NCBI GenBank assembly: GCA_965219955.1
Contig: OZ244799.1
Coordinates: 1,024,001-1,088,000 of the forward strand
Length of the DNA stretch: 64,000 nucleotides
DNA from: a bacterium
Lineage (GTDB): Bacteria > UBA8248
Reading direction: 5' to 3'
Position 1 is the stretch's first letter. Each line of letters opens with the position of its first letter. The notes under the pieces were generated by a model. That model saw nothing but the letters and a program-made list of their open reading frames with translations, was not told the origin of the DNA and did no database searches. This document shows, piece by piece, positions 1-64,000 of the stretch. The position numbers were made by a program, and so were the translations under genes.

Positions 1-64
1 CGACGCCTTCGCGAACGTCGAGTTTCAGCAATCATCGGGATTTTCATTTTCAAGGAGAAACAAC

Positions 65-1099
65 ATGTCGTTCGAACCCGTGCGCGTCGCCTCGATGGGG
101 CTGGGCCGCTGGGCCAACGTGCTCGCCGACGCCGCTCTGCGCGGAGGTAAAATCAGACTCGTTTCGTGCTTCAGCCGCACCGCGGAAAAGCGCCGCGATT
201 TCATGGAGCGCTACGGCGCGCGCGAGGCGGAGAGCCTGGACGCGCTCTTGAACGACGATGAAATCGAGGCCGTCATCCTCACGACGCCCAACCACAACCA
301 CAAGGAACACATCGAGGCCCTGGCCGCCGCGGGCAAGCACGTCTATTGCGAAAAGCCCATCGCGCACAATCTGGAGCACTCGCGGGCCATCGTGGACGCC
401 GTCGAGGGCGCGGGCGTGAAGCTGGCGGTGGGCCACAGCGCGCGGCGCCTGGCCGTCTCGCGCCGCATGAAGGAGCTGATCGAGGCGGGCGAGATCGGAA
501 AAATCTCGATGAGCGAGAGCAATTTCTGCACCGAGCGGGGGCTGGAACTCACGCCCGACAGGTGGCGCTCGAGCAGGGAACTCAACCCCACGGGCGTCGT
601 CATCCAGCTCTCCATCCACCACATCGACACGTTCCGCTACCTGCACGGGCCGATCAGGAGCGTCACCGCCAAGTTAAAGCGCGCCTACGCGACCGAGGAC
701 GTGGACGACACCTCGATGATGATCCTGGAGCACGAGAGCGGGGCGCTCTCCTACGTCGGCGGCGGCTGGGCGTGTCCCTGGGCGTTTCACATGAACGTGC
801 ACGGCACGAAGGGCGTCGCGCACTTCCGCATCACCGGCCAGCAGTGGCGCGACCCATCGAAGGCGTTCGAACCCATCCGCCTGCGCATAGACCGCGACCC
901 GCTGGGCGAGGACGCCGTATACGACATGCCCGAGGGCGATATGTTCCGCGACGCGCTGGAGGATTTCGCCGACTGCGTGCGCGGGGACCGCACGCCCGAG
1001 GTCGACGGACGCGTCGCGCATGAGAACCTGGCCGTCGTCTACGCGGCGGACGCGAGCTCGCGCACGGGCCGGACGGTGGAGGTTAAGGATTATTTGTGA
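65..1099 (+). CDS. Gfo/Idh/MocA family oxidoreductase
   Basis: N-terminal GLGRW Rossmann motif, GKHVYCEKP motif, IHHID; AAGGAG RBS upstream. Confidence 0.92.
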   Translation: MSFEPVRVASMGLGRWANVLADAALRGGKIRLVSCFSRTAEKRRDFMERYGAREAESLDALLNDDEIEAVILTTPNHNHKEHIEALAAAGKHVYCEKPIAHNLEHSRAIVDAVEGAGVKLAVGHSARRLAVSRRMKELIEAGEIGKISMSESNFCTERGLELTPDRWRSSRELNPTGVVIQLSIHHIDTFRYLHGPIRSVTAKLKRAYATEDVDDTSMMILEHESGALSYVGGGWACPWAFHMNVHGTKGVAHFRITGQQWRDPSKAFEPIRLRIDRDPLGEDAVYDMPEGDMFRDALEDFADCVRGDRTPEVDGRVAHENLAVVYAADASSRTGRTVEVKDYL

Positions 1100-1117
1100 G
1101 TGGGCCGGCGGGACAAA

Positions 1118-1565
1118 GGCTGTTGAAAAAGTCCCTCGATGCCGGAAAACCACCGTCATTCCGGCGAAAGCCGGAATCCATTTTCGCCTTTCGTCTTTGA
1201 TCGTTATTCCGGCGTTAGCCCCGCTCAGGACGGGAGAGAATGCGGAGTCCGGAGCCGATGAGGGCGGATACGTTCAGGCGTTTGATTGCGGCTTTGTCGA
1301 GCATGAATCAAGGCGAAAAGCAAAAGTCAAAATGGATTCCGTCGAACCCTTCCTCTGCGGTCGGCTCCGACACCGGAATGACGAACAAAACCACGCCGCC
1401 TCACCCTGAGTAGCCGCCGAAGGTAAAACGCGACTGAGAAAGGAGCGTTTGTATCGAAGGGCGCTCCCCTTCGGCAATCTCAGGCCAGGCTCCCGGCTCT
1501 CCCTCGTCCCTCGATACGGCGCGCAAGCGCGCCTACTCGGGATGAGGGGGTTTTTCAACAACCCC
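1118..1565. mobile_element. MITE-like unit with IS-type inverted ends carrying two REP doublets
   Basis: GGCTGTTGAAAAA at 1118-1130 and TTTTTCAACAACCCC at 1551-1565 enclose a GTCATTCCGGCGAAAGCCGGAATCCA doublet (1155-1180, 1333-1382) and a CCTGAGTAG-type doublet (about 1401-1547). Confidence 0.65.
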
Positions 1566-1585
1566 GGGCAAGGAGGGTTTGAACG

Positions 1586-1938
1586 CGCATTTCCCCGCAT
1601 TTGCCGGACGCTTTCCCCGCCGCTTCCGCGTTATGCTCCCACCGCCCGTTCATGCGGGCGGACCCGGTGACGCCACCGGGCCTTCACGGCCGGTTCGAGA
1701 CGGGAGAGGGTGTGCAAGCGATGAAATTTCCTGGAACCAGGACGGGAACCCTGAAATTCGAATTCCCGAACAATTCGATAAATATCGATAAATTTCTGAA
1801 AATGTTTATGGGTCAAACTAACGGAATATTATTCTATGAATTAGCAAGATGCCGAGATATGTTAAAGTAATACATTATGAATTTATCGAAATTTATCGAA
1901 TTAAAAAAGTTTTCCGGACCCCGCATTTGCCCGCATTT
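1586..1938. repeat. AT-rich element copy 1 with terminal direct repeats and internal 23-bp inverted repeat
   Basis: CGCATTT(C/G)CCCGCATTT at 1586 and 1922; inverted repeat 1772-1794/1880-1902; right end homologous to 61400-61583. Confidence 0.7.
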
Positions 1939-1954
1939 CCTCTCGGAAACTCCC

Positions 1955-2638
1955 CTAGTCATCCGGGTTGGGTTCGGGGAACTCCTCGGGCCAGTTGTCG
2001 ATGAGCGATTGCAGGTAGGCCTTCATCTTGTCGGGGTTCCCGCGCACGGATTTCCTGATCTTGTTCACCTCGCCCTCGTTCTCGATGGGGATGGCGAACG
2101 AGTCCATGAAGCGGTTCATCATGCCCTGCTTGCCGCTCATGAGGGACATCTCGACGATCTCGCCGTCGGTGAAGTGCCGCTTGACCTCTTCGAGCACGCC
2201 CGGGTCCTCGCGCGCGGTGTTTCGCGTAAAATGCTCCGCCCACAGGCAGGCGGCGCGTTCACGGGGGCTCAAAACCGGGGATGTCATGTAGTCGTCCGAG
2301 GCGATGGCCTCGATCTGCTCATCGGTGATTCCCGTCGCTTGACCAAGCGCGGTGTTGTGCGCGATTCAGTAGGCGCAGGCGTTGACGAAGCTCGTCTTCA
2401 AGACGACGATCTCCTTGATCCTGCACGTCAGCAGCCCGCCCATACCCTCGCGCTGGAGCGTGGCGTTGAAGGGGAGGTAGAAGCGCGCGATGTAGGGCGT
2501 GTTCGCCATCGCGAGCGCGGAATTGGGGATGCGGCCCAGAAACTCGCGCGTCGCCTCGAAAAAGCGCGCCGTATCGCCCGCCGCCTCATCGGGGTTCAGC
2601 AGCCGGATTTTGCTCGTCTCGCTTGCCTGGTTCGTCAT
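1955..2638 (-). CDS. AhpD/CMD-family peroxidase-like protein, probable selenoprotein (CxxU)
   Basis: ORFs 2366-2653 and 1955-2287 are in frame and separated only by TGA at 2366-2368; read-through gives VNACAYUIAHNTALG, matching the AhpD CxxC..H motif; start may be 2638 or 2653. Confidence 0.85.
2332..2352 (-). promoter_or_regulatory. candidate bacterial SECIS hairpin
   Basis: mRNA CCGCGCUU-GGUC-AAGCG-A-CGG begins 14 nt after the UGA; the GGUC apical loop resembles the E. coli fdhF SECIS loop. Confidence 0.6.
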
Positions 2639-2801
2639 GGTTGTCCTCTTCATGGGGTTCAGGATTTCGGGTGATTATAGAAGAACCCTCCGCCCTTGGG
2701 AATCGGGGAGGCTGCGCATTACGCCGAGCCCGGCTGTTCTGATAACATGGCGCGCATCTCGCGTGAATTGTACTTGCATACGAAACTGAAAGGAGGCCCG
2801 C

Positions 2802-3446
2802 ATGGCCGATTTTGACCTGGAAATGACCGACAAACTCCTCTCCACGACGCGCTCCGTTAGAAAGCGGCTCGATTTCGGTCGTGAAGTGCCGACGGAGGTC
2901 GTGATGGAATGCTTGGAACTCGGCCTTCAGGCCCCCACGGGCTCGAACCGGCAGGGCTGGCGCTGGCTCGTGGTGACGGATGAGGGTCTGCGCAAAGAGC
3001 TCGGACGGCTCTACCGCAAGGGAGGGGATGAATACCTCGCGCAGGGTCTGGCCCAGGCGCGCGAGAGTGGGGCTTCCCAGGACGAGCGGGTGTTCGATTC
3101 CGCCCTCTATCTGGCGGAAAACATCGAGCGCGCGCCCGTGCACGTGATCCCCTGCATCCAGAATTTCCTGCCCGAGAACCCGCCGAGGTTCATGTGGGCG
3201 GGCCTCATGGGTTCGATCATACCGGCTGTGTGGAGTTTTCAGCTGGCGCTGCGCTCGCGCGGACTGGGTTCGGTGTTCACCACGCTGCACCTGCGCTGCG
3301 AGGCGGAAGCGGCGGAACTGCTCGGCGTGCCGGATGAATTCATGCAGGCGGCGCTCATCCCGGTGGCTTATACGCTCGGGACGGACTTCAGGCCCGCCCG
3401 GCGGCGCCCGCTCGATGAGATCGTGCACGTGAACACCTGGGGTTGA
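2802..3446 (+). CDS. nitroreductase family protein
   Basis: TTRSVRKRL, QAPTGSNRQGW and LRSRGLGS motifs; AGGAGG RBS. Confidence 0.92.
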   Translation: MADFDLEMTDKLLSTTRSVRKRLDFGREVPTEVVMECLELGLQAPTGSNRQGWRWLVVTDEGLRKELGRLYRKGGDEYLAQGLAQARESGASQDERVFDSALYLAENIERAPVHVIPCIQNFLPENPPRFMWAGLMGSIIPAVWSFQLALRSRGLGSVFTTLHLRCEAEAAELLGVPDEFMQAALIPVAYTLGTDFRPARRRPLDEIVHVNTWG

Positions 3447-3482
3447 GGAGGGTTCGGTCAGAGTGCTCAAGTGTTTTTAAGC

Positions 3483-3557
3483 TGGTGACCCCTAGGGGAC
3501 TCGAACCCCTGTTACCGGCGTGAGAGGCCGGTGTCCTGACCGCTAGACGAAGGGGCC
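3483..3557 (-). tRNA. tRNA-Glu(CTC)
   Basis: Reverse complement GGCCCCTTCGTCTAGCGGTCAGGACACCGGCCTCTCACGCCGGTAACAGGGGTTCGAGTCCCCTAGGGGTCACCA folds as a cloverleaf with CTC anticodon, GTTCGA T-loop and encoded CCA. Confidence 0.97.
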
Positions 3558-3679
3558 ATGAAGCGGCGTCGCTCGTATCGCGCCAACAGGTGCGATGGCG
3601 AGAGACGGGAAGGGTAGTCCCATCGCTTTTTCCCGTCAAGCCTGTACGCAGGAACCATCCAGGTATTTTGACGGCCTCA

Positions 3680-4924
3680 TCAGCGAAAAGAACACGGTGG
3701 CAAGTTGCTCATCGAGGGATGGACGCGCCTTTTGCCCCTGTGCCGGAGGTCGAGGCTCATCTGCGTTGCGAGGACGGGTTCGGGCCCCAGGCGTTTTCCG
3801 CGAAGCGCGAGCCAGCCCGCCGCCGATTTGCGGATGCGACCCAGGCGCGTCAGATCCCTGAAATCGCGGATGTGCGCCTTTCTGCGCACTTCGACCAAGC
3901 GTTTCGCCCAGATGGGGCCGATGCCCGGCACGCGCATGAGCGTCCGGGGGTCGGCGGTCATGATCTCCACCGGAAACAGCGAGAGGTTTTTTCTCGCCCA
4001 CGTCGTCTTGGGGTCCTCATCGAGTGCCAGGTTGCCGTCTGCGGCGGGAATTTCATCGAGGCCGAACTCATATTCGCGCAGGAGGTGCTCCGCCTGATAG
4101 AGCCTGTGCTCGCGCGTCTTGGAGACCGACGGCACGCCGTCCATGGGGGTATCCTCCACGGGCTTGAAGGCGCTGAAATGGGTGTGGCGCAAAAGACCCT
4201 TCTTCTGGAGCGCGTGGGAGGCCGTGAGGACGTCCATGTCGCTCTCTCCGCTGGCGCCGACGATGAATTGGGTCGTCACGCCGTCGGCGATGAGGCCCGT
4301 TCTTTCGAAAAACGACTCGCGCGCCATCTTACCCGCGTATTCGAGGGCGGGTTTCAGGTCGGTTTCCAGGCTTTTTTCGGGCGCCATGGCGTGAAGTCCG
4401 CGCTGGGTGGCGGCTTCCAGGTTCACCGAGAGCCTCGTGGCGATTTGGGCGGCGCGGCCGAGTTGGGAGTCCTCCACACCGGGCAGCATTTTCAGGTGGA
4501 TATATCCGTGGAAGTGGTGCTTGAAGCGGAGGATTTCCGCCGTCGCGATCATCCTGTCCACGCCCGTGACGCCGCTGCCCGGAACCCCGCTGGTGAGAAA
4601 AAGCCCCTCGGCGCGGTTTCTTTTCTTTAACGCCATGAAGGTGTCGGCCAGCTCTTCGGGGCTGAAGGCGTAGCGCGGCATGTTGCGAGAGGCCCGCATG
4701 GGGCAGTAGTGGCAGTCGTAGCTGCATGCGTTGGTCATCATGGTGGAGAGAAGCGGCATGATGCGCCCGCCCTTGAAGGGGACGGGAAATATCGCCGGCG
4801 TGTCCGAAGCCAGGAATTTTCGGCGGTATTTGGGTTGTTTCCGAAAGCCGGGCGGGCCCTCCCTGTCGTCGAAGGATTGTCCGCCGAGGATGGCCAGTTT
4901 GTGGAGGGTTTTTTCCGTCACCAT
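3680..4924 (-). CDS. putative DNA modification/repair radical SAM protein with C-terminal helix-hairpin-helix
   Basis: CSYDCHYC motif, EGLFLTSG, GYIHLK, REHRLYQA, DPK, RVPGIG; resembles the TIGR03916-type family. Confidence 0.88.
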   Translation of the reverse strand: MVTEKTLHKLAILGGQSFDDREGPPGFRKQPKYRRKFLASDTPAIFPVPFKGGRIMPLLSTMMTNACSYDCHYCPMRASRNMPRYAFSPEELADTFMALKKRNRAEGLFLTSGVPGSGVTGVDRMIATAEILRFKHHFHGYIHLKMLPGVEDSQLGRAAQIATRLSVNLEAATQRGLHAMAPEKSLETDLKPALEYAGKMARESFFERTGLIADGVTTQFIVGASGESDMDVLTASHALQKKGLLRHTHFSAFKPVEDTPMDGVPSVSKTREHRLYQAEHLLREYEFGLDEIPAADGNLALDEDPKTTWARKNLSLFPVEIMTADPRTLMRVPGIGPIWAKRLVEVRRKAHIRDFRDLTRLGRIRKSAAGWLALRGKRLGPEPVLATQMSLDLRHRGKRRVHPSMSNLPPCSFR

Positions 4925-5190
4925 GGTCGTTCTCCCTGTATGAATTGGCGTGAGGGAGAAAATGTATACGAAAATAATACGAAAATCAAGGTATTTTTTA
5001 ATGAATGCGTAATGGGTTTATCTGTAGTTTTTTAGATGAATTATGTTGAAGTAACAGATGAAGAAAGACGGAAAAGGAAGAGCATTTTCTTTCGCTTTTT
5101 ATCTGTGCGTAGAATGCTGTTGTGAGATGGAATCGCGCCAGGGGGTGGCGTGCTGGATTCCCGGGAGTTAGGTGAGTATCTTCAGATACT

Positions 5191-6441
5191 TCAGGCGCCG
5201 TTTCCCCGCCAGGAAGCGCGCGCTCGCTTGAAAGCCTCGATATCCGGTGGAATGCGCCCCGGTAGCCCAAGGGCCTCGCCCGCGACTTCCGCCGCGTTCT
5301 TGCCCGTGCCCGTGCCGATGCAGACGATCACTTCATCGGCTTCCGGTCTTCTGGGCCGTTCGGCGCCCTCCATGAGGCTCGCGACGGACGCCGCGGAAGC
5401 AGGCTGGAGGAAAAGCCCCTCGCGTCCGGCGATGAGAAACTCCGCTTCCAGGTTCATCGAATCGTTCACGAGAACGCCGTGGCCCTCCGAGCGCCGCACG
5501 ACGCCTGCCACGCGCTCGCCCGCACCGGGGGAGGGGCTCGTGAGACCAGCGGATTTCGTTTGCACCTCGCCCCAGGGTTCGACCTTTCCGCCCGAGTGGA
5601 GCGCCCGGACGATGGGAGCGCAGCCGTCTACCTGCACGACGTCGATGGCGGGCATCCTGTCTATCCAGCCGAGAGCCAGCAGTTCGCGGAATCCCTGGTC
5701 CATCGCGAGGGCCATCGTGCCGCCCGCTGTGGGGCAGACGACGCGGTCGGGCGCGCGCCAGCCGAGTTTTTCGGCGATCTCGAAGGCCGCCGTCTTTTTC
5801 CCCTCGATCCTGTAGAGGTTCCGAGGCAGGGTGGCGTGCAGGCAGTCCAGTTCTTTCGACACCTCTTCGGCGAAGCGCCCGCCCGTGCCCTGATCGCCCT
5901 CGATGATGAGTGTGAACGCCCCGTATGCGCCGACCTGGAGACAATGGACTGCGGAGCTGTCGTCGCGCACGAAGCCGATGAACTCGATGCCGCCCCGCGC
6001 GCAGTAGGCGCTAAAACAGGCCGCCGCGTTGCCGGATGAGGGCAGGACGATGCGGTCGACCCCCACCTCCCTGCACTTGCTGATGGTGACCGACCCGCCC
6101 CTGTCCTTGAACGAGCCCGTGGGGTTTCTCGATTCATCCAGAATGTAGAGGTTTTGGTAGCCGAGCGTATTCCCGAGCCTCTCCGCGTGGATGAGGGGGG
6201 TATCGCCCTCCACGAGCGAGACCACGTTCTTTTCGTCCCGCACGGGCAGGAGTTCGCGCCAGCGCCAGATTCCGTGGGGTCTGCGGGCGATTTCGTCTCT
6301 ATCGACATGGTCCTTAATCCAATCGACGTCGTAGCTGCCCTGCAGGTTCCCGCCCGTGTCGGGGCAGGTGAAGGGGTGTTCCATGTCGTCCACGATTCGT
6401 CCGGATTCCAGGCTCAAGAGGCCTTTCAGCGCGCTGTGCAA
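5191..6441 (-). CDS. threonine synthase-like PLP enzyme
   Basis: NPTGSFKDRG PLP-lysine motif, SSGNAA, EGKKT, GTGTG. Confidence 0.85.
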   Translation of the reverse strand: MHSALKGLLSLESGRIVDDMEHPFTCPDTGGNLQGSYDVDWIKDHVDRDEIARRPHGIWRWRELLPVRDEKNVVSLVEGDTPLIHAERLGNTLGYQNLYILDESRNPTGSFKDRGGSVTISKCREVGVDRIVLPSSGNAAACFSAYCARGGIEFIGFVRDDSSAVHCLQVGAYGAFTLIIEGDQGTGGRFAEEVSKELDCLHATLPRNLYRIEGKKTAAFEIAEKLGWRAPDRVVCPTAGGTMALAMDQGFRELLALGWIDRMPAIDVVQVDGCAPIVRALHSGGKVEPWGEVQTKSAGLTSPSPGAGERVAGVVRRSEGHGVLVNDSMNLEAEFLIAGREGLFLQPASAASVASLMEGAERPRRPEADEVIVCIGTGTGKNAAEVAGEALGLPGRIPPDIEAFKRARASWRGNGA

Positions 6442-6484
6442 GTGCGGCTCTCCTTCATGGTATTTGATGCGTTGGCTGAAAAAT

Positions 6485-7855
6485 CTAGGCGATTCCTTCT
6501 TCCTTCATGGTCAGGACGCTCGCCTTGAAGGCGGCGAGGGTCTCCTCGATTACGTCGTCCGTATGGCAGGCGCCCACGAGGGCGCGCGCGCCGTTGAAAT
6601 CCACGCCGTGGAGGATCAGCGCCTGCCGGAGGGCGCGGCTTTTCTGCGCGTTCTTGGAATCGAGACGCCGCCAGTCGATCCCGCTCACGCCCTGATCCGC
6701 CCCGTCACGCGGTGGGGCGTCGGCGTCAAAGAAAATCTTCCAGTCGCTGTATTCGCCATACACCCGCCAGGCCACCGCTTCCTGGGCGAGAATCTCGTTC
6801 ATGCCGTATCTGAGCTTTTGCGCCTGCGCGTTCACCTCTTCGGTGGCTCGGCCATCGGCGAGGGAGGAGAGCATGGCGACGCCCGCGGCGGCGGAGATGG
6901 GGTTCGCGTTGAAGGTGCCGTGGTGGGCGATTTTCATCTGGCGGTTCATTTCGGGGTCCGGCTTGGTGGCGAGGTATTCCAGCACGTCCGCCCGGCCCAC
7001 GACGGCTCCACCCGGCAGGCCGCCCGCGAGTATCTTGGCGAGGCTCGTGAGGTCGGGCGTCACGCCATAGTGCGCCTGCGCCCCGCCCGGCGACACGCGA
7101 AAGCCCGTCACCACCTCATCGAAGACGAGGAGCGCGCCCGCCTTTTGCGTTTCCTCCCTGAGCGCGGCCACGAAATCCTTTTTCATCGGAATGGTGCCGA
7201 AGTGTCCGCCTGTCGGCTCCAGGATGAGCGCGGCGACATCGCCCGAGGCCAGCGCGCCTCGGACGGCTTCCAGATCACCCGGCGGACAGACGGTGACGAG
7301 GTCGGTCACGACTTCGAGTTGCCCCGCTTCGGGTTCGTTCGTGTAGGGGGCGCGCACGCCGATTTCGAGCCCCTCGTGCCAGCCGTGGAAGTGGCCCGCG
7401 AACTTTACGACACGCTTTCTGCCCGTAAAGGCGCGCGCGAGCCTGAGCGCCATGTGCGTCGCCTCGGTGCCCGAAGCCGTGAAGCGCACCCGCTCGGCGC
7501 ACGGCACGAGTCGCTGCACCCATTCGCCCCACTCCACCTCCGACTTGTGGCTCGCCCCGTAGTGCGAGCCCTTGAGAACGGCCTCGCTCACGGCCTCGCG
7601 GATATGGGGCGGGTTGTGCCCGTAGAGTAGCGCGCCGTGGCCCATCCAGTAGTCGATGTAGCGGTTGCCGTCCACGTCCCATTTGTAGGCGCCCTCGGCG
7701 CGCTCGACGTAGATGGGAAACGGCTGCATCCTGCGGTTGTCGTGCGTCACCCCGTCGGGGAAGACCTCTTGCGCCCGATCGTATAGCGCGCGCGAGGCGG
7801 GCAGGGATTCGGCGTAGGCGTCCGCGAGTTTCGGGGTGTCCGTGGGCTGCTGCAT
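6485..7855 (-). CDS. class III aminotransferase (glutamate-1-semialdehyde aminomutase-like)
   Basis: WDVDGNRYID, SGTEA, FDEVVTGFR, AKILAGGLP, GTFNANP. Confidence 0.9.
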   Translation of the reverse strand: MQQPTDTPKLADAYAESLPASRALYDRAQEVFPDGVTHDNRRMQPFPIYVERAEGAYKWDVDGNRYIDYWMGHGALLYGHNPPHIREAVSEAVLKGSHYGASHKSEVEWGEWVQRLVPCAERVRFTASGTEATHMALRLARAFTGRKRVVKFAGHFHGWHEGLEIGVRAPYTNEPEAGQLEVVTDLVTVCPPGDLEAVRGALASGDVAALILEPTGGHFGTIPMKKDFVAALREETQKAGALLVFDEVVTGFRVSPGGAQAHYGVTPDLTSLAKILAGGLPGGAVVGRADVLEYLATKPDPEMNRQMKIAHHGTFNANPISAAAGVAMLSSLADGRATEEVNAQAQKLRYGMNEILAQEAVAWRVYGEYSDWKIFFDADAPPRDGADQGVSGIDWRRLDSKNAQKSRALRQALILHGVDFNGARALVGACHTDDVIEETLAAFKASVLTMKEEGIA

Positions 7856-8025
7856 CGAAATCTCCAGGGAAGAGTTGAGTTTGGAATTTGTCCGGAACAA
7901 CGCTACGCCCAAGCACGCCCGAGCGTCAAGGCGGGGACGCCTCTTGTCAATCAGCCCCTAAATTGTCCATGATGCCGTGTTTCCGGTGTTGACGGCTCAA
8001 TTCTACTTCCACATGGGAGGTTCCT

Positions 8026-8964
8026 GTGCCCAGCTACGATCATGCCAAGGTATGGCTCAACGGAGAGGTGGTTCCGCCAGAGGAAGCCAAGATCAGCGTT
8101 TTCAGTCAGGCGGTCTTGAGAGGCTCGAGCGTGTACGAGGGGATTCGCGCCTATTGGAGCGAGGAGCGGAACAATCTGTTCCTCTGGAAGATGGACCCGC
8201 ACATCCGGCGGCTGTTCGATTCGATGCGCGTGATGCGGATGACGCCGCCCTATACGGCGGAGGAATTCAAGGCCGCCGTTATCGAGTGGATACGGGCGAA
8301 CGAGTTCAGGGAAGACCTTCACTTCCGCCTCAACGTGTATTTCGACGATTCGGGGCCTTTGGACATGAAGGGCTACGCGGCGGACGAGGTGGATACCTGC
8401 GTCTTCATCAGCGGGGGGCCGAACAGCAACCGCAAGCGCCAGGAGGGGGGCGTGAACCTGTGCGTGAGCAGTTGGCGGCGCATCTCGGACGATTCCGTGC
8501 CGCCGCGCGTCAAGGCATCGGCGAATTACCAGAATGGCAGGCTCGCGGGCGTCGAGGCCAGGATAAACGGGTATGACGACGCCCTCCTGCTGAACCGGAA
8601 CGGTACGGTGGCCGAAGGCACGGGCACGTGCATCATGATCGTCCGAGAGGGCAAGCTCATCACGCCGCCGGTGACGGCCTCGATTCTCGAGAGCATCACG
8701 CGCGACAGCGTGCTCGAGATGTTCGGCAGGCACATCGGCCCCGAACCCGTGGAGCGTCCGATGGACCGCACGGAGATCTACGTGGCCGATGAGGCGATGA
8801 TATGCGGCTCGGCCGCCGAGGTCGCGCCCGTGCTCTCGCTCGACCGCATCGAGGTGGGAGACGGAAAGCCGGGCGAAATCACGCGCAGGCTGCAGGAGAT
8901 CTTCTACGCCGCCGCCAGGGGCGTGGACGAGACCTACGAGAAGGACATCCTGCCTGTCTATTGA
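8026..8964 (+). CDS. branched-chain amino acid aminotransferase-like (class IV)
   Basis: YEGIRAY, KASANY, AEGTG, ILESITR; GGGAGG RBS before GTG. Confidence 0.9.
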   Translation: MPSYDHAKVWLNGEVVPPEEAKISVFSQAVLRGSSVYEGIRAYWSEERNNLFLWKMDPHIRRLFDSMRVMRMTPPYTAEEFKAAVIEWIRANEFREDLHFRLNVYFDDSGPLDMKGYAADEVDTCVFISGGPNSNRKRQEGGVNLCVSSWRRISDDSVPPRVKASANYQNGRLAGVEARINGYDDALLLNRNGTVAEGTGTCIMIVREGKLITPPVTASILESITRDSVLEMFGRHIGPEPVERPMDRTEIYVADEAMICGSAAEVAPVLSLDRIEVGDGKPGEITRRLQEIFYAAARGVDETYEKDILPVY

Positions 8965-8992
8965 TGAGGTTGTGAGGAGCCACCGGGAAAAA

Positions 8993-9403
8993 GGGTTGTT
9001 GAAAAACCCCGATTAACGAGGGTTTGACGCGCCCGATGAAAGGGCAAAAAACACGCCCCCCTGAGGTTGTTGAATAACCCCTCCTCGCTCGGAGTTGACC
9101 ACCGCCGCGTAGAGAAAGGTCGCGACGTGTTCTTAAGGCGCCTCCTCCCCGGTCGGCCCCAAACCTTCATCCTGAGTAGGCGCGCAAGCGCCGTATCGAA
9201 GGATGGGGGTCACGTCTCTCCGGCGGGGGCGAACTTCACCCTTCGACAGACTCAGGACAGGCCCCTTCGATACGCGGCTTCGCCGCTACTCAGGGTGAGG
9301 GGTGTCGGGGAACGGCGGAGCCTGTCCCGAGCGAAGTTGAGGGGCCGCTACTTAGGGTGAGGCGGATCGGCGCGTAGCGCAGGGCGGCTTTTTCAATAAT
9401 CCC
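8993..9403. mobile_element. MITE-like unit with CCTGAG-type REP cluster
   Basis: GGGTTGTTGAAAAA at 8993 (second end at 9064) and TTTTTCAATAATCCC at 9389; internal CATCCTGAGTAG / CTACTCAGG palindromes at 9164-9363. Confidence 0.6.
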
Positions 9404-9440
9404 CCCAAAGGACGGCTTTCAGACGCGGAACCGGCAAGTC

Positions 9441-10589
9441 TCAACCCAAATGGCGGAACACCTCACCCACGATCTTCATGCCTTTTTCGATGACCTCCTC
9501 ATCCACCGAGTAGGTGAAGCGCAGGTGGTTCTCGCCCGATGCGCCGAATTCCGAACCGCTGCGAATCGCCGCCCCGGCCTCCCAGACGCGCTTTCGAACC
9601 TCGCTCGAAGGAATGGGGTATTCATACCGGCAGTATTGGTAGAAACCGCCTTGCGGTTCGATGGGGATAAGTCCCGGGATGTCGCGTGTCATCTCGTTCA
9701 TGAGGCGGCCACGCTTGTGGTATTCGCGTCTGAACTCCTCCACGCACTCCTGCGAGCTTCTGAGCGCCACTGCGCCCGCGCGCTGGACGAAGGTGTTGAT
9801 CGGCCCGTTGATGGAGCGGTGAACGCTGAACATCGGCTGGGGCAGGTCCTCGGGCACGACCATGAAGCCCAGCCGCCAGCCGGTCATCGAATAGGTCTTG
9901 GAGAAAGTGTCGAGCAGAATGAGGTGATCCCGGTGCTCGGTGAACGAGAGCAGGGGGACGTGCTCGAAGCCGGGTTGCAGGATTTTCGCATAGGCCTCAT
10001 CCGATACGAGCATGATGTCGTGTTCCGTAGCGAGCTCGGCCAGAGCCGCCAGATCCTCGCGGCGGTAGACCACGCCGGTGGGGTTGTTCGGGTTGTTGAC
10101 GAGGATGAGGCGCGTTCGAGGCGTGACGGCGCTGCGCATGGCCTCTACGTCGATTTGATAATCCGCGTCGTGCGGCACGGAGACGGGTACGGCCCCGAGT
10201 TGCAGCGCGACGTGGGCGTAGAGCGAAAACGTGGGGTCCATGAGGATGGCCTCATCGCCCGGGTCCAGGAACGTCGTCATGACGGCGTAGATGCCCGAAC
10301 TCGCCCCGTTCGTCGCGATGATGGAACCCGGCGTGTAGTTCGCTTTCGCTTCGCGCTCGACGTGCTCGCACACGGCTTCGAGGAATTCGGGGTCCCCCTG
10401 CCCGGGGGCGTAGCCCGTCAAGCCCTGGTCGAGTGCTTCTTTGGCGGCGTTCGTGATGTGCTCGGGCGTGGGGAAGTTGGGCGTTCCCGAATCAAGCGGC
10501 ACCAGTCCCGCCGGTTTCTTGGCCGTCATGTGATTGGCGCGCTCTCCGCCTGCAGTCGCGGCGACGGTTTTTGCGAGGCGTCTTTTCAT
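9441..10589 (-). CDS. class I/II PLP-dependent aminotransferase
   Basis: NNPNNPTG, SDEAY, FSKTYSMTGWRLG. Confidence 0.93.
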   Translation of the reverse strand: MKRRLAKTVAATAGGERANHMTAKKPAGLVPLDSGTPNFPTPEHITNAAKEALDQGLTGYAPGQGDPEFLEAVCEHVEREAKANYTPGSIIATNGASSGIYAVMTTFLDPGDEAILMDPTFSLYAHVALQLGAVPVSVPHDADYQIDVEAMRSAVTPRTRLILVNNPNNPTGVVYRREDLAALAELATEHDIMLVSDEAYAKILQPGFEHVPLLSFTEHRDHLILLDTFSKTYSMTGWRLGFMVVPEDLPQPMFSVHRSINGPINTFVQRAGAVALRSSQECVEEFRREYHKRGRLMNEMTRDIPGLIPIEPQGGFYQYCRYEYPIPSSEVRKRVWEAGAAIRSGSEFGASGENHLRFTYSVDEEVIEKGMKIVGEVFRHLG

Positions 10590-10657
10590 GCTTTATGGAT
10601 TCTCCAAATGTAAAAGTTTTACGCGAATGGGCCGAATGCTGTGCAAGCGCATCGTTC

Positions 10658-11653
10658 CTAGTCTCTCGTTATCACCACTTTCCCGAATTGCCGGCCCTCC
10701 GCCACGCGCTCGATGGCCTCTCTAAAGCGCGACAGCGGATAGGCGGAGTCGATGTGGGCCTTTATCTTCCCCCCGGCGGCGAGGGTCATCGCCGCATGGA
10801 ATTCTTCGGGCGTCGCCATGGTGGAGGTGTGGATGTCGACCTGCTTGAAATACAGATCGCGCAGGTTCACCTCGGGGATCACGTGGTGCGCCGCCCCGCC
10901 CACGATGGTGATGCGGCCGTTGAGCGCGACGCATTTCGCACTCAGCGCGAAGGTGGGGGCACCCACGTTGTCGACCACCACGTCGGCCCCCCGGCCATCG
11001 GTGGCGTCCATCACGGCACCGGCGACTTCCTGTGTCTTGTAGTTGATGCAGACGTCAGCGCCGAAGCTTTTGGCGGTTTCCAGCTTCTCCTCGCTCGATG
11101 AGGTGACGATGGCGAAAGCGCCCGCCTGCGCCGCGAGTTGTAAGCAATAGAGCATGACGCCCCCGCCCACTCCGTGGATGAGAACGCTCTCGCCCGCTGC
11201 AAGCCGTGCGCGGCTGATGAGCTGTCGGTAGGCTGTGGTGAGAGCGAGGGGAAGCGCCGCCGCCTCTTCGAACGTCAAGTTCTCGGGCTTCGGGAAGAAA
11301 TTTTTCTCCGGCAGGACGATGAATTCCGCGTGCGTGCCGGCGCTTTGCGCGCCCACGAGGCCGTAGTCCGGCTCGGTGGGGTCGCCCAGGTTGGGGTCTA
11401 CGACCACTTCAGCTCCCGGCTTCAAGCCCGCGCCCGGCCCCGCCTTGTCGACAACGCCCGCGCCGTCCGCGCCCATGGTGTGGGGCTTTTCGTGCCGTAC
11501 CATGGCGGGGGTGCACTGGTAGACGTCGATGTGGTTGATGCCCGAAGTCAGGAGTTTCACGCGCACTTCGCCTTCTCCCGGCTCGGGCGTGGGAACCTCG
11601 CCGTAGACCAATCCTTCGATTCCTGCGTCTCCCTGCACTGTGATCGCTTTCAT
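10658..11653 (-). CDS. MDR-superfamily quinone oxidoreductase-like dehydrogenase
   Basis: GINHID, GADGAG, IHGVGGGV, GKVVI. Confidence 0.88.
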   Translation of the reverse strand: MKAITVQGDAGIEGLVYGEVPTPEPGEGEVRVKLLTSGINHIDVYQCTPAMVRHEKPHTMGADGAGVVDKAGPGAGLKPGAEVVVDPNLGDPTEPDYGLVGAQSAGTHAEFIVLPEKNFFPKPENLTFEEAAALPLALTTAYRQLISRARLAAGESVLIHGVGGGVMLYCLQLAAQAGAFAIVTSSSEEKLETAKSFGADVCINYKTQEVAGAVMDATDGRGADVVVDNVGAPTFALSAKCVALNGRITIVGGAAHHVIPEVNLRDLYFKQVDIHTSTMATPEEFHAAMTLAAGGKIKAHIDSAYPLSRFREAIERVAEGRQFGKVVITRD

Positions 11654-11702
11654 CGTTCATCCTTCATGAGAATGAATCCATATAACATCAATGAAGCTGC
11701 TG

Positions 11703-12032
11703 TTACTTGGGTGGAAGCGAGCCGGCGAACTTCGCCGCTCTGCGCACCCACGCTTTCAGATCGTCTTCGGTCGAAATCCCGGTCGGTTCGACCAGCGCCC
11801 AGCCCTTCATCACCCGGCCCGCCATGTCGGCAGGTTTCGTGTGGGGTTCGGCAAGCGTCGCCTCGTGGTTCTCTCTGGCGAGACGCACGATGAGCGCGCC
11901 TTTCCACGTGCCGACGCACATGTTGCCGTTGATCATGAAGCACACGCCGCCGAACATCCGTTTTTCGGAAAACCCCTTGCGCCGCCTGAGAATCGGGCGT
12001 ATGCGCTCGATCAATATCTCGTCTTCTGTCAC
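11703..12032 (-). CDS. TfoX/Sxy N-terminal domain protein
   Basis: EKRMFGGVCFMINGNM, MKGW and terminal SLPPK are typical; GTG start inferred after AAAGGA. Confidence 0.8.
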   Translation of the reverse strand: MTEDEILIERIRPILRRRKGFSEKRMFGGVCFMINGNMCVGTWKGALIVRLARENHEATLAEPHTKPADMAGRVMKGWALVEPTGISTEDDLKAWVRRAAKFAGSLPPK

Positions 12033-12155
12033 TTTCGTTCCTTTTTCATCTTTACAGCGGGATGAGTGAAGATGCCACACCGAAACGGCGAACGCCACCG
12101 CGAGGAGGAATGCTGATAAAGCCCACTATGCGTCCGGTCGGCGGCGTGATGACCT

Positions 12156-12290
12156 GTAGGGACAGGCCTCCGTGCCTGTCCTGATGGCAACCATTCCGTA
12201 AAGGACAACCACGGAGGGCAGGACAACCCCAAAGGGATGTTCCTACTACAACCGCCATTCCTCCTTCATCGGACTTTTTCAACAACCCCC
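12156..12290. repeat. GTAG-type REP with a degenerate inverted partner and an isolated IS-type end
   Basis: GTAGGGACAGGCCTCCGTGCCTGTCC at 12156-12181 is identical to 41564-41589; TTTTTCAACAACCCC near 12275. Confidence 0.7.
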
Positions 12291-12317
12291 GAGGGGTAGG
12301 AGTTGCTCTCACCGATC

Positions 12318-13103
12318 TCATTCATCCCGGGGCGCCCAGGAGGTGGGACGGTTCTCGTGCGCGGCGGCCATGCCTTCCTGGGGTTCGCCGGTTCGGAAAG
12401 AAGCCTCGAATGCGTCGATGGAGGGCGGAACCGCGGCTTCGAGATAGGCCTGCATCCAACGCCTAAGAAGCGCTTTCTGGGCGCTGAGCGCGCCGGGGGC
12501 GGCCTGGAGAAGCTCCGCGACGGCGTCCTGCGTCGTTTCTTCCAGGTTGGATGGCGAGCATATCCTCTGAACGATTCCCAGGCGATGCGCTTCCTGGGCG
12601 TCGAACGTCCTGCCCGTCAAGAGCAAGTCCTGTGCTGCGCCCAGGCCGCAGAATGGTACGAACAACGCGGCCTCGATGACGGAGGGCACGCCGACCCGCA
12701 CCTCGGGCATGCCGAACCTCGTATCGTCCGCCGCGACCCGGAGGTCGCAGCCGAGCATCAACTCCAGAGCGCCGCCCAGAACGTAGCCCTGGCACTTGCA
12801 GACCACGGGATGCGGAAACTCGCGCACGCTGCGGATGAGGGAGTGCAGGTTCGAGATGAAGTCGCGCGCGTTGTCTTCTGTGAGCGCGCCCATCTCGACA
12901 ACGTCGGCCCCGGCGGAGAAGACGCCCCCTGCGCTCTCGATGATCAAGACGCGCAAATCATCCGCCCCCGCAAGATCGGCAATCGCCGATTTCGCCTCGC
13001 GGGTCATCCCCGTGTTCATGGCGTTTCTCTTCTCGGGGCGGTTAAGCGTGAGTGTGGCGAGCGGGCCGTCGCGCTCGACGAGCACCAATGGTTTTGTCGA
13101 CAT
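12318..13103 (-). CDS. enoyl-CoA hydratase/isomerase family protein
   Basis: LNRPEKRNA, FSAGAD, GGALEL, FGMPEV. Confidence 0.93.
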   Translation of the reverse strand: MSTKPLVLVERDGPLATLTLNRPEKRNAMNTGMTREAKSAIADLAGADDLRVLIIESAGGVFSAGADVVEMGALTEDNARDFISNLHSLIRSVREFPHPVVCKCQGYVLGGALELMLGCDLRVAADDTRFGMPEVRVGVPSVIEAALFVPFCGLGAAQDLLLTGRTFDAQEAHRLGIVQRICSPSNLEETTQDAVAELLQAAPGALSAQKALLRRWMQAYLEAAVPPSIDAFEASFRTGEPQEGMAAAHENRPTSWAPRDE

Positions 13104-13242
13104 GGAACGTCCTCCCTGGAAACGAAGCCGACAGCCTATGCGAGCTTGGAAGAGAGCGCAAAGGCGAACCCCTGTTTTCGCGTGTTATGATGGTGTTTTC
13201 GTCGAGAGAACTATCTGGCGCTGATACCTGGAGAAAATACGG

Positions 13243-14181
13243 ATGCCGATAGAGTTCAAGGACGTTTGGGATTTTCATACCGATTTGCGCTGGATGGTCG
13301 ATTTGCCCGAGGAGCGCGCCTATCTGGCGGAGCAGATAGACATCGAGACGGCAGCGAAGCTGGGCGGGGTGTTCTCGGCTCTGGAGCGTCTGGAAGGCGC
13401 GCCGCAGGACGCGCAATTCGATCTGGTGAGGCGAGACCTGGAGCGGATTCGCTCGGCGGAGGGCCTGAGCATCGTTCTCACGCGAGCGGATTTAGACGGC
13501 GTGGGCAGGCAGCTGATCCACGCGGAGGGCGTCTATTTCATCGAAACCGAAGACGACCTGAAGATCCTCGAGTGGCTCTGGGAGGAGGGCGTGCGCAGCG
13601 TCGGTCCCATGTACAACGACGACAACCCTCTTGGCGGCGGAGCGATGGGAGACTCCGCGCGCGGCCTGACCCCCCTGGGCCGCGCTTTCTTGATGCAGGC
13701 TTGGCGGACGGGTTTCCTGGTGGATTGCGCGCACGCGAACCATCGCACGAAATCGGACATGATCGACCTCGCCCTCGTCACCGGGCAGGAGATGCACTAC
13801 TCCCACGGGCATCTGGACGATCCGCTGCTGCCCGTCTTCGGCGAGAGGGGGCTTCCGCGCGATATGGCCAGGAGGCTTCTCGAGACGGGCGCGCTCATCG
13901 GCCTTGCGCCGCACCCGGGGTTCTACGAGACGTTCGAGCGCCATATGGAGGAAATCGAGTTCCTGGCCGAAATCGCCGCTCATCAGGTGGCCCTCGGCAG
14001 CGACTTCGCGGGCATCAACCGCCCGGCGCCCGACGGCAGGCGCCTGTTCGATGAATTCAAGGGCATCTGGGGGATAGGGGACTTCGCCGAGCGCTTGAGT
14101 GCAGCGCACGGGGAGGATTTCGCCCGTTCCTATTGCGGCGGCGCGCTCAAGGCGTGTCTCGAACGCTCTTTACCAGCTTGA
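13243..14181 (+). CDS. membrane dipeptidase (peptidase M19)-like amidohydrolase
   Basis: DFHTD, EG, GLTPLG, VDCAH, SH, GSDF motifs. Confidence 0.8.
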   Translation: MPIEFKDVWDFHTDLRWMVDLPEERAYLAEQIDIETAAKLGGVFSALERLEGAPQDAQFDLVRRDLERIRSAEGLSIVLTRADLDGVGRQLIHAEGVYFIETEDDLKILEWLWEEGVRSVGPMYNDDNPLGGGAMGDSARGLTPLGRAFLMQAWRTGFLVDCAHANHRTKSDMIDLALVTGQEMHYSHGHLDDPLLPVFGERGLPRDMARRLLETGALIGLAPHPGFYETFERHMEEIEFLAEIAAHQVALGSDFAGINRPAPDGRRLFDEFKGIWGIGDFAERLSAAHGEDFARSYCGGALKACLERSLPA

Positions 14182-14230
14182 TCCGACTGCAAAAACACGA
14201 TTTTTTGGACGGGTTTTAGAAACCCGGGTA

Positions 14231-16837
14231 TTACGCTGACGCCGCGGGGCTTGGCGAGGCTCCGCCTTCATCCTTCGCGCTCATGAACTGGATGGCGATC
14301 ATGACGGCCATGATGACCGTGCCCGTTATCTTCATCCACGGGACGTAGAAGAACAGCAGACCGCCCGCCACGGCGAAGACGACGCGCTCCCAGATTTCGA
14401 GCTTCCTGCGCATGTAGCCCTCGAGTGACGCCGAAGTGCAGAAAAAGCCCATGAACCCGCTCACCCATACGACGAGGATGTCGAACCACTCGGAACCCGG
14501 CGGCATGTTGATGGGGGTGTAGGCCATCATGAAGGGGACGATGTAGAGCGCCTTGCCGAGTTTGAGCGAGGCGAAGCCGGTGCGCATCGGGTCGGCCCCC
14601 GCCACGCCCGCCGCGATGAACGCGCCCAGTGCGAAGGGCGGCGTGAGCGAGGCGTCCTGGCTCAGCCAGAGGATCATCAGGTGCGCGCTCAGGAGCGGCA
14701 CGCCGAGCTCCACCAGCGCCGGCACGGCGAGAATGGAGAGCAGCACGTAGCTCGCCGTGATCGTCATGCCCATCCCCATGATGTAGCTGGCGACGGTGCA
14801 GAGCAGAATCGCCACCGGGAGCGCCGTTCCCGTGATGCCGAAGGCGTTGTCGATGAAAGAGGCGTAGCCCAGGATGATGGAGGAGAACTTGATGCCGAGA
14901 CCGGGCATGGAGACGCCTGCGAGCACGATGCCCATGACGCCCGCCGTCACGCCGATGATGAGCGAGTTGACGGCGCCGCGCTCCAGCCCGTCCAGAACGC
15001 GCGGGGAGGAGAGCACAACCGCAGCGAGGGCCGACCAGAAGATCGTCTCGGGGAGCGTATGCCCCGCCATCGGGAGAACGATAAGCAGGCCGAATCCTGC
15101 GAGCAGGGGCCAGTTCTCCATGAGCGGATTTCCGGGAGGCGCCGCCTTCGCCGCTTCGAGGTAGGCTTCCGCCTCGGCGTCCGCATCTTCCAGGCTGGTG
15201 CCCGATTGCATCAGTTTCTGGTGGTGCGCCGCCGCTTCGTACTCGAGCCTGTCGTTTCTCGTGCTCCATCCGGGCCTGCCCACCAGGCGCGCGAGGGCGG
15301 GCGGCAGGGCCAGCAGGCGGGTGTCCTCCCTGAAAAATCCAAGCACCATCGCCAGGATGATGGACCAGAGCGCCGCGTCGAAGGGCGAGCGTCCGATGAT
15401 GAGCCGGAAGATGAGCAGGGCCACAGGCAGGAGCAGATAGCCCTCTTTTTTCAAGAGGGGCAGCAGTTCGGGCAACTCTTCCTTCGAGAGGCCGTGGATG
15501 CCGTCCAGCCCCGAGCGGAAGTGCACCGACATGTAGACCGAGAAGTAGTACATCAGCGCGGGGACGAGCGAGATGAGCGCTATCCAGCCGTAGTCCGTCT
15601 CGGTGAACGCCGCCACGAGAAAGGCCGCAGAACCCATGATGGGCGGCAGCAGGTGTCCCCCGATGGAGGAGACCGCCTCGACGGCGCCTGCGTAGTGGGG
15701 CTTGTAGCCCGCGCGCTTCATGAGCGGAATCGTGAAGGTGCCCGTGATGACGATGTTCGCCGCCCCGCTTCCCACCACCGAGCCCACCATGCCGCTCGAT
15801 ACGACCGACGCTTTGGCCGCTCCGCCTCGCAGGCGGCCCACCAGGGCGTAGGAGAGGTCGATGAACACGTCGCCGACCTTCGTCTTCTCCAGAAAGACGC
15901 CGAAGAGGATGAACAGGAACACGTAGCTCGCATAGACGTTCGCGATGACGCCGAAGATGCCCGAGGTCCCGTAGATGAAGCTCACGACCTCGTTGTAGGA
16001 AAATCCCTTGTGCAGGAGCCTGCCCGGGAAGTAGTTGCCGTACATGGCGTAGTAAAAGAAAAAAAGGCCCAGAAGCGGAAGCACCCAGCCCAGCACCCGG
16101 CGGCACATCTCTATCGAAACGATGATGGCGATGGTCCCCATCACGACGTCCGGCCAGAGGACGAGGCCCGCCCTGTCGCCCCGGTCGGCGAAGTTCATGA
16201 TGTATTCCACCGTAAACACGACCACGCCCGCGCACAGCAGGAGGTCCACGGTGGAGGGGCGTCTCGTCGGAGCGCCCACGCGCGCGGGATAGAAGATGAA
16301 CGTCAGTATGGCGGTGAAGGTGACGTACAGGGGCAGATAGAAGTGATACGCATAGATGGAGAGCCCCGGGAAGTAGAGCGTCTCCCAGATCGCCGAGAGG
16401 GATTTCTCCATCTCCGCCGTGAGGAGCGGGGAGAGGACGTAGACGATGACCTCGCCGAAGCCGAGGCCTAAATCCACGGGCGCTCCGTTCGCCGCGCCGT
16501 AGAGGAAATACGAAGCGAACACGAACGAGGAGAGCAGCACCGCCTGTTTCGGGAAAATGCACAGGCCCGAGACGTAGAGCCAGATCAGCGCGTAGAGCCA
16601 GAGTTCGAGCACCGGGAATTCGACTTCCTCCCACTCCCAGGAGATCTCGTAGGGGAGGTAGAGGTTGTACTTTCTTCCGGCGAGGAAAACGACGTAGAAG
16701 AGCAGGAGGGTGGTGAGAAACGCGAAGACGGGCAGGTTGTTCTTCTGAAAGCCGGGTTCGATGTCCCGGCGGACTGCCGATTCCGGGGCGAAGATGAACT
16801 TCAGCCACACCCAGAGAGACTCGAAAACCTTCCCCAT
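14231..16837 (-). CDS. TRAP (TAXI-type) fused 4TM/12TM permease
   Basis: GGAAKASVVSS, ANIVITGTFTIPLMK, EAVSSIGG, PPIMG, GMGM, TPP. Confidence 0.93.
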   Translation of the reverse strand: MGKVFESLWVWLKFIFAPESAVRRDIEPGFQKNNLPVFAFLTTLLLFYVVFLAGRKYNLYLPYEISWEWEEVEFPVLELWLYALIWLYVSGLCIFPKQAVLLSSFVFASYFLYGAANGAPVDLGLGFGEVIVYVLSPLLTAEMEKSLSAIWETLYFPGLSIYAYHFYLPLYVTFTAILTFIFYPARVGAPTRRPSTVDLLLCAGVVVFTVEYIMNFADRGDRAGLVLWPDVVMGTIAIIVSIEMCRRVLGWVLPLLGLFFFYYAMYGNYFPGRLLHKGFSYNEVVSFIYGTSGIFGVIANVYASYVFLFILFGVFLEKTKVGDVFIDLSYALVGRLRGGAAKASVVSSGMVGSVVGSGAANIVITGTFTIPLMKRAGYKPHYAGAVEAVSSIGGHLLPPIMGSAAFLVAAFTETDYGWIALISLVPALMYYFSVYMSVHFRSGLDGIHGLSKEELPELLPLLKKEGYLLLPVALLIFRLIIGRSPFDAALWSIILAMVLGFFREDTRLLALPPALARLVGRPGWSTRNDRLEYEAAAHHQKLMQSGTSLEDADAEAEAYLEAAKAAPPGNPLMENWPLLAGFGLLIVLPMAGHTLPETIFWSALAAVVLSSPRVLDGLERGAVNSLIIGVTAGVMGIVLAGVSMPGLGIKFSSIILGYASFIDNAFGITGTALPVAILLCTVASYIMGMGMTITASYVLLSILAVPALVELGVPLLSAHLMILWLSQDASLTPPFALGAFIAAGVAGADPMRTGFASLKLGKALYIVPFMMAYTPINMPPGSEWFDILVVWVSGFMGFFCTSASLEGYMRRKLEIWERVVFAVAGGLLFFYVPWMKITGTVIMAVMIAIQFMSAKDEGGASPSPAASA

Positions 16838-16929
16838 CGCCGCCCTTTCTCAACCGAGGCCGGACGCGGCCCCGCCTTCATCGACCCCCCGACGGACGCG
16901 CGCCGTCCGCCGGGGGAGCCGGGAAACCC

Positions 16930-17928
16930 CTAGTTGACCATGTAGCCCTTCGCCTTCCAGTAGCGGGCGGCGCCGGGGTGCAGCTTGAGCTTGAAGCTCT
17001 TCATCTGCTTGATGAACTCATCGGACTTCGAGGCGAAGTCCAGCCCGATCTTCCAGCCCTTGAAGACGTTGATCAGGAAGTCGCGGTTCGCCTTGTCGTA
17101 CACCCGCTGCGTCACCTCGTAGATGACCTCGTTGGGAACCTTCTCGTTCGCCACGGCGAAGATGGTGTAGGCGACCGTCTTGAACTTCTTGCCCTTCATC
17201 CCCTGGTAGGGGCTGGCGTCCTTGGCGTCCTTGTAGTAGCCCGAGCTCAGTTCGACGAACTTGTCGCGCACCTTGTCGGGGATGCTCAGGATGCGGAGGG
17301 GCCCACTGCGCGAGGCGCGCAGGATCGCGGGCGAGGGAACCGGGTTCGGGATGCTGAAGGCTTCGATCTTGCCGTCGATCATGTTGTTGGCGGCGGCGGC
17401 CCATCCGAGATAGTCCTTGCGGATCTTGTCGGTGATCCCGAGGTGATCGGTGATGAACTTCGTCATGAACAATGTGGAGCTGCCCCTCGGGCCAAAGTTC
17501 ACGCGCTTGCCGGCCAGATCGCTGTAGGTCTTGATGCCTGTCTTGTGGAACGTCGCCATCTGGAACCAGGAGGTCGACACCGGGCCGATGCCCCGGATGG
17601 TCTTCATCCCCTTGTCCTTTGCGAAGGGTTTTTGCTGGCGCTGCATGAAGTCGACGAAGATCCCGTTCGTCATCCCGATCTCCGAGCGCCCTCTGGCGAC
17701 GAGGCGCGTGTTCGCGATGAAGCCCTTGGACTCGCGGTTGGTGACGTTGACGGTCTTGCTCGTCTTGTTCACCGCCTCGGCGAGGCCCGCCGCCATGCGG
17801 AACGCGCCCGCGCCCTTGCCGGCGCCGACGATGGTGATGTTGGTGGTGGCGGCGCTCGCCAGGGAGGCGGCGAAGCCGGCCACAGCGAAAACGGCGGTTG
17901 CTGCGATCAATTTCTTGTGAATGCGCAT
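16930..17928 (-). CDS. TAXI family TRAP solute-binding protein
   Basis: Signal peptide after GGAGGAG RBS, DLAGKRVNFGPRGS, C-terminal LHPGAARYW. Confidence 0.92.
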   Translation of the reverse strand: MRIHKKLIAATAVFAVAGFAASLASAATTNITIVGAGKGAGAFRMAAGLAEAVNKTSKTVNVTNRESKGFIANTRLVARGRSEIGMTNGIFVDFMQRQQKPFAKDKGMKTIRGIGPVSTSWFQMATFHKTGIKTYSDLAGKRVNFGPRGSSTLFMTKFITDHLGITDKIRKDYLGWAAAANNMIDGKIEAFSIPNPVPSPAILRASRSGPLRILSIPDKVRDKFVELSSGYYKDAKDASPYQGMKGKKFKTVAYTIFAVANEKVPNEVIYEVTQRVYDKANRDFLINVFKGWKIGLDFASKSDEFIKQMKSFKLKLHPGAARYWKAKGYMVN

Positions 17929-18311
17929 AGACTCTCCTCCGTAGGAAATCGAAGAAAAATGGGTTTTGCTCGTTGGGGGTGATTCTATCTCATCAACATA
18001 CTTTGGCAAGCGGTGTTTGGTCAGTGAGGCGATATTTTCGAAAAGAGAAAAATACCAGGCATCCTGCATCCCGTCTCTTTCGCCGGAAGCAATCGGCTGG
18101 GTCACGGCGGCGACACCTGTTCGATGAATGATACGGCTTACGGGAATAAGGATAAACGTCTTCGCCGCTCGCTTGGTGGCGTGAGCGGGCTCATGATAAA
18201 TTCGCGGAATGATCGGAGATATATAGCGGATCACCGCAATGTGCGAGTCAAGCGGATCTTTTGCCCAGTTGGGTATTTGCATACGGTATTCCGAAGTGGA
18301 GGGAAGAGGCG

Positions 18312-19334
18312 ATGGCGATTACGGGTCGGGGCGTTCGCAAAGACGCCATAGCTATTCTCGTCCTGGGTCTGGTGGCCATGTGGTTCCACGGATCACATTC
18401 GTCGGCTCAGACTATTCAATCTCCGGAATGGGGCAAGCGCGCAGCGCTCATTGAGCCTAATTCGGAAATGGCGGTCGCTTATCTTGACGGGAAAATCTAC
18501 GTTGTCGGGGGATACCCCTCGACGCGGGTCAGCGTAGATACTGTCCAAGTCTATGACACGGAGTCCGACACGTGGAGTCTGACTACCCCCTATCCGACCA
18601 CGATCAACCATTCCTCGGCAGTCGGTCTCGACGGGATTCTCTATGTGATCGGCGGGCAGACGAATGCCGGCGGCCGGAGGACGAAATCCCTCTACACGTC
18701 GGCCGTCTACGCCTTCGATCCCAGGACGAAGAAGTGGACGCCGCGCACGCCGATGCCGACGGCGCGTAGTGCGATGGCGCACGGCGTTATCGACGGCAAG
18801 ATTTACGTCGCCGGCGGCCGTCCGCCACGCGGGCGCGATTTCGCCGCCTATGACCCGAAGACCGACAAATGGATGGTACTGCCCGATTTGCCGACTCCCC
18901 GAAATCACATGGCGGCGGCGGCGATCGACGGCAAACTCTATGTAGCCGGAGGGCGCTTCGGCGGCGGCTTTCGGAGCAAGATAACTGCGGTGCTCGAGGT
19001 GTACGATCCCATAAGCAACAAGTGGAGCGCCAGGCGGCCGATGTCCTATGAGCGAAGCGGAAACAACGGTATTGCCGTGAACGGCTGTTTCCATACCTTC
19101 GGCGGCGAACATCCGACGGCGAGTCCGACCGGTGTGTTCCCCCACCACGAAGTCTATAATCCAAAAACCGACCGCTGGACGCGTTTGCCCGATATGCCCT
19201 TTCCCGTGCATGGCGTCACAGGGTTGGTCTACCTGAATGGTTGGATCCATCTGCCCGGTGGAGGCACCCGGATGGGCGGCAGCAGCGGCAGCACGCTTCA
19301 CCAGGTGGTTCGCCCCATGATGAAATGCGGCTGA
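18312..19334 (+). CDS. secreted Kelch-repeat beta-propeller protein
   Basis: Signal peptide followed by repeated GKIYVxGG...YDP...W units. Confidence 0.88.
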   Translation: MAITGRGVRKDAIAILVLGLVAMWFHGSHSSAQTIQSPEWGKRAALIEPNSEMAVAYLDGKIYVVGGYPSTRVSVDTVQVYDTESDTWSLTTPYPTTINHSSAVGLDGILYVIGGQTNAGGRRTKSLYTSAVYAFDPRTKKWTPRTPMPTARSAMAHGVIDGKIYVAGGRPPRGRDFAAYDPKTDKWMVLPDLPTPRNHMAAAAIDGKLYVAGGRFGGGFRSKITAVLEVYDPISNKWSARRPMSYERSGNNGIAVNGCFHTFGGEHPTASPTGVFPHHEVYNPKTDRWTRLPDMPFPVHGVTGLVYLNGWIHLPGGGTRMGGSSGSTLHQVVRPMMKCG

Positions 19335-19478
19335 GGAGCTGGAAGCGGAGTGCGCGCTCGGTATACAGCGGGAGGCGTTGGCTGCGCTTTCCCGCAAATG
19401 TTGACGCCCGGAAGCCGAGGTGCTAGCTAATGCGCATCTTTCAGGTTTTCTCGCGATAACGCGCCGAACGTATTCTGA

Positions 19479-20705
19479 GTGGAGACCCTCTTGTCCCGCC
19501 TTCTGGAAAACGACTCTCTGACGCTGCTGGGTGAAGGCGGCCTCCCCGTTCCCCGCTACGAGGTTTGCACGGACTCAAGCGAAGCCGCCCGCGCCACCGA
19601 ACGCCTGGGTGGGCGCGCCGTCATCAAGGCGCTCGTGCCGGTCGGCAAGCGCGGCAAAGCGGGGGCGGTCAAGTTCGCCGCCTCTGCCGATGAAGCCCGC
19701 GCGGGCGCAGAGGCCATTCTCGGCATGGAGGTGCGGCGCTTTCCCGTCAAAAAACTCATCGTCATGGAAGCGCTCGATATAAAACGCGAAATCTTCTGCT
19801 CCATCTCCTTCGATGCGCCGAGAAAGTGCCCGCTCATCCTCTTCAGCGCCGAGGGCGGCGTGGACGTGGAGGAGTTGGCCGAGCACCACCCCGACAAACT
19901 GCTCGAGTGGCCCGTGAACATTTTAGAGGGGCTTCAGGCGGAAGACGCTCTCGAGCTTGTCGGGCGCGCGGGTCTCTCGGGGGATCTCGCGGAGCCGGTC
20001 GCAAGTGCGGTGTGCGCGATGTATGGCGTCTTCTGCGCCCATGACTGCGAGATGATAGAGGTGAACCCCCTGGCGGAACTGGCCGACGGCCGCGTGGTGG
20101 CGGCGGCGGGTGTGGTGCAGCTCGACGCGCAGGCGCTCTTCCGCCACCCCGAACTCGAGGCCAAGCTGGGCGTGGAGGGCGGAAACGGCTGGCGGCCTTT
20201 CACCGAACTCGAAATGCGCATGCGCGAGATAGACGCCATCGACCCCCACGTGGGTGCGATTCGGTTCAGCGAAATGGACGGCGACATCGGCTTCATGGTC
20301 ACCGGCGGGGGGTATGGCTTATCGAGCCTCGAAGCGCTGCTGGACGAGGGCGGAAAACCCGCCACCACGTTCGACATCACGCCCGGACGCTACGAGGAGA
20401 AGATGCGCCGGGCGGTGAAGGCGGTGCTCTCGAAACCCGGCATCAAGGGACTGCTCCTGGCGGGGAACGTGAGCAATTTCACGCGGGTGGATATTAAAGT
20501 CGCGGGCGTGGTTCGCGCGCTCAAGGAGGCGGAGCTTGATTTCGATAAATTTCCCGTCATCATCCGCTACGCCGGACCGGGGGTGGAGGAAGCCAGAAGG
20601 CTCATTGCCGAGGTCCCGGGCGTGGAGTGGCATGAGGATGAGGCGTCGATAGAAGATTTGGCACGGCGAATCGTGGCGCGCGCTTACGGGCGGGATGAGA
20701 GATGA
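19479..20705 (+). CDS. ADP-forming acyl-CoA synthetase beta subunit (SucC/citryl-CoA synthetase-like)
   Basis: VIKA, GKRGKAGAV, GGVDVE, EVNPL ATP-grasp motifs; divergent ligase domain. Confidence 0.85.
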   Translation: METLLSRLLENDSLTLLGEGGLPVPRYEVCTDSSEAARATERLGGRAVIKALVPVGKRGKAGAVKFAASADEARAGAEAILGMEVRRFPVKKLIVMEALDIKREIFCSISFDAPRKCPLILFSAEGGVDVEELAEHHPDKLLEWPVNILEGLQAEDALELVGRAGLSGDLAEPVASAVCAMYGVFCAHDCEMIEVNPLAELADGRVVAAAGVVQLDAQALFRHPELEAKLGVEGGNGWRPFTELEMRMREIDAIDPHVGAIRFSEMDGDIGFMVTGGGYGLSSLEALLDEGGKPATTFDITPGRYEEKMRRAVKAVLSKPGIKGLLLAGNVSNFTRVDIKVAGVVRALKEAELDFDKFPVIIRYAGPGVEEARRLIAEVPGVEWHEDEASIEDLARRIVARAYGRDER

Positions 20706-21595
20706 GTATTCTGCTGGATTCAGACACCCGCGTGCTCGTGCAGGGGGCCACCGGAGCCGAGGCGAGGCGTCTTTTGCCCACCATGACGGACTACGGCACC
20801 CGCGTGGTGGCGGGCGTGTCTCCCGGGAAAGGGGGCGAGTCTGTCGGCGGCGTTCCGGTCTACGGTGCCGTGGCGGATGCTCTTCGCGAGCACGAGGTCG
20901 ATCTCTCCGTGCTCTTCGTTCCCGCGCGCTTCGTGCGCGAGGCGGCTCTGGAGGCCATCGAGGCGGGCGTGCCCACCGTGCACATCCTCGCAGAGGGCGT
21001 GCCGCACCACGACGCCTGCGCGCTGCTCACGCGCGCGGCCGAGATGGGAACCTTCGTCATCGGCCCCAACAGCCAGGGCATGGTGAGCCCCGGCAAGGCG
21101 AAGCTCGGCGGTACGGGCGGCGAGGTGCCCGATCTCATGTTCCGCCAAGGGTCCGTGGGCGTCGTGAGCAGAAGCGGCGGGATGGGGGCGGAGATATGCC
21201 TGTTCCTTACGCAGGCGGGCATCGGCCAGAGCACCTACGTGGCTTTGGGCGGAGACTTGCTCATCGGCTCCGCCTTCGTCGAGATGCTCGCCCTGTTCGA
21301 GGAAGACCCCGAGACCCGCGTCGTCGTCATGTTCGGTGAACCCGGCACGGACAGGGAAGAGGAAGCGGCGCGCTTCATCGCTTCGGGCGGGTTCACGAAA
21401 CCCGTTGTGGCGATGATTCCCGGCGAGTTCTGGGAAACCTCGCCCACGCCCGCCAGCGTGAGCCACACCGGCGCGCTCATCACCCGGGGCCGCGGCGCGC
21501 CCTCGGGCAAGAAAAGGCTCCTGAATGAAGCCGGCGTCCTCGTTGCCGAACGATTCTCCCAGGTTGTGCTCCTTGTGAAACAAGCCCTCGGATAA
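20702..21595 (+). CDS. ADP-forming acyl-CoA synthetase alpha subunit (SucD-like)
   Basis: VLVQGATG, IGPN, VSRSGG, GIGQST, SHTGA phospho-His; overlaps the upstream stop. Confidence 0.88.
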   Translation: MSILLDSDTRVLVQGATGAEARRLLPTMTDYGTRVVAGVSPGKGGESVGGVPVYGAVADALREHEVDLSVLFVPARFVREAALEAIEAGVPTVHILAEGVPHHDACALLTRAAEMGTFVIGPNSQGMVSPGKAKLGGTGGEVPDLMFRQGSVGVVSRSGGMGAEICLFLTQAGIGQSTYVALGGDLLIGSAFVEMLALFEEDPETRVVVMFGEPGTDREEEAARFIASGGFTKPVVAMIPGEFWETSPTPASVSHTGALITRGRGAPSGKKRLLNEAGVLVAERFSQVVLLVKQALG

Positions 21596-21768
21596 ACATA
21601 GAGAAACGACTGACAAGCACTGCTTAGAACGGGCGGGATGTTCTCCCCCGAAATCGGCAGCCGTGGAAAAAGGGAGTAATTGAACCTCACGTTATTTCGC
21701 TGTATATTTGCTTGTAAGAGGGAAGCATGGGTGCGTAACGACGATGCAGATAAAGTAGAGGACTCGAC

Positions 21769-22377
21769 ATGGAAAGGGAAAAAGCAGCGGCGAAAACGAA
21801 AACGTTTCATTGGTGGTTGCTTTGGGTTGGTTCTCCGGTGGCGATATTCGCCATACTGGGAGGCGGGTTGCTCTATATCGCCCAAGCCGAAGTCAAGCCT
21901 GTTATCGCGAAAGTGAACGCGGAAGTTAAAAGACTCGACGGAGTAGACGGGCAGCTTCAGAATCAAATCACCGAAGTCAAAATGAATCTGGACGAGAGAC
22001 TGAAGCTACTCCACGCGGACCTGAACGCCTTCAAGGCCCAAATGCATGAAGATCTGAAAGGCTTGGCGACCAGGGATGATTTCGGTTACCTGAAATAAGA
22101 AATGGGCAGTCTGAAATCGGATATGGGCAGTCTGAAATTAGATGTTGGCAGTCTGAAATCAGATGTGGGCAATTTGAAGGCCGACGTTAGTAGTCTTAAA
22201 ACTGACGTGGGCAATCTAAAGGCTGACGTGGGGGGGCTGAAAGCCGACGTGGGGGGACTGAAAGCTGAGTTGAAGAATTTGAAAGAAAAACTCGTTACGC
22301 CGCAACAGATTCGAACCATTATGAGAGAAGTGCTGGAGGAGTATCGCGCTAGGCTGGAGGAGTATCGCGCTAGATAA
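21769..22377 (+). pseudogene. membrane-anchored heptad-repeat coiled-coil protein interrupted by an in-frame TAA
   Basis: ORFs 21769-22098 and 22102-22377 are in frame; TAA at 22096-22098 occupies the TCA/TCG position of the 21-bp repeat unit. Confidence 0.65.
22090..22278 (+). repeat. tandem array of nine degenerate 21-bp units (LKxDVGx heptads)
   Basis: CTGAAATCGGATATGGGCAGT-like units with period 21; a separate perfect 21-bp duplication lies at 22332-22373. Confidence 0.9.
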
Positions 22378-22409
22378 ATCTGAATGAGTTTTCGTGAATC
22401 TTGTTCATC

Positions 22410-22446
22410 CAATCGCCCCTGGTCATAACTGGGGGCGATTGTTTTT
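22410..22446 (+). terminator. rho-independent terminator
   Basis: CAATCGCCCC...GGGGCGATTG stem followed by TTTTT. Confidence 0.65.
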
Positions 22447-22513
22447 GAGGAATTGAGGGGAATTCGCCTGCCAGAACCAAAACCCGCATAAGCGGCTTGA
22501 GAGCCTGCGGCCC

Positions 22514-23269
22514 TCACACCATCGTCGCGCCGCCGTTCACGTCGAGCGTGACGCCGGTGATGTAGCCCGCCTCCCTGCTGCAGAGGAATATGACGGCCTC
22601 GGCGATCTCATGGGATTCTGAGAGTCTGCCCACGGGCGATGATTTCTCGATGTGGGCGATGCGCTCGGGCGTTCTGATTTTGAGCCCTCTCGGCGTTTGC
22701 ACGTTGGCGGGAGCTACGGCGTTCACGGTGACGCCGTGCGGCCCCAGTTCGCACGCCGCCTGCCGGGTGAGGCCGAGCACGCCCGCCTTGGCGGCGGTGT
22801 AATGGGGGGGATTGGGGTTCACGCCGCTGCGCGCGGCCATGCTCGAGAGCGTCACGAAGCGACCGTAGTTCGCCGCCACCATGAGGGGGGCGGCGGCTTT
22901 CAGGAGATAGAACATCGATTTCAGGTTCGAGTTCACCACGCCGTCCCAGGCCTCTACGGGGCAATCCAGCAGGCTCACGTATTGCGGAAAACCGCCCGCG
23001 CTGTGCACGAGAACGTCGATACTGCCTGCCCGGTTGTGAGCCTCGTTTACGGCGGCGCTGGTCGCCTCCCAGTCGGTGAGGTCGACGACGGCGCAGTGAG
23101 CAGCACCTCCGCTTTCGTTGATGGATTTCGTGACGGCTTCAGCGCCTTCCGCGTCGAAATCCATCACGGTGACCGTTGCCCCCCTTTGGGCCAGGATTCT
23201 CGCTGTCGATTCGCCGATGCCCGTCGCCGCGCCCGTGACGACGGCGCTTTGTCCCTCGAAGCCGCTCAT
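22514..23269 (-). CDS. short-chain dehydrogenase/reductase
   Basis: TGAATGIG, YTAAK, VNAVAP. Confidence 0.94.
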   Translation of the reverse strand: MSGFEGQSAVVTGAATGIGESTARILAQRGATVTVMDFDAEGAEAVTKSINESGGAAHCAVVDLTDWEATSAAVNEAHNRAGSIDVLVHSAGGFPQYVSLLDCPVEAWDGVVNSNLKSMFYLLKAAAPLMVAANYGRFVTLSSMAARSGVNPNPPHYTAAKAGVLGLTRQAACELGPHGVTVNAVAPANVQTPRGLKIRTPERIAHIEKSSPVGRLSESHEIAEAVIFLCSREAGYITGVTLDVNGGATMV

Positions 23270-23336
23270 TGCCTTGTCCTTTTCTTGAAAAAACGGCGCG
23301 CGGCGACCCGGAAGCCGCCGCGCGCCGCCTGATTGA

Positions 23337-24350
23337 CTAGCCTTCCTGCATCTTCAGGATGCGGTTGATGAGGTCGATGCCGCCCACCTTGTCGGCGAAC
23401 ATCTTGTGCACGGGCTTCACGGCCTCGCGGAAGGGCTTGAGATCGGGCGAGGCGATCGTGAGACCCTTCGCGGCGAAGCCCTTCATGATGTCCTGCTCGT
23501 TCTCCTCGGCGTAGGTGTTCGCCCAGGCGATGGTGTCGCGCGCGGCCATGAGAACGGCCTTCTGCAGGTGCTTGGGCAGCTTGGCGTAATACTTGTCGTT
23601 CATGATGAGCGCGCCCGCCACGAGCTGGTGCCGGGTGATGGAGAGGTATTTCTGCACCTCGTAGAGCTTCTGCGCCCACGCCCAACTCGACCCGCCGTCG
23701 TGGCCGTCCACCGTCTTGGTGCTGAGCGCGCTGAACAACTCCGTCGGCGCCATGCCGATGGTGCTGCCGCCGAGCGCTTTATACGTCTGCACCATGATGG
23801 GGTTTTTCGCGATCCGCATGCGCAGGTCGCCCAGGTCGGCGGGCTTCATGATGGGGTGTTTGCTGTTCATCATGTTGCGGAAGCCCGTGGCGACGAAGCC
23901 CAGCACGCGGATGCCGGATTTCTTGCGGAAATTCTCGCCAATGTTCTGGCCGATGTCGCTGTTGAATACTTTCACGGCGCCCTTGAAGCTGCCGAACATG
24001 AAGGGCAGGGTGAAGATGTCGAGCCGCCTGTCGAAGGCCGTGATGTTGTTCGACGCAACGACCTGCATGTGCACCGAGCCGAGTTGCACCTTTTTCGCGG
24101 CGACACGGTCTTTTCCGAGCTGCGAGGAGGGGAATATCTGGACGTCGAGCTCCCCCTTGGAATAGACCTGCAGGTTCTTCTGCATGGTCAGCGCGATGGC
24201 CTGATAGAGGAGCTGCGGCTTGGGCGGGTTGTTGTGGGCGAACTTCATCACGTACTTGGCGGCCTCGGCCTTGGGCGCTGCGAAGCCGAGGAGCGCGGCG
24301 GCGAGGATGATGACCACCATCGCCGTGAAGCATTGTTTCAGATGTCGCAT
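23337..24350 (-). CDS. dctP: TRAP transporter solute-binding protein DctP family
   Basis: Signal peptide, IFPSSQLG, LPFMF, GFRN, LYEVQKY. Confidence 0.9.
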   Translation of the reverse strand: MRHLKQCFTAMVVIILAAALLGFAAPKAEAAKYVMKFAHNNPPKPQLLYQAIALTMQKNLQVYSKGELDVQIFPSSQLGKDRVAAKKVQLGSVHMQVVASNNITAFDRRLDIFTLPFMFGSFKGAVKVFNSDIGQNIGENFRKKSGIRVLGFVATGFRNMMNSKHPIMKPADLGDLRMRIAKNPIMVQTYKALGGSTIGMAPTELFSALSTKTVDGHDGGSSWAWAQKLYEVQKYLSITRHQLVAGALIMNDKYYAKLPKHLQKAVLMAARDTIAWANTYAEENEQDIMKGFAAKGLTIASPDLKPFREAVKPVHKMFADKVGGIDLINRILKMQEG

Positions 24351-24376
24351 GTCTTGCCTCCTTTTAGTTCGTTCCC

Positions 24377-25659
<1,283 letters not shown>

Positions 25660-25663
<4 letters not shown>

Positions 25664-26154
25664 CGCTCTTCCTCCTGCTTTTCGACCTCATAGACCACCT
25701 CGGGGCCGCCCTGAATGTAGACGCGGTACATGTACTGGGCGAGGCGTATGGTCATCAGCCCGAAGCCGATGGGAATGATGGCGTGCACGGCCGCTTCGGG
25801 GATTTGAAGGATGTCGGTCTCCGACCAGACCTCTATCTCGCTGTATACGAACAGAAAGCCGAAGTACGTCATGAGCACGTTGAAAGCCATCCAGAGACAA
25901 TCCGAGAAAAAGACTATCGGGCGAGCCCAGGAGGGGGGCGTGAGCATCTCGATAGCGTTCACGCGGATGTGGCGGCCTTGGAGGATGATCCAGCTGATCG
26001 TCAGGTAGATGAACCAGATGAAGACGATGCGCGAGAACTCCTCGATCCAGCTGATGGAGGTAAAGAATATGTAGCGCGCGATGACCTGCGCGGTGAGCAT
26101 CAGCGTGAGCGAGAGCAGGAGAATCCAGGAGAGGTTTCGCTCGATGTTTCGCAC
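25660..26154 (-). CDS. dctQ: TRAP transporter small permease
   Basis: QVIARY, WIEE, HIRV and four TM segments; overlaps dctM start. Confidence 0.88.
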
Positions 26155-26360
26155 TTTTCTTTCCCATCTTGCGGGGGGAACCGGGCCGCAGGCCCGCCAT
26201 GTTTGGTGGATGGAGGCAGTCTAGTTTGTTTTGACTTGAGCGGTCAATGCGAAACGGGGGTTTGGGAATGGGGGTATATATTGGCAGTAACAGTTCAAGC
26301 AGGGGGTTCTTTAGAATGAGCAATCAGGGTGAAATATTGTTAATGGGAAGAAAAAAGTTA

Positions 26361-27170
26361 TCAGGCGCATGGATCGAATGGCTGGTTGTACACACGGATG
26401 AGAGGGATTAGGGGCGTGCCATTTATTTTCAGGGATTTTACCCAGCAGGAATTATCGACTATGCCGCTGCAATGTTTTTTGAGTGCACGCTCCCATTCCG
26501 CTATAGTCTTGAATAACTTCCCATCTTGTTCCATGTCTTTGGCATTCAAAAATCCGAGATAGATGAGAATGACGGGGATTCCCAGCGAGGCCAGCTTCCA
26601 GGACCAGGCGAACCTGTTGGACAACTGGTAGTGCTTATCTCGACATAAATTCCAGGGATTGCCAGTTAGCTTCTTTAATTCAGCGTTTGCATCCGAGATC
26701 GCCTGACCGATTTTTTCATGATTCCTCTGGCTGTTCAAGGATGTGCCCGGTCGGGATTTCCCTGAATCACTCAATTCGTTTTCGTGGGCTTTGGCTTCGA
26801 CGAGAAAAATCCCTCTTCTGCCCTCGATTTTGCAGGTGCCGGTAATGTCCCAAGTTGGCGTGCGCGCTCCCCGGCCTCTACCGCGAACTGCCAGCCACCA
26901 CTCTTGGAGTTCGATTCGGGTGCCGGGAAATAGGAGAGTTTCCTCCTTATCTAGTTCGGCTTCTTTAGAGGAAGCCTTGTTCCATGCGCCATTTTTATAG
27001 GCAGGCTTGCCGTAGGGCATCCATTTGTCATTAGGCGACACTACCACTCCCGGAAAATCAATGATTTGTGTGAGGCGTTCGGCGACTTCATCGGATTTGC
27101 CGTTAGTGAGCAGTACGCAACGCGGGCGGCTTCCCCGGTTGTCCTTGCCTAGCCCTTCCCGCCAATTCAT
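26361..27170 (-). CDS. hypothetical protein, putative PD-(D/E)XK nuclease fold
   Basis: TPTWD...FLVEAK...HYQL pattern; lower GC than flanks; GAGG RBS. Confidence 0.6.
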   Translation of the reverse strand: MNWREGLGKDNRGSRPRCVLLTNGKSDEVAERLTQIIDFPGVVVSPNDKWMPYGKPAYKNGAWNKASSKEAELDKEETLLFPGTRIELQEWWLAVRGRGRGARTPTWDITGTCKIEGRRGIFLVEAKAHENELSDSGKSRPGTSLNSQRNHEKIGQAISDANAELKKLTGNPWNLCRDKHYQLSNRFAWSWKLASLGIPVILIYLGFLNAKDMEQDGKLFKTIAEWERALKKHCSGIVDNSCWVKSLKINGTPLIPLIRVYNQPFDPCA

Positions 27171-27257
27171 TATTTCCTCGGTTTATCGATATCCTTAACA
27201 GCGCATCTCTAGGGTTTCAGCAGCCAGACAAAACTCGTCTGTCTTTTCGATTTGCTC

Positions 27258-27992
27258 TTAGAAAACAGAAGCCAACCCGTTGAATGCATCCCGAACCATC
27301 CGCCCCTCGGCGGTCAAGCGCTCGGTCCCACACTTCTGCTTTACTTCTTCCCCGCTCGTAAACGGCAGGCTGTCTAACTCTCTTGGGAAAGCAAGCGCGT
27401 CCAGAGACATCGTCAATCCGTCAATTTTAGAGCCAACGTCAAATTCATCGAGGAAATTGCGCATTCGTGCAACCGCCCCTGCAAAGTCGTGGTAGCCATG
27501 ATAATAGGACGTGGGTGCGGCGACTTCGAGCGAGACGTGCCGGGCCTTCATTAGTGGCCGTGTTCGAAGAGGTAATTCGTTTTTATGGATTCGGCAAAAC
27601 ACGTATACGGCGCCGTATCGTAGCACTTCTCTCAGCGCATAAAGCGGGTCGTTACTTACAGTTTTCAACTCGATTAAGCGGGCGTGTTCGTTCGATTCAT
27701 CCCAATGAACGAGGTCAACGTTGCTATGCCTGTTTCTGGCTGAGTCGCCAATCCCGGAGGCGGTCGGGCATTGGTTGTGCCATTCGGGCATGTGTCCATT
27801 GTTCGCCAGTATAGAGACAGCCTTTTCGAGCATTTTTTCAGATGACTTATTGCGAGCAGAAATGTCACATGCCCGCCTCAGCTTCCAGAGTTCTTGGGAG
27901 TTGGAGGAAGGATCAGGACAGTTGGCTTTCATCCGGTTGTATATCTCACTTATGTCCTCCAGGTATTCGGTGCCATCAAACAAACTACCCAT
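27258..27992 (-). CDS. hypothetical protein, putative PD-(D/E)XK nuclease fold
   Basis: EKMLE...NQCP...VDLV...LIELK...EVLRY pattern; lower GC. Confidence 0.6.
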   Translation of the reverse strand: MGSLFDGTEYLEDISEIYNRMKANCPDPSSNSQELWKLRRACDISARNKSSEKMLEKAVSILANNGHMPEWHNQCPTASGIGDSARNRHSNVDLVHWDESNEHARLIELKTVSNDPLYALREVLRYGAVYVFCRIHKNELPLRTRPLMKARHVSLEVAAPTSYYHGYHDFAGAVARMRNFLDEFDVGSKIDGLTMSLDALAFPRELDSLPFTSGEEVKQKCGTERLTAEGRMVRDAFNGLASVF

Positions 27993-28079
27993 TTCAATAA
28001 CCTTATCTTCGGGATTAAATTATGGTGGGTGTTCTTTCAGTCATCTCTCGCGCAAGTCGGGTTCCTTACTTGCGGGCGC

Positions 28080-29237
28080 TCAGAACACGCCCTCACGGGT
28101 TTCGGCGAGCACCAGGTCCACCACCCGGCGCAGAGCCTCTTCATCAGAGTCGCCTTCGAGTCGGCGCAGGCGGTAGAGGTCGGCCTGGCGGTCCGCGCCG
28201 CTGCCCTCGCGGATGATGGCGAGCGCGTGGCGGATTTCGGCCTCGCACCCCAGCGCGCGGGCGTCGGGTGCGAGCGTTTCGACGAGATCGCGCATGAAGT
28301 CGTCGATGTCCACCCGCGCGTTCTCGCGCGTCGTATCGCCGAGGAAGGCGAGCGTCCCGTAGCGTTGTGCGACCCAGCGGTTCTCCGCGATGACCTCGGT
28401 CAGCGGCTCGGGCGGCAGCGCGCCCGCTTCGTCCTGGCGCATGAGATACCTGAGGAGAGAGGCGTAGAGCGCCGCGATAGAGACGGCGTCTTCGATGCGC
28501 GGGCAGATGTCGCAGATGCGGAGTTCCACCGTCGGGAAGGCGTGGGCGGGTCGGATGTCCCACCAGATTTCACTTCCGTTCTCGATGAAGTTCATTCGCC
28601 GGTATTCGGCGATGATTTCCTCGTATTCCGCCCGGGAATGCAGCGGCCCGGGCATGCTGGTGCGCGGGAGCCCGCCGATGAGGTTCAGGCGGTAGGACTT
28701 GTAGCCCGTGTCGTGCCCGCCGTTGAAGGGCGAGGAGGTGGAGAGCGCGTGAATTGCGGGCAGGTAGCGGCGCATGGCCGTCATGACCCGGATGCGCGAT
28801 TCGGGGTCGCCGAAGCCCGCGTGGATGTGCATCCCGCCGATGACCAGGCGGCGGATGCTCTCCTGGAACGTCATCGCGAAACGCTCGTAGCGCTCCTTGG
28901 GCGTGACCGCCAGCTCCCGCCACTGCGCGAAGGGGTGGGTGGAGGCGGCCATCACCGAGGCTCCGTGCGCCTCTGCCGCTTCGATGACGACCCGGCGGGT
29001 CTCGCGCAGCGCCTCGCGCGCCTCGGCCACCGAAGCGCAAACCCTCGTGTTGGTCTCTACCTGGGAGCGAAGCAACTCCCGGGTGACCTTGTGGGGTTCG
29101 ATCCGGGCCTCGCAGGCTTCGAAGATGGCCGGGTCGGGGTCGGCGAGAAGATCGCGCGATTCGGGGTCGACGAGAAAGAATTCTTCCTCGATCCCGAGGG
29201 TTATCTTCAAGTCTTCACGATTCTCGGCGTCGTTCAC
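28080..29237 (-). CDS. carboxylate-amine ligase (YbdK/GCS2 family)
   Basis: LGIEEEF, STHPF, GMHIH, SSPF, WWDIRP, ELRICD; GTG start inferred after GGAG. Confidence 0.92.
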   Translation of the reverse strand: MNDAENREDLKITLGIEEEFFLVDPESRDLLADPDPAIFEACEARIEPHKVTRELLRSQVETNTRVCASVAEAREALRETRRVVIEAAEAHGASVMAASTHPFAQWRELAVTPKERYERFAMTFQESIRRLVIGGMHIHAGFGDPESRIRVMTAMRRYLPAIHALSTSSPFNGGHDTGYKSYRLNLIGGLPRTSMPGPLHSRAEYEEIIAEYRRMNFIENGSEIWWDIRPAHAFPTVELRICDICPRIEDAVSIAALYASLLRYLMRQDEAGALPPEPLTEVIAENRWVAQRYGTLAFLGDTTRENARVDIDDFMRDLVETLAPDARALGCEAEIRHALAIIREGSGADRQADLYRLRRLEGDSDEEALRRVVDLVLAETREGVF

Positions 29238-29390
29238 GTCGCGCTCCGTGGGGGTGGGCAGGTCTACCCCTTGTTCGTGCGCTTTGCGCTCACGAACGGT
29301 GGTTATCGGTCGAACCTCTCGCAACAGGCGCGACGACTCTATCACTTCATGACAAGTGAATCCAAGTATTCGTGCGGATTTGTCGTCTGT

Positions 29391-30623
29391 CTAGGGCTGA
29401 TGCACCGCTCTTTCGCGCGTGCCGCCCAGGCTCGTGAGGGCGAAGGGCAGCGTGAGAAGCGCTGCGACGACGCCCATCCCCACCAGGCCGAAGGCGTCCA
29501 CGCAAAGGCCGATGAGGGGAGCGAGCACCATGGCGAGGATCGATTTTGCCTGCGTCTCGACGGAGAGTATCGTCGCCCCCGCCTCGGGCGTGCTGTGGGC
29601 GTCGATGCGGCTGATGAGCACGGGACGCCAGAAGTTCTGCAGCACGGCCAGGGCGATGAACCCCGCGATAACGACCGACTCCCAGCCCGTCCAGAGCCCC
29701 CAGGCGAGAGCCGTATAGATGAGGGCGGTGGCGCCCCAGAGCGATTTCGCGGCGGCTTCCTCCGAACCCGTGGCTGCCACGAGGCGGTGCCCCCCGCGCG
29801 AGGCGAAGCTCGAGAGCAGGTGCAGGACGAAGTAGACCGCCCCCATCAGAATGGCCACGCGTTGGTTCTGTTGCCAGGTGGCGAGCAGGGCAAGGCCCAG
29901 GGCGGCCTGCTTGATGACGGGCTGAATGTAGTCCTTGGCGACCTTGTAGGTGCCCTCGTAGCTCATGGATTCCACCAGAATGCCGCGCAGCGGCTTGTCG
30001 GTGAACGCCATGCGCATGGAATCCTTCAGGTGTCCCCACACGCTCGGGATTTTCGTATCCGCCGCTCGTGCGCCTTCGAGTTCGGTGGGGTATCCCATGA
30101 AGTTCACGATGTTGAGCGCGTAGGGGATGACGGCGAGCAGGAAGATGTCGCTGTAGCGCGCGCCCGTGAAGATGAACGCGCTCGCGACCACGACCGAGAC
30201 GGCCGAGCCTATCTTCGACCACGAGCGCGTGAACCCGTAGACGCGGGTGCGCTCTTTCTCGCGGCCCTGGATTCTCAACCACTCGAATATCATCGCCTTG
30301 TGCGTGCCGGTGCGGAACGAATCGCCCAGGGCGAAGGCGAACATGGCGAGGAACAGGGCGGCGAAAGAGGCCGAAAGGCCGAATACCAGGAACGAGGCGA
30401 TGTAGGCGAGGAACGAGAAGATCATCGAGCGCCTTCTGCCGTAGAGATCGGCCACCGCACCGCTCGGGATCTCGAAGATGTTGATGCACACCTCGCGAAA
30501 GCCGATGAGAATCCCGATCTGGAAGAAGGAGAGGTCTTTCTCCAGAAACGCGAGGATGAGGAAGGGCTCGAAATAGGTCTGGTTCTTGAGGAAGCCGTAC
30601 AGCGAGAATCGAAACATCATCAT
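29391..30623 (-). CDS. MFS transporter
   Basis: EIPSGAVADLYGRRRS motif A and about 12 TM segments. Confidence 0.9.
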   Translation of the reverse strand: MMMFRFSLYGFLKNQTYFEPFLILAFLEKDLSFFQIGILIGFREVCINIFEIPSGAVADLYGRRRSMIFSFLAYIASFLVFGLSASFAALFLAMFAFALGDSFRTGTHKAMIFEWLRIQGREKERTRVYGFTRSWSKIGSAVSVVVASAFIFTGARYSDIFLLAVIPYALNIVNFMGYPTELEGARAADTKIPSVWGHLKDSMRMAFTDKPLRGILVESMSYEGTYKVAKDYIQPVIKQAALGLALLATWQQNQRVAILMGAVYFVLHLLSSFASRGGHRLVAATGSEEAAAKSLWGATALIYTALAWGLWTGWESVVIAGFIALAVLQNFWRPVLISRIDAHSTPEAGATILSVETQAKSILAMVLAPLIGLCVDAFGLVGMGVVAALLTLPFALTSLGGTRERAVHQP

Positions 30624-30899
30624 CGGCCGAACCTCCTCCCTTCAATTTCGGTCCCGCCCGTTTTTCGCGCAAGGGGCGGGAACGAGAGGCGGCCTGTGTG
30701 CGCGCATACTTTATTCCCCTCCCAACGGCGCGCATGAATCATTATAGCGGAAACTTTCTCGCTTGCGGGATGTTTTTTCGCTGAGTGGAGTGCGGGGAGG
30801 GCGCATTCCCGTCATACCGGGGCGAGGGGGATGTTTCAATATAGGAGCCGATCGCGAACGGCCCCTAGGCATTCCGCGGCTTCCCCGAGGTTGCGTTTC

Positions 30900-31784
30900 C
30901 TAGCGTATGCGCCAGCCGATAAGAGCCGCGCCGACCACCATGCAGGCGGTGCCGACGAGGATGGCGGGCGTGATGCGCTCCACGCTTCTGAGAAGGAAGT
31001 AGCTCATGACCAGGCTGAATACGGGGGCGGTCGAGGTGAGCGGGGAGACGACCGAGAGGTCGCCGATGTTCAGAGCGGTGAAGTGCAGGAAGAAGCCGAG
31101 CGCGTTCAGCAGTCCGCACAGCCCGAAGATATACCAGGCCTTGGGGCGGTCGAACTGGTTCGGTTTCTGGTCTTTAGGAAACAGCGGGATGAAGGTGACG
31201 AGGAAGAGAAACCCCGCCAGGGTCGTGAGGGTCGCGCCCATGACGGGGGCCTCGACGTGGGCGAAGGCGAGTTTTCTGAAGAGAAACGAGAACGCGGCGG
31301 CGACGGCGCTGAAAAACGCCAGCCAGAGGTGTTTCCTCTGCCAGGAGGTGTCGTCTGGTTTCTTGTAGCTGAGCGCGACGCTGCCCAGGACGATGAAGAG
31401 CGTGCCCGAGAGGATGAGCGCGCCGGGCCGCTCGCCCAGGAAGGCGATGGCGAGCGAGGTGGAGAACAGGGGCGTCAGCGAGACGAACGGCATGGCCCGC
31501 GCGACGCCCAGGTAGGAGATGCTGAGATACAGGAACACGCGCGACATCGCCGGGCCCGTAAGGCCCGCCAGCGAGAAGAAGAAAAAAGCGGGGAGGTTCC
31601 ACCACTCGGGCTGCCAGTAGTACCAGGTGACGGCGAGCATCACGGGGAGCGATGTGAACAGGCCGATGAAGACGCCCGTGAGCGCGTTTGCGTGCTCGCC
31701 GCCCTTCCTGATGCACACGCTGAAGGTGGCAAAGACCACGGCGGTGGACATGGCGTAGGATGCGGCGACGAGTTGGGGGTTCAT
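30900..31784 (-). CDS. DMT/EamA family transporter
   Basis: Two EamA halves (PLFS...FLGERP; PVFS...SVERIT). Confidence 0.88.
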   Translation of the reverse strand: MNPQLVAASYAMSTAVVFATFSVCIRKGGEHANALTGVFIGLFTSLPVMLAVTWYYWQPEWWNLPAFFFFSLAGLTGPAMSRVFLYLSISYLGVARAMPFVSLTPLFSTSLAIAFLGERPGALILSGTLFIVLGSVALSYKKPDDTSWQRKHLWLAFFSAVAAAFSFLFRKLAFAHVEAPVMGATLTTLAGFLFLVTFIPLFPKDQKPNQFDRPKAWYIFGLCGLLNALGFFLHFTALNIGDLSVVSPLTSTAPVFSLVMSYFLLRSVERITPAILVGTACMVVGAALIGWRIR

Positions 31785-31973
31785 CCGGTTCCCGGGGTTT
31801 GAGGCGTTCTCGCGACGTTGTGCGCGACAATTTTCGGCGAGACCCAATCTACAGCCTGCGCGTTCGCTTGGGAAGCGCAGCCGGGGCTTTCGGTGAAAAC
31901 CGATTCTCCGGATCGGGTGCTCCCACTGCCGTTCGTTATCCTTGAGAGGATGCAGGGACGGTTCCGCTCCTGC

Positions 31974-32230
31974 GGGGGCTGTTGAAAAAGCCCTTGTCAC
32001 AGGAGCACCCCCCCTCGTCAGAGGATAAAGGCACCCCCCCCTACCCCCCTTGTCAGGGGGGTAAAAAAGGCAACATCCCCACTGTTGGAAGACCTGATCG
32101 ACCAGCTGGCGCACTTGTCAGGGGGTAAAAAAAGCAACCCCTCCACCGGCGAGGGGTTTGGTTCTTTTTACCCCCCTGACAAGGGGGGTAGGGGGGGGTT
32201 GCTCTTTCCCTGACGAGGGGGGGTGCCTTT
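31974..32230. repeat. IS-type end followed by a CCCCCTTGTCAGGGGG-type REP doublet
   Basis: GGGGGCTGTTGAAAAA at 31974; long inverted arms at about 32004-32070 and 32162-32226 with a partial third copy between. Confidence 0.7.
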
Positions 32231-32453
32231 TATAGGATTTCCCTTTCAAGGGGGTTGCCTTTCAAGGAGAGAGCCTGCGCCGCCCGGGTTCGGATTCTGG
32301 CCGTCATTCCGGCGGTGTGGACGACCCCGGCACGAAAAAGGGCCACCCCCTCGTTTCTTACGCCGGTTTGACTTCCGGGGCCGGCGTTCTATATTTTGAT
32401 GGTCAATACCACGTATCGTCCCGTCCTGAATACTTAAACTTTGGAGACAGGTC

Positions 32454-33491
32454 ATGAATCGCAAGACTTTGATTATATTTGTATTCGTCGCCATCCTCGG
32501 GGTGGCGACGCTCGCCTCCCTCCCGAGCCGGGCCGAAGCCGCCTGCAGGGTCCGCATCGGCGATTTGAACTGGGACAGCGCCAATTTTCACGGCCAGGTT
32601 GCCGCCTTCATCCTGACGCACGGCTACGGCTGCCGGGTGCGGCTCATCTACGGCGGCACGCTGCCGACCATGGCGGCGCACTATCAGGGCAAGAACGACC
32701 TGATCATGGAACTCTGGTACGACAGCACGAAGGATCAGTACGACCTCGCGGAGAAGGAGGGCAAGGTCAAGAAGCTGAGCGTGAACACGCCCGACAGCAT
32801 ACAGGGCTGGTTCATCCCGCGCTTCGTCCAGAAGGCGAACCCGGGCCTAAAGACGGTCTACGACCTCGCGAAGTACAAACATCTCTTCAAGGATCCCGAA
32901 GAACCCTCCAAGGGCAGGTTCGTGAACTGCATCCCCGGATGGGCGTGCGAGGTCATCAACACGGTGAAGCTGCGAGCCTACGGGCTGGAAAAACATTTTA
33001 CGAATTTCCGGCCCGGCTCGGGCGGCGCGCTCGCGGCGGCCATCAAGGGCGCATACCTCAAGAAAAAGCCGGTCGTGGCCTATTACTGGGCGCCCACGCC
33101 GCTCCTGGGCCAGCTCGATCTGGTTCAGCTCGAAGAGCCTGCGTGGAACGAGGCCGACTGGGACGCGATGATGAAGCACGTGAACGCGCTCAAGAAGGGC
33201 GGGTTGGAGGCGATGGGCAAACCCGGGAAGGCCGTCGCCTACCGGACGATGGAGTTGCCCAAAACGGTCACGACGAAGTTCGCGGCCAGGCATCCGGAGA
33301 TCGTTGCTTTCCTCGAGAATTACTCGCTCCCCTCTAAAGTCGTCTCGGAGGTGCTCTCCTATCTCGAGAAAGATGCCGGCGGCGACGCGAAGGTCACCGC
33401 GCTCCATTTTTTGAAGACGAACAAGGTCTGGAAGAAGTGGGTTCCGGCCGACGTCGCGAAAAAAGTGGAGGCGGCGCTCGACTCGAATTGA
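32454..33491 (+). CDS. glycine betaine/choline-type ABC substrate-binding protein (orphan)
   Basis: LNWDS, LFKDPEEPSKGRF, CIPGWAC, YYWAPT; signal peptide. Confidence 0.88.
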   Translation: MNRKTLIIFVFVAILGVATLASLPSRAEAACRVRIGDLNWDSANFHGQVAAFILTHGYGCRVRLIYGGTLPTMAAHYQGKNDLIMELWYDSTKDQYDLAEKEGKVKKLSVNTPDSIQGWFIPRFVQKANPGLKTVYDLAKYKHLFKDPEEPSKGRFVNCIPGWACEVINTVKLRAYGLEKHFTNFRPGSGGALAAAIKGAYLKKKPVVAYYWAPTPLLGQLDLVQLEEPAWNEADWDAMMKHVNALKKGGLEAMGKPGKAVAYRTMELPKTVTTKFAARHPEIVAFLENYSLPSKVVSEVLSYLEKDAGGDAKVTALHFLKTNKVWKKWVPADVAKKVEAALDSN

Positions 33492-33582
33492 GCCGTTGCG
33501 GCAGGGCTGTAAATTTCGCTATCCTGCACGGGCTTCTCGCCTCATCTTTGCCTGCCATTTTCGCCAGAGGTCATGGATAGCC

Positions 33583-34632
33583 ATGTTGACCAGATTGGAG
33601 CGCAGCTTTTTCCGCGTTTTCCCACCAAAATATAGAAACAGGCATTGGGAGAAAAATCTGCCGATTCGACGGTTTCAGCCCTCGAAAATCAGGGGGAAAG
33701 TGATCATATGCGCCTTGAGCGCTTATGGATATGGAATGAAGACCCGCGGAAAGGTACAGCTGAACCTGTTTTTTCCGCCCTTTTGCCGAATATTGGGACA
33801 ATGCGGGATTGCAACGTCGTGTGCGACCGACTTCGAGGGCTTGAGGCATAAGATCGAGGCTTCCGAAGGGGTGCCGACCGTTCTGATTAATCTCATCAAT
33901 GAAATATACGATGAGATGGATGAATATGACATTCCGGAAGATTTATTGCGGAAAGCGAGCGCAGTTTTCAATTCTCATCAAACCACCGGTATCATCAAAG
34001 ACAAGCGGAAGGCAAACGAAACATTGTCCGGCCAAGGCATCATGATGCCGAGCCTGAAGTTGGATGAAGGGAAGAGGATATTCAGCAACGCGAGAGTCGG
34101 TTCTGGAGAGAACGTCTTTGTCCTCGAAAAAAATCAGGAAATCGATGACGGCCGCTACAATGCGGAATTTATCGACACCAGGGTCCCGTTTGAAAACTCC
34201 GTCTATTATACGTGTGTGAGGCTGGTCTGCATCGGTACACGCACGCTGCAGATATATGTTCGCGCCCGGGACGTCGAAGAAAACAACCCGTCGGTGCACA
34301 GCAAGGATACTCCGAAAAACCCCGAACTTCTGGAATACCTGTATCGAAACCTGGTTGAGCCGCGCCTGGAGCAACTTCATGCGCTGGGCCGCCGTATCGG
34401 AAGCGCCCTGGGGCCGGGATTCTACGGGCATGACGTGTTGGTGGACAACAAATCCGGGCATATATTCTTGTGCGAGGCAGGTTTTAAGTTCTATGACCAT
34501 ACTTACTGCAGCCGGATGATGAACGTAATATGCGACGGGAGCCTGCAGCGCACGATGCTCGACCAGGAAACTTATGCGGGGTACGCAGGTTCCGTTTTCT
34601 TGGCGTACTGCTCGGAAATGGGTTTCTTGTAG
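33583..34632 (+). CDS. hypothetical protein with ATP-grasp-like motifs
   Basis: VFN...KDK...MP, EFID, VR, GHDVL...LCE pattern; lower GC; start uncertain. Confidence 0.55.
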   Translation: MLTRLERSFFRVFPPKYRNRHWEKNLPIRRFQPSKIRGKVIICALSAYGYGMKTRGKVQLNLFFPPFCRILGQCGIATSCATDFEGLRHKIEASEGVPTVLINLINEIYDEMDEYDIPEDLLRKASAVFNSHQTTGIIKDKRKANETLSGQGIMMPSLKLDEGKRIFSNARVGSGENVFVLEKNQEIDDGRYNAEFIDTRVPFENSVYYTCVRLVCIGTRTLQIYVRARDVEENNPSVHSKDTPKNPELLEYLYRNLVEPRLEQLHALGRRIGSALGPGFYGHDVLVDNKSGHIFLCEAGFKFYDHTYCSRMMNVICDGSLQRTMLDQETYAGYAGSVFLAYCSEMGFL

Positions 34633-35027
34633 CGTCGTCAATTCTCCGAATCGGCAGCACCGCTTCCGGCTTCTGGCGCCTCCAGGGGGGAGTAACTTCC
34701 AGAAACCTAAATCGTGGATGATGCCGAAATATGAAAGATAATGGCCAAATTCTCTGGATTTCACCATTCGCCGGAGTGACGAGCAAAAGCGAGTTCAGCA
34801 CGCCTTCCCTGATCGGTCGCGGCAAACTTTGTTCATCAACGCTTTTTCAACAGCCCCTTTGAGGGGGTAGTTGGAAACCGCTGCTACTGTCTTTTGGTGT
34901 TTGGATATTTTGCACCCGATATGGGAGGGTATCGAGAAGCTGGGACACAGGAACCGCGCCCGCAGGTGTGGCTTATCCGCTTCTTGTATTTGGTTTTTTC
35001 GGCTCCAAAATAATGGAAAGGGAAATC

Positions 35028-36050
35028 ATGAAAAGAATTTTCGTGCCTCAACCGATCCCGGAGGTCGCCGCCGCTAAACTCGATACGCTTGGCGAGGTGA
35101 CCACGTATCCGCACGTCGACCGCATGATCCCGGAAGCCGAGCTGCTGGAAGCGGTGCGCGACAAACACATACTGTTCGGCATCGGGGAGATTCCCTTCGA
35201 CGAGCGGGTGTTCGAAGCGGCGAAAGAGTTGGAGTTCGTCTCCGTCATGCATGGGTCGGCGAGGTTCATCGATTTCGCCGCGGCGACGCGCCGCAACGTC
35301 CCGGTTTCGGGGCAGAAAAGCATGACCCAAAAAAACACCGCGGAATTCACGTTCGCTCTTTTGATGGCGACGGCCTGGCGACTGCCGGAGGCGGATACAT
35401 TCCTCCGTGAAGACCGCTGGCGGCAGAATCAGTCGATGGCTTTCTTGGGTACGCGTCTTTACGGCAAGACGCTCGGGATCGTTGGGATGGGCCGAATCGG
35501 GCAACTGGTGGCGCGCAAAGCCGTCGCTTGCGATATGCGCATTATCTACAACAAGCGCACCCCCCTGAGCCCGGCGGAGGAATTCACTCTCGGGTGCGCC
35601 GAATACCGCACTCTCGACGATTTGTTCAGAGAGGCGGATTTCGTCGCATTGACCCCGGCGCTCACCAAAGACACCGTGGGTCTCATCACCGGAGAGCTCA
35701 TCTCTCTCATGAAGCCGAGCGCCATTCTGATCAACACTTCACGCGGCCTCATTCTGGACGAGGCGGCACTGGAGAAAGCCCTCAGGGAAAAGCGGATCCG
35801 GGGCGCCGGGCTGGACGTCTATCAGACCGAGGTGCCGGAGCCCAACCCGGGACCGATAGCGGGTCTCAAGGAGTTGCCGAACGTCGTTCTCACCCCGCAC
35901 ATGGGCAGCGCGGGGCGCGAGACGCGCGAGGAGATGGCCTTGCGCACGGTGATGAACATCGAGCGCTTCATCGACGGCAAGCGGCCGTATGACGTCTTCA
36001 ACCCCGAAGTTTACGGCGAGGCGCCCATTACGGACGAGGTCATCGGATAG
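35028..36050 (+). CDS. D-2-hydroxyacid dehydrogenase (glyoxylate reductase-like)
   Basis: GMGRIG, INTSRG, LDVY, TPHMGS. Confidence 0.93.
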   Translation: MKRIFVPQPIPEVAAAKLDTLGEVTTYPHVDRMIPEAELLEAVRDKHILFGIGEIPFDERVFEAAKELEFVSVMHGSARFIDFAAATRRNVPVSGQKSMTQKNTAEFTFALLMATAWRLPEADTFLREDRWRQNQSMAFLGTRLYGKTLGIVGMGRIGQLVARKAVACDMRIIYNKRTPLSPAEEFTLGCAEYRTLDDLFREADFVALTPALTKDTVGLITGELISLMKPSAILINTSRGLILDEAALEKALREKRIRGAGLDVYQTEVPEPNPGPIAGLKELPNVVLTPHMGSAGRETREEMALRTVMNIERFIDGKRPYDVFNPEVYGEAPITDEVIG

Positions 36051-36240
36051 CCGATGAGACGACGGTTTCACTTCCGGGAACCCTTGCGCCTTGAAGTAAT
36101 TGTCCCACCGCCGCACCTGAAACCCTTGGATGGCGAATCGGTAATTCCGCATAGAATCAATCGCTTCTTCGTCTCGCCAAGGAAGGAGCGATGTTTTCTC
36201 GCCATTTTACGCAACGGAGTTGCGCCGCCCCGTCTTTCGT

Positions 36241-36296
36241 TTTTCATGAATTTTCCATGATTTTGTAACGTGCGCGCGACGGCGGGTCGTTATAAT
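36241..36296 (+). promoter_or_regulatory. candidate Pho box (three 11-bp units) plus -10 TATAAT
   Basis: TTTTCAT-GAAT-TTTCCAT-GATT-TTGTAAC at 36241-36269, TATAAT at 36291, upstream of phoX. Confidence 0.55.
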
Positions 36297-36382
36297 CCGC
36301 CCCGATGACGAAGTCGCATGAGGCGGGCGCGTCATTCGCGCTCGTGCGTTATTCTGGAATTTCACACAGTGGGGGATGAGAG

Positions 36383-38308
36383 ATGCACGAGGATGTAACG
36401 CGCGAAGCGAAGCTCGCCGCGCACGAAGAGTATTCACCGGATGAGTTCGACGAGATCCACCATCCGCGTCACGAGGAGACGGATTTCGAAAAGCTGGCGG
36501 AGAAGATGATCTCCCGGCGGGGCTTCCTGGGCCGCGGGGCGGCGTTTGCCGCGACGGCGTTTGTCATGAGCGCGGGCGGCGTCGACCCGCTCTCCGCCTT
36601 CGCGAACGCGAATCGCTTCGGCTTCGAGGCCGTGCCCGCAGGCACGCGAGACACCATCACCGTGCCCAAGGGCTACAGCTGGCACGTCGTCGCCCGGTGG
36701 GGAGACCCCATGTGGACGCGCGGGGCCGAGTTCGACCACGCCACGCGCGGCACGGGCGCGAGCCAGGAACTCGCCTTCGGCGACAACAACGACGGCATGT
36801 CGCTCTTTCACACCGGGGACAGGAACGTCCTCGCCGTCAACAACGAATACGCGAACGTCTCCATCATCCACGGCGGTGCGGGTTCCGGCAAACCCGAGAC
36901 CGCCGACGACGTACGAAAGAGCAAGGCGGCGCACGGGGTGTCTATCGTGGAGATTGCGCAGAAGGGCGGCAGATGGTCGATCGTCAAGGATTCCTCCTAC
37001 AACCGCAAGATCACGCCCGACACGCCGATGGAGATCACCGGCCCCGCCCGGGGCCATGCCCTCATGAAGACGGCCGCCGACCCCCAAGGCGCGCGCTGCC
37101 TCGGCACCTGGAACAACTGCGGAAACGGCGCGACGCCGTGGGGCACGTATCTCACGTGCGAGGAGAATTTTCACGGCTATTTCTCATCGAGTGACCCCGA
37201 GGTGAAGGTTTCTCCCGAGTTCAGGCGCTACGGCGTGGGCCCCAAGAATTGGGGATACCGCTGGGAGATGACGGATGAGCGCTTCGACATCTCGAAACAC
37301 GCAAACGAACCCAACCGCGCGGGCTACATCGTCGAGATCGACCCGCTCGACCCCGATTCCACCCCCAAAAAGCGCACCGCACTCGGGCGCTTCAAGCACG
37401 AGAACGCGGAGGTGGTGCTCGCCGCGAACGGCCAGGTGGTGGTCTACATGGGGGATGACGAGCGCGGCGAGTTCATCTATAAATTCGTGAGCGAGGGCCG
37501 CTACGCCGAGGGCGGCGACAACTCGAATCTCCTGGAGACGGGCAAACTCTACGCGGCGAAGTTCGCGGAAAACGGCCGGGGCGAATGGGTGGAACTTACG
37601 CCCGAATCCACGGGTCTGGCCTCGCAGGCGGAAGTCTGCGTCCACACGCGGGTCGCGGCCTCGGCCGTCAAGGCCACCACGATGGACCGCGCAGAGTGGG
37701 TGGCGGCGAACCCGAAGAAGGCGGAGGTCTACTGCTGCCTCACCAATAATAAAAATCGCGGCGTGAAGCCCAACAAGGGCGGCGACCCCACCCCCGTCGG
37801 CGGCCCGAACCCCCGGGCGAACAACCGCTACGGGCAGATCGTCCGCTGGGCGCCGGAGGGGGGCGATCACCTCTCGAACGCCTTCTCGTGGGATTTATAC
37901 GTCGTCGCGGGCAACCCCGCCGTCCACAAGGGCGCGAACGCGGGTTCCAAGAACGTGACGCCGGATAACATGTTCAACTCCCCCGACGGCCTCGCCTTCG
38001 ACAGGAACGGGATGCTGTGGATCCAGACCGACGGCAACTACAAGAACGCGAAGGGCTTCGCGGGCCAGGGCAACAACCAGATGCTTGTGGGCGACCCGGT
38101 GACGGGCGAGATCCGCCGCTTTATGGTCGGGCCCAGGCAATGCGAGGTCACGGGCCTCGAATGGAGCGCAGACGGCAGGACGCTCTTCGTGGGTATCCAG
38201 CACCCCGGCGAGAAGGGCGGCGACAGCCACTTCCCCGACGGCGGCGACACCACGCCCCGCTCGGCGGTGGTCGCTGTAACCCGCGACGACGGTGGGGTTA
38301 TCGGCTGA
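36383..38308 (+). CDS. phoX: PhoX family alkaline phosphatase, Tat-exported
   Basis: SRRGFL Tat motif, NC...TPWGTYLTCEEN, GRFKHE, MDRAE, SPDG, QHPG. Confidence 0.95.
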   Translation: MHEDVTREAKLAAHEEYSPDEFDEIHHPRHEETDFEKLAEKMISRRGFLGRGAAFAATAFVMSAGGVDPLSAFANANRFGFEAVPAGTRDTITVPKGYSWHVVARWGDPMWTRGAEFDHATRGTGASQELAFGDNNDGMSLFHTGDRNVLAVNNEYANVSIIHGGAGSGKPETADDVRKSKAAHGVSIVEIAQKGGRWSIVKDSSYNRKITPDTPMEITGPARGHALMKTAADPQGARCLGTWNNCGNGATPWGTYLTCEENFHGYFSSSDPEVKVSPEFRRYGVGPKNWGYRWEMTDERFDISKHANEPNRAGYIVEIDPLDPDSTPKKRTALGRFKHENAEVVLAANGQVVVYMGDDERGEFIYKFVSEGRYAEGGDNSNLLETGKLYAAKFAENGRGEWVELTPESTGLASQAEVCVHTRVAASAVKATTMDRAEWVAANPKKAEVYCCLTNNKNRGVKPNKGGDPTPVGGPNPRANNRYGQIVRWAPEGGDHLSNAFSWDLYVVAGNPAVHKGANAGSKNVTPDNMFNSPDGLAFDRNGMLWIQTDGNYKNAKGFAGQGNNQMLVGDPVTGEIRRFMVGPRQCEVTGLEWSADGRTLFVGIQHPGEKGGDSHFPDGGDTTPRSAVVAVTRDDGGVIG

Positions 38309-38322
38309 TCCCGCATCCTGTC

Positions 38323-38849
38323 GGGGTTGTTGAAAAAGCCTGGTCTGCATCTCCGTAAACCGCCAACGCCTCTTTCCTCACCCTGAGTAGCCGCCGAAGG
38401 CGGTGTATCGAAGGGCGAGGAACTCGCGTCGGAACGAGAGCAAACGCTCATTCATCAATCGCGTTTGACATTCGATACGCGGCTCCGCCGCTACTCAGGA
38501 TGAGGCGGTGCGGGTTTTGGCCGTCATTCCGGCGAAAGCCGGAATCCATTTTGACTTTTCACCGGGCGGGGCGGCCACGACCTTGTTGTTTAGAGGCGTC
38601 CGGATGCGGAATTCAGAAAATTCGCCTTTCGTTTTTGTGTTCGATTCCGATACTCCCCGCCCGGGAGTAAAGACGTCCGAGCGAGGAGGCGAAAAAGCAA
38701 AGGCGAAAATGGATTCCGGCTTTCGCCGGAATGACGAGCAAAGTCACATCGCTTCTTGTAGGGACAGGTCGCGACCTGTCCCTACGGACCCTTCTCACCG
38801 GTTGGGTTTGTTCGCCAAATCACGAAATCAGGATTTTTTCAACAACCCC
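38323..38849. mobile_element. MITE-like unit carrying three REP families
   Basis: Perfect 15-bp IR GGGGTTGTTGAAAAA / TTTTTCAACAACCCC; CCTGAG doublet at about 38376-38505, GTCATTCC doublet 38523-38735, GTAG REP 38758-38785. Confidence 0.72.
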
Positions 38850-38954
38850 CTTGCGGGCGGGGCATTTTTTTTCGCACACTTGTCCGCCGGAAGATGAAAC
38901 ACACAATTTCACGCTAGATGAAACCTGGAGCAAGAAATAAAGGACGCGCGCGCA

Positions 38955-40046
38955 ATGGAAAACGGCAAACGACCCATCGAATACGCCTGGTATCTGCCCT
39001 CGAACAAGCGGGGCGACGCCACCAGGCTCGGAACCGGCGAGGTGGAGATACCGCCCGAGATCGACTATCTCGTCCACGTGGCGCAGACGGCGGAGGCGAG
39101 CGGCCTCACGAACATGCTCATCCCGTGCAACACCTCGTGTTCGGACGGCTGGCTTCTGGCTTCCGCGATCGCCCGCGAAACGCGGAGTATAAAATTCTGC
39201 GTCGCCATACGGCCCGGCCTCACCACGCCGACCTTCGCCGTGCAGCAGGCGAACACGCTCGATTTCATCTCCGGCGGGAGGCTGACAGTGAACGTCGTGC
39301 CCGGCGGGTCATCGGTGGACGCGCGCCGCTACGGCGACTGGGTGGATCATGACGGACGCTACGAGCGGGCGGACGAGTTTCTGGATATCGTGCGCGCGTT
39401 CTGGACGGACGGGGAGGGTAGGGTGAACTACGAGGGCGCGCACTACCAGGTGGAGGACGGCTTCGTCTTCCCCGGCCCCGCGCGGCCGGGAGGGCCTCCG
39501 CTTTATTTCGGGGGAAGCTCGCCCGCGGCGAAAAAGGTCATCGCCAAGCACGCCGACGTTTTCCTGAAATGGGGAGAGCCCCCCTGGCAGATCGCCGAGG
39601 AATACGAGGAAGTCAAGAAAATGGCGCGCGAGGAGCATGGCCGCGATTTGAGATTGGGCGTGCGCTTCCACATCCTGGTGCGCGAGGACGACGCGCAGGC
39701 CAAGGAAGAGGCCGAGTCCATCATCGCGGGCACGGCGTCCTACGGGGAGAGTTCCTCCGTCACCGGCGAGGTGGCCGGGCAGGTGGAATCCGTCTCCCAG
39801 CAGCGGATGAACGCCATGACGGCGGAGGGGAAGCTCTGGCACGGGCCCGCGCTGTTTTCGGGCATCAACCTCGTGCGCCAGGGGGCGGGCACCATGCTCG
39901 TGGGAAGTCCCGAGGTGGTGGCCGACGCCATGCGCGAGTACATTGACTTAGGCGCGACCACGTTCATCCTCTCCGGCTGGCCGCATGACGAAGAGGCGCG
40001 TAATTTTGGGAAGTATCTTCTGCCGCTGCTGCCGGATGCGGTGTGA
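38955..40046 (+). CDS. LLM-class flavin-dependent monooxygenase (SsuD-like)
   Basis: AIRPG, SGGRL.VNVV, RYERADEFL, YFGGSS, LVGSP, FILSG. Confidence 0.9.
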   Translation: MENGKRPIEYAWYLPSNKRGDATRLGTGEVEIPPEIDYLVHVAQTAEASGLTNMLIPCNTSCSDGWLLASAIARETRSIKFCVAIRPGLTTPTFAVQQANTLDFISGGRLTVNVVPGGSSVDARRYGDWVDHDGRYERADEFLDIVRAFWTDGEGRVNYEGAHYQVEDGFVFPGPARPGGPPLYFGGSSPAAKKVIAKHADVFLKWGEPPWQIAEEYEEVKKMAREEHGRDLRLGVRFHILVREDDAQAKEEAESIIAGTASYGESSSVTGEVAGQVESVSQQRMNAMTAEGKLWHGPALFSGINLVRQGAGTMLVGSPEVVADAMREYIDLGATTFILSGWPHDEEARNFGKYLLPLLPDAV

Positions 40047-40064
40047 GGGGGGTGTAAGGATTTT

Positions 40065-40092
40065 GTAGGGACAGGTCGCGACCTGTCCCTGC
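40065..40092. repeat. GTAG-type REP
   Basis: GTAGGGACAGGTCGCGACCTGTCCCTGC, also at 38758, 46318 and 58232. Confidence 0.85.
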
Positions 40093-40113
40093 GGGTTCCG
40101 AATCTTTCTTCCT

Positions 40114-41061
40114 TCACCTCTCAATCAGGATATCCCCCGAAATCGAGGCCAGATCCTTACAGCCCGCCAGCACCATGGATTTTTCGAGTTCCGCCTGCAT
40201 GAGTTCGAGCATCTCCGCCACCCCGGCGGGGCCTTTTGCGAAAAGCCCCAGCACGAGCGCACGTCCCGAAGTCACGCCCTTCGCACCCCGCGCGAGCAGC
40301 TTCAGCACGTCGTCGCCTCTACGGACGCCGCTTTCGGCCAGGATCAGCACGTCGTCCCCCACGGCGTCCACGACCTCGGGGAGGATTTCCATGGGATGCG
40401 CCCAGGAGGGCCCGTGCGCGCCCCCGTGCGTGGTGACGATGATGGAAGCGGCCCCGGCGTCGCGCGCGATGCGCGCGGTCTCGGCCGAGCCCACCGCCTT
40501 GAAGACGAAGGGAAGCCCGGTGGCCTTCACGTAGCCTTCGAGCGCGTCCGCCCGCTGGGGTTCGCATTCGGGGTTGTAAAAGCCCGATTCGAAATCCATG
40601 CCCACGGCGAAGGCACCGGTGTCTTCGGCGAGTTTGAGCGAGGTAAGCGTGCGCTGTTTGTCCCGCCAGGGTTTCACGATGCGTATGGCGGAAGGATATG
40701 CGGCGGCGGCTTCGCGCCAGACGTCGTCCGAACAGTCGCCTATCCAGTATTGCGTCCCGAAGCGGGCGGCGCCCCTGGCGACTTGCAGGAACCCGTCCGC
40801 CCAGTGAGCGGCCAGCGTGTTCGCGCTCATCGAACCCGTCATGATGGGGCTTTTGAGCTTCTTGCCGAGAAAATCGAACCCGGTGTCGGCGGAATCGGTG
40901 AGCATCAAGCGCATTTTCAGGCCGAAGCGCGTGAATCCGGCCAGCGCGGTCTGCGTGCCGGGGAGGTCCGGCCCCAGGATATCGTAGGGGTTTCCTCCGC
41001 CCGATTTTTCGATGTTCACACGCGCTTGTTCATAAATCTCCCGATACGCCGCCTCGCTCAT
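40114..41061 (-). CDS. FMN-dependent alpha-hydroxy acid oxidase-like protein
   Basis: FLGKKLKSPI, PFVFK, THGG, SGVRRG, GR, M.LAGC; start inferred after AAGGAG. Confidence 0.8.
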   Translation of the reverse strand: MSEAAYREIYEQARVNIEKSGGGNPYDILGPDLPGTQTALAGFTRFGLKMRLMLTDSADTGFDFLGKKLKSPIMTGSMSANTLAAHWADGFLQVARGAARFGTQYWIGDCSDDVWREAAAAYPSAIRIVKPWRDKQRTLTSLKLAEDTGAFAVGMDFESGFYNPECEPQRADALEGYVKATGLPFVFKAVGSAETARIARDAGAASIIVTTHGGAHGPSWAHPMEILPEVVDAVGDDVLILAESGVRRGDDVLKLLARGAKGVTSGRALVLGLFAKGPAGVAEMLELMQAELEKSMVLAGCKDLASISGDILIER

Positions 41062-41233
41062 TGCTTCATGCTCCTTCTCGCTTGAGGTTTCCTCGTTTCT
41101 TAAGATTTCCGGCTCCCGCGCGCCCGTTCCGCCTGCGTTTGGCGGATTCGCCACCCTGGGCTATCATTTCATGCAAAATAAACGCAAGAGATAACCCGTT
41201 CCGGTTTTCGGACATCCTGAGGAGGACGCCACC

Positions 41234-41542
41234 ATGATGATGGTCATTCTACACTATCCCGCCGTCGCGCCCACGCTCGCCGAGGTCCGCGCGGACAAGG
41301 AGCAGGCCGCCGCCTTTTTCGAGAACGAGGTGCCCGGCCTCATCGACAAGACTTGGGGCATGAACGAGGAGACGGGCCGCATGGCGTCGGTCTACCACTT
41401 CGAGGACAAGGCCACCGCCGACGCCTGGTTCAACTCCGAGAAACAGCGCAGCTTCCGCCGGGCGAACAACGCGAGCCTGGAGTACTTCGACGTGGCGGCG
41501 ATCGCGTATACGAAGCCGCTCAGGGAAGAGGCTACTGCGTAG
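41234..41542 (+). CDS. YdhR-like putative monooxygenase (dimeric alpha-beta barrel)
   Basis: PGLIDKTW...VYHFED pattern; GAGGAGG RBS. Confidence 0.7.
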   Translation: MMMVILHYPAVAPTLAEVRADKEQAAAFFENEVPGLIDKTWGMNEETGRMASVYHFEDKATADAWFNSEKQRSFRRANNASLEYFDVAAIAYTKPLREEATA

Positions 41543-41667
41543 GTTCGCAGGGGCGATGGTTTTGTAGGGACAGGCCTCCGTGCCTGTCCGAGGTCGCGAC
41601 ATGTCCCAGCGCGAGAATCGCGCCATGCTAAACGCCACACCCAAGAAATCTAAGACGGAACAATTTG

Positions 41668-42927
41668 ATGATTACACTGATTGAAGCCTTGAATTATCGA
41701 TGCTTGCGGTACGTGTCGAGACCTCTTGAGCCATTTCACGTTCTGGTCGGACCGAACGCCAGCGGCAAGACGACCTTTCTCGACGTCGTCGGATTTCTTC
41801 GGGATCTGGTATCCGGGGGATTGGATGAGGCGTTATCCAGCCGAACCACGAACCCGGAAGAACTCCTCTTTCGGCGTCAGGGCGAGAAGCTGGAACTTGC
41901 AGTTGAAGCCCGCATACCCGATGAGTTGCGCGAGCGAACGGCGAAACCGGAAATGGGCGCGGCGCGCTACGAGGTGGCCATCGGCTTCGATGGAACAAAG
42001 CGCCAGTTCGAGTTCAAGGCCGAGAAATTCTTGCTCAAGAAAACCCGGCTTACAGAGCCTGCCCAGCATTCACTATTCCCCATGCCCGCCGACGCGCCGG
42101 CATCGCTGTTGACAACGAAAGGTAGCCGTAACTACAAAACCGTGGTCAACAAAGTACAGGATGGAAATGACAATTTTTACAGCGAGACCTATCCCCAGGG
42201 GGGAAAGGGTTGGACCCCCTCATTCAAACTTGGGCCGCAAAAATCGGCCCTCGGCAATCTTCCAGCGGATGAAAAATCCCTTCCGGTGGCCTCGTGGTTT
42301 CGAGAATACCTGAAAACCGGCGTACAGCAGTTTGTTCTGAACAGCCTCGCGATCAGACAACCCAGCCCACCGACCCGAGTAACAGGTTTTTTACCCGATG
42401 GATCGAATTTGCCCTGGGTGGTCGCCCGTCTACGGCAAGAGAACAAAGACAGGCATGGTGACTGGATTGCGCACCTTCGGACGGCGCTCGACGATCTCGT
42501 AGATATTACGACCATTGAGCGCCCGGAGGATAAACATTGCTATATGGTCTATGAATATAAGGGTGGTTTGAAAGTGCCTTCGTGGATGGTGTCCGATGGC
42601 ACGCTCCGGCTTACGGCACTGACCTTGCCTGCTTATCTCGACGAGTTGAAAGGGATCTATCTGATCGAAGAACCGGAGAACGGCATCCACCCACGCGCCG
42701 TGGCGACCGTTTATGATTCTCTCTCCTCGGTGTATTCAGCCCAGGTCCTGCTGGCGACTCATTCACCGGTGGTCTTGAGCGAAGCTAAAATTGACGATGT
42801 GCTGTGTTTTGCCAAGGATGGTTCGGGAGCGACGGATATCGTTCTTGGTTCCAAGCATCCCAAACTACAGGAGTGGCACGGAGAAGCCGATCTTGGGACG
42901 TTACTCGCCTCAGGGGTTTTGGGTTGA
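41668..42927 (+). CDS. ABC/AAA_21-type ATPase, resembles MADS defence ATPase Mad3
   Basis: Walker A GPNASGKT, signature SDGT, Walker B/D-loop IEEPENGIHP, H-loop THSP. Confidence 0.8.
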   Translation: MITLIEALNYRCLRYVSRPLEPFHVLVGPNASGKTTFLDVVGFLRDLVSGGLDEALSSRTTNPEELLFRRQGEKLELAVEARIPDELRERTAKPEMGAARYEVAIGFDGTKRQFEFKAEKFLLKKTRLTEPAQHSLFPMPADAPASLLTTKGSRNYKTVVNKVQDGNDNFYSETYPQGGKGWTPSFKLGPQKSALGNLPADEKSLPVASWFREYLKTGVQQFVLNSLAIRQPSPPTRVTGFLPDGSNLPWVVARLRQENKDRHGDWIAHLRTALDDLVDITTIERPEDKHCYMVYEYKGGLKVPSWMVSDGTLRLTALTLPAYLDELKGIYLIEEPENGIHPRAVATVYDSLSSVYSAQVLLATHSPVVLSEAKIDDVLCFAKDGSGATDIVLGSKHPKLQEWHGEADLGTLLASGVLG

Positions 42928-43550
42928 AAGACCTTGTTATTGTCGTCGCCGACAAAAACCTGGAACACGCTCTGAACGGGTTACTTTCCAGGCCGGAAGC
43001 ATTAGGCATTCGAGCCATAGAGGCGGATATCTACCGGCATCCGCAACACGATCCAGGTTGTGCAGTACACGGTGTTGAATTCATTTCCAATTTCGCCAAC
43101 CAGTATCGCCACGGTTTGCTCATGTTCGATCATGAAGGAAGCGGAAAAGAGACGACGACTACGCCTAAAGCGTTGCAAGAAAGCCTTAATGAGAGTTTCG
43201 CCATATCAGCTTGGGGCGAACAAGCCAAGGCCATCGTGCTTGCTCCTGAGCTGGAGGTTTGGATTTGGGGCAATTCTCCGCACGTCGACGAGGTGACGGG
43301 ATGGAGGAACAGGGAACCCGGTCTTCGTCAGTGGTTGGTCGAGCAAGGCTATTTGCAAGAAGGCGAAGTCAAACCCTCGCGACCGAAAGAGGCTTTCGAA
43401 GCAGCCCTGCGGGAAGCGCAAAAACCTCGCAGCGCATCTCTATATCTTCAGATGGCAGAAAGCGTTTCCTTACGTCGATGTACGGATTCGGCCTTCATAG
43501 AGTTGAAAAGCATCCTTAATGATTGGTTTCCCCCCGAAAGTGAAGTGTAG
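42924..43550 (+). CDS. ATPase-associated TOPRIM-like protein, resembles MADS Mad4
   Basis: TTG start overlaps the ATPase stop; DLVIVVAD, HDPG, FDHEG, PELEVW, RPKE. Confidence 0.65.
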   Translation: MKDLVIVVADKNLEHALNGLLSRPEALGIRAIEADIYRHPQHDPGCAVHGVEFISNFANQYRHGLLMFDHEGSGKETTTTPKALQESLNESFAISAWGEQAKAIVLAPELEVWIWGNSPHVDEVTGWRNREPGLRQWLVEQGYLQEGEVKPSRPKEAFEAALREAQKPRSASLYLQMAESVSLRRCTDSAFIELKSILNDWFPPESEV

Positions 43551-43691
43551 CGTATCATTCATCCGTGGCGGCGGTCGCGTATACGAAGCCGCTGCGGGAG
43601 GAGGCGACGGCGTAGTTTTGTAGGGGCGGGGATGTGGTAGGGACAGGCCCCTGTGCCTGCCCGAGGTCGCTGTCCCGATTGATAATGCCTT

Positions 43692-45435
43692 CGTAGGGGC
43701 GGACCCGTGTGTCCGCCCTGTTTGTTGGGAGGCCGTTGCGAAGATGAAATGTTTATTGAGCGTAACCAATGAATGACTGTAGATGTTGCATACCGCTAAA
43801 ATAGGGGCAAATTAAAAAAAGTCATTCGAATCAAACTGTCTCGATTCGATTGGAAGAATAATCTTGTTCCTGTCTTTACCCTCTTCTTTGATCTGTTCTT
43901 CTCTGTGCATTGCCAAAGACAAGTAAACTAGCGCTTCCCTCGCTATTCGGAGCATTCGTAAAGTATTATCAATAAAAGCATCAAGGGGAACAAAACCATG
44001 CAACTCTGTCCCCGACATAGCTTGGCTGTAGAATTGGAGGTTCAGAAACCTATGCTCCGCACGATTTCGGAGATCGGATAACTGTGTGGCGTCGGGTTCT
44101 GCCACGTCGTTGAATTCAATTTCAAACAAATCCTTGGAAAGGAAATAGAGCCCACGAAGAAGCCAGTTCTGGTTTCCTTGAAAGATCTGCCTGAGTTGAT
44201 AACTTGTTGTACCATGTGGCTTCTCGCACCATATGTTTCTAAAGTTGACTCCTTTAGGATTGAGTCCAATAGAATAATAGTCGTTCAAGAACAAGGCTAT
44301 CTTGTCAAGAATTGCGTATGCTGCCCGGAAAGATGATTTCAATTCCTCGGTATGGTGGCCATATATATTTCCATCCGCCAAATCATACAAACTAATGTCA
44401 CGATTCACGAAGCGGTCATTGGTTTGATTTATTGCGCTGAAATAGCGATATCGAGAGCTTACAAATTCCTGCTTTAGAATGTTGTAATATTCTACAAAGC
44501 GTGGGGCTTCATCAATTTGGTATTTGTGATTTGGAAGATGAAGAATATCTCTTGCGGCTACAGAAAGTTTAAGTACATCATTTAATGGATTCAAAAACAG
44601 TTTCTCATCAAGGCACCAGCGGCGGAAATGTCGCTCTTTCTCACTATTGCCCAGCGACCATTGGTTCAAATCAAAATTGTCATCAAACTTGCAGTCTTTT
44701 AGGAAATTATCAATTTCTTTCCTGCTGTCTTGGAAGAGTGGCTTGAAATTTGAATGTTCAAATTCGTCCCATACCGCTTTTTGAGAGAGGGCGGCATCAT
44801 AACCAGAGCGAGCGGCGCCCAGCATGATTGGTTTATGGCCGGGATCATAAAGGGCCCCAGCATAATGGGAAATGGAACGGGCTTGATTACCGAGTGCCAT
44901 TGCGAAATTAGGATTTTGCTTTAAAACCGTATTCCATTGCTCGATAGCTGCGATTGGTCGTCCAAGATTATTAAGCCTATTACCGAGATTCGTGCGTATT
45001 CTGTACTGAAAGATGGCATCCACCTTGCCAAAAGCGGATTCTTTGATTGCTTGTCTAAGCGCGAGAATTTCAGCGATATTCTCAGGCTGATTCCAACCCC
45101 AAGCATAATCTGTGCCAGTCGAGCGAACAGCAAATATGCCAGCGTATGAATTAGCTTCGTAATAGCGTAGTATTACTCGCTGCTCGTCTGTGGCGACTTC
45201 TAATTTGTCTCGGCATTCTTGAGCTAATACCGCCAATGTTTTTTCGTCTTTGGCATCACATGCTGCATCAATTTGCTTACCAAGATTGAACGGGTCATCC
45301 ATTCGATTAACTCTGAAAACGGGTGGTCAAAAAGGCGGGCGAAAACACATGGGATGGTATAACGACGGCGAGAGATTTCGTCAAACATATTGTGTGCGTA
45401 AGTCGATTGGGCGGACACACGGGTCCGCCCCTACG
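43692..45435. mobile_element. perfect inverted 27-bp GTAG-REP pair enclosing the HEPN gene
   Basis: CGTAGGGGCGGACCCGTGTGTCCGCCC at 43692-43718; exact reverse complement at 45409-45435. Confidence 0.7.
43812..45302 (-). CDS. TPR plus LA2681-family HEPN domain protein
   Basis: TPR-like NLGNRL...PNFAMALGN, LFLNPLND, LDKIA, HEPN motif RNRAEH (Rx4H); strongly AT-rich. Confidence 0.82.
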   Translation of the reverse strand: MDDPFNLGKQIDAACDAKDEKTLAVLAQECRDKLEVATDEQRVILRYYEANSYAGIFAVRSTGTDYAWGWNQPENIAEILALRQAIKESAFGKVDAIFQYRIRTNLGNRLNNLGRPIAAIEQWNTVLKQNPNFAMALGNQARSISHYAGALYDPGHKPIMLGAARSGYDAALSQKAVWDEFEHSNFKPLFQDSRKEIDNFLKDCKFDDNFDLNQWSLGNSEKERHFRRWCLDEKLFLNPLNDVLKLSVAARDILHLPNHKYQIDEAPRFVEYYNILKQEFVSSRYRYFSAINQTNDRFVNRDISLYDLADGNIYGHHTEELKSSFRAAYAILDKIALFLNDYYSIGLNPKGVNFRNIWCEKPHGTTSYQLRQIFQGNQNWLLRGLYFLSKDLFEIEFNDVAEPDATQLSDLRNRAEHRFLNLQFYSQAMSGTELHGFVPLDAFIDNTLRMLRIAREALVYLSLAMHREEQIKEEGKDRNKIILPIESRQFDSNDFF

Positions 45436-45472
45436 GAAGCACTGCGATAGGGGGTTCACTCCCCCCTTGAGA

Positions 45473-45666
45473 GGGCTGTTGAAAAAGCCCTGTATGCGTC
45501 CCCTGGAAACCGCCGACGCCTCTTTCCTCACCCTGAGTAGCCGCCGAAGGCGGCGTATCGAAGGGCGAGGGGGCTCGCGCCGTGGCGAGAGGGCATCCTT
45601 CGATACGCGGCTTCGCCGCTACTCAGGATGAGGCAGTGTGGTTTTGTTCGTCATTCCGGCGAAAGC
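45473..45666. repeat. IS-type end plus CCTGAG doublet module, near-identical to 60637-60800
   Basis: Shared TGTATGCGTCC.CTGGAAACCGCCGACGCCTCTTTCCTCACCCTGAGTAGCCGCC...GGCATCCTTCGATAC; ends in a truncated GTCATTCC REP. Confidence 0.8.
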
Positions 45667-45682
45667 CCCGGCGGCACCTCGT

Positions 45683-45973
45683 TTACGCCCGTTTCGAGGC
45701 CTTCGTGGCGTGTTCGCGGAGCACGCGGTTCATCTCGGTCTGGTATCCCCGACCGTTTGGGGCGTTCGACCGGAACCAGGCCACCACGTCGGCGTCGAGC
45801 CTGAGTGTGATCTGCCGCTTCACGGGCCGGTAGAGGAGGCCGCGCCTCGCTTCCGACCAATCCAGAATTTCAGGAATGTCGCTCGTATCGATCGCCTCAT
45901 CAGAAAGGCCCGCGAGCGCCTCGATTTCCGCCTTCTGCTTCCCTGTGAGTTTTTTAGAAATCGCCTTGCTCAT
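45683..45973 (-). CDS. brnA: BrnA family antitoxin
   Basis: IDTSDIPE, RPVKRQITLRLDADVVAWF, GYQT..N..L. Confidence 0.9.
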   Translation of the reverse strand: MSKAISKKLTGKQKAEIEALAGLSDEAIDTSDIPEILDWSEARRGLLYRPVKRQITLRLDADVVAWFRSNAPNGRGYQTEMNRVLREHATKASKRA

Positions 45974-46277
45974 AAGCTCTCCTCTCTCGCGCCGTGGCTT
46001 TTCTGGCGCTGATGATGCGGCCCGTCTCGGCGCCGGTTTCGCCCTGCGCTTGAGGCCATGTGTGCGCCACGATGACGACCACGCCCCCGATCATCCCGAT
46101 GGTGTGCCACCGCTCCTCGTTCGGGTTCGGGCGGTGGGCCATGAGCGGATCGTCGAACACAAGCCTTGCCGTCTCGAAGCCGAGGCCATGCTTGCGCCTG
46201 TTCGCGCGATTCTTGTCGTCATCCCATTCCCAGCGCAACGAACCGGCTCTTTTGTCGTTATGATATTGTAGTGACAT
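45954..46277 (-). CDS. brnT: BrnT family ribonuclease toxin
   Basis: EWDDDK...N..KHG..F, E.R...IG, RIISARKA; true start may be TTG at 46238. Confidence 0.9.
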   Translation of the reverse strand: MSLQYHNDKRAGSLRWEWDDDKNRANRRKHGLGFETARLVFDDPLMAHRPNPNEERWHTIGMIGGVVVIVAHTWPQAQGETGAETGRIISARKATARERRAYEQGDF

Positions 46278-46317
46278 AAATGTATTTCGTCAAGCAAGCG
46301 AATTTCGGCATGAATCT

Positions 46318-46655
46318 GTAGGGACAGGTCGCGACCTGTCCCTGCGAAATCATAACTCTTCCTTAACTTACCGGACGAGAATGACCAACTAACTAAAGAC
46401 GGGCGGACACTTAGGTCCGCCCCTACAGCGGGCCTTTTTCATACCGCGCAGGTGGCCACAAAGCCTCATCCTGAGTAGGCGCGCAAGCGCCGTATCGAAG
46501 GATGGGGAGGTGTCACCCGCCGAGCGAGAGCAATCGCTTCCGCATTGGGCGCGATTGTCCTTCGATACGCCGCCTTCGGCGGCTACTCAGGATGAGGAAG
46601 GTGGGGGGCGGAGCCTGCCCCGAGCGAAGTCGAGGGGCCGCTACTCAGGATGAGG
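46318..46655. repeat. REP cluster: GTAG doublet and CCTGAG group
   Basis: GTAG REPs at 46318-46345 and inverted 46401-46426; CATCCTGAGTAG family at 46464-46655. Confidence 0.8.
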
Positions 46656-46691
46656 AAGACGGGGAGGCTCGATTACAGGGAGAACCCACCG

Positions 46692-47426
46692 TCAATAACC
46701 CAAGACGCTGTAATCGCCGTCCAGGATCAGGCGGATGGAGACGTACAGCCCCAGCAGCGGGCACAGTATCCAGGGGGCATTCATCGCAAGGATGTAGATA
46801 TACAGTTCGCCCCGGCTGATCCGGGCTTGCCGGTCGGCTACGAAGAAGCTGACCAGGTAGACCGACGTCATGTACGTCAATTGCCAGAACAGCATTGCGC
46901 CGATGACCCCCGCAGCGAGGGCGGGCAACATATCGAACGTATAGGCGGCGTAGAGGATCAGCGTCGGGACCGGCGTCGCGAAGCCGTTCGCGATATCCAC
47001 GTTGAAACCGTAAGTGCGCCGGTCCGCGTAGGAGCCGTCGAACTGTGCGTACGTCGCCCAGATATCCGCCCACACCGTCGGCGACAGCGCCTTCGCAAGC
47101 GGAACTTTCGTGAGGAGGAATTCGACGGCCGGTGTTCCGCCCGCCTCGTCCCGGCGCTCGCGCCAGTACACGGTGCGCGCCTCGATGTAGTCGCGTCTTA
47201 AGAACAGGCACGCCTCGAAATAGCAGATCAGCAGATTGGTCGAAAAGAACAGGCTCAAAACGGCGTGAATGACGTCGAAATCCCCGCGAGCGAAGTAGCG
47301 GCCGCCGACCCCGGCGAATGCCAGTGTCGCGACGAGCAGCGCGGCGAGCAGTCCCGCCGGCATCCCCAGCCGGCTCAGGCGCGCGCCGCGTTCTGGGTGC
47401 GCTGGGTCGGTTCGGTATTCGGGCAT
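46692..47426 (-). CDS. membrane protein, EXPERA/emopamil-binding-like
   Basis: Multiple TM helices; W..Y...D..Y and MNAPWILCP resemble EBP-family motifs. Confidence 0.55.
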   Translation of the reverse strand: MPEYRTDPAHPERGARLSRLGMPAGLLAALLVATLAFAGVGGRYFARGDFDVIHAVLSLFFSTNLLICYFEACLFLRRDYIEARTVYWRERRDEAGGTPAVEFLLTKVPLAKALSPTVWADIWATYAQFDGSYADRRTYGFNVDIANGFATPVPTLILYAAYTFDMLPALAAGVIGAMLFWQLTYMTSVYLVSFFVADRQARISRGELYIYILAMNAPWILCPLLGLYVSIRLILDGDYSVLGY

Positions 47427-47528
47427 GTATCTTGATCCTCGCAGGGAGTCCAGCGTCACAACTCCCTGCATTGTAATCGATCGATGCCCCCCCGCAATCC
47501 GCACCGGTGGGTCAAACCCGATCGAAGA

Positions 47529-47748
47529 GGGGTTGTTGAAAAGTCCCGTGGAGCGATTTTGGCTGATCGCATGCTTTTGAAGTTCACTCCCCCCTTGAGG
47601 GGGAGTCGATGAAGCCGAGCGGTTTGTGCGAAGGCTGAATCGGTGGGGGGTAAAATGCGTTTTATCGCCATTCCGAATTATACCCCCACCGGTTCGCTTG
47701 CGGGCTTACGCCCTTACCTCACCGACTCCCCCTCAAGGGGGGAGTGAA
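47529..47748. repeat. IS-type end plus CACTCCCCCCTTGAGGGGGAGT REP doublet
   Basis: GGGGTTGTTGAAAA at 47529; inverted arms 47583-47608 and 47722-47748. Confidence 0.75.
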
Positions 47749-47832
47749 TCTCATCTTGCTCGCTCGCCTTTATTCACTAGCACCCGCCCAGCCTCTCGCG
47801 ATATAAAGATCGAAGCCGCCGGGAGGAAGATC

Positions 47833-48996
47833 ATGAAAATTTTATGGAAGAATGCAATGCTTGCCCTCGGGTCAAAGAGGTGTGCCGCGGCCCTGCCATT
47901 GCTCCTCGCTTTGCTGCTCTCCGCACTTACCGCCACTCCCGGGTGGGCGGCGGTGCGCCAGACACTGAGCGGCCCGGTTTCTGTCGAGCAGGTGGCTGGG
48001 GACCTCGATACCCCCTGGGGGATTGCGTTCCTGCCGGGCGGGGCGTTTCTCGTCACCGAGCGTGGCGGCTCGCTTTTTCATTTTGACTCTGTGCGTCGCA
48101 GGATTAAAGTATCAGGCGTCCCGCAAGTCTACGCTTGGGGGCAGGGCGGGCTGATGGACGTCGCCGCCGCGCGGGATTTCCCCGAAACGCGCGAGATTTT
48201 CCTCACCTACTCGAAACCCCGCCGAGGCGGCGGAGGCACGGCACTGGCCGTCGCCGCCCTTTCTGCCGACAACCGGAAGCTCGAGAACCTGCGCGTCATC
48301 TTCGAGATGGCGTCGCCTTCCTCCGGAGGCCGGCATTTCGGCTCGCGGGTCATCGAGGCGCCCGATGGCACGCTCTTTCTCACCCTGGGCGAGCGGGGCG
48401 ACCCCGACAAGTCGCAGGACCTCTCGCTCCACCACGGCAAGATAATCCGCATCCGGCGCGACGGGAGCGTTCCGCCTGACAACCCGTTCGTCGGGCGGGC
48501 GGGGACGCGTCCTGAAATCTGGTCGTGGGGACACAGGAACCCGCAGGGCGCCGCGCTCGATGCGGCGGGCGCGCTCTGGGCCGTCGAGCACGGCGCGCGG
48601 GGCGGGGACGAGATAAACCGGGTGAGGCGAGGGCGCAACTACGGGTGGCCCGTCATCGCCTACGGGCGGCACTACTGGGGCGGGAAGATAGGCGAGGGCA
48701 CTGCGAAAGAGGGCATGGAGCAGCCCGATTTCTACTGGGACCCCTCCATCGCGCCCTGCGGGATGGCGATCTATTCAGGAAAGCTGTGGCCGGCCTGGCG
48801 CGGGCATTTTTTCGTCTCCTCGCTGAAATACGACCATATCTCAAGGCTGGACCCCAAAGGCGGTCTCAGGGAAGTGGAGCGACTGGCTTTCCCCGAGACG
48901 GGCCGCGTGCGCGACGTCCAGGAAGCGCCCGACGGCTCAATTTGGTTCCTGTCCGAGGAGAGGGAGGCGGTCTACAGGATCAGGCCCCTTCGGTAG
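47833..48996 (+). CDS. PQQ-dependent sugar dehydrogenase (YliI/GSDH family)
   Basis: PWGIAFLP, LVTERGG, GQGGLMD, HFGSR, GHRNPQG, GGDEIN, NYGWP. Confidence 0.93.
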   Translation: MKILWKNAMLALGSKRCAAALPLLLALLLSALTATPGWAAVRQTLSGPVSVEQVAGDLDTPWGIAFLPGGAFLVTERGGSLFHFDSVRRRIKVSGVPQVYAWGQGGLMDVAAARDFPETREIFLTYSKPRRGGGGTALAVAALSADNRKLENLRVIFEMASPSSGGRHFGSRVIEAPDGTLFLTLGERGDPDKSQDLSLHHGKIIRIRRDGSVPPDNPFVGRAGTRPEIWSWGHRNPQGAALDAAGALWAVEHGARGGDEINRVRRGRNYGWPVIAYGRHYWGGKIGEGTAKEGMEQPDFYWDPSIAPCGMAIYSGKLWPAWRGHFFVSSLKYDHISRLDPKGGLREVERLAFPETGRVRDVQEAPDGSIWFLSEEREAVYRIRPLR

Positions 48997-49004
48997 ATGC
49001 CTGC

Positions 49005-49478
49005 TCATTTCTTCGGTTTCATTCCGTGGCCCCCATGCTTCATGGCCTTGCCTTTGCCGCCATGGGACATGCCGGATTTGTGCCCGCCGTGGCCTTTCAT
49101 TCCGCCGAAATGGAGTTTCTTGATCAGGCGGTCCCGGCCCGGCTTGGTGAAATCCAGCTTGAGCGCCCACTCTCCCGTCATTTCGAGGTGAACCCGCGCC
49201 CGGTAGGTTCCGGGGGTTCCGCCCGGTTCCGCGGGCGCCGGACGCACGTTGTGGGCGCCGGGCATGGACGGCATATCGGCGCCGACCGTGAACTCGGCGC
49301 CTGCGACCGGCATGCCGCTCTTCTTGCCCTTGAGGGAGATCATGCAGTCGTAGACCAGCTTCTTCTCCGCCGGTTTGCACTTCACCTCGGCCACCTTTCG
49401 CTCGCCCGCCGCCGCCGGAACCGCCACCAGCCAAATTCCACCGACAACTAACACGATAAACAAACGGGGCTTAAACAT
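49005..49478 (-). CDS. exported YtkA/FixH-like protein with His/Met-rich tail
   Basis: Signal peptide, ADMPSM..AH, G.Y...M.GEW, tail rich in GGH/GM. Confidence 0.7.
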   Translation of the reverse strand: MFKPRLFIVLVVGGIWLVAVPAAAGERKVAEVKCKPAEKKLVYDCMISLKGKKSGMPVAGAEFTVGADMPSMPGAHNVRPAPAEPGGTPGTYRARVHLEMTGEWALKLDFTKPGRDRLIKKLHFGGMKGHGGHKSGMSHGGKGKAMKHGGHGMKPKK

Positions 49479-49493
49479 GGTTGACCCTCCTTC

Positions 49494-50225
49494 CTAGTTT
49501 GGGCTTGATGATTCAGGCGCGGGTATGCCCAGGTAATTCGACACGAGCCGCTCGTCCGACATCAGTTCCGCCGCAGTGCCGTGGAGCGTAATCCGTCCGC
49601 TTTCGAGAACGTAAGCCCGGTCGGCGAGCGCCAGAGTCCGCCGGACGTTCTGTTCGACGAGGAGGATGGTGATCCCCTCCTCGCGCAGCCGGGAGATCAG
49701 TCCGAAAACCTCCTCCGCCAGCCTGGGCGACAGGCCGAGCGAGGGTTCGTCCAGCAGCAGCATCCGGGGTTTGGACTCGAGCCCGCGGGCGAGCGCCAGC
49801 ATCTGCGCTTCGCCGCCGCTCAGGCCGGCGGCCGGACTGTCCAGTTTGTCCGCAAGGGCGGGGAACAGGCGCTGCAGGCCCGGGCGGCCGCGGCGCCGCA
49901 ACACGAACCGGCCGCTCTGATGGGCGGCGACCTGGAGGTTTTCCTCCACGCTCAAGGTTCCGAAGATCATCCGCCCCTCCGGAACCTGCACGATGCCGCG
50001 GGCGACGACGGCGTGCGACGGCAGGCCGCCGATCGACTCCCCCTCGAAGAGGATCTCGCCCTTCTCCGGCGGCACGATGCCCGAGACCGCATTGAGGACC
50101 GACGTCTTGCCGGCGCCGTTTGCGCCGATGATGGAAACGATCTCTCCGGGCCGGACTTCCAAGGACACCGCATCGACCGCGCGGATACCGCCGTAGGAGA
50201 CGCCCAGCCCGCGCACTTCAAGCAT
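49494..50225 (-). CDS. HAAT ABC ATP-binding protein (LivF-like), set 2
   Basis: GANGAGKT, VPEGR, LSGGEAQ, DEPSLGL, VEQN. Confidence 0.92.
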   Translation of the reverse strand: MLEVRGLGVSYGGIRAVDAVSLEVRPGEIVSIIGANGAGKTSVLNAVSGIVPPEKGEILFEGESIGGLPSHAVVARGIVQVPEGRMIFGTLSVEENLQVAAHQSGRFVLRRRGRPGLQRLFPALADKLDSPAAGLSGGEAQMLALARGLESKPRMLLLDEPSLGLSPRLAEEVFGLISRLREEGITILLVEQNVRRTLALADRAYVLESGRITLHGTAAELMSDERLVSNYLGIPAPESSSPN

Positions 50226-50976
50226 CGGGCGCATCGTCCCTGCCCAGATAGGCTTCACGGACCTTCGCATCGGCGAACACCTCGCCCGGGAGGCCTTCCG
50301 CTATCTTGCGGCCGAAATCGAGCACGCAAATACGGGTGCACACGCCCGCGATCAGCGCCATCTTGTGCTCGATCACCACACAGGTGCGGTTCGGAGCGAC
50401 GACCTCATGGATGAGCCGGGCCATGTCCGCGGTCTCGGCCGGAGTCATGCCGCCCGCCGGTTCGTCCAGGAACACCAGCGGCGGATCGGTCGTCAGCGCG
50501 CGGGCGACCTCCAGGCGCCGGCGCGCCGGCAAGGGGAGGTTTTTCGCCAGCACTTCACGATCTTTCAGAAGTCCAAACAACTCCAGCATTTCATCGACTC
50601 TTCCGGTATCGGCGCATTTGTGCGTCGGTCGGCTTCGCAACAGTCCGAGCAGCCCGCCCGAAACCCGGCTGTGCTGCGAGGCCCACACGTTCTGGAAAAC
50701 GGTCATGGTTGGAAACAGGCGGATGTTCTGAAACGTGCGCGCGATTCCCAGGCGTGCTATCCGGTGCCCTCGCCATCCGGTGATGTCCGCGCCCTGAAAG
50801 GAAATGCGCCCGCCGCTCGGCGGGTACACGCCGGTCACGGTGTTCAGAAGCGTCGTCTTGCCCGATCCGTTGGGTCCGATGAGGCCCAGAACCTCTCCGG
50901 CCGCGACCTCGAGGTCGATCCTGTCGAGCGCCGCCAGAGCGCCGAAGCGTTTTTCGACCCTCCTAAGCGCGAGCAT
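50218..50976 (-). CDS. HAAT ABC ATP-binding protein (LivG-like), set 2
   Basis: GPNGSGKT, ARTFQ, DEPAGGM, IEH. Confidence 0.92.
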   Translation of the reverse strand: MLALRRVEKRFGALAALDRIDLEVAAGEVLGLIGPNGSGKTTLLNTVTGVYPPSGGRISFQGADITGWRGHRIARLGIARTFQNIRLFPTMTVFQNVWASQHSRVSGGLLGLLRSRPTHKCADTGRVDEMLELFGLLKDREVLAKNLPLPARRRLEVARALTTDPPLVFLDEPAGGMTPAETADMARLIHEVVAPNRTCVVIEHKMALIAGVCTRICVLDFGRKIAEGLPGEVFADAKVREAYLGRDDAPDA

Positions 50977-51871
50977 GATTCCGCCTCGAGAACACGGCCT
51001 TCAACCGATGCACCCGCTCCTCGTCGAGGATGCCGCGCGGCATGAAGATCAACAGTATCGCCACCAGGCCGCCGAACACGATCATCCGGTAGCCCTGGAT
51101 GAAGCGAATCGCCTCCAGAAAGCCGACGTCGATGGCGACGCCGATGAGCGGTCCGAACGCCGTGCCGAGGCCTCCGATCAGGCCGTAGGCGAGGGCGTGC
51201 ACGCCCAGCATGACGTTGAAGAACTGCGGCTCCACATAGGTGGTGAAGTGTGCGTAGAGAGCCCCGCCGACGCCCGCGATCACACCGGCCGCCCCCACCG
51301 CCAGAATACGATAGCGCACGGTGTTCAGGCCCTGCATCTCGGCCAGCAGATCATCCGAACCGAGCATTCTGAGAACCGAACCCAGACGGGAGCGCTCGAC
51401 GAGCAGCAAGAAAATCACCGTCAGTGCGAGCAATCCGTAGATGAGGAGCATGAACTCGGTCAGGCTGATGTCGCGCTCGAACATCCAGCGGATGCCGTGG
51501 AATCCGTTTGCGCCCTCCGGACCTACCATCTCTCCATCGACTTCGACCTGAATTTCGACGATCAACAGGATCAGGCGCGCCATCTCCGCAAAAGCCAGGG
51601 TCGCTACCGAAAAGTAGAGACCGCTGAGCTGAAGCGTCAAAGCCCCCACGACCATCGCGATGATTCCGGCCACGCACGCGCCGACGAGAATTCCGGCCCA
51701 GATCGGCAACTGGAACATGGCGGTCGCAGCACCGGCCGCGTACGCGCTCAGGCCGAAGTAGGCCTGCTGGCCGAAGGAGATCTCCCCCGTCAGCAACAGC
51801 AGGTAGGCAGACAGCGCGATGAACGAGATCATGCCGATGTTCGACAGCACCGTGATGACGTAGTCGTCCAT
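50963..51871 (-). CDS. HAAT ABC permease (LivM-like), set 2
   Basis: TGEISFGQ, GLYFSVATLAFAE, GGLG. Confidence 0.9.
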   Translation of the reverse strand: MDDYVITVLSNIGMISFIALSAYLLLLTGEISFGQQAYFGLSAYAAGAATAMFQLPIWAGILVGACVAGIIAMVVGALTLQLSGLYFSVATLAFAEMARLILLIVEIQVEVDGEMVGPEGANGFHGIRWMFERDISLTEFMLLIYGLLALTVIFLLLVERSRLGSVLRMLGSDDLLAEMQGLNTVRYRILAVGAAGVIAGVGGALYAHFTTYVEPQFFNVMLGVHALAYGLIGGLGTAFGPLIGVAIDVGFLEAIRFIQGYRMIVFGGLVAILLIFMPRGILDEERVHRLKAVFSRRNHARA

Positions 51872-51874
51872 CCC

Positions 51875-52774
51875 TCAAACCCGCCGGAAAGCGAGAGCCT
51901 CGCGGCTCAGAATGCGTTGACCCATGAGGCCGCCGGGCCGCAGCACCAGCATCCCGAACAGCAGCAGATATGCGCTGAGATCCTTGTATTCGTTACCCAG
52001 ATACCAGAGAGCGTGGGCTTCGACGACGCCCAGCAGCAAGCCGCCCAGAATCGCGCCCGGCAGCGACCCCATGCCGCCCAGCATCATCGCAATGAGACCC
52101 TTGAAGGTGGCCCACAAGCCGAAGAAGGGGGTAATCTGCGCATCCGTGGACAATATGGCGTAGCCTGCCACCCCGCCCATCAGGGACACCAGCGCGAATG
52201 CGCACAGCGTGACCCAGGCCGCATTGATGCCCATGTAGGCGGCGGCCAGAGAGCTTTCGGAGACCGCTCGCAACGCCAGGCCAAAACGGGTGCGATACAA
52301 CAGGACGTGCAAAACGCCGACCATGATCATCGCCAGGACCAGCATCGAGGTCTGTTCCGCCCGGAACAGAAAAGGTCCGAGTTCGAAGGAATCGGCTGCG
52401 AGCAAAGCGGGGAAGGCGTAGGTGCGCTCGGGCAGCAGATGAATTGCAGCTTCCTCCAACTGCATCCAGATCACGAAGCTCGACACCATCGACGCGAGCA
52501 CGGCGCTGCGGCGGATGGCGTGAAAGCACAAGCGTTCGACGTAGATGCCGACGAGGACGGTGCTCGTCAGTGTCGTAAGAGCGACGATCCACACACTGAC
52601 CTGATGATGCACATGCAGCCACGTGCCGATGTAGGCGCCGAGCATGATGGTGGCGCCGAAGGAGAGGTTGATCCGGCGCATCACGCCGAAAATGATCGTG
52701 AAGCCAATCGCCAGAAGCGCGTAGGACGAACCGAACATGATGCCGTCGACCGTATTCTGGACAAAATCGATCAA
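51875..52774 (-). CDS. HAAT ABC permease (LivH-like), set 2
   Basis: YALLAIGFTIIFG, TRFGLALRA, LGGMGS, RPGGL. Confidence 0.9.
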   Translation of the reverse strand: MIDFVQNTVDGIMFGSSYALLAIGFTIIFGVMRRINLSFGATIMLGAYIGTWLHVHHQVSVWIVALTTLTSTVLVGIYVERLCFHAIRRSAVLASMVSSFVIWMQLEEAAIHLLPERTYAFPALLAADSFELGPFLFRAEQTSMLVLAMIMVGVLHVLLYRTRFGLALRAVSESSLAAAYMGINAAWVTLCAFALVSLMGGVAGYAILSTDAQITPFFGLWATFKGLIAMMLGGMGSLPGAILGGLLLGVVEAHALWYLGNEYKDLSAYLLLFGMLVLRPGGLMGQRILSREALAFRRV

Positions 52775-52801
52775 GACGCGCTCCCACGACTCCGGTATTC
52801 G

Positions 52802-53518
52802 TTAATCCTTCTGCGACCCGAGGTAGGCCCGGTGAATGACCTCGTCTTCTGCGAGTTCACCGGGCGATCCCGAGAATGTGATTTCTCCGTTTTCGATGAG
52901 GTAGAACTTGTGGGCCACGGTCAGCGCCATATGGGCGTTTTGCTCGACCAGGAAAATCGTGACGCCTTCCGCATTCAGTTCGCGGATGATGCTGAAAATC
53001 TCCCTGACGATCAACGGCGCCAGCCCGATGGATGGTTCGTCCATGAGGAGAATCTTGGGACGATTCATCAGGCCCCTGGCGATGGCCAGCATCTGCTGCT
53101 CGCCTCCCGACAGAGTGCCCGCAAGCTGACCCTTGCGTTCTTCCAGGCGAGGAAAGCGCCGGTACATGTCCGCGACATCGGCCGCGACCTCCGCCTCGGA
53201 AGCCCGCCGGGAGTAGGCGCCGGCATGGAGGTTCTCCTCGACGTTCATGTAGGGAAAGACAAGACGGTTCTCGGGCACCAAAGCGAGGCCTCTTGACACC
53301 ACCCTGCTGGCCGGCAACCGCGTTATGTCATCGCCGCTCAAAACGACGGAGCCGGATTCGGGGGAAAGGATGCCTGCAATGGTGAACATGGTCGTCGTTT
53401 TGCCCGCGCCGTTCGGGCCGAGCAGACACGTGATTTCGCCCTCGGCCGCATCGAGGCAGATGCCTCGCAGCGCCTGAACTTTTCCGTAGGAAGTGACGAG
53501 ATCCCGAACGCTCAGCAT
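52802..53518 (-). CDS. HAAT ABC ATP-binding protein (LivF-like), set 1
   Basis: GPNGAGKT, FPRLEER, LSGGEQQ, DEPSIGL. Confidence 0.92.
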   Translation of the reverse strand: MLSVRDLVTSYGKVQALRGICLDAAEGEITCLLGPNGAGKTTTMFTIAGILSPESGSVVLSGDDITRLPASRVVSRGLALVPENRLVFPYMNVEENLHAGAYSRRASEAEVAADVADMYRRFPRLEERKGQLAGTLSGGEQQMLAIARGLMNRPKILLMDEPSIGLAPLIVREIFSIIRELNAEGVTIFLVEQNAHMALTVAHKFYLIENGEITFSGSPGELAEDEVIHRAYLGSQKD

Positions 53519-53522
53519 GTTC

Positions 53523-54299
53523 TCAATCGCCCGTATCGAGAGAGGGGGCATCCGAGTCGGATGTTCCCAGGTAAGCCTCCTGCACGGCCTTGTTCCGCTG
53601 CACGTCGCCTGGAGTCCCGGATGCGATCTTCTGCCCGAAATTGAGAACGGCGATTTGCTCCGCCACACCCATGACGAGTTCCATCACGTGCTCGACGAGC
53701 AGAATCGTTACTCCGGAATCACGGATACGCCGAATGCGCAGGCTCAAATCATGAATCTCCTGGCGGTTCATGCCGGCTGCAGGTTCGTCCAGCAACAACA
53801 ACTTCGGGCGGGCCGCCGCGGCGCGGGCAAACTCCAGTCGCCGTTGTTCCCCGAATGCGAGGTTGGATGCGAGTTCATCGCTTTTGTGTTCCAGATCGGC
53901 GAGTTCGAGCAGGGTGGCGATCTCCCTCCGGGTCCGGCGGGTAGCGCCGAACCAGCGTGACAGAAAGCCTTGCGTGGCGAGATCCTCAGGTGAGTTCTGC
54001 GCCACCCACAGATTCTGCCATACGGTGAGATTCGGAAACAGGCGGATATTCTGGAACGTTCGGGCGATTCCCGCCCGCAGGCGCTGGTGCGGCGGCTTGC
54101 CGTTCATCAGTTCCTCGTGGAATCGAACCGTACCGGCCGTTTCCTGATACACGCCGCAGATCAGGTTGATGGTCGTGCTCTTGCCCGATCCGTTGGGGCC
54201 GATCAACCCGAAGATCTCACCCTCTTGAACCGTGATGTCCAGCTCATCTACGGCCCTGACTCCACCGAAGTGTTTCGACAGTCCGCTCAGCTCAAGCAT
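53523..54299 (-). CDS. HAAT ABC ATP-binding protein (LivG-like), set 1
   Basis: GPNGSGKS, ARTFQ, DEPAAGM, VEH. Confidence 0.92.
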   Translation of the reverse strand: MLELSGLSKHFGGVRAVDELDITVQEGEIFGLIGPNGSGKSTTINLICGVYQETAGTVRFHEELMNGKPPHQRLRAGIARTFQNIRLFPNLTVWQNLWVAQNSPEDLATQGFLSRWFGATRRTRREIATLLELADLEHKSDELASNLAFGEQRRLEFARAAAARPKLLLLDEPAAGMNRQEIHDLSLRIRRIRDSGVTILLVEHVMELVMGVAEQIAVLNFGQKIASGTPGDVQRNKAVQEAYLGTSDSDAPSLDTGD

Positions 54300-55206
54300 C
54301 GGACTTCTCCTGCGCGCCGAGACCGACCGCGCGCTTCAGGACCTGGGCGGTGCGCGCATCGAACAGGCCGGAAGGCTTCAGGTTCATCGCCATGATGATC
54401 AGCAACCCGAACACGATGTTGCGCCAATCCCCCATGAATCGAAGCCCCTCCACGAGTACGCCCTGAATGAAGACGACCGCCACCAGGGTGCCGAACACGC
54501 TCGAGAGGCCGCCGAGGATCGGATAGGAGACCGCGAAGGTCGCGAGCAGCACGGTAAAGGTGAGGTGATCGACGTAGGTCGCCGTGTGCGCGTAAAGGGC
54601 TCCGCCGATTCCGGCGATGAAGCCTCCGGCGGTCATGGCCGTCACCTTTACCGCGGTGAGGTTGACGCCGACGCTTTGCGTCGCGAGTTCATCTTCTCCG
54701 ACCGCTCGCAACACCGCTCCGGCACGCGAACGGTCCATCCACCACAGCGCCGCCATGACCAGGATGACGAACGTCCAGACGAAGGCCGTGATCTCCCACG
54801 GCGACCATCCGTTCGCCACGAAGTACCGGATCTCGCGGAAGCCGTTGGTGCTGTCCGGCCCGACTACGATGTCGCCGCGCGGCACGCGCCAGCTCAGGTT
54901 GAAGAAGAACAGACGAACGAACTCGCCGAACGCGATGGTCGCGACCACCAGCATCAGTCCCTTTACCCTCAAGGCGGGAAAACCGACGAGGAACGCGAAG
55001 AACGCGGCAATGACCGCGGCCGCAAGCAGTGCGGGAAGAATGGGCAACTCGAAGATGACGGTGAGAATGCCTGCGGAGTAGGCTCCGATCGCAAAAAAGC
55101 CGGCCTGGCCCAATGAGAGTTGTCCGGTCAGCATCAGGACATACGCGGACAAGCCGAGAAGAGTGTGAATCCCGATGAGTTGGGCGAGGCCAAGGTAGTA
55201 CGACAT
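54292..55206 (-). CDS. HAAT ABC permease (LivM-like), set 1
   Basis: TGQLSLGQ, ATIAFGE, EDE. Confidence 0.9.
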   Translation of the reverse strand: MSYYLGLAQLIGIHTLLGLSAYVLMLTGQLSLGQAGFFAIGAYSAGILTVIFELPILPALLAAAVIAAFFAFLVGFPALRVKGLMLVVATIAFGEFVRLFFFNLSWRVPRGDIVVGPDSTNGFREIRYFVANGWSPWEITAFVWTFVILVMAALWWMDRSRAGAVLRAVGEDELATQSVGVNLTAVKVTAMTAGGFIAGIGGALYAHTATYVDHLTFTVLLATFAVSYPILGGLSSVFGTLVAVVFIQGVLVEGLRFMGDWRNIVFGLLIIMAMNLKPSGLFDARTAQVLKRAVGLGAQEKSDA

Positions 55207-55212
55207 CGGTGG

Positions 55213-56109
55213 CTAGTCCCGGTCTATCGCTGAGCCGAAGAGGCCGTCGGGTCTGAAAATCAGGAAAACGAACAGCAGCAGAAGCACGTACATATCGCGT
55301 TCGTTGACGCCCCGGAAGTACAGGAACGCATTTTCCAGCCCGCCGACCAGCAACCCGGCCGCAATGGCTCCCGGGATCGAGCCCAAGCCCCCGATAACGC
55401 TGACGATCAGGCCTTTCACCGTGAGCGGCACGGTGATCAGCGGCGACAGCACTCCGACAGCGGACGCCGTCATCGAGCCGGCGATGCCGCCTAGCAAGCC
55501 TGCGAGCACGAAAGTGATGGCGTTGGTCCGATGGACGTCGATGCCGCAGAGCTGAGCCGCCACGTCCTGTTGGGACACCGCTCGCGTCGCCAGGCCCAGC
55601 CGGGTTCGGTAGAGCACGTAGAGCAGTCCGATGGTGCTGACGATGTTCACCGCCAGCACGAACAGCAAATCGCCGCGCACCCCGTAAGGGCCCATTTCGA
55701 ACATCACGTCGTCGAACAGTGCCGGAAAAGTAAGCGGTGAACCATCGGTCGTATGCACGACGATCTCGTCGATGAAGAACAGCGCCCCGATGGAAGCCAT
55801 CAAGGCGGCAAGGTGGTTGTTGATGGGTATGAACCTGAAGCAGGTGATATACACGGCGCCGCCGATCAGCCCCGAGGCGAGCGCAGAGATCAGGAACACC
55901 ACCGGGGCCGGGGCTTTGATGAAGGTGAACGCGGCCAGGCCGACGTACGCCCCGGCCAGAGCCGCCGCGGCGTAGGTCATGTTGAGTTTTCGCATGGCGC
56001 CGAATATCAGGGAAAAGCCGATACCGATCAGCGCATAGGTCGTACCGAAGAACAGGCCGTCGCCGATGGTCTGGGTGATCTCTACGAACTCGAGCAAAAA
56101 ATCACTCAT
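55213..56109 (-). CDS. HAAT ABC permease (LivH-like), set 1
   Basis: YALIGIGFSLIFG, TRLGLATRA, IGGLGS, RPDGLFG. Confidence 0.9.
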   Translation of the reverse strand: MSDFLLEFVEITQTIGDGLFFGTTYALIGIGFSLIFGAMRKLNMTYAAAALAGAYVGLAAFTFIKAPAPVVFLISALASGLIGGAVYITCFRFIPINNHLAALMASIGALFFIDEIVVHTTDGSPLTFPALFDDVMFEMGPYGVRGDLLFVLAVNIVSTIGLLYVLYRTRLGLATRAVSQQDVAAQLCGIDVHRTNAITFVLAGLLGGIAGSMTASAVGVLSPLITVPLTVKGLIVSVIGGLGSIPGAIAAGLLVGGLENAFLYFRGVNERDMYVLLLLFVFLIFRPDGLFGSAIDRD

Positions 56110-56331
56110 GGTCTGATCTCATTTGTACCCTCAGCGACCAGGGACAATCAGCGTCGCGCGAGACTAATACCGGATACGTGATCGGACCTGCCTAGTCGTG
56201 TTTTCTCGCACTTTCCTGGGAAAGACGCCGGCCCCGGCCCGGCGACATGGTGAACGGGAGTTCGAGTAGATGTTGTTCACCATGTCGCCGCATCAAGGAT
56301 CCACCAGTCGCGATCCTGGTCGGAGACTGCG

Positions 56332-57609
56332 TTAGCGTGGATCGTGAACGACTTTCCACGTACCCTTTTGGGCTTGCACGAAGACGTAGGGTTTGATGGA
56401 TTCGCCCTCGTTCTGGACCCGACCGATCTCGCCCATCAGCCCATTGACCTTGACCAGGGCTTCGAGGCCGTCGCGGACCTTGCGCCTGTCGGCCTTCAGC
56501 GTCCCGGGCTTGGCCATGACGCCGGTCGCCTCGACCACCTGCTTGATGATGTGCGCGTTCTCCCAGGCGGCCGCGCTGTGCAGATCGGCGGCCCCGCCAT
56601 TGGCTTCGGCGGCGGCGGCGACCTTCGCGGCGGCCTTCGTGATCGGAGCGAAGCCGGTCGGGATGTAGATGCCCTCCGCGGCGGCGGAGCAACCCTTGAG
56701 GGTTTCCGCACTGGACGAACTGGTGAGTCCCACGAGCACCTTCGGCCTGATTCGCTGGCGCCTCAATTCCTTGAGCATGCCGCAGGTGGTGAAGGGGTGC
56801 GAGGAGATGATCATCATGTCGGCGCCCGATCTCTTGAAGGCGCGGGCCTGGACCGAGAAGTTCGTATCGGCAAGCAGCCAGTTGGACGATTTCGAGACTT
56901 TGAGCACATTCTTCATGCCCGCTATAATCTTGCCGGTCACCCCTTCGATGCCGCCGCCGACCCACTCGAAGCCGTATTTCTTGGCCTTTTGGACGATGAC
57001 GGCGGCGAAGGTGATCCTGGAGTGGGCCTGGTCGGTCTCGGTTCCGCCGTAGATCGTCTTGACGTCGGGATACTTCGAGCGCAGCCATTTGAACAACGCG
57101 TCATACATGGTGATCTCGTTGGGCACGTTGCGGAACGTCCATTGGGACTTTTTGGCAAGGCCGGGACGAATCGCTGTGTCGGTGAGAATGGGAAACTGAA
57201 GCCCGCTGTCAGACTTGTCGTCCACCTTTTTCTGAAAGATGCCGTACATGGCCGCCGCGGCGCCGGAGCACGTCGGGCCGATGCCGGCCAAAGCTTCGGT
57301 TTGCGATTCGACCTTGCGCGCAATCGAGATGGCCTGATCGGCATTGCAGGCGGAGTCGTAATAAGTGAATTCCATCTTGGCCATGGTGCCGTCGCCCAGT
57401 TTCACGCCGCCCGAATCGTTGATGGCCTTTATCGCTCCTTTGAGCACGGCCTCGGAGTTGACCCCGAAAGAGCGCAAGGGCCCCGACTTAGCACCCCAGG
57501 CCGCGATCTTGACGGTGCGCTCGGCCGCGACCACCGGATGCGCGAGCATGAAGAATGATGCGACCATGACGAACATAGCCGCTGCCGTGAGTTTTGTTGT
57601 AGCAGACAT
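56332..57609 (-). CDS. HAAT ABC substrate-binding protein
   Basis: Signal peptide, INDSGG, DSAC, IGPTCS, FRN; GGGAGG RBS; first gene of the operon. Confidence 0.9.
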   Translation of the reverse strand: MSATTKLTAAAMFVMVASFFMLAHPVVAAERTVKIAAWGAKSGPLRSFGVNSEAVLKGAIKAINDSGGVKLGDGTMAKMEFTYYDSACNADQAISIARKVESQTEALAGIGPTCSGAAAAMYGIFQKKVDDKSDSGLQFPILTDTAIRPGLAKKSQWTFRNVPNEITMYDALFKWLRSKYPDVKTIYGGTETDQAHSRITFAAVIVQKAKKYGFEWVGGGIEGVTGKIIAGMKNVLKVSKSSNWLLADTNFSVQARAFKRSGADMMIISSHPFTTCGMLKELRRQRIRPKVLVGLTSSSSAETLKGCSAAAEGIYIPTGFAPITKAAAKVAAAAEANGGAADLHSAAAWENAHIIKQVVEATGVMAKPGTLKADRRKVRDGLEALVKVNGLMGEIGRVQNEGESIKPYVFVQAQKGTWKVVHDPR

Positions 57610-57788
57610 TTCGAGTCCTCCCGTTTGAGTTCCTCAGTGGGCTTGATCGCCATTGGCCAAGTGTTCGACTTTTGGGCGCCCCCATCTTGTCGTCAGCATT
57701 TATGGCCACCGAAATCCTGCGTCGAAGCGCTGGACACGGTTCATACCCTGCATTGTTACAAGAAACTGAATGCCAAACCATGCCCAAT

Positions 57789-57803
57789 ATAAGATTTATA
57801 TAT
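57789..57803. promoter_or_regulatory. candidate LysR-type operator (ATA-N9-TAT)
   Basis: ATAAGATTTATATAT in the AT-rich region between the ABC operon and the divergent LysR gene. Confidence 0.35.
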
Positions 57804-58088
57804 CTCAATTTTGATAACAGTTTAGCGCCATATCATCTCAAAACGCGCCGCTCTGAGGATCGTCAGGTCTTCGTGCTCCCCGGCAATTGAGATGCGAGTA
57901 TCGCCACAACCGAACAAAATAAAACTGTGGTCGATATTACCGGATGCGAGGTCTTCCGCTACGGAGTCCCGCCATCGCGGATGCGCGCCGGCCTGCGTTC
58001 ACGTATTGCCGGATTCGGGTTCGGGAGTTGCCGGCATTCCGTTCGGGTGCACCGGATTCCGCGGCAAACGGACAATTGGCATCAAAGG

Positions 58089-58946
58089 GGGGTTGTTGAA
58101 AAAGTTCCGAACTCTGAATTTGTCGTATGCAATCGACCGACGAGAGAGAGGAACCACTCCCCCTCAAGGAGCTGTTGAAAAACCCCTGGTTTCGTGATTC
58201 TCCATATGGAGCCGACCGGGAAAGGGGTGCTGTAGGGACAGGTCGCGACCTGTCCCTACGAGACGGTGCGGTTTTGTTCGTCATTCCGGCGAAAGCCGGA
58301 ATCCATTTTGCTTTTTAGCTTTTCGCATTGATTCATCCCCATACGAAGATGGAATCAAACGCCTGAGCGGATCCGCCCTCCTCGGCTCCAGGCTCGGCAT
58401 TCTCTCCCGCCTTGATCGGGACTGACGCCGGAATACGATCAAAGGCGAAAATGGATTCCGGCTTTCGCCGGAATGACGGCCAAAACCCGAAACCGGGCGC
58501 AGGCGTCACTTCCTACTCGATAGGCTTTTTCAACAGCCCCTTGAGGGTCGGCCTTTCCTCCTCGGAAGCCAGACCTCCTCAAGGAGTTGTTGAAAAAGTC
58601 CTGATGAGGGAGGGGTTTGTTCCGTAGGGGCTGCTCGCGAACGGTCTTTGCCGGAGAAACGGGCGCTTCACGAAGCGCCCCTACGACACCTTTCCGGAGA
58701 GATCGCAACACCCGTCATTCCGGCGGAAGCCGGAATCCATTTGTTTTGCCTTTGTTTTCTCTTTTTTGATTGGTTTCCGCCAATGCCGAGGAGATGAAAA
58801 GCCGGCGTATCGTCACTCTGCTTTAGAATGGATTCCGGCTTTCGCCGGAATGACGGCAGTGGCCAATTCCGACCGGGGGTGACTTTTTCAACAGGCCCCT
58901 CAAAGGGGGAGTGGTTCCTCTCTCCTCGGATTTTTTCAACAACCCC
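58089..58946. mobile_element. nested MITE-like structure: outer unit containing two inner units
   Basis: Outer perfect 15-bp IR 58089-58103/58932-58946; inner units 58168-58540 and 58583-58899, each with GTAG REP(s) and a GTCATTCC doublet. Confidence 0.78.
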
Positions 58947-59410
58947 TAAACGGATTGCCTGGTTATCGAGTCTGGCGGGCGAGTGCGGCCCCGTGCAGAA
59001 CGGCGTTCGCAACCCGTGACAATCGCAGCTGGGAAAAATTTATTGTTCAGAGGCAATCGTTGTTTTATTATTATTGGAATTGAGAACAACCAATAGCACA
59101 AATGATATTGGTTGATGGTTGTCCCGCTTGTTTTATAGAGCACTTCCGGAAATCCTGCCGGGAGCTCCAAAAACGGCGTCGCCCACGGCTGGCGCCGGCC
59201 GGGAAGCACGCAGCCGCGAAAGAGAGGTTCGGAGCCGATGTGTGTTCGCCAGTCCGGTCAGATGTCACATTTCTTTCTGCCCGGGCGGGCCGGAAAGGGA
59301 GGACACGCGGGCGTCCCTGCGGTCGCATGCCCATGGTCCGGCGAGGGCTCGACGAAAAGCCTTCGTCTCCACGCCCCGGCGCATTCTCGGGCGAACATTG
59401 GAGGCCGGTC

Positions 59411-60352
59411 ATGAGTGGTCCCCGGTTCAAGATTCCCTCCACCAACACGCTGCTCGCCTTCGAGGCGGTCGCCCGGCTCGGCAGCGTCGGCCGCGCCGCT
59501 GAGGAGCGCAGCACGTCGCAATCGGCGATCAGCCGTCACCTGAGCAATCTGGAGGACGCGCTCGGCGTGATGCTGTTCGAGCGTTCGGGCCGGGGAATCG
59601 CGCTGAACCGGAGCGGCGAAAAGTATTTTCTCGCCGTCCAGTCGGCGATGGGCACCCTGCAAGACACCGCTCACGGGCTTCACAACCGCAAAACCGGCCT
59701 GACCATCGGATGCACCCTGGATATCTCGGGTCTGTTGCTGCCGCCGATCTTTTCCAGGCTGAAGCGGTCCCTGGGCGATGGCGTCGCGGCCCGGATTGTG
59801 GTCTACGACTTCGACATACTGTCCATGCAGATACCTGTGGGCCTCGACATTATCTTCGAGTCTTCGGTTGGTGCGCCGCACCCTAACGAGAATGCGGTCA
59901 AGGTCCTGGATGAGGAAATCGTGCCGGTGGCCTCGCCCTCCTTCCTGGAACGGTTCGAGCCGGTGCTGGCCGGACCGCCGCAATGCTGGTCGGGGGTGCC
60001 GCGCCTGGACATCGGTCTGCCCAGCCCGGGCTGGGCGACCTGGGATACCTGGTTCGACGAACATGGCTGCGCGCCCCCGGACGCACCGGTCGAGACTTTC
60101 GAGAACTACATCCATCTGCTGCGGGCGGCGGCCGACGGCGACGGCATCGCTATCGGCTGGAACGGATTCCTGACCGATTACACCGAAGCGGGGCAACTTG
60201 TGGCCGTCCGGAACGAGTGGCTGCGAACCGGGCTCAGCATGTACGGCGTTCCCACGCCAAACGGCAAGCGCAACCCCGCTTCGAAGGACTGCCTGCGGGA
60301 GCTTGGTCGGCTGATCGGGGAGCTTTGCAGCCGCGGGCCCGTGACGAAATGA
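59411..60352 (+). CDS. LysR family transcriptional regulator (GcvA-like)
   Basis: LLAFEAVARLGS..RAAEE...SQSAISRH...LE..LG..LF.R helix-turn-helix; G.GIA.GW. Confidence 0.93.
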   Translation: MSGPRFKIPSTNTLLAFEAVARLGSVGRAAEERSTSQSAISRHLSNLEDALGVMLFERSGRGIALNRSGEKYFLAVQSAMGTLQDTAHGLHNRKTGLTIGCTLDISGLLLPPIFSRLKRSLGDGVAARIVVYDFDILSMQIPVGLDIIFESSVGAPHPNENAVKVLDEEIVPVASPSFLERFEPVLAGPPQCWSGVPRLDIGLPSPGWATWDTWFDEHGCAPPDAPVETFENYIHLLRAAADGDGIAIGWNGFLTDYTEAGQLVAVRNEWLRTGLSMYGVPTPNGKRNPASKDCLRELGRLIGELCSRGPVTK

Positions 60353-60517
60353 GTCGTGGGCGGCTTTGTATTCCGGTGCAGCGGCGGCGGAATGGAATGG
60401 GATGATGCTTCGAAGACCGGCGCTGCGTGTCTGTCGCCCTCAGACGGGCGAGGAACGTGAATTCGGGAACTGTCCTCGGCCTTGCCGTGGTAACGGCAAG
60501 CCAATCCGGCAAAATAG

Positions 60518-61583
60518 CGCAATTCCCCGCATTTGGCGTCACGGCGCGCCACGGGCGTTACGCTAGAGTCGATTCCGGTTGATGAGGGGCTGTTGGAAAA
60601 GCCCTCTCGGGGGCATCGCTTTTGCCCCCCCTTGTCGGGGTTGTTGAAAAACCCCTGTATGCGTCCACTGGAAACCGCCGACGCCTCTTTCCTCACCCTG
60701 AGTAGCCGCCAAAGGCGGCGTATCGAAGGGCGAGGGGCTCGCGCCGTGGCGAGAGGGCATCCTTCGATACGGCGCTTACGCGCCTACTCAGGATGAGGGG
60801 TGTCGGGGAACAGTGGAGCCTGTCCCGAGCGAAGTCGAGGGGCCGCTACTCAGGATGAGGCGATGTGGTTTTGTTCGTCATTCCGGTGCCGGAACCGACC
60901 AATTGCTTTGTCGTTGCTTTTTCTTTTCTGATTGATTCCCGCCAATGACGGGGAGATGAAAAGCCGGAGTATTGCCATTCTGCTCGGCACTGGATTCCGG
61001 CTTTCGCGGGAATGACGGTCAAAACCCGAAACCGATCGGAGGCAGAGGCGTCACTTCCTCCTTGATGGGGTTTTCAAGGCCCCGATGAATGAGGGTTTGA
61101 CGCAGCGGCCAGACCTCTCCACGGGGGCGAGGCGGCGCTTCAGCCGGGCCGGTCGGAACCGTGCGGGTTTCATGAGGGAGGTTTTTTGATGGAAAAGGCA
61201 ATCTCAGGTGTTGTTCTGGTTCATGCGAAGCGGGAAGGGCGGGTCAATCCTTCCCGGCGGGCGAACGCGCGAACTCCCTCGAATCGGTCGAACCCCTCGA
61301 ACTACGAGCAACCCGGCGAACAGGGCGAGGCGATGAAGCCCTCAGTTCCCTTCGGTGACGCGCAAACGCCAATCGCTCCTTCGTCAGTCGCGATTAACCG
61401 GTAAAATACGATAAATATAGATAAATATCGGTAAATTACCGAAAATATTTTTGGATTGAATGAACATTGTATTTTGCTATAATTTAACCGTTTGTCGGAT
61501 GATATTAAAGTAATACATTATATAATTATCGAAATTTATCGAATTAAAAACTTTTTTTCGGACCCCGCAATTCCCCGCATTTG
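60518..61583. repeat. AT-rich element copy 2, bounded by 18-bp direct repeats and containing a REP/MITE insert
   Basis: CGCAATTCCCCGCATTTG is identical at 60518-60535 and 61566-61583; 61400-61583 is homologous to 1772-1938. Confidence 0.7.
60586..61083. mobile_element. mosaic MITE-like unit
   Basis: IS-type ends at 60586 and 60637, degenerate closing end at 61071-61083; modules shared with 45473-45666, 9290-9363, 58714-58854 and 58478-58533. Confidence 0.65.
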
Positions 61584-62711
61584 CTACGCGAAGCGCATCG
61601 GGTCATAAGGCGCGGGATCGATCGGGGGGGCGTCTCCCAGATAGAGCGCGGTGGCCAGCCTCACGCTGGCGGGCGCAGGCCCGATGCCCGAAGGTCCGTG
61701 CCCGGTGCAGAAGTAGAGGCCATCGAGAGCGCCCTGGCCGATGAGGGGCAGGTAGTCCGATGAGGTGGGCCGGAAGCCGCTCCAGGTTTCCTCGATGGCG
61801 CACGAGGCGATTTCCGGGGCGATGCGGGTTCCCTCGCTCAGCAGCCATGAGAGGCCGCCCACGGTGAGCCTCGGGTCCTCGCCGGCGAACTCCCTCGTCG
61901 CGCCCAAAAGAACGCGGCCGTCTGCGCGGGGTACGAGGTAGGGGTCGTTCACGGTCATCACAACGCGCTCAAGCCCCAGCGCGCGGGCGTCCATGGCGAT
62001 CATCTGCCCGCGCTGGGGGGTGATGGGCGGCCGCGGGACGGCGCCGGGAACGCTGCGGCTGCCGGTGCCTGCGCAGATGAAGACGGCGGTCGCCTCGTGA
62101 ACGCCCGCATCCGTGCGGACGCCGGTGACTCTCGCATCGGCGCTCAGGATTTCCTCCACCGCGCATCCGGTGATGATCTCCACCCCCAGCCGCCTGCAGG
62201 CAATCTCGAGCGCAGGCCCCAGCTTTCTGACTTCGAGGTTTCCGCCCATGACCTGGAGCGCTCCCGCCAAATCATCCGAGAGGCAAGGTTCTTCGCTCTT
62301 CAGGACTTCGGGCGGCATCCATTCCGCCTCCCCCCACTCGCGCGCGCGGGCTTTTTCCTGTATGGACTCTGCTTCGGCCTCATCGAGGGCGATCAGCAAT
62401 ACGCCGTTGAGGCGGTATTCGATGTCCGTTCCGCTTTCCTCGGCGATAGCTTCCGCGAGTTGGGTCCAATCTTCATCCGAGTCGCTCCTGAGCCTCAAGC
62501 CCGGCAGACCGGCGATATCGGCGGAGCCGCTCGTCCCGTGGGCGGAGATGATGCCGGCGGAAGCCCAGGTGGCGCCCGCTCCGGGCCGGCCCTTTTCGAT
62601 GATGGTGACGCTCCTGCCCGTTTTGCGGAGCTCTCTGGCTATGAGGAGACCCATGATGCCGCCACCGATGATAATAACGTCGCGCATGAAATGCCTTTCT
62701 ATGTATTCCAT
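61584..62711 (-). CDS. FAD-dependent glycine oxidase (ThiO/DAO family)
   Basis: IIGGGIMG, ATWASAG, RGQM, YLVPR, WSGFRP, TGH. Confidence 0.88.
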   Translation of the reverse strand: MEYIERHFMRDVIIIGGGIMGLLIARELRKTGRSVTIIEKGRPGAGATWASAGIISAHGTSGSADIAGLPGLRLRSDSDEDWTQLAEAIAEESGTDIEYRLNGVLLIALDEAEAESIQEKARAREWGEAEWMPPEVLKSEEPCLSDDLAGALQVMGGNLEVRKLGPALEIACRRLGVEIITGCAVEEILSADARVTGVRTDAGVHEATAVFICAGTGSRSVPGAVPRPPITPQRGQMIAMDARALGLERVVMTVNDPYLVPRADGRVLLGATREFAGEDPRLTVGGLSWLLSEGTRIAPEIASCAIEETWSGFRPTSSDYLPLIGQGALDGLYFCTGHGPSGIGPAPASVRLATALYLGDAPPIDPAPYDPMRFA

Positions 62712-62800
62712 CTGTTGGATGGTCTGAGTGGCCTTGCTGATGAGGTTATATCATGGAGATTCGGCCCTGCCGCAAGCGGGGGAGATCCATATCAGCAGAC

Positions 62801-62833
62801 AAAAAAACGACGGCCCGGGTGAGCCGTCGTTTT
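62801..62833 (-). terminator. rho-independent terminator of the cold-shock gene
   Basis: AAAAAAACGACGGC-loop-GCCGTCGTTTT just downstream of the csp stop. Confidence 0.8.
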
Positions 62834-62850
62834 GATTTTTTTGATGAGGG

Positions 62851-63066
62851 TTATTCTTCGGAGTCACCCCCTTTTGTGACGTTGGCCGCCTGAAGCCCTT
62901 TCGGGCCTTGGACAATTTCGAAGTTCACGTTCTGTCCTTCCTCCAGGGTTTTGAAGCCCTCTCCCTGGATGGCGGAGAAGTGAACGAAAACGTCGTCACC
63001 ATCCGTCTGCGAAATGAAACCATAGCCCTTCGCGTCATTGAACCACTTTACTGTTCCTTCTGGCAC
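62851..63066 (-). CDS. csp: cold-shock protein
   Basis: [33 protein letters not shown]; GTG start after GGAG. Confidence 0.96.
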
Positions 63067-63279
63067 TTGCTGATCTCCTGCATATTTTGGAAATGGGTAG
63101 AGGTGAAACAGGTAGCGGCCTTTCACTTCAAGTACATTTCCAGAAAACACAATTTGGCCGCGCCTGCCGCAGCCTTATTAACTGCTTATCAGACTAAGCA
63201 TCGCCTTGCAACCTGTGAAATTCTTATGTAGCAGGTGGAAGGTGAATGTTCACGCACATTTCAGCCTATGGGAGAACTC

Positions 63280-63834
63280 ATGCCGATGACACGTTTGACC
63301 GAGACACCAATGGAACAGATGACGGATGCGCAAAGAAAACTCTATGAAAAAATCGCTTCCGGACCCAGAGGAGGTGTACGTGGCCCTTTTCTGGCGTGGC
63401 TGAAAAGCCCGGCTTATCTTGCAAGACTGGAAGAGACGGGGCGTTACCTGCGCTATGATACCCTTTTTGAACCCAGGCTGAGCGAGTTTGCGATTTTGAT
63501 CACCGCCCGGTTCTGGAGTTCGCAATATGAATGGTACGCTCATGAGCCTTTGGCCAGGAAGGGAGGCTTGTCTCCCGAGATCATCAAGGCGGTTCAGGAG
63601 AACAGGCGACCCGAAGAAATGGCCGCCGATGAGGAAGCAATCTATGATTTTTGCACTGCATTGCACGAAAATCACTTCGTGAGCGGTGACGTTTACCAGA
63701 ATGCACTCGAACATTTCGGAGAGCGTGGGTTGGTCGAGTTAATCGGTCTTATTGGACATTATACGACTGTCTCGATGACGCTCAACGCATTTGAACTTCA
63801 GGTTCCGGAGGGAGAAGAAGCTCCGCTAAAGTAA
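63280..63834 (+). CDS. carboxymuconolactone decarboxylase family protein
   Basis: GPRGG.RGPF, EFAIL, QYEWYAH. Confidence 0.88.
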   Translation: MPMTRLTETPMEQMTDAQRKLYEKIASGPRGGVRGPFLAWLKSPAYLARLEETGRYLRYDTLFEPRLSEFAILITARFWSSQYEWYAHEPLARKGGLSPEIIKAVQENRRPEEMAADEEAIYDFCTALHENHFVSGDVYQNALEHFGERGLVELIGLIGHYTTVSMTLNAFELQVPEGEEAPLK

Positions 63835-63848
63835 AGAGGTCACTCGAC

Positions 63849-64000
63849 ATGCGACTAAAGGGAAAGACGGCTTTCATCACGGGAGCCTCTGTGGGAATTG
63901 GCTCCGCCATCGCAAGGCGTTTCGCCGAGGAAGGATGTTCACTATATTTGGCGGGTGGCAGGAACCAAAGAGCTTTGGAGTCGACCCTCGATTATTGCAA
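63849..64000 (+). CDS. short-chain dehydrogenase/reductase, 5' part (runs off the window)
   Basis: MRLKGKTAFITGASVGIGSAIARRFAEEG; GAGGT RBS. Confidence 0.85.
   Translation, partial: MRLKGKTAFITGASVGIGSAIARRFAEEGCSLYLAGGRNQRALESTLDYC

Follow-up and report, generated by a model that had tools for sequence, protein, structure and literature searches.

Duplications of att sites occur at gene 3′ ends. Integrative elements that insert there restore the end of the gene between attL and attR, and decayed remnants that can be mobilised in cis also exist. The locus described here shares with such gene-restoring elements a direct repeat that contains a gene's last codons and surrounds foreign-looking cargo; unlike them, it has no integrase, no fixed crossover site and no carrier that we could find, and its cargo also occurs without the repeat. 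GTAG-tagged hairpins are a feature that it has in common with REPIN/RAYT units, without a RAYT (Y1_Tnp) match in the genome.

Closer parallels come from recombination that uses no dedicated recombinase. In the parts of PMC3240628 that deal with homology-facilitated illegitimate recombination (HFIR) and with insertion-duplication by re-circularised DNA, events of both kinds have one homologous end and one non-homologous joint, as does our locus. Re-circularised DNA entering by a single crossover is described there as leaving target duplications of 109–950 bp, against a 107-bp repeat here, and laboratory HFIR as rare and usually deleting recipient DNA. The events of both kinds were obtained under laboratory selection in E. 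coli conjugation; our scar, by contrast, is a natural and fixed one that connects two defence alleles. HFIR is also the explanation given in excerpts of PMC5361080 for orphan 3′ ends in the T6SS effector-immunity arrays of V. cholerae and in Rhs loci: an incoming allele is anchored in a conserved gene, an orphan 3′ end is left behind and older content is pushed downstream. The copies there, as here, come from different strains and not from duplication in place. In those arrays, according to the same excerpts, the toxin gene itself serves as anchor; our locus is anchored in a small enzyme gene and holds anti-phage-like cargo, and orphans of 5′ ends occur as well. A further system, from 2017, has in common with ours a slot between conserved genes, high turnover, mosaic flanks and no integrase; as far as the sections seen of PMC5635113 describe it, double homologous recombination replaces alleles there scarlessly, whereas the orphan at our locus records the rarer addition of an allele. 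Our literature search found no described defence islet that is integrase-free and duplicates a gene end. The duplicated gene end is a known kind of scar and not a new kind of self-inserting element.

The duplicated ydhR 3′ end

The features of the locus are collected in Table 1; the window is the whole stretch of DNA analysed, 64 kb in length. A preliminary description of this DNA had reported that the last 52 nt of the ydhR-like gene recur after the ATPase operon with six differences, five synonymous and one I/V, and that homology continues through the GTAG REP. This was confirmed. Positions 41491–41542 and 43564–43615 differ at 6 of 52 nt and both end in TAG; the codon pairs (gene copy/orphan) are ATC/GTC (I/V), CTC/CTG, AGG/CGG, GAA/GAG, GCT/GCG and ACT/ACG. 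Ungapped homology extends through the first GTAG hairpin to 41597/43670, giving a repeat of 107 nt at 84% identity with a spacing of 2,073 nt and a longest exact run of 19 nt. The orphan tail begins 13 nt past the stop of mad4, the second gene of the operon. When the whole 4.28-Mb genome was searched, the second tail copy had an E value of 4.6e-13 and the next match one of 0.033.

Since synonymous changes make up 0.26 of all possible changes, five synonymous differences out of six correspond to P = 0.006, a bias that is unlikely under neutral decay. Six differences are also typical among the 18 functional ydhR tails of the genus that we compared (median 7, range 1–14). The bias and the distance together indicate that the two tail copies very probably derive from different working alleles.

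The preliminary description had further proposed that an element supplied the gene with a recoded 3′ end, and that the orphan, with the G/C-ending codons typical of this genome, was the displaced original. Each of the five synonymous third positions in the orphan is indeed G or C, compared with only two in the gene copy, but the genome uses CTC and CTG about equally (44,263 and 43,397 occurrences), which makes the CTC/CTG site uninformative on origin. The idea of a supplied, recoded end did not survive comparison: every codon of the gene-attached tail is also present in functional ydhR tails of relatives, and the sole codon absent from the 18 tails is the GTC of the orphan. The "recoded" tail is an ordinary allele of the genus. 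GC3 as a marker of the original copy was rejected, AGG and GAA being majority codons in relatives (10/18 and 12/18). Tail distances give mixed evidence on polarity. The tails of G016, G017 and G013 (three differences each) and G011 (four) are nearer the gene copy; the functional tail of L062 (two) and that of G012 (three) are nearer the orphan.

Table 1. Features of the ydhR–GSDH slot (positions within the window)
Feature	Position	Strand	Evidence
Intact ydhR-like small gene of 102 aa, which anchors the variable slot on the left	41234..41542	+	Pfam PF08803, E 1.6e-8, 34.8 bits over cut-off 27.1
Direct repeat copy 1, 107 nt: the final 52 nt of ydhR, a spacer and the first GTAG hairpin (REP1 from 41564)	41491..41597	+	Repeat alignment, hairpin fold
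MAD3-family AAA ATPase	41671..42927	+	NCBIfam NF047739, 503.8 bits over cut-off 420; Pfam AAA_21
MAD4-family Toprim-like nuclease partner	42924..43550	+	NCBIfam NF047734, 217.6 bits over cut-off 160
13-nt flank up to the non-homologous joint 43563/43564	43551..43563	+	No matching homology
Orphan ydhR 3′ tail of 16 codons plus stop, where the second allele begins	43564..43615	+	Sequence repeat
REP1 (from 43637) and REP2 (from 43693), as found after ydhR in relatives without mad3-mad4	43616..43730	+	Alignment to relatives, folds
LA2681-like HEPN gene (496 aa, GC content 43%), carried as cargo by the second allele	43812..45302	-	Pfam PF18733, E 2.5e-59
BrnT-BrnA toxin-antitoxin pair, in a part of the slot that varies	45683..46277	-	Pfam PF04365, PF14384
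Glucose/sorbosone dehydrogenase (GSDH) gene, which anchors the slot on the right; the orphan in G011, G012 and G002 is a copy of its 5′ end	47833..48996	+	Pfam PF07995, E 7.6e-122

Two allele families in the ydhR–GSDH slot

The ydhR-like gene is present in 21 of 22 same-genus relatives. Twenty relatives were compared over 18 kb (G015, with a partial ydhR match, was left out), and the comparison marks the ydhR–GSDH stretch as a recombination hotspot and variable defence slot, apparently with two allele families, in this genus of sponge bacteria. Allele M reads ydhR, REP1, mad3, mad4, GSDH, with mad4 running directly into GSDH in G014. Allele E reads ydhR, REP1, REP2, variable defence cargo, inverted REP2, BrnTA, GSDH, as in G020 and G016. 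The REP1 start motif occurs 348 times in our genome. Its HEPN gene sits between the inverted REP2 pair (43686–43718/45409–45441) and is absent from the 22 same-genus relatives searched; other cargo lies between the same pair in G016, G020 and G008. Slot cargo in other relatives includes DUF3644, AbiJ_NTD4, Schlafen/AlbA or DUF2806 genes, and the presence of BrnT-BrnA differs among them. In a promoter scan, mad3 had no site and ydhR a single weak one upstream.

The present genome follows allele M to 13 nt past mad4 and then allele E from 52 nt before the ydhR stop, so that the left part fits M alleles and the right part E alleles. Read against its relatives, it carries both alleles in tandem. 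The preliminary description had called for an empty-type allele, with the ydhR tail running straight into sequence like that from 43616 onward, and five relatives without mad3-mad4 (G003, G005, G013, G018 and G020) have this arrangement; the orphan and the DNA downstream of it align with their post-ydhR DNA to 43730–43737. Conversely, mad3-mad4 lies directly behind ydhR with no tail copy in 6 of the 20 relatives (G002, G004, G011, G012, G014 and G017) and in G021, L062 and L063/L064. A sensitive search for a downstream tail copy in the 20 relatives, L062, L064 and G021 found none, with a best score of 42 against 80 for the positive control. Neither the gene sequence upstream of 41491 nor the DNA that follows mad4 in G014 is homologous to the 13-nt flank (for G014, a score of 23 against a shuffle maximum of 37.5), and the post-mad4 flank was not found in any relative compared.

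The same stacking of M and E occurs with a different scar in G011, G012 and G002, where a decayed GSDH 5′ end directly follows mad4 (scores of 154, 111 and 62 against shuffle maxima of 38, 45 and 31.5, respectively); the other six relatives tested gave no GSDH orphan head. Since three relatives stack through an orphan GSDH head instead, the joint is not site-specific.

Contigs from other samples contain the same structure. Three runs (X1, X2 and X3) were compared out of 16 with a small or unlabelled share; X1 and X2 are two samples other than that of X17. X17 contigs span 41568–44621 with no other letters and are unbroken through both copies. Contigs of X1 span 41565–43666 with 11 other letters and those of X2 span 43300–43666 with one, in both cases crossing the joint between mad4 and the orphan. 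Run X3 appears to join mad3-mad4 (about 89% identity) to the tail without the HEPN gene. The joint may therefore predate this species, in which case a clean orphan needs an extra refresh step.

The MAD3-MAD4 pair

The preliminary description had called the two cargo genes defence-like, and both products do exceed curated NCBIfam cut-offs; on these matches the cargo is a stand-alone MAD3-MAD4 ATPase-nuclease pair. PADLOC gave only generic ATPase matches for MAD3 (HEC-01A, mad3, AriA) and none for MAD4. As in the MADS anti-phage system, in the parts of its description available (PMC13662399; bioRxiv 10.1101/2023.03.30.534895), the genes form an operon in which they overlap, and their products retain the Walker A lysine and the acidic pocket. 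The lysine is at position 34 (K34), matching the P. aeruginosa protein (PMC13662399, in part). The putative MAD4 pocket (D10, D43, D69, E71, E109, E111, K155) has spacings that resemble the published set (D12, D55, D81, E83, E119, E121, K164; same excerpts), a match of spacing and not of alignment. A search of solved structures (PDB copy) gave no match for MAD4, so its catalytic residues are matched by spacing only.

In contrast to complete MADS as those sources present it, only two of eight genes are found here. The MADS authors' model, in the same parts, makes MAD6, MAD7 and MAD8 mandatory. Models for MAD1, MAD5 and MAD7 had no match anywhere in the genome (the MAD7 search is weak and rang in no control genome), the MAD2 model reached at most 31 of 720 bits in the genome, and the immediate neighbours of mad3-mad4 are ydhR and the HEPN gene, not MAD genes. 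The pair may possibly be a complete two-gene defence system outside MADS.

Comparison with G011 shows 91 synonymous and 29 non-synonymous codons in mad3, and positions 42471–43370 have 92–96% identity to this core sister; across the genus mad3-mad4 diverges by 11–19%. The pair is an old resident, under purifying selection and mosaic.

Orphan gene ends and the origin of the scar

Orphan gene ends are not confined to ydhR. A genome-wide scan for same-strand orphans within 30 kb, using gene calls from our own hexamer model and not a standard predictor, found 18 in the correct orientation (12 tails downstream, 6 heads upstream) and 4 of opposite polarity (2 tails upstream, 2 heads downstream), a raw P of 0.004. 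Genes 3263 and 3266 were rejected from the 18 as a paralog array, genes 3624, 3246 and 3249 were treated as ambiguous, and gene 2324, with a "mid" score and a tail with an internal deletion, was added. This leaves 14 against 4 (P = 0.03), that is, about 14 integrase-free orphan ends at unrelated genes, 5′ ends included.

At a second locus G002 stacks two alleles through a 60-nt orphan head. At a locus near genome position 1,588,180 the cargo joint is common to several genomes and each orphan tracks its own genome's gene (98% in G008, 93% in G017, 91% in G018), with 74–91% identity between genomes; this pattern shows that orphans do get refreshed. Precise empty alleles exist at three other loci (in 11/22 and 7/22 relatives at two of them, with G022 used at the GmrSD locus). 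At the GmrSD and HicAB loci no relative had the same cargo beside the same gene without the duplication, and these scars may therefore date from first capture and not from congeneric stacking.

Could the repeats be attL and attR, left by a remnant or trans-mobilised integrative element that targeted the ydhR 3′ end? The layout resembles att duplications, the genome holds 20 tyrosine-recombinase matches over the Pfam cut-off, and at one other locus two different cargoes are each accompanied by a tail copy of the same gene. We nevertheless consider such an origin distinctly unlikely. The preliminary description had noted no integrase in the unit, and a PF00589 search found none there or elsewhere in the 64-kb window; the nearest tyrosine-recombinase matches lie at genome positions 992,490 and 1,379,260. 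Nine other lineages have the pair in this position with no repeat, which speaks against the discrete element of about 2.1 kb with an att duplication that had been proposed. Joints at the slot vary (the ydhR tail here, the GSDH head in three others), the genome-wide orphans include 5′ ends and about 14 unrelated genes, and no viral contig matched a degenerate tail pattern (an exact-match scan, by which divergent carriers would be missed); mobilisation in trans by an integrase, also suggested at first, is disfavoured by the same facts. Among the 15 of 77 joints listed, all from contigs, which drop rare variants, there was no 2,073-nt skip and no circle or excision joint of the kind that the preliminary description had suggested looking for, and X17 contigs continue through both copies. 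An old target duplication, made when mad3-mad4 inserted, lost since in most lineages but kept in this one and refreshed by recombination with working ydhR alleles, seems just as improbable to us. X3 suggests a second lineage with the same joint, refresh is seen near 1,588,180 and precise empty alleles at three other loci, yet nine lineages would each have to have lost the copy independently. G014 and the GSDH-head scars indicate that mad4 originally adjoined GSDH, and the orphan is still a perfect reading frame despite the divergence of mad3-mad4 across the genus.

Slightly less probable again is capture directed by the REPs, in which a RAYT/TnpA-REP HUH nuclease would nick near GTAG hairpins and single-stranded cargo would be inserted. 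Both repeat copies do contain a GTAG hairpin, an inverted REP2 pair brackets cargo in this genome and in G016, G020 and G008, and 11 of 22 relatives have weak Y1 transposase matches. Against this, the present genome (94% complete) has no Y1_Tnp match, the new joint is inside coding sequence, 73 nt before the hairpin, most other orphan loci have no high-copy repeat directly beside the duplicated segment, and the mad3-mad4 unit, unlike the HEPN gene, is not bracketed by inverted REPs. The preliminary description had itself named two ways in which it might fail, a chimeric assembly of two strains and the remnant of a full tandem paralog. The copies do differ as alleles of two strains would, but the joint is spanned by contigs of X1, X2 and X17. 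The rest of ydhR has no repeat in the genome, and none of the relatives carries the gene in tandem. Neither explanation is credible to any useful degree.

The reading we prefer, at a probability of about 0.7, combines a single homologous crossover with a single non-homologous joint, the product being reshuffled afterwards by ordinary recombination; of the routes raised in the preliminary description, homology-assisted capture is thus judged the best. A DNA fragment from a congener would have integrated by a host-RecA crossover within shared sequence, with a non-homologous joint as the second connection; the route would be linear HFIR, or closure into a circle that entered by a single crossover. 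If the joint fell inside ydhR, one whole gene would be kept beside a leftover tail from another working allele, and the tail differences would be synonymous because of that derivation. No integrase or att site would be required. Once formed, the joint would spread by ordinary two-crossover recombination, and the orphan with its REP may act as a short left homology arm through which downstream cargo is swapped while mad3-mad4 is retained. The cell would end with two defence alleles where its relatives hold one. As for which side came in, the tail-REP-HEPN side, or a ready-made joint, is somewhat the better candidate; that mad3-mad4 was the incoming allele, the polarity first proposed, is somewhat less likely. 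ComEC and DprA are present in the genome, and also in 10/14 and 11/14 control genomes, respectively, so they are no proof of competence.

It is also conceivable, if unlikely, that duplicated gene ends in this genus are working parts: recombinase-free landing pads at which host recombination would move defence cassettes in and out, stack alleles and keep orphans matched to their own gene. Observations in line with such a role are the 91–98% identity of the orphans near 1,588,180 to their own gene with a common cargo joint, the empty alleles at two loci, the head stacking in G002 and the X3 joint without HEPN; those at odds with it are the exact run of only 19 nt in the ydhR repeat and the lack of a circle among the joints listed. 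If true, it would offer a path to defence arrays at many ordinary genes through host recombination alone.

Stand-alone MAD3-MAD4, under purifying selection in at least 10 lineages, allows a direct test of whether the module defends in the absence of the other MADS genes. Synonymous differences in a duplicated gene end do not by themselves make it an att site or a recoded replacement. Among the relatives one can see the two parent alleles, the stacked product and another form of stacking, which is seldom so. If our preferred reading is right, the locus would document cleanly, in nature, the growth of defence hotspots that have no integrase: alleles would be exchanged by ordinary recombination and added by a rare one-sided event, with the duplicated gene end as its receipt.

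Divergence of the two ydhR gene ends

The last 52 nt of the ydhR-like gene recur behind mad3-mad4 as an orphan tail with 6 differences, 5 synonymous and 1 I/V, as the preliminary description had reported, and TAG is the last codon of both copies. Homology continues through the first GTAG-tagged hairpin (REP) to 107 nt at 84% identity, with 19 nt as the longest identical stretch. In a search of the whole 4.28-Mb genome, a single contig, no other match came near the second copy (E 4.6e-13; next match 0.033). Contigs of sequencing run X17 and of two further samples (X1, X2) span the joint between mad4 and the orphan; they contradict a chimera of two strains made in assembly, and we give an artefact a negligible chance.

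A copy decaying neutrally in place would seldom acquire such a synonymous-rich pattern (P = 0.006), so both tails diverged as working genes. The earlier claim that the gene's end had been recoded did not hold up: 18 working ydhR tails differ pairwise by a median of 7 nt (range 1-14), so a distance of 6 nt is ordinary. AGG (10/18) and GAA (12/18) are majority codons at their sites, and the CTC of the gene copy is common to this genome and its sisters G011 and G016. GCT (1/18) and ACT (2/18) are rare, and none of the 18 tails has the orphan's GTC. Tail distances place four relatives closer to the gene copy, and G012 and metagenome locus L062 closer to the orphan, so either copy may be the original. 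The same tail occurs in 15 records, 4 labelled Nitrospinota or Nitrospinaceae, 1 Poribacteria and 10 only "bacterium".

Features of the ydhR-GSDH slot and of comparable orphan gene ends (window coordinates unless a locus or genome is named)
Feature	Position	Remarks
ydhR-like gene	41234-41542 (+)	PF08803; left anchor of slot
ydhR tail, gene copy	41491-41542
MAD3-MAD4 pair	41671-43550	Cargo; MAD3 503.8 bits (curated cut-off 420), MAD4 217.6 bits (curated cut-off 160)
ydhR tail, orphan copy	43564-43615
LA2681-like HEPN gene	43812-45302 (-)	Past orphan; inside an inverted 33-nt REP2 pair that spans window 43686 to 45441
BrnTA		Past orphan
GSDH gene	47833-48996 (+)	Past orphan
Decayed orphan GSDH 5' end (G011)	L031 ~8168-8400	Directly after mad4; same place in L036 (G012) and L034 (G002)
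Perfect 60-nt head repeat	L086 1923-1982, 2631-2690 (genome 4,262,422-4,263,189)	Covers ribosome-binding site and opening 43 nt of metallophosphoesterase gene; encloses HicB-family pair
Tail repeat	L079 1875-1973, 4029-4130 (genome 1,588,874-1,591,129)	Around AAA_21 + DUF4276 pair; locus at genome 1,588,180
Orphan tail of 448-aa gene	L081 4204-4340 (genome 2,450,204-2,450,340)	~200 nt internal deletion; behind 45% GC ParA-like cargo
Convergent genes, both tails duplicated and interleaved	L082 (genome 2,509,544-2,517,178)	Around RAMA + unknown genes; SNase-like 77 nt at 99%, transketolase/PDH-E1-like 102 nt at 91%

Alleles of the slot in relatives

The ydhR gene is present in 21 of 22 same-genus genomes, and we compared up to 18 kb around it in 20 relatives. 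None of the 20 has a second ydhR tail (2.3-12 kb of downstream DNA per genome). Six carry mad3-mad4 directly behind ydhR, as do G021 and the metagenome loci L062, L063 and L064, of which L063 and L064 seem to come from a single organism; MAD4 was found in 7/22 relatives. A REP pair like that after the orphan follows the ydhR tail in G003, G005, G013, G018 and G020, and behind this pair relatives have either nothing or defence-like genes (DUF3644, AbiJ_NTD4, Schlafen/AlbA, DUF2806). The alleles of the slot thus fall into two families, M (ydhR-REP1-mad3-mad4-GSDH) and E (ydhR-REP1-REP2-variable cargo-inverted REP2-BrnTA-GSDH), and the source genome carries M then E. Its HEPN gene was not found in any of the 22 relatives. 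The inverted REP2 pair encloses different cargo in G016, G020 and G008. Farther along the hotspot in G012, 5.2-8.3 kb behind ydhR, several genes form a low-GC (34-45%) block.

The mad3-mad4 pair clusters with those of G011 and G002, two genomes that also lie near the source genome in core trees. Positions 42471-43370 are 92-96% identical to G011, the remainder is mosaic, and synonymous changes predominate among the differences from relatives; the pair is no recent foreigner. The X1 contig has about nine differences clustered at 42198-42282 inside mad3 and is near-identical elsewhere, a sign of a recent recombination tract and ongoing exchange.

MAD3 and MAD4 are described as a 2:2 ATPase-Toprim nuclease (PMC13662399), and in the present proteins the position and spacing of residues identify the Walker A lysine (K34) and the acidic pocket. 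The partner search used the MAD1, MAD2, MAD5 and MAD7 models; MAD1, MAD5 and MAD7 had no match in the genome, and the best MAD2 score was 31 of 720 bits. In the MADS preprint, MAD6-8 are the mandatory genes and MAD3-4 are accessory. Found here without the other MADS genes searched for, the pair has been kept at one site in at least 10 lineages under purifying selection and is a candidate stand-alone defence module.

The position of the joint varies between genomes. In G014, GSDH lies 81 nt past mad4. In G011, G012 and G002, a decayed copy of that spacer and of the GSDH 5' end comes after mad4, then E-type content, then intact GSDH. Orphan-head scores were 154, 111 and 62, against shuffle maxima of 38, 45 and 31.5, and six other relatives tested gave nothing. 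The same M and E stacking is seen here, with its mark at the opposite anchor. The joint is not site-specific.

Orphan gene ends across the genome

We masked high-copy repeats and scanned for orphan gene ends within 30 kb. On the same strand, tails lay downstream in 12 cases and heads upstream in 6, versus 2 tails upstream and 2 heads downstream; 3 cases were on the opposite strand. About 14 orphan ends were left once paralog arrays and ambiguous rows were taken out. Their cargo includes AAA_21 + DUF4276, GmrSD, HicB-family, AbiEi, RAMA, HTH and aspartyl-protease genes, and also transporters and binding proteins. No account of such scars around defence cargo across a genome turned up in the literature searched, which lacked most subscription journals.

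Four orphan loci were traced into the 22 relatives. The HicB-pair locus is filled in the source genome, G016, G012 and G002 and precisely empty in seven relatives; 4 of 15 examined have other spacers without the repeat, and in G002 two alleles are stacked by way of the orphan head. The locus at genome 1,588,180 is precisely empty in 11 relatives, with ATPase cargo in four genomes and alpha/beta-hydrolase cargo in three. There the orphan matches its own gene at 98% in G008, 93% in G017 and 91% in G018, but only 79-83% in the source genome, G002 and G012. A head orphan at genome 664,687 occurs in 5 of 13 examined. The GmrSD locus has one precise empty allele, and no relative is listed with its cargo. 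Non-synonymous changes have eroded most other orphans in this genome, so the ydhR orphan is either young or refreshed. In G005 (L136), the 3' end of an M17 aminopeptidase gene recurs as an orphan beside a HicB-family gene (76-nt repeat, 1,408 nt apart); for G002 and G021, no such repeat was listed at the site.

Origin of the scar

We judge the tail duplication to be genuine and fixed, a recombination scar of a type already known, in a defence hotspot that is well resolved. The M and E structure, both parent alleles, variable joints and the lack of an integrase are observed. We favour one-sided stacking of the two alleles, at a probability of about 0.7. The event would combine one homologous crossover with one non-homologous joint, as homology-facilitated illegitimate recombination (HFIR) or as single-crossover entry of a fragment that had closed into a circle. 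In published work, re-circularised DNA with a single crossover gave 109-950 bp target duplications and true HFIR mostly deleted (PMC3240628), orphan 3' ends were attributed to HFIR (PMC5361080), and many hotspots without integrases were reported, with turnover through recombination in flanking genes (PMC5635113). ComEC and DprA are present in the source genome, yet they are common in control genomes.

An att-type integrative element would also duplicate a gene end, and we consider it unlikely: the 64-kb window contains no tyrosine recombinase, no viral contig carries the ydhR tail, and the scar lies at the ydhR tail here but at the GSDH head in G011, G012 and G002. An old duplication kept similar by refreshing is equally improbable. 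Slightly less probable still is capture directed by the REPs, which are part of the repeat; the source genome has no Y1 transposase match, and matches in 11/22 relatives are weak, some with stops. GTAG-tagged hairpins number in the hundreds in the source genome, where one start motif alone has 348 copies.

That orphans from such stacking serve as reusable landing pads is a speculative idea that we think doubtful. A contig from X3, a sponge metagenome, aligns to 41658-43628 with 214 other letters, and the HEPN gene is uncovered in this run. If this alignment holds, a second lineage has the joint too, followed by different cargo or by none; that would favour the joint's spread and refreshment by ordinary recombination.
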